DNA from: a virus
DNA: 17,097 bases
Virus record (IMG/VR): IMGVR_UViG_3300035703_000547
Location: 1 to 17,097 of that record
Direction: 5' to 3' (one strand)
Within the stretch, counting starts at the first letter, position 1; each line of letters starts with the position of its first letter. A program made the translations under genes and the position numbers. This document shows, piece by piece, positions 1-17,097 of the stretch. The notes beneath the pieces are model-generated. The model was given only the letters and a program-made list of their open reading frames with translations, searched no databases and had not been told where the DNA came from.

Positions 1-127
1 GACTTATACTGATCTAGTCGTTCGTGGCAGTGTAAGAAATGATCTAGGAAGCCGAGCTAGCTCGAGCTACATCAATTTTAATAGCGACTCCGCGCAGAAT
101 TATTCCAGCACAAGAGTCCGAGGGGAT
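1..127. repeat. Exact terminal duplicate of 16971-17097 (circular closure / assembly overlap)
   Basis: Read directly. 'gacttatactgatctagtcgttcgtggcag...caagagtccgaggggat' at 1-127 is identical base for base to 16971-17097. The reading frame of the ORF starting at 16891 continues without a stop into 128-451. Confidence 0.97.
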
Positions 128-451
128 GGATCATCTGCCACTAGCACAAGATACACAACTTCCAATGCATCCTCATTAGGCGGATCTATTGGCTTTACTA
201 ACGGTTCAACTTCAACGAGTAACACATTTAGTTCATTTGAGATTTATGTGCCAAATTATGCAACATCAAATCAAAAAGCCTATGGCATTTCATTAGTCAA
301 TGAAAACAATGATGTAACAGCAGATGCTCTGGCTTTGGCAAATCTTTACAATCAAACAACTGCTATTTCATCATTGACGATTTATCCCGGAAACTCTGTG
401 AACTGGGTTTTAGGTTCATCTTTCTATCTATACGGCATCAAGAACTCATAA
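2..451 (+). CDS. 3' portion of paralog 3 of the tandem beta-rich tail-fibre/receptor-binding-like family (5' end is at 16891 across the circular junction; whole protein about 176 aa)
   Basis: Frame 2 is open from base 2 to TAA 449-451. It translates as TYTDLVVRGSVRNDLGSRASSSYINFNSDSAQNYSSTRVRGDGSS...AISSLTIYPGNSVNWVLGSSFYLYGIKNS. It shares the N-terminal, GDG and C-terminal LYGI blocks with 15813-16391 and 16392-16889. The track lists only the GTG-started fragment 248-451. Confidence 0.75.
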   Translation, partial: TYTDLVVRGSVRNDLGSRASSSYINFNSDSAQNYSSTRVRGDGSSATSTRYTTSNASSLGGSIGFTNGSTSTSNTFSSFEIYVPNYATSNQKAYGISLVNENNDVTADALALANLYNQTTAISSLTIYPGNSVNWVLGSSFYLYGIKNS

Positions 452-460
452 GGAGCAACA

Positions 461-676
461 ATGACAACAGCAATTGAAGTAAACTGTGCAACAGGTGAGG
501 TCATCGAGCGTCCATTGACAGCCGATGAAATCGCAGCCAACGAAGCAGCAGCCGCACAGGCTGAGGCCGAGCGTCTAGCGGCGGAGGCAGAAGCTGCAAC
601 CAAGGCAGCGGCTAAGGCTGACCTATTGGCAAAGCTTGGCATTACTGCAGAAGAAGCGGCTTTGTTACTTGCATGA
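461..676 (+). CDS. Small Ala/Glu-rich helical protein, function unknown (sits between the fibre genes and the endolysin)
   Basis: AGGAG at 451-455 lies 5 nt upstream of ATG 461. The 71-aa product has a long AEAEA-type predicted helix and a C-terminal LGITAEEAALLL. An ATGA overlap couples it to the next gene. Confidence 0.6.
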   Translation: MTTAIEVNCATGEVIERPLTADEIAANEAAAAQAEAERLAAEAEAATKAAAKADLLAKLGITAEEAALLLA

Positions 677-1101
677 AAGTAAAGCTCTCTAAGGCTGCTG
701 TTCAGTTAAGAGAACAGATAGATGACTCATTCCCAGATCGTGACCGCACATCGGATGGTTGGATCGGTGATACCCGACACGCTGCTCGCAAGTCTGATCA
801 TAATCCAGATGAGGCGGGTTGGGTTCGTGCCATCGATGTCGATCGTGACTTATTTAAGGGATCGAAACCAGACATCATGCCTGATCTTGCAGATCAGCTT
901 CGTGTCGCTTGCAAGTCTAAGCGGGAGAACCGTGTTAGTTACATCATCTTCGATGGGAAGATCTGCTCACCCATCTTCAATTGGAAGTGGCGCAAGTACA
1001 CAGGGGCTAACAAACACACGAAGCACTGTCATGTCTCGTTTAAGAAAGCGGCTGACAATGATTCGGCTTTTTATAACTTATCTATGTTAGGCGGAGAATA
1101 A
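673..1101 (+). CDS. Putative endolysin, LAS/peptidase M15-like zinc peptidoglycan peptidase
   Basis: The motif arrangement SDHNP...VRAIDVD (His...Asp) plus HTKHCHVS (HxH) resembles Zn ligands of LAS/M15 enzymes. It is located directly before two small membrane proteins, which is lysis-cassette synteny. The His-Asp spacing is longer than the classical one, so the assignment is tentative. Confidence 0.55.
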   Translation: MKVKLSKAAVQLREQIDDSFPDRDRTSDGWIGDTRHAARKSDHNPDEAGWVRAIDVDRDLFKGSKPDIMPDLADQLRVACKSKRENRVSYIIFDGKICSPIFNWKWRKYTGANKHTKHCHVSFKKAADNDSAFYNLSMLGGE

Positions 1102-1241
1102 TGAAGATCAAGCACCCTGCATACCTAGCCGCTGGAGCATTTCTAGCTGCATGGGCATCATCCAACTTTGAGGCAGATTACCGCGCAATCCTCTGGGCTG
1201 TGCTATCAGGTGTGTTCGGATACGCGAGCCCTAAAAAGTGA
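1101..1241 (+). CDS. Small two-helix membrane protein, holin/pinholin candidate (46 aa, not in the ORF track)
   Basis: The ATG at 1101 overlaps the endolysin stop (TAATG). The translation is MKIKHPAYLAAGAFLAAWASSNFEADYRAILWAVLSGVFGYASPKK, with two short hydrophobic segments and a charged C-terminus. Confidence 0.5.
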   Translation: MKIKHPAYLAAGAFLAAWASSNFEADYRAILWAVLSGVFGYASPKK

Positions 1242-1387
1242 CACAGACAGATTTCTTTCAGCTCTACATCGCCACGATCGTAGCCCTTGGTGGCTTGTCA
1301 GGCTTTGTCATTACCCATCTACTGGCAGAAATCAAGCGACTACATGCGCGTGTCGATGAGATCTATAACATCCTTCTAGAGCGATAA
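1238..1387 (+). CDS. Small single-pass membrane protein, second holin/antiholin candidate (49 aa, not in the ORF track)
   Basis: GTG 1238 overlaps the TGA of the previous ORF (GTGA). The translation is (M)TQTDFFQLYIATIVALGGLSGFVITHLLAEIKRLHARVDEIYNILLER, with one TM helix and a charged amphipathic tail. The alternative listed ORF 1168-1359 gives Cys/Arg-rich nonsense. Confidence 0.45.
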   Translation: MTQTDFFQLYIATIVALGGLSGFVITHLLAEIKRLHARVDEIYNILLER

Positions 1388-1394
1388 TTTTCTC

Positions 1395-1619
1395 ATGGCA
1401 AGAAAAGCAACTAAGCAATTGCAGGATGAAGGCTACTCAGCTCTTGATGCTTACTGCATTGGGATGTTTGAGTTTTTTGGCAGTCTTATCAAGTCTGGCT
1501 TTCCCGAGGATTTAGCGTTAGCAATCATCGTTGAACGCTCGGCTTACCCTCATTGGATCTTGCCAGATCCGATAGAACCTGAGAAGTATGGCGATTATGA
1601 AGATGAGGATGACGATTAA
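1395..1619 (+). CDS. Hypothetical protein with acidic C-terminal tail (74 aa)
   Basis: An ATG-initiated ORF that fills the gap between the lysis genes and the phosphoesterase. It ends ...YGDYEDEDDD. I recognise no family. Confidence 0.5.
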   Translation: MARKATKQLQDEGYSALDAYCIGMFEFFGSLIKSGFPEDLALAIIVERSAYPHWILPDPIEPEKYGDYEDEDDD

Positions 1620-2361
1620 GCGAATAGTCGTAGTCTCGGACTTACAAGTCCCATACCATGACAGGGTTGCAACTCGTAACCTTGCTAGTTTCATCTCTAA
1701 GTTCAAGCCAGATCAAGTAGTCACCATTGGTGATGAGATCGATCTTCCACAGATCAGCAAGTGGGAGGAAGGGCGCATGGGCTCATATGCCCAGACCCTA
1801 GATGATGATCGTAACGAGGCTGTGCAGCTTCTCTGGGAGTTAGGCGTAACAGACTGCATCCGTAGCAATCACACAGATCGCTTATACAACATCATCATGG
1901 CTAAAGTCCCAGCCTTCGGTGCTTTGCCAGAGCTACGCTTTGAGAAGTTCATGAAGTTCGATGAGTTAGGGATTACCTTTCATAAGAATCCTATGCCTAT
2001 CGCACCTAACTGGATTGCAGTTCATGGAGACCACACACCCATCAAGCCACAGGGGGGCTTATCAGCCCTAGAAGCGGCTCGTAGGCATGGTAAGAATGTC
2101 ATCTCAGGTCATACCCACAGAGCAGGGCGTTCAGCCTTCTCAGAGGCTTCTGGAGGGCGTATAGGGCGTGTCCTACATGGTGTTGAGGTAGGCAATCTTA
2201 TGGACTTTAAGCAAGCTGCATACACCAAGGGTGTAGCCAATTGGCAGCAAGCCTTTGCCATCATCTATGTCAATAAGAGCAAGGTTCAAGTGGACTTAAT
2301 CCACATCGAGAAGGATGGCACATTCATTGTGTCTGGAAAGTCTTACGGTCGCGCCAGATAG
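1588..2361 (+). CDS. Calcineurin-like metallophosphoesterase
   Basis: The full ordered motif set is present: VVSDLQVPYHD (DxH), TIGDEID (GDxxD), RSNH (GNH-like), AVHGDH and SGHTHR (GHxH). The start is ambiguous: in-frame ATGs occur at 1588, 1597, 1603 and 1609. Confidence 0.9.
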   Translation: MAIMKMRMTIKRIVVVSDLQVPYHDRVATRNLASFISKFKPDQVVTIGDEIDLPQISKWEEGRMGSYAQTLDDDRNEAVQLLWELGVTDCIRSNHTDRLYNIIMAKVPAFGALPELRFEKFMKFDELGITFHKNPMPIAPNWIAVHGDHTPIKPQGGLSALEAARRHGKNVISGHTHRAGRSAFSEASGGRIGRVLHGVEVGNLMDFKQAAYTKGVANWQQAFAIIYVNKSKVQVDLIHIEKDGTFIVSGKSYGRAR

Positions 2362-2404
2362 GTCTAAATTTAGGTCTAAATCGTTATCGTTTCGTTATCT
2401 AAAT
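2359..2404. promoter_or_regulatory. Cluster of short direct repeats/palindromes in the largest intergenic region (candidate operator/iteron set)
   Basis: TAGGTCTAAAT occurs at 2359-2369 and 2371-2381 (12-bp period). This creates the perfect palindrome CTAAATTTAG at 2364-2373. TCGTTATC occurs at 2381-2388 and 2392-2399 (11-bp period). A third TCTAAAT lies at 2398-2404. Confidence 0.4.
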
Positions 2405-2480
2405 GTACTTGATTCGTCTGGGCTTTATGTCACACTAACTCTGTAAGCAACCAAGGGCGTTGCTACAGATAGGAAAGAAA

Positions 2481-2591
2481 ATGAACACAGAGACTCACCA
2501 GTTTATCCAAGATGTTTGTGAGATGTTTGACAATGGCAAGATTACAGCTTCAGAGCTTGCAGAGCTTTTGACATCAAAGCAGGTTGCATAA
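2481..2591 (+). CDS. Micro-ORF, hypothetical 36-aa protein (not in the ORF track)
   Basis: AGGAAAG at 2471-2477 precedes ATG 2481. The translation is MNTETHQFIQDVCEMFDNGKITASELAELLTSKQVA. A TAATG overlap couples it to the next ORF. Confidence 0.4.
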   Translation: MNTETHQFIQDVCEMFDNGKITASELAELLTSKQVA

Positions 2592-2740
2592 TGGCAAACA
2601 CAGACAAGTTGCTTCTTATCTGCATCTTGGGCATGGTTATTGGCTTCATTATCGTGATCATCGATGTTCAACGCACAGCCTATGACAAGGGCGTACGCGA
2701 TGGATACCATCGAGGTCGCAGCATCAAGGGGCAGGAATGA
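2591..2740 (+). CDS. Small single-pass membrane protein (49 aa, not in the ORF track)
   Basis: The translation is MANTDKLLLICILGMVIGFIIVIIDVQRTAYDKGVRDGYHRGRSIKGQE. It has one strong TM helix and a basic tail. It is coupled on both sides (TAATG upstream, ATGA downstream). Confidence 0.45.
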   Translation: MANTDKLLLICILGMVIGFIIVIIDVQRTAYDKGVRDGYHRGRSIKGQE

Positions 2741-3015
2741 GAGCCAGTGAGATCCTCTTATCAGCAACAGACACAATCCGCGAGCGTGGCTTATCATACG
2801 GTCACCCTTCAGATAACCTGCAACACACAGCGATGCTCCTCTCAGCATACTTACAGACACCGATACATGACTATCAAGTCGCAGGGATCATGGTGCTTGT
2901 TAAACTTGCGAGGACTAATCAGTCAGCCCAGCACATCGACAACTGGGTCGACCTATGCAGCTATGGCGCACTCGCAGGACAACTAGCAACCGAGGAGAAC
3001 GACCTTTATGTTTAA
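2737..3015 (+). CDS. Conserved phage protein, DUF6378-like
   Basis: The motif pattern is RERGLSYGHPSDNLQHTAMLLSAYL...VAGIMVLVKLAR...HIDNWVDLCSYGAL. This matches my memory of the R-x3-YG / K-L-x-R / D-x2-D-x2-Y signature of that small all-helical phage family. Confidence 0.7.
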   Translation: MRASEILLSATDTIRERGLSYGHPSDNLQHTAMLLSAYLQTPIHDYQVAGIMVLVKLARTNQSAQHIDNWVDLCSYGALAGQLATEENDLYV

Positions 3016-3661
3016 TTTAGCCGATTACGAGCCAGTTGAGGTGAGACTTGAAAAGTTTATTAAGGACTATCCATCATTCCGTATTGCAACAGAGCTTGAA
3101 GTGGTCGAGGCAACTCGATACATTGTTAAGGCTTATCTATTTAAGGATGCTAGCGATGGCGTTGCGTGGGCAACAGGCTACGCTGAGGAAACAGTTACTA
3201 GTCGCGGGGTTAATCAGACTTCAGCACTGGAGAATTGTGAGACTTCAGCGATCGGCAGGGCACTTGCAAATGCAGGTTATGCGCCTAAAGGAAAGAGACC
3301 AAGCCGCGAGGAAATGACTAAGGTTGTTGCTGCTAAGCCAGTCAAGCCACCTGTTCAAGAGGTTAAAGCAGATGATCAGGATTACTGGACTACTCCAGTG
3401 GGTCAATACAACAAGGTAGTTGATGCGCCTGTCACGCTTGACAAAGCAATGCAGACAGTAACCGCAATCATGGGAACACCTGAAGCAGTAGAAGCACCAA
3501 GCTGTGAGCATGGGCACATGCGCTTTAAGGAAGGCGAGAAGAACGGCAAGCCATGGGGCGGCTACTTCTGTGACACAGCAATCTCATCGGCACACAGATG
3601 CCCTACTCGCTGGTATCAATTGGTAGATGGCAAGTGGCAGCCTCAGAAGGCGTGGGCATAA
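3008..3661 (+). CDS. Possible Rad52/Sak-like single-strand annealing protein with a C-terminal Cys/His zinc module
   Basis: AWATGYAEETV...NQTSALENCETSAIGRALANAGY resembles the acidic-x-[ST][DS]A-x-x-RA-x3-G helix of Rad52-family annealases. The C-terminus, CEHGHMRFKEGEKNGKPWGGYFCDTAISSAHRC, looks like a topoisomerase-type zinc finger. The CDS call is firm; the function is tentative. Confidence 0.55.
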   Translation: MFNLADYEPVEVRLEKFIKDYPSFRIATELEVVEATRYIVKAYLFKDASDGVAWATGYAEETVTSRGVNQTSALENCETSAIGRALANAGYAPKGKRPSREEMTKVVAAKPVKPPVQEVKADDQDYWTTPVGQYNKVVDAPVTLDKAMQTVTAIMGTPEAVEAPSCEHGHMRFKEGEKNGKPWGGYFCDTAISSAHRCPTRWYQLVDGKWQPQKAWA

Positions 3662-3662
3662 C

Positions 3663-3863
3663 ATGGGCTTTGTAGAGTACTTTGATGAGACAACTGGTCA
3701 ATGGATTAACATTGAGGACATTCCTATGATTGACACAGTCAATTGCCAATTATGCAATGAGCCAACAATGGCGAAAGACATAATTGCTGAAATACTTGTA
3801 AAAGATGAGCAATTAATTGTAGGTGCGTGGCAGTGCCGCAAGTGTAAAGCAGTCAATGGCTAG
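3663..3863 (+). CDS. Small zinc-ribbon protein (66 aa)
   Basis: ATG 3663 lies 1 nt after the previous stop. I prefer it to the track start at 3627, which overlaps the upstream gene. There are two CxxC pairs (NCQLCN, QCRKCK). Confidence 0.6.
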   Translation: MGFVEYFDETTGQWINIEDIPMIDTVNCQLCNEPTMAKDIIAEILVKDEQLIVGAWQCRKCKAVNG

Positions 3864-4335
3864 TCAAGCAAGGAAACATAGAGGCTTCCGAACAGAACGC
3901 GTAGTCGCACAGTACCTATCGACTGTGTGGAGTGGTGCAACTGTTGGGAGAGGTAGTGGCAAGGATATTGTCAATGTACCGTTCGATGTTGAGGTCAAAG
4001 CCCGCGCTGGATTTCAACCTCTTGCCTACATTCGTCAATTGAAAGCTCGTACGGCTCTTTCGGGGGAATTGGGCTTTGGAGTGATTAGACTCAACGGACA
4101 AGGTGAAGATGCGCGTGAGTATGCCGCCATCATCCGTCTAGAGGATCTCTTGCCACTACTTATACTAAAGTACGGTCATCTTACTAGCGAACCCACAGAG
4201 GCAGACATTGACCGCTGCACAGGCTGTGGGTCTTACATGATACAGAGGTGCTTGACATGCCAGCCTACGACTACCGATGCACACAATGCGATCTTAGTCA
4301 AGAGATTACCCATGGATGGTACGACAGACCAATGA
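3856..4335 (+). CDS. PD-(D/E)xK nuclease, Holliday-junction resolvase (Hjc/VRR-NUC)-like, with a C-terminal CxxC-x7-CxxC knuckle
   Basis: The motifs are RTERVVAQYL ... GSGKDIVNVPFDVEVKAR (E ... D ... ExK). The C-terminal knuckle is RCTGCGSYMIQRCLTCQ. ATG 3856 gives an 8-nt overlap with the upstream gene and is preferred to track start 3823. Confidence 0.7.
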   Translation: MASQARKHRGFRTERVVAQYLSTVWSGATVGRGSGKDIVNVPFDVEVKARAGFQPLAYIRQLKARTALSGELGFGVIRLNGQGEDAREYAAIIRLEDLLPLLILKYGHLTSEPTEADIDRCTGCGSYMIQRCLTCQPTTTDAHNAILVKRLPMDGTTDQ

Positions 4336-4427
4336 TCCCATGCACATACTGTAATGAGCCTATGGTTAAGGTAATTGCAGCTAATCCAATTCACTTTAAG
4401 GGCAAAGGATGGGGCAAAGATGTTTAG
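4257..4427 (+). CDS. FmdB-family (CxxC_CxxC_SSSS-type) zinc-ribbon protein, 56 aa (not in the ORF track)
   Basis: The translation is MPAYDYRCTQCDLSQEITHGWYDRPMIPCTYCNEPMVKVIAANPIHFKGKGWGKDV. It has the hallmark MPxYxYxCxxC start, a second CxxC and an FKGxGW tail. It overlaps the 3' end of the nuclease gene by 79 nt in another frame. Confidence 0.7.
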   Translation: MPAYDYRCTQCDLSQEITHGWYDRPMIPCTYCNEPMVKVIAANPIHFKGKGWGKDV

Positions 4428-4713
4428 AGATCAATGTGTATTTAAGAAACGCAAGGGTGAGTGTTATCACCAAATAAAGCAAGAAATTAGGCGTTATGAA
4501 ATGCCTAAATGGCGTGGTAGAGCTATAAATCATGTTCATTATTTAAGAGAAACTGAACTGTGCAAAGGTAGGGTTGTAAAAACTGAGATTGCTCAAGTAC
4601 ACATTACGGGTACTGTTGTGGGCTTTCATTCTACTTATCGTAATGTGCTAAAACATGATTACTTTGAGATCGCTGGACAAACATCACGCCATGATTGGTA
4701 CAGTTTTAGATAA
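4420..4713 (+). CDS. Hypothetical basic protein (97 aa) in an AT-rich segment
   Basis: The ORF is open from 4375. ATG 4420 gives an 8-nt overlap with the FmdB-like gene. GC counted in one sampled 60-nt line (4441-4500) is about 35%, against about 47% in a typical structural-gene line. I recognise no family. Confidence 0.5.
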   Translation: MFRDQCVFKKRKGECYHQIKQEIRRYEMPKWRGRAINHVHYLRETELCKGRVVKTEIAQVHITGTVVGFHSTYRNVLKHDYFEIAGQTSRHDWYSFR

Positions 4714-4715
4714 AT

Positions 4716-4740
4716 AGTTATCCACAGAAGTTATCCACAG
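4716..4740. promoter_or_regulatory. Two tandem perfect DnaA-box consensus sequences (TTATCCACA)
   Basis: AGTTATCCACAG occurs at 4716-4727 and again at 4729-4740. The box cores lie at 4718-4726 and 4731-4739, in the same orientation with a 13-bp period. They sit 12 nt upstream of ATG 4752. Confidence 0.6.
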
Positions 4741-4751
4741 GGGGTAAAAAC

Positions 4752-5192
4752 ATGGCGACACGCCCAAGATTACACATGGTGCTTCCCATATATGGTACGC
4801 TAACACAGCAGAGCCTCTCAAAGGCTCACCGCGAGCCCCTTAGGGGCGTAGCTCGCGGGGTGCTAGTAGCTATTGGGATAGCTCTATGCATTATGCCTGA
4901 TGCAGGTGGATCTAAACCAATGCAATATGTAACTTATAAAGAGTATGCATTACATTTATTACATTATGATTATAAGCAAATGAAGTGCTTAGGTAAGCTC
5001 TATGGTAAAGAGAGTGCATGGAATCCTAAAGCTAATAATGGTTCACACTATGGAATACCACAAGGTAAGAGTGAGTGGCTTAAAGACCAAGATGGTTATG
5101 CTCAAGTAAGATGGGGCTTATCATATATAGAGCATAGATACTCAACTCCATGCAATGCTTACGATCATTGGAAGGCACACAATTGGCATTAG
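4752..5192 (+). CDS. Signal-anchored lysozyme-like/lytic transglycosylase-family protein (actinobacterial/APF-like C-terminal domain)
   Basis: The C-terminal domain is CLGKLYGKESAWNPKANNGSHYGIPQGKSEW...VRWGLSYIEHRYSTPCNAYDHWKAHNWH. This matches the remembered pattern C-L-x-x-L-x-x-ES-x-W-N-x-x-A-x-N...YGIPQ...WGL-x-YI-x-x-RY-x-x-PC-x-A-x-x-H...GWY. An N-terminal hydrophobic segment, GVLVAIGIALCIM, is present. GGGGG/SD lies upstream of ATG 4752. Alternative starts are ATG 4776 and GTG 4860. Confidence 0.72.
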   Translation: MATRPRLHMVLPIYGTLTQQSLSKAHREPLRGVARGVLVAIGIALCIMPDAGGSKPMQYVTYKEYALHLLHYDYKQMKCLGKLYGKESAWNPKANNGSHYGIPQGKSEWLKDQDGYAQVRWGLSYIEHRYSTPCNAYDHWKAHNWH

Positions 5193-5512
5193 ATAAGCTG
5201 AACTCAAGGCGCTATAGAGAACAGCGTGAACGAGTGTTCAAGCGTGATGGTCGTGTATGCCAGATCTGTGGTACAGATGAGGGCGAGATGCACATCGATC
5301 ATGTGATACCTCGTAAGGTAGGTGGAGATCACTCATTAGATAATCTCAGAGTGTTATGTAAGTCATGCAACCTGCGCAAGGGTGCGCTCAATGATGGGGT
5401 TTTTTTAGCACGAGCGGCTACCCCCCCTGTCTTTTCAAGCAATATCTCCCCGATGCAGTCCGAGACGATGCTGGACAGTCCTTTTAAGACCCGACCTAAT
5501 CCGAGTCAATGA
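5150..5512 (+). CDS. HNH endonuclease (packaging-associated type)
   Basis: CQICGTDEGEMHIDHVIPRKVGGDHSLDNLRVLCKSCNLRKG contains CxxC, H-x-D-H, N and CxxCN. It lies immediately upstream of the terminase gene. The start is uncertain: ATG 5150 overlaps the upstream gene by 43 nt, and in-frame TTG/CTG codons follow. Confidence 0.9.
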   Translation: MQCLRSLEGTQLALDKLNSRRYREQRERVFKRDGRVCQICGTDEGEMHIDHVIPRKVGGDHSLDNLRVLCKSCNLRKGALNDGVFLARAATPPVFSSNISPMQSETMLDSPFKTRPNPSQ

Positions 5513-6933
5513 CAACTAAGCCTAAAAAGAGCAAAGCCCTACGAGGGGCAACTAAGCCAAGGCTTCACAGTCCACTTCTCAAGGGCGAAAACAAGCTGCA
5601 AGATGTAAAAGATCTATGCAAGATTGTGAACATGGATCTAATGCCATGGCAGGAGTTCGTTCTTAAGGACATGCTCACTGTGGACAAGAAGGGCATGTGG
5701 ATCCGTAAGACAAACCTGATCCTTGTAGCCAGACAGAATGGCAAGACCCACCTAGCCCGCATGCTCATCCTTGCGCACCTGATCAAGTGGAATACCAATG
5801 TGCTAATCATGAGCTCTAATCGCTCTATGGCACTAGACACCTTCAGACAAGTAACTCACCTATTGGAGACCAATGACCACCTCAAAGGATTCGTTAAGCA
5901 GATCAGACACGCCAACGGCACTGAAAGCATTGAGATGCTCTCTGGAGCAAGGCTTGATGTTGTTGCAGCAACTAGAGACGGAAGTCGAGGTCGCTCAGTC
6001 AACGGACTTCTCTACATCGATGAAGTCCGAGAGATCACAGAAGATGGATTCAGAGCTGCAACTCCTACAACTAGAGCTCACCCAAACAGTCAGACACTTC
6101 TTACCTCGAATGCGGGAGATGCTTTCAGCACTGTACTCAATGACCTACGGGAACGAGCCATCGACTACCCACCAAAGTCATTCGGATTCTACGAATACTC
6201 AGCACCTCAATACTGCAAGATAGACGATCGCAATGCATGGGCTATGGCTAACCCCTCAATGGGGTACACAATTACCGAGGATGCGATTGAAGAGGCTATT
6301 GCTACTTCGCCGATTGAAAACACTCGTACTGAGACTCTTTGCCAATGGATCGACTCCCTAAGTAGCCCATGGCCTCATGGCATTCTAGAGGAGACCAGCG
6401 ATAGCACTCTGGAGATGGCTGTAGGTGCTTATACAGTATTCGGCTTTGATGTTAGCCCTTCAAGGCGCAATGGGTCTCTTATTGCCGGTCAATTGCTCCC
6501 AGATGGTCGGATCGGTATCGGTATCTTAGAGACTTACAGCTCGCAGGTAGCCATCGATGAGTTAAAGATGGCGGCAAGTATAAAGGCATGGTGTGACATA
6601 TATAAGCCTCGCATTGTCTGCTTTGACAAGTACGCCACCCAGACTATTGCAGATCGGTTAATGAATAGTGGTGTTGTCTGCGAAGATGTCAGTGGGCAGC
6701 AGTTCTACAAAGCTTGTGGAGATCTCTTAGAAGGCTTGGTCAATCATCGAGTAGTTCACAATGGACAGGCAGAGTTCATTCAGCAGATGAACAACTGTGC
6801 AGCTAAGGTGAACGATTCTGCTTGGCGCATCATTAAGCGTAAGTCAGCAGGTGACATCTCTGCTCCAATTGGCATTGCCATGGCGGTAAGCAAGTTAATG
6901 ATCCCTCAGCCTAAGCCACAGATTTACACTTAG
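5509..6933 (+). CDS. terL: Terminase large subunit
   Basis: Walker A-like VARQNGKTHL, Walker B plus catalytic Glu LLYIDEVRE, and a C-terminal RNase-H-like nuclease region (FGFDVSPS). The product is 474 aa. An ATGA overlap links it to the HNH gene, and the portal gene follows. Confidence 0.93.
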   Translation: MTTKPKKSKALRGATKPRLHSPLLKGENKLQDVKDLCKIVNMDLMPWQEFVLKDMLTVDKKGMWIRKTNLILVARQNGKTHLARMLILAHLIKWNTNVLIMSSNRSMALDTFRQVTHLLETNDHLKGFVKQIRHANGTESIEMLSGARLDVVAATRDGSRGRSVNGLLYIDEVREITEDGFRAATPTTRAHPNSQTLLTSNAGDAFSTVLNDLRERAIDYPPKSFGFYEYSAPQYCKIDDRNAWAMANPSMGYTITEDAIEEAIATSPIENTRTETLCQWIDSLSSPWPHGILEETSDSTLEMAVGAYTVFGFDVSPSRRNGSLIAGQLLPDGRIGIGILETYSSQVAIDELKMAASIKAWCDIYKPRIVCFDKYATQTIADRLMNSGVVCEDVSGQQFYKACGDLLEGLVNHRVVHNGQAEFIQQMNNCAAKVNDSAWRIIKRKSAGDISAPIGIAMAVSKLMIPQPKPQIYT

Positions 6934-6967
6934 ACACGCCCTAGCATGTTGTCTAATTACTTGACAA

Positions 6968-8107
6968 ATGCTACACTTTATGACTATGGGTCTATTCCGC
7001 AAAGCTGAAGCAACATCCAATGAGAATGAGCGTTCATCGCTTAAAGCGCAATACGCCCCTCAAATTTTAGGCGATCAATTCCTGCCTTACAATAATTACT
7101 ACACAGTATCTTCAATGGCTCGTCAAGATGCCATGACTGTGCCATCGATTAAGCGATGCCGTGATCTTATCGCGGGAACAATCGCGACAATTCCGTTGGA
7201 GTATTACAAGAAATCAACTGGTGAGCATATTGCTGCACCGCGATGGGTTGAACAGCCTTCACTTAATCAGCCACGCTTTGTAACAATCCTATGGACTGTT
7301 GACAGCTTGCTTATGTACGGCACAGCTTACTGGCAGATCAAAGAGACATATCAAGAAGATGGAAGAATGGCTCGCGCTGAGTGGATTGCTAACACTCGCG
7401 TAACATTCGACACAGATTTCCCTTCTACTATTGTTACTCAATACTATGTCGATGGAATACCTGTACCAATGTCAGGCATTGGATCACTTATTACATTTCA
7501 AAAGGATGAAGGTATCCTTAACACTTCTGCTCGCACTATTCAAAGCGCGATCGATATTCACAGAGCAGCAGCGATTGCCGCGCAAACTCCAATGCCTAGC
7601 GGATACATCCGCAACAACGGAGCAGATCTAGATCCTAAAGAAGTACAAGGATTATTAGCTGCATGGAAAAACGCTCGCCTTAATCGTGCTACAGCTTACT
7701 TGACTTCTACTCTTGAATATAATGCAACATCATTTTCACCTAAAGACATGATGTACAATGAGGCTATCCAAAATAGCGCAACAGAAATTGCTCGCGCGTG
7801 TGGAGTCCCACCTTATTATCTTTCAGCTGATCAAAATACAACGATGACTTATGCCAATGTGCAAGATGAACGCCGTCAGTTTATCTGGATGATCCAGCCT
7901 TACATTTCAGCAATAGAAGCTCGTCTTTCAATGGATGACATTTCTACTGCTGGTCATTATGTCAAATTCGCAGTAGATGACACATTCTTACGCACTAACC
8001 CTATGGATCGCTTGCTAGTAATCGAGAAGATGCTTGCACTTGGTCTAATCACTACAGAGCAAGCCATGGAAATGGAAGATCTATCTCCTAACGGAATGGA
8101 AGAATAA
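6968..8107 (+). CDS. Portal protein (HK97-family)
   Basis: Portal-typical blocks are present: SIKRCRDLIAGTIATIPLEYY, LLMYGTAYWQI and EIARACGVPPYYL...YANVQDERRQFIWMIQPYISAIEARL. The position after terL also fits. Alternative in-frame starts are 6980 and 6986 (MGLFRK...). Confidence 0.88.
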   Translation: MLHFMTMGLFRKAEATSNENERSSLKAQYAPQILGDQFLPYNNYYTVSSMARQDAMTVPSIKRCRDLIAGTIATIPLEYYKKSTGEHIAAPRWVEQPSLNQPRFVTILWTVDSLLMYGTAYWQIKETYQEDGRMARAEWIANTRVTFDTDFPSTIVTQYYVDGIPVPMSGIGSLITFQKDEGILNTSARTIQSAIDIHRAAAIAAQTPMPSGYIRNNGADLDPKEVQGLLAAWKNARLNRATAYLTSTLEYNATSFSPKDMMYNEAIQNSATEIARACGVPPYYLSADQNTTMTYANVQDERRQFIWMIQPYISAIEARLSMDDISTAGHYVKFAVDDTFLRTNPMDRLLVIEKMLALGLITTEQAMEMEDLSPNGMEE

Positions 8108-9654
8108 TGACAACCCTATACATCGAAGCAGCATCAATCGAGTGCAGCGAAGATCGCCGTGAGATCTCAGGAAAGATTGTCCCAATGGGAACAGGCGAGA
8201 TTGGCAATACTAATCTCGGAGCTTATGTCTTTGAGGCTGGATCAATTGAAATCGCTGACCCATCTAAGATCAAATTGTTATCACAGCATGACATGAAAAA
8301 GCCAATCGGTCGCATGACTGCTTCAGAAGTTCGCGAAGATGGACTTTATGCAACATTCAAATTAAGCCGTAGCACAGGTGGTAATGATGCACTTGTTATG
8401 GCGCAGGAAGGTCTTGTCACAGGTCTTAGCATTGGTGCAGAAGTAATTGCATCAAAGCCATCACGCAATGGTCACACAGTCGTTACAGCGGCTTCTCTAA
8501 AAGAGGTCAGCCTTGTCACAGAAGCGGCATTTAAGTCAGCCGCAATTACAGAAATTCGCGCAGAAGAAAAATCTGTTGTCGAAGAAAACCCAACTACAGA
8601 AAGCGAGACAGCCGTGGAAGAAACCACTCCAGCAGTCGAAGCAACACCTTCAGTAGAGGCAGCGGCTGTCGAGGCTGCTCGCCCAACTGTTACAGCAATG
8701 TACTACACAACACCACGCATTAACACAGCTCCAGAAGTATTTTTGGAGAATGCAGTACGGGCACAGTTCGGTGATGAGAATGCTCGTCAATACCTACGCG
8801 CTGCTTCAGATACAGACACAACAGATGTTGCAGGTCTTGTACCAACACGCCAGCTAACAGAGATCATCAACAATAAGTCAACTTCAGGTCGACCATCAAT
8901 TGATGCAATTTCAGCAGGCACACTTCCAGATGCAGGATTCAAGTTCCAGATCCCACGCGTTAAGGCTGTTCCAACTGTTGCAGAGACAGCAGAGAAGGCA
9001 GCATTCTCAGATACTCAGGTCGAGATTGAGTACCTAGATGTTGATGTCAAGAAGTACGCAGGAATGCAACTATTCGATGTTGAAGTCCTTGACCGCACAT
9101 CACCTGCATTCTTTGCAGAGCTACAATCACTCATGGCAGATGCTTATGCTAAGGCAACAAATGTTGCAGTACGCACAGCAATCCAGACAGGTGCTTCAGC
9201 AGATGGCACAGCAATCACACTTCCATGGGATGGTGCTGAAATGGCTGGCTTTATTGCTCGCGCTTCAGACTCAATCTACACAAACACACTTCGCTTTGCA
9301 CAAAGCGTAATTGTTTCTCCAACACAATGGAGCAACATCATGGGCATGGTAGACGGTCAGAATCGTCCTCTATTCATCGCTTCACAGCCACAAAACGCAG
9401 CAGGTTCAGTATCACAGAGCCTACGCGGATCTCTACTAGGTCTTGATCTATATGTTGACTACTCACTCACAGGTGTAGCTGACGGATCAATCATCGTAGT
9501 AAATCGCGATTCATACACATGGTACGAGTCACCACGCCTACAGCTACGCGCTGACAAGGTCGGTACTGGTCAGGTAGAAGTCGGATACTACGGCTATGGC
9601 GCAATCGCCACCAAGGCAGCAGCAGGCGCGTTCAAGTTCAACAACGCAGCTTAA
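8107..9654 (+). CDS. Fused prohead (HK97 S78-type) protease - major capsid protein (HK97 fold)
   Basis: N-terminal residues 1-160 or so carry protease blocks: LSQHDMKKPIGR, EDGLYATFKL, EGLVTGLSIGA and LKEVSLVTEAAF. A Glu/Thr/Pro/Ala linker follows (EENPTTESETAVEETTPAVEATPSVEAAAVEAA). The C-terminal 320 aa or so carry capsid blocks: GLVPTRQLTEII..., KKYAGMQLFDVEVLDRTSPAFFAEL and GTGQVEVGYYGYGA. It is a single uninterrupted 515-codon ORF. Confidence 0.85.
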   Translation: MTTLYIEAASIECSEDRREISGKIVPMGTGEIGNTNLGAYVFEAGSIEIADPSKIKLLSQHDMKKPIGRMTASEVREDGLYATFKLSRSTGGNDALVMAQEGLVTGLSIGAEVIASKPSRNGHTVVTAASLKEVSLVTEAAFKSAAITEIRAEEKSVVEENPTTESETAVEETTPAVEATPSVEAAAVEAARPTVTAMYYTTPRINTAPEVFLENAVRAQFGDENARQYLRAASDTDTTDVAGLVPTRQLTEIINNKSTSGRPSIDAISAGTLPDAGFKFQIPRVKAVPTVAETAEKAAFSDTQVEIEYLDVDVKKYAGMQLFDVEVLDRTSPAFFAELQSLMADAYAKATNVAVRTAIQTGASADGTAITLPWDGAEMAGFIARASDSIYTNTLRFAQSVIVSPTQWSNIMGMVDGQNRPLFIASQPQNAAGSVSQSLRGSLLGLDLYVDYSLTGVADGSIIVVNRDSYTWYESPRLQLRADKVGTGQVEVGYYGYGAIATKAAAGAFKFNNAA

Positions 9655-9672
9655 TCTAGCCAACTAAGTACG

Positions 9673-9710
9673 CTCTGAGGGGTAGTAGCCCTCTACCCCT
9701 CAGAGTCTTT
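9673..9710 (+). terminator. Strong hairpin, probable intrinsic terminator/attenuator after the capsid gene
   Basis: CTCTGAGGGGTAG (9673-9685) pairs perfectly with CTACCCCTCAGAG (9693-9705). That gives a 13-bp stem and a 7-nt loop, followed by TCTTT. It lies 19 nt after the capsid stop. Confidence 0.7.
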
Positions 9711-9724
9711 AGAAAGGAAAAGGA

Positions 9725-10294
9725 ATGGCACTAACTACAGTAGCAGAGCTTCGATCAACACTCGGAGTCGGTACGCTGTACCCAGATGCCACCTTGCAGG
9801 AAGTGTGCGACGCTACAGATGCAGTCCTACTTCCAATGTTATGGGCTAACACAGAATTTGCTATTGGTCACTCTAATGTTGGCACAGTAGGCACAATGTA
9901 CTTCGACAAGAATGTAGAGATGATTTACTATGTGGGTCAGACTGTAGTTATCACAAATGCAGGCTCTCACTTCAATGGCAGCAAGACAATCACAGGTGTT
10001 CATGGTCGCACTTTTACAGTTACTACAAACCATGTAACCGATACGCCTTACCACCCATTTAATCCTTTTGCTAATGTCGCAGCATCAACCTATGTTGATT
10101 GGGCAGAAGATAAAGCAGTCCAGCAAGCAGCTTTGATGATATCTGTTGAAATCTGGCAAGCGCGTACAGCCACCCTTTCGGGCAGTAACGCTGTCGATTT
10201 CCAGCCAAGCCCTTACCGAATGAGCGCACAGCTTCTCGCTAAGGTGCGAGGATTGATTGCACATGCGCTGAGCCCTAACTCGATGGTGGGATAA
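9725..10294 (+). CDS. Head-tail adaptor/connector (gp6 / SPP1 gp15-like) protein
   Basis: The N-terminus MALTTVAELRSTLGVG...DATLQEVCDATDAVLLPML is typical of gp6-like connectors. It is the first gene after the capsid gene. AAAGGA lies upstream of the ATG. Confidence 0.6.
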   Translation: MALTTVAELRSTLGVGTLYPDATLQEVCDATDAVLLPMLWANTEFAIGHSNVGTVGTMYFDKNVEMIYYVGQTVVITNAGSHFNGSKTITGVHGRTFTVTTNHVTDTPYHPFNPFANVAASTYVDWAEDKAVQQAALMISVEIWQARTATLSGSNAVDFQPSPYRMSAQLLAKVRGLIAHALSPNSMVG

Positions 10295-10689
10295 TGCCAC
10301 CTGTAGCCATAACGACACTCAGAACCACTTTAGCGACTGCTCTAGTCGATAACGCCAAGTGGCAGACCTTTGCATTTCCACCTGCAACAGTCCTTGCTAA
10401 CTCTGTGATCGTGTCTCCAGATGATCCTTATCTGACACCTAATAACAACAGCCAGATTTCTATTAGCCCGATGGCTAACTTCAAGATCATCATGACAGTT
10501 CCACTCTTTGACAATGAGGGAAACCTTAACGGCATTGAAGACTTCATTGTTGGCGTGTTCACTAAGTTAAATGCCAGCGGCTTGACCTATAATGTAAGCG
10601 CAATAAGCGCACCTAGTATTCTCAATGTGGCTTCAGGTGAACTGTTGTCCTCTGAGATGTCGATATCAATCCTAACGAGTTGGAGCTAA
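10294..10689 (+). CDS. Neck protein (head closure / tail terminator-like)
   Basis: The call rests on synteny between the adaptor and the major tail protein, a TAATG coupling, and a 131-aa beta-rich product. I see no diagnostic motif. Confidence 0.45.
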   Translation: MPPVAITTLRTTLATALVDNAKWQTFAFPPATVLANSVIVSPDDPYLTPNNNSQISISPMANFKIIMTVPLFDNEGNLNGIEDFIVGVFTKLNASGLTYNVSAISAPSILNVASGELLSSEMSISILTSWS

Positions 10690-10691
10690 GC

Positions 10692-10790
10692 ATGACCGAG
10701 TGGGAAAAAGAGCAGGAAGCTTTCTTGATCAAGATCGGTCAAGTTAAGCCAGCAACGCCTAAGCCAGTAACTAAGAAAGACGAGGAATAA
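10692..10790 (+). CDS. Possible micro-ORF (32 aa, charged)
   Basis: The translation is MTEWEKEQEAFLIKIGQVKPATPKPVTKKDEE. It exactly fills the gap between 10689 and 10794. There is no other support. Confidence 0.3.
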   Translation: MTEWEKEQEAFLIKIGQVKPATPKPVTKKDEE

Positions 10791-10793
10791 CCA

Positions 10794-11201
10794 ATGGCTG
10801 TATTTCTAAACAATGGCGTGGTTTTGACAGTCAATGCAGTGGACTTGTCTGACCATGTGACAGCAGTAACAATTAACCGCACATTCGATGAACTAGAAGT
10901 GACAGCAATGGGTGACTCAGGTCACAAGTATGTCAAGGGTCTAGAAGCATCATCAATCACAATCGATTTCCTAAATGACACAGCAACAAGCGAAGTCCTA
11001 CAGACTTTGCAGGCTGCATGGGGAACTTCTGTAACAGTAACAGTCAAGCAGAACTCAGGCGCGACAGCTGCTACAAATCCTCTTTACACAATGACATGCC
11101 TAGTCAACAACACAACCGACATCAATGGTTCAGTTGCAGACCTAAGCACACAGTCAGTCACATGGAATGTGAACGGCACAATTACAATCGCAACAGCGTA
11201 A
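10794..11201 (+). CDS. Major tail (tube) protein
   Basis: The product is 135 aa and beta-rich. The pattern VVLTVNAVDLSDHVTAVTINRTFDELEVTAMGDSGHKYVKGLEASSITIDF...NPLYT is typical of small siphovirus tube proteins. It sits directly upstream of the chaperone/frameshift pair. Confidence 0.65.
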   Translation: MAVFLNNGVVLTVNAVDLSDHVTAVTINRTFDELEVTAMGDSGHKYVKGLEASSITIDFLNDTATSEVLQTLQAAWGTSVTVTVKQNSGATAATNPLYTMTCLVNNTTDINGSVADLSTQSVTWNVNGTITIATA

Positions 11202-11223
11202 TCAACTAACAAAGGGGCAAACC

Positions 11224-11481
11224 ATGGCAAGACTAAAGATAGTTCGACAAGATGGAAGCGTACTAGAAGGAGAAATCACACCTGCTGTTGAATACTCCTT
11301 CGAACAGTACGCTAAAAAGGGCTTCCACAAGGCGTTCCGCGATGAAGAAAAGCAGAGCGATGTCTATTGGTTAGCATGGGAAGTAACACGCAGGTCAGGT
11401 GAGCCTGTCAAGCCTTACGGGATGGAGTTTATTGAGACACTTAAAAGTGTTTCGGTTGAAGACTCCGACCCTTTAGCTTAA
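11224..11481 (+). CDS. Tail assembly chaperone (gpG-like)
   Basis: An 85-aa acidic protein after the tube gene. It ends with a canonical slippery heptamer 6 nt before its stop. Confidence 0.65.
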   Translation: MARLKIVRQDGSVLEGEITPAVEYSFEQYAKKGFHKAFRDEEKQSDVYWLAWEVTRRSGEPVKPYGMEFIETLKSVSVEDSDPLA

Positions 11482-11660
11482 AGCGCGATCTTCCATTCAC
11501 CTACCTAATTGCTAGGCTAAGCATTAGGTTAGGGATCGCGCCACAGCAGTTATTAGAATTAGATCGAGACATGCTTAATGCATTGTTTCAAGGTCTCACA
11601 GATGAAGCGAAGGAGCAACGAGATGCCAACAGAAGTCGTGGGCGCGGTCGCACTTCGTAA
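11224..11660 (+). CDS. Tail assembly chaperone -1 frameshift product (gpGT-like); join(11224..11475,11475..11660)
   Basis: After a -1 slip on C_CCT_TTA (11469-11475), the -1 frame stays open for 62 more codons. These read ...PFSLKRDLPFTYLIARLSIRLGIAPQQLLELDRDMLNALFQGLTDEAKEQRDANRSRGRGRTS, ending at TAA 11658-11660. I verified this codon by codon. Confidence 0.55.
11469..11541 (+). promoter_or_regulatory. Programmed -1 ribosomal frameshift signal: slippery heptamer plus downstream bulged hairpin
   Basis: The X_XXY_YYZ heptamer C_CCU_UUA lies in the zero frame at 11469-11475, followed by a 7-nt spacer. The outer stem is GCGCGATC (11483-11490) pairing with GATCGCGC (11534-11541). The inner stem is CCTACCTAAT (11500-11509) pairing with ATTAGGtTAGG (11523-11533), 10 bp with one bulge. 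Confidence 0.55.
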
Positions 11661-12243
11661 AGCATTAAAGCAATATGCTCCAGACCTAGCAAAAGAGTTA
11701 ACAAAAGATTTAGGGGCAGTCTTAAAGCCTATTGTTAATGAAGCTCGGTCTTATGTCCCTATTGCTTCACCAATGTCAGGATGGGCTAAACGAGAAACTT
11801 CTCGGGGTGGACGATTTCCTAAATATGATGTTAAGGAAATTAGATCGGGCATTATCTACAAGACCACACCATCTAAGCCTAACCGAGCGGGTTTCGTTAA
11901 TACTGTACGCATCCAAAATAAATCTATGCAGGGTGCAATCTATGAAACTGCCGGTCGCAAGAATGGGCAAGGTCAGGATTGGGTCGGACCTCGCGCAGGT
12001 GGTGCATCTAAAGGTGTTTCCCGCTCAAACAATCCTTATGCTGGCAACCAGTTCATTTCTAACTTAGGTCAGCTCTATGGTCCTAACAAGAGAGGCGATC
12101 ATCGCATGATGGGTCGCTTGATCTTTAGAGCATGGGCAAACACTCAAGGTAAAGCCAATGCTTCTGTGTTCAAGGCTATTGAAAACACAACTACTAAGTT
12201 CAATCGCCGCACAGCGATGGTCGATGTTAGGAGAGCAGCATGA
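11623..12243 (+). CDS. HK97 gp10-like tail-completion/neck family protein (206 aa) in an atypical position
   Basis: AGGAG at 11611-15 lies 7 nt upstream of ATG 11623, preferred to track start 11578. The N-terminus VVGAVALRKALKQYAPDLAKELTKDLGAVLKPIVNEARSYVP and the internal GAIYETAGR resemble the gp10-family pattern (...L-x-K-L ... A-x-x-x-x-P ... vEfGT). Confidence 0.45.
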   Translation: MPTEVVGAVALRKALKQYAPDLAKELTKDLGAVLKPIVNEARSYVPIASPMSGWAKRETSRGGRFPKYDVKEIRSGIIYKTTPSKPNRAGFVNTVRIQNKSMQGAIYETAGRKNGQGQDWVGPRAGGASKGVSRSNNPYAGNQFISNLGQLYGPNKRGDHRMMGRLIFRAWANTQGKANASVFKAIENTTTKFNRRTAMVDVRRAA

Positions 12244-14138
12244 GCAATGTAGCAATTAACATCGCAGCAGAGTTCACAGGTAAAAAGGCTTTCAAGCAAG
12301 CAGAGACTTCGACAGATAAACTTAGCAAGAATGTCAAAGGTCTTGCTAAGAGTTTGCTTGCTGTTTACAGCGCACAGAAGATTCTCTCTTACGCAAAGGC
12401 ATCTGTTAAGGCTTTTGCAGAAGATGACAAGGCAGCCACAGCATTAGGTACAACTCTTAAAAATCTTGGGCTTGCTTACGGATCAAACATCGGCACAGTC
12501 AACGGCTACATTAACCGCCTTGAGATGCAGACAGGTGTGCTTGATGACGAGCTTCGCCCTGCTATGGATCGATTCCTTCGTGCCACATTATCAGTTACTA
12601 AGTCTCAAGAATTACTCAACCTTGCTCTTGACATTTCAGCAGGTACAGGCAAAAGCCTTACTCAGGTTTCACAAAGTTTACAGAAGGCTTACCTTGGTCA
12701 GACTCAGGCAATTGGTCGCTTAGGTGTAGGACTTACCAAGGCTGAACTTACAAGCTCATCCTTTGAGGAGATTCAGCTACGCTTAACAACACTCTTTGCC
12801 GGTCAAGCAACAGCGGCAGCTGATACCTATGCAGGTTCGCTTGCTAAGTTAACTGTTGCGGGCAACAACGCCAAAGAGACTATTGGTGAAGGTCTAGTCG
12901 ATGCCATTAAGACCGCATCTGGATCTGAAACAATCGATCCGCTTATCAAGGGCATCGATAGAATTGCTAATGCTATTGCTGGTCTTGCGCGTGAAACAGG
13001 CGAGTTTATTGCCATCACTAAATCGATCTTTGACTTTGATCTATTCGCTAAAGACCTAAACGCCTTCAAGGGTATGGGCAACATCTCGATGACTATCTCT
13101 GGTCAAGTCGATAACTCAGCTGCTAAGGCAGCACAAAAGACACAGACTAAAGCAGCAAAGGATTCTGCTAAGGCACAGAAGGAAAGCCTCAAGCTTGCTA
13201 AGGCTAGAGCAGTCTTTGACTTACAAAAGATCCAGATCGAGGCAGCCCTCAAGGGTAAAATCTCAGAGGAAGATAAGATCCGCTTAAAGTTAATGCAAGC
13301 GATCGAGGAAGAAAACCTCACTAATGTTGAGAAGTATCAGAAGGCATTAGAGAAGGCACAGGAAAAGACAAAAGAGTTAACAGATCTTCTAGCCACAGTT
13401 AAGACATTAGAACTCAAAGATCCTTTCGGTGCTTGGTCGGTTGATCCTCTCACTGCATCAATCAACGCTTTGACTGCTTCGATGTTCTCTGTTGGTACAC
13501 AGATTCAGGCTAATGGTCGAGAGTGGTCATCCTTTGCTAACTCTGTAGCGAACACAGTCATTAGACCTAACCTCAGCGAATGGTCATCATCTTTCAGCGC
13601 AGCGGCAGCATCAGCATCAGCAGCAGTCGGTTCGGCTAACGCGGCACTGGCATCAAGTACAGCAGCATCATCAACCGCAGCGGCAGCCGCAGCTAAGGCA
13701 AGTGCAGAAGCGATCGCGGCGGCTAACAAAGCAACAGCGGACGCAATAGCCGCAGCTGAAAAAGCACAAGGCGAAGCGTTATCTAAACTCAAAGCAGATG
13801 CAGCCGCTACAACGGCATCTATTAAAGCAGATCAAGAAAAGGCAGCCGCAGATGCACAAGCAGCCGCGGATGCTCTAGATAAGCAAATAGAGGCAACGCT
13901 GGCGGCTATTCGAGCTAAGGCAGCACAGGAAGCAATCGCTGCTTCATCCGTTACTGGCAATGTTGATACAACAACAATTGCAGGAATCGTTGCTGCTTCT
14001 GGTGGCACTGTATCGAGTGGATCAAATGTTGAGATTACTGTAAACACAGGCATAGGAGATCCTAACGCTATCGCTGAGCAGATCCAGAAAGTCCTAGAAG
14101 ATGCTTACCAACGCGGATCATTGTTGAGGGCAGAATGA
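12240..14138 (+). CDS. Tail tape measure protein
   Basis: The product is 632 aa, long, helical and rich in Ala/Lys/Glu, with an extended Ala-rich low-complexity stretch (about nt 13590-13930). It lies after the chaperone genes and is ATGA-coupled on both sides. Confidence 0.85.
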   Translation: MSNVAINIAAEFTGKKAFKQAETSTDKLSKNVKGLAKSLLAVYSAQKILSYAKASVKAFAEDDKAATALGTTLKNLGLAYGSNIGTVNGYINRLEMQTGVLDDELRPAMDRFLRATLSVTKSQELLNLALDISAGTGKSLTQVSQSLQKAYLGQTQAIGRLGVGLTKAELTSSSFEEIQLRLTTLFAGQATAAADTYAGSLAKLTVAGNNAKETIGEGLVDAIKTASGSETIDPLIKGIDRIANAIAGLARETGEFIAITKSIFDFDLFAKDLNAFKGMGNISMTISGQVDNSAAKAAQKTQTKAAKDSAKAQKESLKLAKARAVFDLQKIQIEAALKGKISEEDKIRLKLMQAIEEENLTNVEKYQKALEKAQEKTKELTDLLATVKTLELKDPFGAWSVDPLTASINALTASMFSVGTQIQANGREWSSFANSVANTVIRPNLSEWSSSFSAAAASASAAVGSANAALASSTAASSTAAAAAAKASAEAIAAANKATADAIAAAEKAQGEALSKLKADAAATTASIKADQEKAAADAQAAADALDKQIEATLAAIRAKAAQEAIAASSVTGNVDTTTIAGIVAASGGTVSSGSNVEITVNTGIGDPNAIAEQIQKVLEDAYQRGSLLRAE

Positions 14139-15376
14139 CTTGGTTACCAGAATGGCGAGTGACAGTAGGAGATGATGTCTATACCACTGTCACCTCTGTT
14201 TCCTTTTCCTCTGGTCGCTTAGACATCGATCGCCAGTGCGCTGCTGGCTATTGTCAAGTCGAGATCATTAACACAGATGGCTCACCCTTTACCATCTCAG
14301 TTACAGAGCCAATTACTTTAGAGCTTAAAGATAGTGCTGGAAACTATGTCACTGTCTATGGTGGGCAGGTATCGGACTTCTCCATAGGTGTACGCAGCCC
14401 AGAAGAATCTGGTTACATCACTTATGGCAAATTGCTCGGAGTGGGCTACTTAGCAAAACTTACTAAGTCTGTTTATAACACAGCACTTCCAGAGGGTTTA
14501 GACGGCGCACAGATCGCAGCTATTGTCGATGGAGTCCTAAGCCTGTCATGGGCTGAGATAGATCCAACAGTCACATGGGCTGCCTATCCAGCAACTACGA
14601 CATGGGCAGATGCAGAGTCTTACATTGGCACAATCGATGAAGGCTTCTATACCATGAACAGCCTTGCAGCATCGGCTACGGCTAAGTCCAACAGCCTGGT
14701 AGATCAGATAGCCAATAGCGCATTAGGTCAGATCCATGAGGAGAAGGATGGTTATGTCTCCTATGACGATGCAGACCATCGCAGCGACTACCTAGCAGCC
14801 AATGGCTTCACTACTATCGATGCAGCTTATGCAACCCCTAGCAGTATCAGGACAATCACACAGATCGCTCGTATCCGTAACAGCCTTGTCTACAAGTACG
14901 GCACAGCATACGGCTCTGAGTACAATACCTCTGATAGCGATTCTATTGCCCTCTACGGCTTGTATCAGAAGTCCTTTGAGTCCAACATCAAGAATCTTGC
15001 AGACATCGCTAATATCGGCTCTAGAGAGCTTAATTTGCGCAAGAGTCCCAGAGGCTCACTAGAGGCGATTACCTTTCGCCTAGATAATCCAGACCTGCCT
15101 AGTGTGGATCTAGATAACCTCATCAACATATTTTTTGGTCAGCCTGTGCTTATCACTAACCTACCTAGCAACCTGCTCGGTGGTCAGTTCGATGGCTTTG
15201 TGGAGAACATAGCACTGAGAGCAACTCCTACCTTTGTAGACATTACGCTCTACATCTCAGCAACAGACTTCTCACTGAGCTTGACTCAATGGAATGAAGT
15301 ATTGCCAGCCTCACTTATCTGGACTGGCGTAAATGGTACACTTACTTGGACAAATGCGACAGGAGCTTTAACCTAA
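14135..15376 (+). CDS. Distal tail protein / minor tail protein
   Basis: It is the first gene after the tape measure. The N-terminus WRVTVGDDVYTTVTSVSFSSGRLDIDRQCAAGYCQVEIINTDGSPF resembles actinophage Dit-type minor tail proteins. Confidence 0.6.
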   Translation: MTWLPEWRVTVGDDVYTTVTSVSFSSGRLDIDRQCAAGYCQVEIINTDGSPFTISVTEPITLELKDSAGNYVTVYGGQVSDFSIGVRSPEESGYITYGKLLGVGYLAKLTKSVYNTALPEGLDGAQIAAIVDGVLSLSWAEIDPTVTWAAYPATTTWADAESYIGTIDEGFYTMNSLAASATAKSNSLVDQIANSALGQIHEEKDGYVSYDDADHRSDYLAANGFTTIDAAYATPSSIRTITQIARIRNSLVYKYGTAYGSEYNTSDSDSIALYGLYQKSFESNIKNLADIANIGSRELNLRKSPRGSLEAITFRLDNPDLPSVDLDNLINIFFGQPVLITNLPSNLLGGQFDGFVENIALRATPTFVDITLYISATDFSLSLTQWNEVLPASLIWTGVNGTLTWTNATGALT

Positions 15377-15813
15377 TGGCAACTACTACGACTAACTTCG
15401 GGTTCGACATCCCACAGAGTTCAGACCTCGTTAAGGATGGCGCAACAGCGATTGCAGAGCTGGGTCAGGACATCGATACCAAGTTCGCAGGTCTTACGGT
15501 CAATGCGCAGACTGGCACAACTTACACAGCAGTCAAGGCAGACGGACTTAACGCTATTGTCACAATGGACAACGCATCGGCTAATACTTTCTACATTCCA
15601 ACAGATGCCACATACGCTTTCCCTACTGGCACTACCCTCATTGTGTACATGAAGGGTGCAGGAGTTACAACCATTACTGCAACAACCCCCGGAACTACCA
15701 CAGTAGTTAGCGCAGGTGCAGTTATTGGCTCACCCGTCCTTGCTCGTTACAAGTCAGCAGCTTGCATCAAGATCGCTGCTAACTCATGGATCGTAGTGGG
15801 TGCTGTTGCCTAA
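15376..15813 (+). CDS. Small minor tail/fibre-like protein (145 aa)
   Basis: It is TAATG-coupled, and AGGAG at 15361-65 supports ATG 15376, preferred to track start 15346. The N-terminus MATTTTNFGFDIPQSSDLVKDGATAIAELGQDIDT resembles the conserved N-terminal motif of actinophage tail fibre/minor tail proteins. The remainder is Thr/Ala/Gly-rich and beta-like. Confidence 0.55.
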   Translation: MATTTTNFGFDIPQSSDLVKDGATAIAELGQDIDTKFAGLTVNAQTGTTYTAVKADGLNAIVTMDNASANTFYIPTDATYAFPTGTTLIVYMKGAGVTTITATTPGTTTVVSAGAVIGSPVLARYKSAACIKIAANSWIVVGAVA

Positions 15814-16391
15814 TGCTTAATTCACTTATTGGGATTATTGCCTCTAGTGGTGGGGCGGCAGGTGGTGGCGGGGCTTCTTACGAGTCCATCGCTTCGCAGA
15901 CTTTAGGATCTAATGCTAGCTCAATCACTTTTAGTAGTATTGCGGCAGATTGGCAACATCTACAATTGCGCTACCTTTTAAGAACAACGGGAACAAGTAC
16001 GGGTTTTGATGAAGTGCGTGTAAGATTAAATGGCTCTACGAGCGCTATTCATTCATCTCATAATTTAAGAGGTGATGGCTCAACAATCCAAGCAAATGAT
16101 TCTACCTCTGCCAGTGTGAGAATTGTGTTGGCAAATGTCGCTCCAAGAAACGGAAACACTAGCAACATTTTTGGCGTAGGCATTTTAGATTTTCACGATT
16201 ATAGAACTGCTGGAAAGAACAGAGTTATGCGTTCTTTTGCGGGTGGAGACTTAAACGGGTCTGGTGCTGTTTTATTGCACAGTGGAGCTGCTTATTCTAC
16301 TACTGCACTCACTAGCATTGAACTTTACCCAGATGCTGACCAATGGCTTGCGGGATCTGTCTTTTCACTATACGGAATCAAGGGAGCGTAA
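15813..16391 (+). CDS. Paralog 1 of the tandem beta-rich tail-fibre/receptor-binding-like family (192 aa, with an extra hydrophobic + Gly-rich N-terminal extension)
   Basis: TAATG-coupled ATG at 15813, preferred to track start 15786. It reads MLNSLIGIIASSGGAAGGGGA, then SYESIASQTLGSNASSITFSSIAADWQHLQL...LRGDGST...ALTSIELYPDADQWLAGSVFSLYGIKGA. Confidence 0.7.
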   Translation: MLNSLIGIIASSGGAAGGGGASYESIASQTLGSNASSITFSSIAADWQHLQLRYLLRTTGTSTGFDEVRVRLNGSTSAIHSSHNLRGDGSTIQANDSTSASVRIVLANVAPRNGNTSNIFGVGILDFHDYRTAGKNRVMRSFAGGDLNGSGAVLLHSGAAYSTTALTSIELYPDADQWLAGSVFSLYGIKGA

Positions 16392-16889
16392 ATGCCAGCA
16401 ACATACGAGCCAATCGCTACCACGACTTTAGGTAGTGCGGCAGCCACGATTTCATTTACTTCAATTACTTCTGCCTATACAGACCTTCGCCTAGTGCTAA
16501 CAGGCACACACGAAACAACAGCAGCAACAGTCAGAATGCAAGTTAATTCGGATACTGGGACAAATTACTCCTACACAGAATTAACAGGCGATGGAGCAAC
16601 AGCTACAAGCGCAAGAGGGTCAACATCTGCTCGCATTAACTGTGGTAATGCTAACTTTAATAACACGCTACCAAGCCTCATAACTGTTGATTGGTTTTCT
16701 TATGCAGGTTCAACCAATAAGACCTGCTTGGTGACTACCAGCCAAGATCGTAATGGCTCAGGTGTTGTTTATCGTACTGTTGGTTTATGGCGTAGCACTT
16801 CTGCTATTACTTCGATCCAGATGTTTCCATCTACAGGCAACTTTGCCACAGGCACAACAGCCACACTCTACGGAATACTAAAGGCATAA
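16392..16889 (+). CDS. Paralog 2 of the tandem beta-rich tail-fibre/receptor-binding-like family (165 aa)
   Basis: The ATG lies directly after the TAA of paralog 1. It reads MPATYEPIATTTLGSAAATISFTSITSAYTDLRLVL...LTGDGAT...AITSIQMFPSTGNFATGTTATLYGILKA. Confidence 0.7.
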   Translation: MPATYEPIATTTLGSAAATISFTSITSAYTDLRLVLTGTHETTAATVRMQVNSDTGTNYSYTELTGDGATATSARGSTSARINCGNANFNNTLPSLITVDWFSYAGSTNKTCLVTTSQDRNGSGVVYRTVGLWRSTSAITSIQMFPSTGNFATGTTATLYGILKA

Positions 16890-16890
16890 G

Positions 16891-17097
16891 ATGGCAAACA
16901 CATACACACTTATCTCAAGCAATGTGCTGAGCAGTTCAGCTGCAAGCGTGACTTTTTCTGCTATTCCTGCGACTTATACTGATCTAGTCGTTCGTGGCAG
17001 TGTAAGAAATGATCTAGGAAGCCGAGCTAGCTCGAGCTACATCAATTTTAATAGCGACTCCGCGCAGAATTATTCCAGCACAAGAGTCCGAGGGGAT
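16891..17097 (+). CDS. 5' portion of paralog 3 (continues at 128-451 through the circular junction)
   Basis: ATG 16891 lies 1 nt after the paralog 2 stop. It reads MANTYTLISSNVLSSSAASVTFSAIPATYTDLVVRGSV... and is in phase with the frame-2 ORF that ends at 451. Confidence 0.75.
   Translation, partial: MANTYTLISSNVLSSSAASVTFSAIPATYTDLVVRGSVRNDLGSRASSSYINFNSDSAQNYSSTRVRGD
16971..17097. repeat. Second copy of the 127-bp terminal duplicate
   Basis: Identical to 1-127. This implies a circular or circularly permuted molecule with 16,970 bp of unique sequence. Confidence 0.97.

What the first reader, a model, noticed from the sequence alone, without database searches (positions are those of the whole stretch)
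4716..4740. Two perfect tandem DnaA boxes in a phage that encodes no recognisable replication initiator
The 12-mer AGTTATCCACAG occurs twice, 13 bp apart and in the same orientation. Each copy contains the exact 9-mer TTATCCACA, the canonical high-affinity DnaA-box consensus. The chance of two perfect 9/9 boxes falling together in a 38-bp intergenic spacer is very low.

I could recognise no polymerase, primase, helicase, Rep/O/P-type initiator or iteron-binding protein in the genome. Tandem DnaA boxes are a known feature of DnaA-dependent plasmid and P1-type origins.

The pair lies at the edge of an AT-rich segment. It sits 12 nt upstream of a gene whose first 36 or so codons are packed with dyad symmetries.

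Possible roles are recruitment of host DnaA as the phage origin, DnaA-dependent transcriptional control of the downstream lysin/packaging operon, or DnaA titration.
Basis: partly seen in the sequence, partly recalled or inferred. Interest (0 to 1): 0.62.

Follow-up and report, generated by a model that had tools for sequence, protein, structure and literature searches.

The report
Host DnaA boxes before phage packaging genes
Two perfect binding sites for the bacterial replication starter protein DnaA sit at a fixed spot just before the DNA-packaging genes of a very abundant family of tiny freshwater phages that have no replication genes, and they most likely tie a phage promoter to the host's DnaA rather than act as the phage's replication origin.

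Summary
AGTTATCCACAG occurs at 4716-4727 and 4729-4740, and these are the only exact TTATCCACA copies in this complete 17.1-kb cos phage.

The pair is conserved in 23 of 25 close relatives. In 113 relatives chosen without reference to the boxes, every one has at least one box. Their substitutions follow TTATNCACA, and the 11-mer equals E. coli oriC boxes R1 and R4. No phage gene encodes a DnaA DNA-binding domain or a replication initiator; the phage has only an annealing protein and a resolvase.

The boxes are the upstream part of a conserved ~150-bp module:
- DnaA boxes
- a GACACGCC motif
- a promoter-like TTGAC / TAnnnT element
- a covarying stem-loop

This module overlies the 5' end of the transglycosylase gene, about 0.7 kb before the right cos end.

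An origin role is disfavoured. There is no AT-rich unwinding element, the GC-skew maximum falls here, and one complete close relative has no DnaA box at all.

Best reading, at about 0.4: host DnaA controls the promoter or read-through into the HNH-terminase late operon. Nothing has been tested at the bench. Earlier notes of this scan describe DnaA-box arrays in other phages.

The parts
4716..4727 (+). DnaA box 1 (9-mer TTATCCACA at 4718-4726, within the 12-mer AGTTATCCACAG)
   Evidence: Invariant in 23 of 25 close relatives.
4729..4740 (+). DnaA box 2 (9-mer at 4731-4739), 13 bp after box 1 and in the same orientation
   Evidence: The 11-mer GTTATCCACAG is identical to E. coli oriC R1 and R4.
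4741..4751 (+). G-run and A-tract (GGGGGTAAAAAC) that serves as the Shine-Dalgarno region of the ATG at 4752. Family consensus after box 2 is GGnGnTAAAAACCTGTGG.
4757..4768 (+). Conserved GACACGCCCAAG motif with an unknown reader. Also present next to promoters in unrelated phages L110 and L151.
4783..4801 (+). Promoter-like element. TTCCCA stands where relatives have TTGACA, followed by 7 nt and then the extended -10-like TGGTACGCT (hexamer TACGCT at 4796-4801).
   Evidence: Across 65 dereplicated relatives the conserved positions are TTGAC and T-A-n-n-n-T (TACGCT, TAGCAT, TATGCT, TACCAT, TACGAT). The element is read in different reading frames in different subfamilies. No transcript start was mapped.
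4811..4827 (+). Stem-loop 1 (GAGCC-TCTCAAA-GGCTC), specific to the window's subfamily
4829..4858 (+). Stem-loop 2: outer stem CCGCGAGC/GCTCGCGG enclosing the inner stem CCCC-TTA-GGGG. Conserved across the whole family with compensatory changes.
   Evidence: 25 cells with a change on both sides against 6.0 +/- 1.9 in shuffles (0 of 500 shuffles as high); slid controls are much lower.
4752..5192 (+). Signal-anchored lytic transglycosylase gene. Its long basic N-terminal tail is encoded by the cis-module.
   Evidence: phrog_12661 transglycosylase. The frame is kept open through the module: 20 of 185 sequences have a stop in the ORF frame, against 185 and 172 of 185 in the other two frames.
5150..5512 (+). 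HNH endonuclease gene. The ORF runs across the cos site.
   Evidence: PF01844, E = 5.9e-14.
5422..5434 (.). Inferred cohesive end (about 13 nt, CCCCCCTGTCTTT). Right-end contigs stop at 5421 and left-end contigs start near 5435.
5509..6933 (+). Large terminase, the first gene of the left arm
   Evidence: phrog_9, E = 1.2e-63.
4375..4713 (+). Orphan ORF upstream of the boxes, absent from relatives. Homology with relatives starts at about 4709.
   Evidence: no family match.
4248..4427 (+). FmdB-family zinc-ribbon gene, the usual upstream neighbour of the boxes in relatives
   Evidence: TIGR02605, E = 2.4e-10; PF09723; C-terminal FKGKGFY/FKGTGWG ends seen.
3008..3661 (+). Core early protein: an ERF/Rad52/Sak3-like single-strand annealing protein with a C-terminal zinc ribbon
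3823..4335 (+). RusA-like / PD-(D/E)xK-type junction resolvase candidate
   Evidence: phrog_244, E = 3.6e-07.

Best explanation
The two 9-mers are binding sites for the host's DnaA protein. They form the upstream part of a conserved ~150-bp control module:
- a DnaA-box cluster
- a GACACGCC motif
- a promoter-like TTGAC / extended -10 element
- a covarying stem-loop

The module is laid over the start of the transglycosylase gene, about 0.7 kb before the right cos end. On the circularised genome this is where the co-directional early genes run into the transglycosylase-HNH-(cos)-terminase-structural operon.

The most likely function is that bound DnaA sets the activity of the adjacent promoter and/or the amount of read-through into that late operon. 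Packaging-gene expression would then be coupled to the host's DnaA status.

Shown here: the sites, their conservation, their DnaA-like degeneracy, their fixed placement before a conserved promoter-like element, and the absence of a phage-encoded reader of the DnaA type.

Inferred: that DnaA binds, that the TAnnnT element is a working promoter, and the sign of the effect (activation, repression or roadblock).
For: 1. The sites are exact and are the only ones in the genome. The same holds for two other complete genomes of the family.
2. The pair is invariant in 23 of 25 close relatives, while flanking DNA is 75-85% identical and the upstream gene is replaced by at least 4 unrelated sequences.
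3. In 113 distinct relatives picked by the downstream hairpin, not by the boxes:
   - all have at least 1 box and 105 have at least 2;
   - among 172 tandem boxes, position 5 varies (C 148, A 21, G 3) and position 2 less so (T 161, C 10), while positions 4 and 6-9 never vary. This is the TTATNCACA / TTWTNCACA degeneracy (consensus as quoted in PMC5835720);
   - boxes also occur inverted and as a third copy next to the promoter-like element.
4. GTTATCCACAG equals E. coli R1 and R4.
5. No Bac_DnaA_C domain is found in six frames of the window or of five related records.
6. Downstream there is a family-wide TTGAC...TAnnnT element whose conserved positions ignore the reading frame.
7. In unrelated larger phages the same tandem pair lies 51-52 nt before canonical TTGACT-N17-TAGAAT and TTGCAT-N17-TATACT promoters. 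One 38.7-kb phage has three such pairs.
8. Precedents exist for DnaA as a transcription factor at promoters with high-affinity boxes (nrdAB, dnaA) and for host DnaA acting on lambda transcription (PMC8203912, PMC3985674).
Against:
- The TTGAC element is only 7 nt from the -10-like hexamer, which is not a standard -35 spacing. A -35 at 17-19 nt is good only in some relatives.
- The promoter-like element lies inside an ORF that is kept open, so a transcript from it would lack the long N-terminus.
- Helical phasing between the boxes and the hexamer is not significant (p about 0.14).
- The host is only inferred to be an actinobacterium. Classical actinobacterial boxes prefer TTGTCCACA (my own knowledge).
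- One complete relative does without the boxes, so any control they exert is dispensable.
Confidence: 0.42

Rival explanations
1. The box pair is the phage's replication origin or helicase-loading site. Host DnaA bound here opens or loads DnaB on the phage DNA, perhaps helped by transcription from the adjacent promoter (an R-loop, ColE1/pBR322-like). This would replace the initiator the phage lacks.
For: - There is no initiator, helicase, primase or polymerase in the window or in a second complete genome. The only DNA-metabolism proteins are an annealing protein, a resolvase, HNH and the terminase.
- A single infecting genome needs some way to start a first round of replication.
- This is the only DnaA-box cluster in three complete genomes.
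- The cultured look-alike Arthrobacter phage Decurro carries an annotated O-like initiator and has no DnaA boxes.
- A promoter-like element and a stable hairpin lie next to the boxes.
Against: - The complete close relative G006 (15,534 bp, terminal repeats, same early gene set) has no TTATNCACA on either strand, yet keeps the promoter-like element and the hairpin.
- There is no AT-rich unwinding element: 0-150 nt downstream is 50-58% GC. The AT trough at +200 to +250 is explained by amino-acid composition (GC2 0.25, GC3 0.31).
- At most two trio-like triplets follow box 2.
- The detrended cumulative GC-skew maximum, which is terminus-like, lies at the pair/cos region in three genomes.
- Another phage carries three such pairs.
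Confidence: 0.15
2. The repeats are read by a phage-encoded or other host protein, not by DnaA. Candidates are the zinc-ribbon proteins encoded just upstream, or the factor that reads the neighbouring GACACGCC motif. The match to the DnaA box would then be convergence or mimicry.
For: - The module contains further conserved motifs with unknown readers: GACACGCC, TTGAC at an odd spacing, and CTGAGCAGGACTTTT.
- A run of small Cys-ribbon proteins, including an FmdB-type one, is encoded directly upstream.
- Box 2 and a downstream CCTGTGG form an inverted repeat, CCACAGG-N9-CCTGTGG, in many relatives.
Against: - All nine positions of the direct boxes are constrained, in the DnaA pattern and not merely CCACAG.
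- The 11-mer is identical to R1/R4.
- The same tandem pair occurs in unrelated phages with different gene sets.
- No protein of the window matches a DNA-binding family that would explain it.
Confidence: 0.2
3. The boxes act on the host rather than on the phage. As the phage genome multiplies, the high-affinity sites soak up DnaA (datA-like titration) or recycle ADP-DnaA (DARS-like). This would shut off or deregulate host chromosome initiation.
For: - Two consensus boxes per genome, multiplied by the burst-size copy number, could matter in very small cells.
- ColE1 carries a DARS with three boxes, and datA has two consensus boxes plus weaker ones (PMC5835720).
- Many relatives have the layout direct, direct, inverted-partial, which loosely recalls DARS1.
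Against: - The window has no inverted box. E. coli DARS1 has a 5-nt head-to-head gap, against 11-13 nt in the relatives.
- No IHF-type site was identified.
- Titration does not explain the fixed placement before the promoter-like element in every relative.
Confidence: 0.1
4. The conserved 25-mer has no binding function of its own. It is a recombination boundary shared between mosaic modules, or a chance tandem duplication.
For: Homology between the window and its relatives starts exactly at about 4709, just before box 1. At least four unrelated sequences abut it upstream.
Against: - The chance of a repeat unit containing the exact DnaA consensus is about 3e-5 (my estimate: 8 possible windows out of 4^9).
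- The boxes are maintained in distant subfamilies with different flanks, numbers and orientations, and with the DnaA-type degeneracy.
Confidence: 0.03

Closest known systems
High-affinity DnaA boxes R1 and R4 of E. coli oriC
   Same: The 11-mer GTTATCCACAG is identical. The tolerated substitutions follow TTATNCACA.
   Different: Here there are only two boxes, in tandem with a 13-bp period, inside or just before a phage gene. There is no adjacent AT-rich unwinding element, and the pair sits at the GC-skew maximum.
DnaA-regulated promoters (E. coli nrdAB and dnaA; host DnaA acting at lambda pR/pO)
   Same: High-affinity boxes lie within about 100 bp of a promoter. Lambda is a precedent for host DnaA modulating phage transcription (PMC8203912, PMC3985674).
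   Different: The boxes lie 55-85 nt upstream of the putative -10 rather than overlapping or downstream of it. The promoter is unverified and lies inside an ORF. The sign of regulation is unknown. Lambda has its own initiator proteins O and P; this phage has none.
P1 oriR and iteron-plasmid origins with tandem DnaA boxes
   Different: Those origins need a Rep initiator, iterons and an AT-rich region. No Rep gene or adjacent AT-rich region is present here, and a boxless complete relative exists.
Basal unwinding system of bacterial origins (two tandem DnaA boxes + GC cluster + DnaA-trios + AT-rich DNA)
   Same: Two co-oriented boxes are followed by a G-rich cluster and a short A-rich tract (GGGGG TAA AAA).
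   Different: There are at most one or two trio-like triplets, followed by GC-rich conserved motifs instead of an AT-rich region.
DARS1 / ColE1 DARS (DnaA-reactivating sequences)
   Same: Both have a tandem pair with a 12-13-bp period. Many relatives also have an inverted partial box.
   Different: DARS1 has a full head-to-head box 5 nt away. The window has none, and relatives have a degenerate one 11-13 nt away.
Arthrobacter cluster AN phages (e.g. Decurro, 15.5 kb) and Curtobacterium phage Penoan
   Same: These are the closest cultured genome plan: about 15 kb, a protease-capsid fusion, HNH at the right end and the terminase at the left end. Distant TerL and capsid homologues.
   Different: They have about 60-68% GC, no DnaA-box cluster, and Decurro has an annotated O-like initiator.

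Membership tests
DnaA box (TTATNCACA / TTWTNCACA) | 9-mer matching the consensus | tested here: met
   Two exact TTATCCACA copies at 4718 and 4731.
DnaA box (TTATNCACA / TTWTNCACA) | Variation among homologous sites follows the known degeneracy: position 5 free, CACA fixed | tested here: met
   In 172 boxes from 113 independently chosen relatives, position 5 is C/A/G = 148/21/3 and positions 4 and 6-9 are invariant.
DnaA box (TTATNCACA / TTWTNCACA) | Flanks as in proven high-affinity boxes | tested here: met
   GTTATCCACAG is found twice in the MG1655 oriC region, at R1 and R4.
DnaA box (TTATNCACA / TTWTNCACA) | Bound by DnaA | not testable with these tools
   Needs EMSA or footprinting. The host itself is only inferred.
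DnaA-dependent replication origin (oriC / BUS type) | AT-rich unwinding element next to the boxes | tested here: not met
   GC is 0.50-0.58 in the 150 nt downstream across 63 relatives. The AT trough at +200 to +250 tracks amino-acid composition.
DnaA-dependent replication origin (oriC / BUS type) | Run of three or more DnaA-trios (5'-TAG/TAA) after the proximal box | tested here: not met
   The window reads GGGGG TAA AAA CAT. The family consensus is GGnGnTAAAAACCTGTGG.
DnaA-dependent replication origin (oriC / BUS type) | Strand-composition switch of origin type (cumulative GC-skew minimum) | tested here: not met
   The detrended maximum lies 100-500 nt from the pair in three complete genomes. 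This is weak evidence in a 17-kb phage.
DnaA-dependent replication origin (oriC / BUS type) | Indispensable in relatives with the same replication gene set | tested here: not met
   The complete relative G006 has no TTATNCACA at all.
DnaA-dependent replication origin (oriC / BUS type) | Supports autonomous replication | not testable with these tools
   Needs a cloning or ori-trap experiment.
Iteron/Rep origin with auxiliary DnaA boxes (P1 oriR, F, pSC101 type) | Cognate Rep initiator gene and iterons | tested here: not met
   No Rep, O or P-like family in any ORF. The core unknown protein is annealing-protein-like.
DnaA-regulated promoter | Boxes at a conserved place next to a promoter across relatives | tested here: met
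   All relatives that carry the pair have a box cluster 30-100 nt upstream of the conserved TTGAC / TAnnnT element. Canonical promoters lie 51-52 nt after the same pair in L110 and L151.
DnaA-regulated promoter | A mapped transcription start at that promoter | not testable with these tools
There is no Rfam match.
DnaA-regulated promoter | Face-of-helix phasing between boxes and promoter | tested here: inconclusive
   R = 0.58 at a 10.5-bp period over six arrangement classes; random sets reach this in 14% of trials.
DARS core | Head-to-head box pair about 5 nt apart plus a tandem third box | tested here: not met
   E. coli DARS1 reads direct, inverted, inverted with 5- and 3-nt gaps. The window has no inverted box within 60 nt.

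The most novel reading that the evidence does not exclude
These phages carry no regulator or replication gene of their own for the early-to-late switch. The idea is that they use the host initiator as a genome-copy counter. At low copy number, DnaA saturates the two high-affinity boxes at the head of the late operon and holds back the promoter or read-through. As phage DNA multiplies in a very small cell, the limited DnaA pool is titrated away and the HNH-terminase-structural operon switches on. This would be an initiator-titration timer that couples packaging to replication. It would be the functional counterpart of clamp-coupled late transcription in T4 and Mu, but built entirely from a host protein and 25 bp of DNA.
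Probability: 0.12. Interest if true: 0.8.

Novelty: new variant of a known kind. Interest (0 to 1): 0.6.

Why it matters
Phages of about 15-17 kb form a distinct size peak in lake viromes (PMC6802176), and this family alone gave more than 600 contigs in one scan. They encode no replication initiator and no obvious transcription regulator, so how they time and start their cycle is an open question.

A conserved host-DnaA docking module gives that question a concrete 25-bp handle. It sits at the junction between the early genes and the packaging operon. It can be tested with gel shifts, reporter fusions and box mutations.

The work also separates two ideas that are usually conflated when DnaA boxes are seen in a phage. 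Here the comparative data argue against 'origin' and for 'control site'.

Tried and rejected
- **Nucleotide search of GenBank phages** with 3800-5600: no match.
- **Host by prophage relatives.** The genome-contig scan gave one 3.3-kb contig binned with a Terrimicrobiaceae MAG. I treat this as binning noise. 'relatives' is not available for virus records.
- **Weak -35 compensated by a proximal DnaA box.** Not supported: promoters with the proximal box have, if anything, more -35 matches.
- **Helical phasing** of the pair relative to the -10-like hexamer: not significant.
- **AT-rich trough 200-250 nt downstream as an unwinding element.** Rejected, because it is driven by second codon positions of a conserved Lys/Tyr-rich protein motif.
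- **DARS-like layout.** The window lacks the inverted box.
- **Rfam:** nothing for the stem-loops.
- **Sigma-70 consensus scan:** fewer hits than in shuffles (16 against 25.4). E. coli-type promoter scans are therefore uninformative here.
- **TTGAC-N8-TAnnnT elsewhere in the genome:** one chance-level hit on the minus strand.
- **PDB fold search for the 217-aa core protein:** no significant hit. The viral library resolved it.
- **Cultured relatives Decurro and Penoan:** no box cluster, so they are no ready laboratory model.

Full report
**Observation**

The 12-mer AGTTATCCACAG stands at 4716-4727 and 4729-4740 on the + strand. The exact DnaA-box 9-mer TTATCCACA occurs in the 17,097-base window only at 4718 and 4731. 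Dinucleotide shuffles give a mean of 0.20 copies, and two copies anywhere appear in 2 of 200 shuffles. One-mismatch copies at 2297, 5679-, 11852 and 15199- are at chance level. The window is the whole assembly, with direct terminal repeats, rated complete. The pair fills most of the 38-bp gap between an orphan ORF (stop at 4713) and the ATG at 4752.

**What the genome is**

All genes lie on the + strand. In order:
- endolysin-like 673-1101
- metallophosphoesterase 1588-2361
- DUF6378 protein 2737-3015
- a 217-aa core protein 3008-3661
- resolvase-like 3823-4335
- FmdB-type zinc ribbon 4248-4427
- orphan ORF 4375-4713
- the boxes
- signal-anchored transglycosylase 4752-5192
- HNH 5150-5512
- large terminase 5509-6933, portal, protease-capsid fusion, tail genes

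No polymerase, primase, helicase or initiator family matches any ORF. The 217-aa protein is present throughout the family at 23-90% identity. It gave no PDB match. Its model matches ERF, Rad52/22, Sak3 and RecT-type annealing proteins in the viral structure library. A second complete genome (L312, 16.6 kb) has the same minimal set.

Distant terminase and capsid homologues are almost all from actinophages. The cultured phages closest in genome plan are the 15.5-kb Arthrobacter cluster AN phages. The host is therefore probably a freshwater actinobacterium, but this is an inference. The family fits the roughly 15-kb 'miniphage' peak reported for lakes (PMC6802176).

**Physical ends**

Dozens of related contigs begin about 75 nt before the terminase start. 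Dozens of others end about 690-760 nt after the box pair. Right-end contigs stop at ...GGCTAC (window 5421) and left-end contigs start near 5435. The 13 nt between them (CCCCCCTGTCTTT) appear only in contigs that read through. I read this as a cos site with a roughly 13-nt overhang that is lost in library end-repair. The boxes are thus about 0.7 kb inside the right end. On the circular form they lie just before the transglycosylase-HNH-cos-terminase run.

**Conservation**

Among 25 close relatives (terminase 93-98% identical) that reach the junction:
- 23 have the identical pair. The only variation is the base after box 1 (G, A, C or deleted, giving a 12- or 13-bp period).
- Flanking DNA is 75-85% identical, and the upstream gene is replaced by at least four unrelated sequences. 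Homology starts at about 4709.
- One relative (L055) has an inverted box plus a TTATGCACA next to the promoter-like element.
- One relative (L040) has none.

Most belong to a much broader, diverged set of contigs of 17 kb or less with the pair at the same distance from the end.

To avoid circularity I also collected relatives by the downstream hairpin sequence alone. Of 113 distinct upstream regions, all have at least one box with at most one mismatch, and 105 have two to four. In the 172 tandem boxes:
- position 5 is C/A/G = 148/21/3;
- position 2 is T/C = 161/10;
- positions 4 and 6-9 never change.

That is the TTATNCACA / TTWTNCACA pattern of DnaA boxes (consensus quoted in PMC5835720). Arrangements differ between subfamilies: a tandem pair at three or four distances, an extra direct box 14 nt before TTGAC, or inverted boxes. 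This is how a binding-site cluster evolves, not how a coding repeat evolves.

The 11-mer GTTATCCACAG is the sequence of both R1 and R4 in E. coli oriC. No Bac_DnaA_C domain is encoded by the window or by five related records. I put this at about 0.75.

**The module around the boxes**

Downstream of the pair the family shares several elements:
- GGnGnTAAAAACCTGTGG, which includes an inverted half-box;
- a GACACGC(C/T)CAAG motif;
- a strongly conserved TTGAC(A/T);
- 7 nt later, a hexamer that keeps T-A-n-n-n-T (TACGCT, TAGCAT, TATGCT, TACCAT, TACGAT), often preceded by G or TG.

In the window the hexamer is TACGCT at 4796-4801 within TGGTACGCT. TTCCCA replaces TTGACA.

About 25 nt further on lies a stem-loop (window 4829-4858) with compensatory changes. 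There are 25 cells changed on both sides against 6.0 +/- 1.9 in shuffles, with 0 of 500 shuffles as high, and slid controls are far lower. Rfam has nothing for it.

Unexpectedly, the transglycosylase reading frame is open through the whole module. Stops occur in the ORF frame in 20 of 185 distinct sequences, against 185 and 172 of 185 in the other two frames. In many subfamilies the ATG lies just before box 1 (ATG..AGT TAT CCA CAG GAG TTA TCC ACA; L312). In the window's subfamily a Shine-Dalgarno sequence plus ATG follows box 2.

Conservation is nevertheless at the DNA level, for three reasons:
- The 13-bp period puts the two boxes in different frames.
- The -10-like element is read in two different frames in different subfamilies (129 against 55 sequences).
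- The stem covaries through non-synonymous changes.

The cis-module is therefore embedded in the long basic N-terminal tail of the gene.

**Origin or control site?**

For an origin:
- The phage has no initiator.
- This is the only box cluster in three complete genomes.
- The cultured look-alike Decurro has an annotated O-like initiator and no boxes.

Against an origin:
1. The 150 nt after the boxes are 50-58% GC in 63 dereplicated relatives. The AT trough at +200 to +250 coincides with a conserved Lys/Tyr-rich protein motif and is lowest at second codon positions (GC2 0.25, GC3 0.31).
2. At most two trio-like triplets follow box 2.
3. The detrended cumulative GC-skew maximum, not the minimum, lies within a few hundred bases of the pair in all three complete genomes. 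This is weak evidence in a small phage.
4. Record G006 is decisive for indispensability. It is 15,534 bp with direct terminal repeats, is rated 100% complete, and has a terminase 95% identical and the same early genes. It has no TTATNCACA on either strand and only three chance-level one-mismatch sites. It still keeps GACACGCC, TTGACA-N7-TACGCT and the hairpin.
5. A different 38.7-kb phage (L151) carries three such tandem pairs plus single boxes, 14 hits against 4.95 expected. One of its pairs lies 51 nt before TTGACT-N17-TAGAAT in a divergent control region. L110 has the pair 52 nt before TTGCAT-N17-TATACT, with the same GCGACACGCC motif between them.

Several pairs per genome, each before a promoter, look like regulation rather than a unique origin.

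I therefore rank the readings as follows:
- DnaA-dependent control of the promoter or read-through at the head of the late operon: about 0.42.
- A non-DnaA reader: 0.2.
- An origin or helicase-loading role: 0.15.
- Titration or DARS-like action on host DnaA: 0.1. E. coli DARS1 reads direct-inverted-inverted with 5- and 3-nt gaps, and the window has no inverted box.
- A bare recombination boundary or chance: 0.03.

**Limits**

- The TTGAC element is 7 nt from the hexamer, which is not a -35 spacing. A -35 at 17-19 nt is good in only some relatives and does not trade off against a proximal box.
- Helical phasing is not significant.
- The host is inferred, not known.
- The sign of any DnaA effect is unknown.

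**Comparison with what is known**

DnaA is an established transcription factor at promoters with high-affinity boxes (dnaA, nrdAB). Host DnaA also stimulates lambda transcription near its origin (PMC8203912, PMC3985674). Tandem DnaA boxes also flank P1 and plasmid origins, but always together with a Rep protein (my own knowledge).

I found no paper describing a conserved DnaA-box module in initiator-less miniphages. A negative literature search is weak evidence.

Earlier notes of this scan describe related cases, which I used as leads only:
- DnaA-box arrays next to cos ends, terminase genes or capsid promoters in other phages;
- a pair accompanied by an orphan DnaA domain IV;
- AAGTTATCCACAG boxes upstream of promoters in candidate-phyla-radiation bacteria;
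- another roughly 15-kb genome with a 'DnaA-box spacer' after its early module.

I classify the finding as a new variant of a known kind: host DnaA sites used by a mobile replicon, here as a family-wide, dispensable control module rather than an origin.

Noticed in passing
window 5400-5450: This looks like the cos site. Many related contigs end at ...TTTTTTTAGCACNNNNGGCTAC (window 5421) and many others start near 5435. The 13 nt in between (CCCCCCTGTCTTT) are seen only in read-through contigs, which suggests a roughly 13-nt cohesive end lost in end-repair. The HNH ORF (5150-5512) crosses it, so the full ORF exists only on circular or concatemeric DNA.
   Followed up: partly
window 4811-4858 (and alignment A2): There are two stem-loops inside the coding sequence. 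The second (4829-4858) is conserved across the whole family with compensatory, partly non-synonymous changes. It lies about 25 nt after the -10-like hexamer. In most subfamilies a short upstream CTCGC could pair alternatively with its 5' arm. Whether it acts as RNA or DNA is unknown.
   Followed up: partly
window 4714-4860; L312:11686-12174: The transglycosylase frame is kept open across the boxes, the promoter-like element and the hairpin. Start codons lie either just before box 1 or just after box 2, depending on subfamily. Long and short protein forms are possible (in-frame GTG at 4860).
   Followed up: partly
L318 (G006, whole 15,534-bp genome): This complete close relative has no DnaA box anywhere but has an intact promoter-like element and hairpin. 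It is a natural 'box deletion' for comparison.
   Followed up: yes
L151:980-1460 and 12960-13900; L110:7200-7700: Unrelated larger phages (38.7 and 27.9 kb contigs) carry the same tandem pair before canonical sigma-70-type promoters. They share two further motifs with this family, GCGACACGCC (also inverted as GGCGTGTCGCC directly before a -35) and CTGAGCAGGACTTTT. This hints at a shared host-lineage control vocabulary.
   Followed up: partly
window 3008-3661: The family's universal 200-230-aa early protein, of unknown function by sequence, models as an ERF/Rad52/Sak3-like annealing protein with a C-terminal CxHGH...C...C zinc ribbon. Precomputed Pfam family PF27148 is not in the local library.
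   Followed up: yes
window 4375-4713 vs relatives: The mosaic breakpoint lies exactly at the boxes. This genome has an extra low-GC orphan gene between the FmdB-type gene and the boxes. Most relatives have the FmdB-type gene ending ...FKGKGFYSTDK* directly before box 1.
   Followed up: partly
window 2361-2482: This is the largest non-coding gap, with direct repeats (TAGGTCTAAAT x2, TCGTTATC x2). The detrended GC-skew minimum of three genomes falls 3-5 kb upstream of the boxes, at or before the start of the early region (window ~200, i.e. about 2 kb upstream of this gap). The gap is an untested alternative early promoter or origin.
   Followed up: no
L086, L096, L098, L120, L171, L175, L177: These other viral contigs contain dense clusters of 4-8 DnaA boxes in both orientations, resembling oriC or plasmid origins. 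They are unrelated to this family.
   Followed up: no
window 4900-5050 and +200 to +250 in 63 relatives: There is a family-wide AT-rich trough (mean GC 0.31) inside the transglycosylase gene. It coincides with the conserved YKLYAH..KE(F/Y).C protein motif, so it is compositional rather than an unwinding element.
   Followed up: yes

Follow-up and report, generated by a model that had tools for sequence, protein, structure and literature searches.

To our knowledge, phage receptor-binding heads are almost always homotrimers. The lactococcal baseplates, typified by BppU-BppA-BppL of TP901-1/Tuc2009 and ORF18 of p2, illustrate how several small proteins encoded after Dit/Tal build an adsorption device: carbohydrate-binding beta-sandwich heads are borne on a separate anchoring element, and the components are mutually unrelated, each being a homotrimer. 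A different design is that of the C1q head, an A/B/C heterotrimer of compact all-beta domains encoded by three tandem paralogous genes, whose single pseudo-threefold head presents three distinct faces; its homotrimeric relatives sit on collagen-like shafts. Lectins of the ConA/LamG class, such as the lectin module of the minor pilin PilC of Streptococcus sanguinis (7oa7/7oa8), are two-sheet beta-sandwiches that act in glycan or surface recognition.

Here we describe three tandem genes of a 17-kb freshwater actinophage, A, B and C, whose products are compact all-beta paralogs, as in C1q, and might likewise come together as a pseudo-threefold head, each contributing a face of its own. The likeness to C1q is one of way of working and not of family membership; unlike C1q, the phage proteins lack a collagen stalk and carry the candidate anchor on one chain alone. 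A collagen-repeat protein is listed among their structural relatives in BFVD. The lactococcal arrangement of beta-sandwich heads on a separate anchoring element is also what we propose here; however, A, B and C are paralogs of a single fold with position-specific orthology, and the PHROG, PDB-sequence and Foldseek searches gave no sequence or structure match between them and Bpp or ORF18. With the ConA/LamG lectins they may share the two-sheet sandwich, at a comparable size, and the role, but the resemblance is weak and the phage paralogs have no established conserved sugar- or Ca2+-binding residues.

Genomic setting of the paralogous genes

The window (the whole 17,097-nucleotide stretch analysed) is a complete circular contig of 16,970 bp, in which bases 1-127 are identical to 16971-17097. 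This terminal overlap had been recognized in the initial annotation, and the reading frame of the third gene does run on across the junction; the coordinates and lengths given there for the three tandem genes (192, 165 and about 176 aa) likewise proved exact on translation. The features of the region are as follows:

12240..14138, plus strand: putative tape-measure protein, 632 aa, a presumed context marker of the tail module
14135..15376, plus strand: 413-aa protein in the Dit/Tal position, so placed by position only, directly after the putative tape-measure gene
15376..15813, plus strand: 145-aa minor-tail/fibre-like protein with PHROG 8780 and PHROG 16053 matches, upstream of A
15813..16391, plus strand: paralog A, open reading frame translated to 192 aa, beta-sandwich family domain with an N-terminal arm, type-A group, array position 1
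15813..15878, plus strand: N-terminal arm of A, MLNSLIGIIASSGGAAGGGGAS, a short hydrophobic segment followed by a Gly/Ala-rich linker, putative tether
16392..16889, plus strand: paralog B, 165 aa, bare family domain, type-B group
16891..17097, plus strand: paralog C, 5' part, running on over the circular junction, type-C group
1..451, plus strand: paralog C, 3' part, in continuous frame through the 127-bp overlap, whole protein 176 aa
461..676, plus strand: gene D, 71 aa, Ala-rich and conserved, fourth member of the candidate module

The genes run in the order major tail protein, putative tape measure, 413-aa protein, 145-aa protein, A, B, C, D and putative lysin. The start of A overlaps the stop of the upstream gene as TAATG, the start codon of B directly abuts the stop codon of A, and that of C lies 1 nt past the stop of B; the 145-aa gene has stop/start overlaps at both its ends. 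The terminator scan detected no terminator-like site within the A-B-C array, and nothing relevant came from scanning the window for tRNAs, Rfam families, promoters and terminators. The GC content of the three genes (44.0, 44.8 and 40.7%) shows a small drop from that of the genome (46.4%), and not the 32-43% first reported for the array; because this difference is marginal, modular exchange, which had been argued from it, is unsupported.

The putative tape-measure gene follows that of the major tail protein (PHROG 4574) and its product has an Ala-rich coiled-coil composition; because it had no PHROG match, its assignment depends on position, length and composition. The 145-aa protein matches the “minor tail protein” family PHROG 8780 at E 6e-8 and, more weakly, the “tail fiber protein” family PHROG 16053 at E 3e-3. 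The 413-aa protein has no match in PHROG, Pfam or PDB sequences, and profile searches of both neighbours against PDB sequences, Pfam and NCBIfam gave nothing usable. As they follow these two genes and the putative tape measure, the paralogs do lie at the distal tail-module site first assigned to them. A conserved 71-aa gene, D, between C and the putative lysin had been overlooked; it has no match in Pfam, PDB sequences or NCBIfam.

No Dit or Tal was recognisable in the 17-kb genome with PHROG, Pfam or PDB sequences, which would suit a module that is structural and not adsorptive, i.e., a tail-tip cap, adaptor ring or decoration complex (e.g., a pseudo-hexamer of two A-B-C sets beneath the tail tube), with the receptor-binding site elsewhere, such as in one of the two upstream proteins (145 and 413 aa) or in the Gly_rich_2 add-ons of relatives. 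We consider such a role improbable: A, B and C are the last genes of the tail module, past the minor-tail-like gene, which is the usual site of binding proteins.

Paralogy, fold and distribution of the family

The paralogy of A, B and C is far above chance: BLASTP aligns A with B at 37% identity over 174 aa (E 4e-20), B with C at 31% (E 7e-15) and A with C at 28% (E 2e-12), and hhalign gives a probability of 100%. All three sequence blocks that had been quoted as collinear are present in the proteins, and the stretches between them, which had been called unalignable, are covered by the full-length alignments. The earlier view that the duplications are old and maintained, with no residual DNA identity, holds: the best blastn match is 29 nt (E 0.003) and the codon-aligned nucleotide identity is 41-47%. 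The A protein of the window has itself lost a conserved N-x-D-x-x-x-N-Y motif kept by other A, B and C proteins.

The AF2 model of B is an 11-strand beta-sandwich (pLDDT 90.3, pTM 0.85), in keeping with the compact beta-rich domain expected from the outset. In a Foldseek search with this model against 350,542 PDB chains, the nearest fold was the PilC pilin lectin module, followed by LamG, galectin and neurexin LNS domains. The ConA/LamG-class matches have TM 0.32-0.44, just two of them with E <1e-3, and the two best neighbours (E 2e-4 and 5e-4, probability 1.0, TM 0.42-0.44) are 13-16% identical; the predicted fold thus weakly suggests a remote resemblance to ConA/LamG-type lectin modules. The TNF/C1q-like head that had been proposed found no counterpart, as no TNF/C1q structure was among the top 50 matches. 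BFVD has structural relatives at TM 0.75-0.88, some of them annotated as collagen-repeat, FN3, lambda Stf-repeat or tail-fibre proteins. Foldseek indicated neither a tail-tube-like nor a Dit-like fold, which argues against the structural role raised above, and the lectin-type neighbours together with the tail-fibre-annotated relatives point to binding instead.

Searches with A, B and C returned no match in PHROG (E up to 0.01) or NCBIfam (E up to 0.1) and nothing above the Pfam cut-off; the Pfam lectin/LamG models (Laminin_G, Lectin_leg and similar) did not match any of them, and the sole Pfam match at E up to 1 was that of B to AdHead_fibreRBD, at 15.6 bits against a cut-off of 27. With B, the sole copy searched against PDB sequences, no match was obtained at E up to 10. 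The family is large yet neglected: as the initial annotation had surmised, it has no named domain, i.e., no Pfam, PHROG or NCBIfam model, for about 34,750 clusters at 50% identity, and there are more than 7,800 homologs of B. It matches just two of 50,697 deposited phage genomes, and is carried by the cultured Planktophila phages LanE43-AprE7 (E7) and F5; gene D is also present in E7. A scan of 185,579 species genomes found 12 loci, all in MAGs, and no isolate prophage carrying the family. The module is one carried by phages of freshwater planktonic Actinobacteria (‘Ca. Nanopelagicales’). In the first of its two parts of text, the paper on the cultured carriers (PMC10202952) contains no virion proteomics or receptor-binding results.

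A fixed set of three types

Related loci were collected with a B-dominated profile, by which lineages without B could be hidden, and 73 of the 85 loci so obtained have exactly A-B-C, in that order. The 227 proteins fall into three clusters, which agree with array position in 66/67, 68/69 and 68/69 cases, i.e., each array position is a separate ortholog group; in the family-wide alignment identity is 45-51% within types and 30-35% between them, and a separate computation gave a mean identity of 43-49% between phages. The genes are tightly coupled, the spacer from the A stop to the B start being -1 to +4 nt in 71/73 loci and that from B to C -8 to +4 nt in 68/72. The module occupies the same distal tail position in relatives, and the same triplet recurs in genomes of 17 kb, 39 kb and 98 kb whose backgrounds are otherwise unrelated. 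Two whole triplets occur at three loci: L066 reads A-B-C-A-B-C; L084 reads ...B,[C-FN3-A],B,C; and L070, with six copies, opens with a clear A-B-C, after which come three more diverged copies that type weakly as A, A and C and are probably a second triplet. Distance correlations among A, B and C in a mirror-tree analysis are weak to moderate (0.37-0.58) and not decisive.

The neighbourhood is also conserved. In 75 of the 77 loci with room for it, a homolog of D (mean column identity 64% in the alignment) follows the last family copy at a distance of no more than 600 nt; the 145-aa gene is directly upstream of A in 52/69 such loci, and a homolog of the 413-aa protein is upstream of the triplet in 44/61. 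The hydrophobic, Gly-rich N-terminal extension originally noted on the first copy alone is a property of type A as a whole: an arm of about 20 aa is present in all 64 adjacent full-length triplets examined, and B and C, which lack it, begin at the first beta-strand (M-x-x-T-Y) without an adaptor segment. In the C-FN3-A fusions (24 protein clusters) the arm of A is replaced by an FN3 link from the C-type domain. From its sequence and distribution we infer that the arm of A is a tether to the tail tip.

The initial annotation had also raised the idea of three redundant or alternative receptor-binding proteins, each sufficient by itself, that broaden or switch host range. The tail-distal position, the fair variability of the proteins between phages (mean identity 43-49%, or 45-51% in the family-wide alignment) and the homing endonucleases inserted between copies at six loci, which suggest local recombination, would all be compatible with it. 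Nevertheless, the number, order and type of such modules would be expected to differ from locus to locus, whereas here they are almost invariant, with triplets duplicating as a whole; moreover, the arm is on A alone, leaving B and C with no evident route of their own onto the virion, and the same triplet recurs in unrelated genomes. These observations leave alternative modules a very slight chance of being correct.

The invariance of the set weighs differently on the main rival, namely that A, B and C are each homotrimers with fixed, different places at the tail tip, either in a stack A3-B3-C3 or at distinct baseplate positions in the manner of BppU/BppA/BppL. This rival predicts the same fixed order, coupling, orthology and duplication as a unit; therefore the fixed-set evidence is equally expected if the paralogs are three different homotrimers. 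The C-FN3-A fusions suit a trimeric fibre built as beads on a string, in which the stack of the double-triplet phages would continue as C3-FN3-A3, and the single-domain relatives are fused to collagen or lambda Stf repeats, normally homotrimeric shafts. Against it, B and C begin at their first strand and have no adaptor for docking on another trimer. In the ConA/LamG fold class the two terminal strands usually lie side by side, with both termini at one pole; this topology, with the short linkers, would make linear stacking awkward. On balance we hold separate homotrimers to be unlikely, though a serious contender, and the fused homologs described below bear further on them.

Fused homologs and the candidate heteromeric head

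Single-chain homologs in which linkers of 3-4 residues connect three family domains form more than 100 clusters; among the single-chain proteins, P0132 has three domains and P0123 six. AF2 predicts a three-domain homolog (76-sequence alignment) to be one rigid compact unit, with pLDDT 93.2 and a pTM of 0.92 that speaks for compactness and not for pseudo-threefold geometry; the homolog is also the product of an independent triplication. AF2 monomer runs rarely give a rigid compact unit for domains whose folding depends on the joining of three chains, and this predicted monomeric unit argues against homotrimers. When compared with the PDB by Foldseek, the three-domain model gave only noise (porins/ushers, TM <=0.15), which leaves the geometry uninformed. 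The homologs typified by P0333 (about 525 aa) share their ancestry with A, B and C, at a probability >99% in hhalign, and resemble A-B-C in having three domains per unit and a mostly distal place in tail modules. They differ in being one fused chain without an A-type arm, and in that a small ORF (77-83 aa) precedes them, whereas gene D comes after A-B-C. According to hhalign, the domains of the fused homologs arose independently of A/B/C, and a one-to-one mapping of A/B/C to D1/D2/D3 of the fused family was ruled out.

Several apparent fusions were set aside. The A-B and B-C two-domain calls (n=30), bar the frameshift call P0289, and the A-B-C call P0276 all have Q exactly at the junction; this looks like a TAG read as Gln by a gene caller, and these calls were discarded as artefacts. 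Only the C-FN3-A and Gly_rich_2 fusions were counted as real. The AF2 alignment for concatenated A+B+C was likewise rejected, MAFFT having misplaced A-B rows on B-C and C+Gly_rich rows on A.

Of five contigs examined, four have their triple-domain homologs distally in the tail module. In one locus (L085), the three-domain unit is the N-terminus of a 1035-aa protein encoded directly after the tape measure, and a second three-domain gene lies between the capsid and connector genes; the wider family is therefore not strictly a tail family. Both genes would fit the structural role considered above, as would the many relatives in which the family domain is N-terminal to Gly_rich_2, a base-like position; Gly_rich_2 (Pfam) is C-terminal in some B/C types, and FN3 also occurs in fused relatives.

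In our judgement the best reading, to which we give an even chance, is a 1:1:1 A-B-C heteromeric adsorption head anchored through A. The initial proposal of an A/B/C heterotrimer anchored by the first copy accords with the fixed triplet, the translational coupling, the C-FN3-A fusions and the predicted rigidity of the three-domain homologs. Weighing against this reading are the weakness of the lectin resemblance, the motif lost from the A of the window, the moderate size of the distance correlations and the L085 gene between capsid and connector. Under this reading, A, B, C and D would constitute a conserved four-gene distal-tail module. Each of A, B and C would be a single 11-strand beta-sandwich of about 165 aa, and one copy of each, side by side, would form a compact pseudo-threefold heterotrimer of about 55 kDa. 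The terminal strands, conserved in all three paralogs, may make up the common core or interfaces, with the variable central loops exposed. The arm of A alone would hold the head to the tail tip, likely by docking on the 145-aa minor-tail protein encoded just upstream, and the head would bind a host-envelope glycan to bring about adsorption. D would be an obligate partner, and our guess is that it serves as an assembly factor or coiled-coil stalk. A wider generalization, which we advance tentatively and at slightly less than even confidence, is that the family is an adsorption-head fold whose working unit always has three domains, interchangeably as homotrimers on trimeric shafts, as single-chain pseudo-trimers or, in the window and the cultured Planktophila phages, as an obligate A/B/C heterotrimer encoded by three coupled genes.

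If the heteromeric head exists, it would be a phage receptor-binding protein with three binding faces and one anchor, analogous to C1q and of unrelated fold. Such a head, if obligately built from three paralogs, would depart from the usual design: three surfaces could evolve independently on one anchor. The cultured carriers LanE43-AprE7 and F5 make this hypothesis directly testable. ‘Ca. Nanopelagicales’ are among the most abundant freshwater bacteria, and naming the A-B-C-D module would help to annotate thousands of metagenomic phages and to infer their host range.

Three paralogs in a fixed order

The first 127 bases of the window are identical to its last 127, which identifies it as a circular assembly of 16,970 bp. 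Three family members (c1, c2 and c3) lie tail-distally in this genome, at the coordinates and with the lengths that the initial annotation had assigned to them.

Genes of the window
461-676: gene D, a 71-aa Ala-rich protein
673-1101: 142-aa protein after gene D; sole match PHROG 32486, without assigned function
1588-2361: metallo-phosphoesterase of the early region (PHROG 221, E 5e-59)
5150-5512: HNH endonuclease, overlapping the start of the large terminase gene
5509-6933: large terminase (PHROG scan)
6968-8107: portal (PHROG scan)
8107-9654: 515-aa protease-major-capsid fusion (PHROG 80 at residues 39-179 and PHROG 2263, major capsid protein)
10794-11201: major tail protein (PHROG scan)
12240-14138: 632-aa Ala-rich protein, putative tape measure from position and composition
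Directly after the putative tape measure: 413-aa protein, no match found in Pfam, PHROG or PDB sequences
15376-15813: 145-aa protein, matching the C-terminal part of PHROG 8780 "minor tail protein" (E 6e-8) and PHROG 16053 "tail fiber protein"
15813-16391: c1, 192 aa, its ATG overlapping the upstream stop as TAATG
16392-16889: c2, 165 aa, its ATG directly after the TAA of c1
16891 across the junction to 451: c3, 176 aa

BLASTP aligns the three proteins over their full length, with 37% identity between c1 and c2 (E 4e-20), 31% between c2 and c3 (E 7e-15) and 28% between c1 and c3 (E 2e-12). Their paralogy is thus real and less patchy than had been judged by eye, when the regions between the conserved blocks were taken to be unalignable. 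As had been noted, the DNA retains no residual identity: the top blastn match spans 29 nt (E 0.003), and codon-aligned nucleotide identity is 41–47%. The GC content, previously put at 32–43% in the array, is in fact 44.0%, 44.8% and 40.7% in c1, c2 and c3 versus 46.4% for the genome, a small drop.

We scanned 80 IMG/VR loci plus other contigs with the family HMM and type-specific HMMs, designating the paralogs at array positions 1, 2 and 3 as types A, B and C. Exactly A-B-C was found in 73 of 85 loci, and A-B alone in three more, each cut at a contig end. Among the remainder, L066 reads A-B-C-A-B-C; L070 carries a clear A-B-C followed by three more diverged, weakly typed copies that probably form a second triplet; and L084, a 98-kb contig with a sheath gene, reads ...B,[C-FN3-A],B,C. 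Average-linkage clustering sorted the 227 distinct proteins into three groups that agree with array position in 66/67, 68/69 and 68/69 cases, the mismatches coming from truncated loci; identity is 45–51% within types versus 30–35% between them. The genes are tightly coupled: the A-B spacer measures -1 to +4 nt in 71 of 73 loci and the B-C spacer -8 to +4 nt in 68 of 72, and a scan of the window found no terminator-like site inside the array. The same set together with gene D is carried by the cultured phage LanE43-AprE7 (E7; L083, 7423-9253) and by L024, a different genome type, in which A bears an FN3 domain. The three copies had been proposed as alternative modules broadening host range; such a fixed composition and order is the opposite of the pattern of interchangeable cassettes, and redundant alternative receptor-binding proteins are an unlikely explanation.

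The rare gaps of 360–580 nt inside arrays hold free-standing HNH homing endonuclease genes, which in six loci sit precisely at the A/B or the B/C boundary; elsewhere the genes abut.

HNH insertions
L017: 3845-4290
L030: 9633-10001
L040: 2254-2628
L043: 3836-4199
L050: 4267-4672
L067: 8109-8693

The window's own type A has LNGSTSAIHSS at residues ~70-83 (16020-16060) in place of the FN(S/G)D(T/S)xxNYS that almost every other protein of types A, B and C retains. It has thus lost a motif that is nearly invariant and may bind a metal or ligand.

A large viral family with a weakly lectin-like fold

None of the three copies matched Pfam, PHROG or NCBIfam, nor did c2, the only copy so compared, match PDB sequences. 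A word-indexed search recovered at least 7,861 homologs among 8,000 candidates. When 1.84 billion cluster representatives were searched exhaustively by profile, 34,750 passed an E cut-off of 1e-3 and 23,973 one of 1e-10. When one genome per bacterial or archaeal species was scanned, only 12 loci were found, all in MAGs. The family is very large, essentially viral, aquatic and uncurated. Among deposited phage genomes, sequence-detectable homologs occur only in OX376640 (record name LanE43-AprE7) and OX376641 (taken as its companion isolate F5), the cultured "Ca. Planktophila" phages of Kavagutti et al. 2023 (PMC10202952). Given these sole carriers, the host group is very likely freshwater planktonic Actinobacteria. 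The near relative L001 encodes a WhiB.

The AlphaFold2 model of c2 (50-sequence alignment; pLDDT 90.3, pTM 0.85) has eleven strands. The earlier suggestion of a compact jelly-roll was broadly right, but the TNF/C1q-like alternative is not supported as a fold: no such entry is among the best 50 PDB matches found by Foldseek. The only two that pass E 1e-3 both represent the lectin module of PilC, a minor pilin of Streptococcus sanguinis (TM 0.42–0.44); laminin-G, neurexin LNS, galectins and other sandwiches of the ConA-like type rank next. Among predicted viral structures, 112 matches fall below 1e-3 (TM up to 0.88), some to stand-alone proteins of 170–200 aa and others to parts of larger proteins annotated with collagen triple-helix repeat, fibronectin type III, glycine-rich domain, lambda Stf repeat or tail fibre. 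A lectin-like beta-sandwich module of the phage distal tail is of an already known kind.

PRD1 P2_N and the fowl adenovirus fibre head are viral receptor-binding domains; sub-threshold, possibly chance, Pfam matches link the former to residues 273-320 of the homolog P0132 (E 0.009) and the latter to residues 3-60 of c2 (E 0.014).

The arm of type A and the neighbouring genes

Type A always bears an N-terminal extension of ~20 residues, in which a short hydrophobic segment precedes a stretch rich in Gly and Ala, whereas in B and C the first strand stands at the very start; the restriction of this arm to copy 1, first seen in the window, thus holds for the type. In 24 protein clusters among the best 120 matches, a covalent link takes the place of the arm, with a C-type domain, FN3 and the A-type domain in succession; in L084 this fusion links two successive triplets. 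Together, these features point to A as the subunit that is tethered. In many relatives, B or C is extended at the C-terminus by a Gly_rich_2 domain (PF21722).

We discounted apparent A-B, B-C and A-B-C fusions (P0121, P0122, P0270-P0299, P0276, P0256) as Rosetta-stone evidence: all but one (P0289, a frameshift call) have Q exactly at the gene junction, and so look like artefacts in which the gene caller rendered a TAG stop as Gln. The C-FN3-A fusions we take as genuine.

Of 77 loci with room, 75 have a homolog of gene D just downstream of the last family copy, and E7 has one too. Its alignment is more conserved than that of A, B or C (mean column identity 64%), with IEVNCxTGEVxERPLTAEEIA at the N-terminus and LGITAEEAxLLL at the C-terminus; searches of Pfam, PDB sequences and NCBIfam found nothing that matches it. 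Upstream, the 145-aa gene is found in 52 of 69 related loci with room. The 142-aa protein after gene D displays S-x-H...D (S-D-H...A-I-D) and H-x-H (H-C-H) motifs, typical of LAS/M15 peptidoglycan peptidases, by which we read it as a putative peptidase of this kind and a likely unannotated type of endolysin. The head-maturation protease and major capsid protein are fused in one gene of this very small siphovirus-like genome. Scans of the window for tRNAs and Rfam families found none.

Single-chain triples and the proposed A:B:C heteromer

P0333-like proteins (~525 aa; >100 clusters at 90% identity, Tara Oceans samples included) carry three family domains, D1, D2 and D3, in one chain with linkers of 3–4 residues. 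The AlphaFold2 model of P0333 (76 full-length homologs; pLDDT 93.2, pTM 0.92) is of high confidence through both linkers, and the three domains are accordingly predicted to form one compact, rigid body; Foldseek found no solved structure in the PDB resembling it. Since hhalign scores A, B and C at 222–279 among themselves versus 104–193 to D1/D2/D3, the fused triple is an independent triplication. Among other chains, P0132 has three domains, preceded by a fibre-like N-terminus and a run of poly-Gly, P0126 has four and P0123 six. In 4 of 5 contigs examined, P0333-like genes are distal in the tail module; in one of these, of 2.1 Mb, they are the last genes of a prophage. The 38-kb contig L085 has one three-domain gene between capsid and head-tail connector genes (10001-11548), and a second such unit as the N-terminus of a 1035-aa protein right after the tape measure (17636-20743).

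Immediately upstream of the single-chain triple there is always an ORF of 77–83 aa (L085, L086, L099, L100, L101), similar to gene D in size and adjacency but without detectable relation to it.

The data are explained most economically by a fold that works in threes, its places being filled here by three separately encoded paralogs. A, B and C would be co-translated and form an A:B:C heteromer tethered via A, whose role would most likely be to adsorb to a glycan of the envelope. The analysis shows the homology and fold class, the constant composition and order of the set, the coupling of its genes, the arm confined to A, the C-FN3-A fusions, the predicted compactness of fused triples and the tail-distal location; the stoichiometry, geometry, docking partner, presence in the virion and ligand of the heteromer we infer. 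The main rival, three different homotrimers at fixed positions, accounts equally well for the comparative data and is disfavoured only by the absence of adaptor segments from B and C and by the prediction of short-linker triples as a rigid monomeric body. The module may also be purely architectural, as the L085 contexts of three-domain units and the placement of the family domain N-terminal to Gly_rich_2 domains would allow. We found no description, in the searchable libraries and papers, of a three-paralog set that is obligate and position-specific, has one anchor and is accompanied by a fourth conserved gene. As two cultured phages carry the module, the proposed A:B:C heteromer is readily testable.
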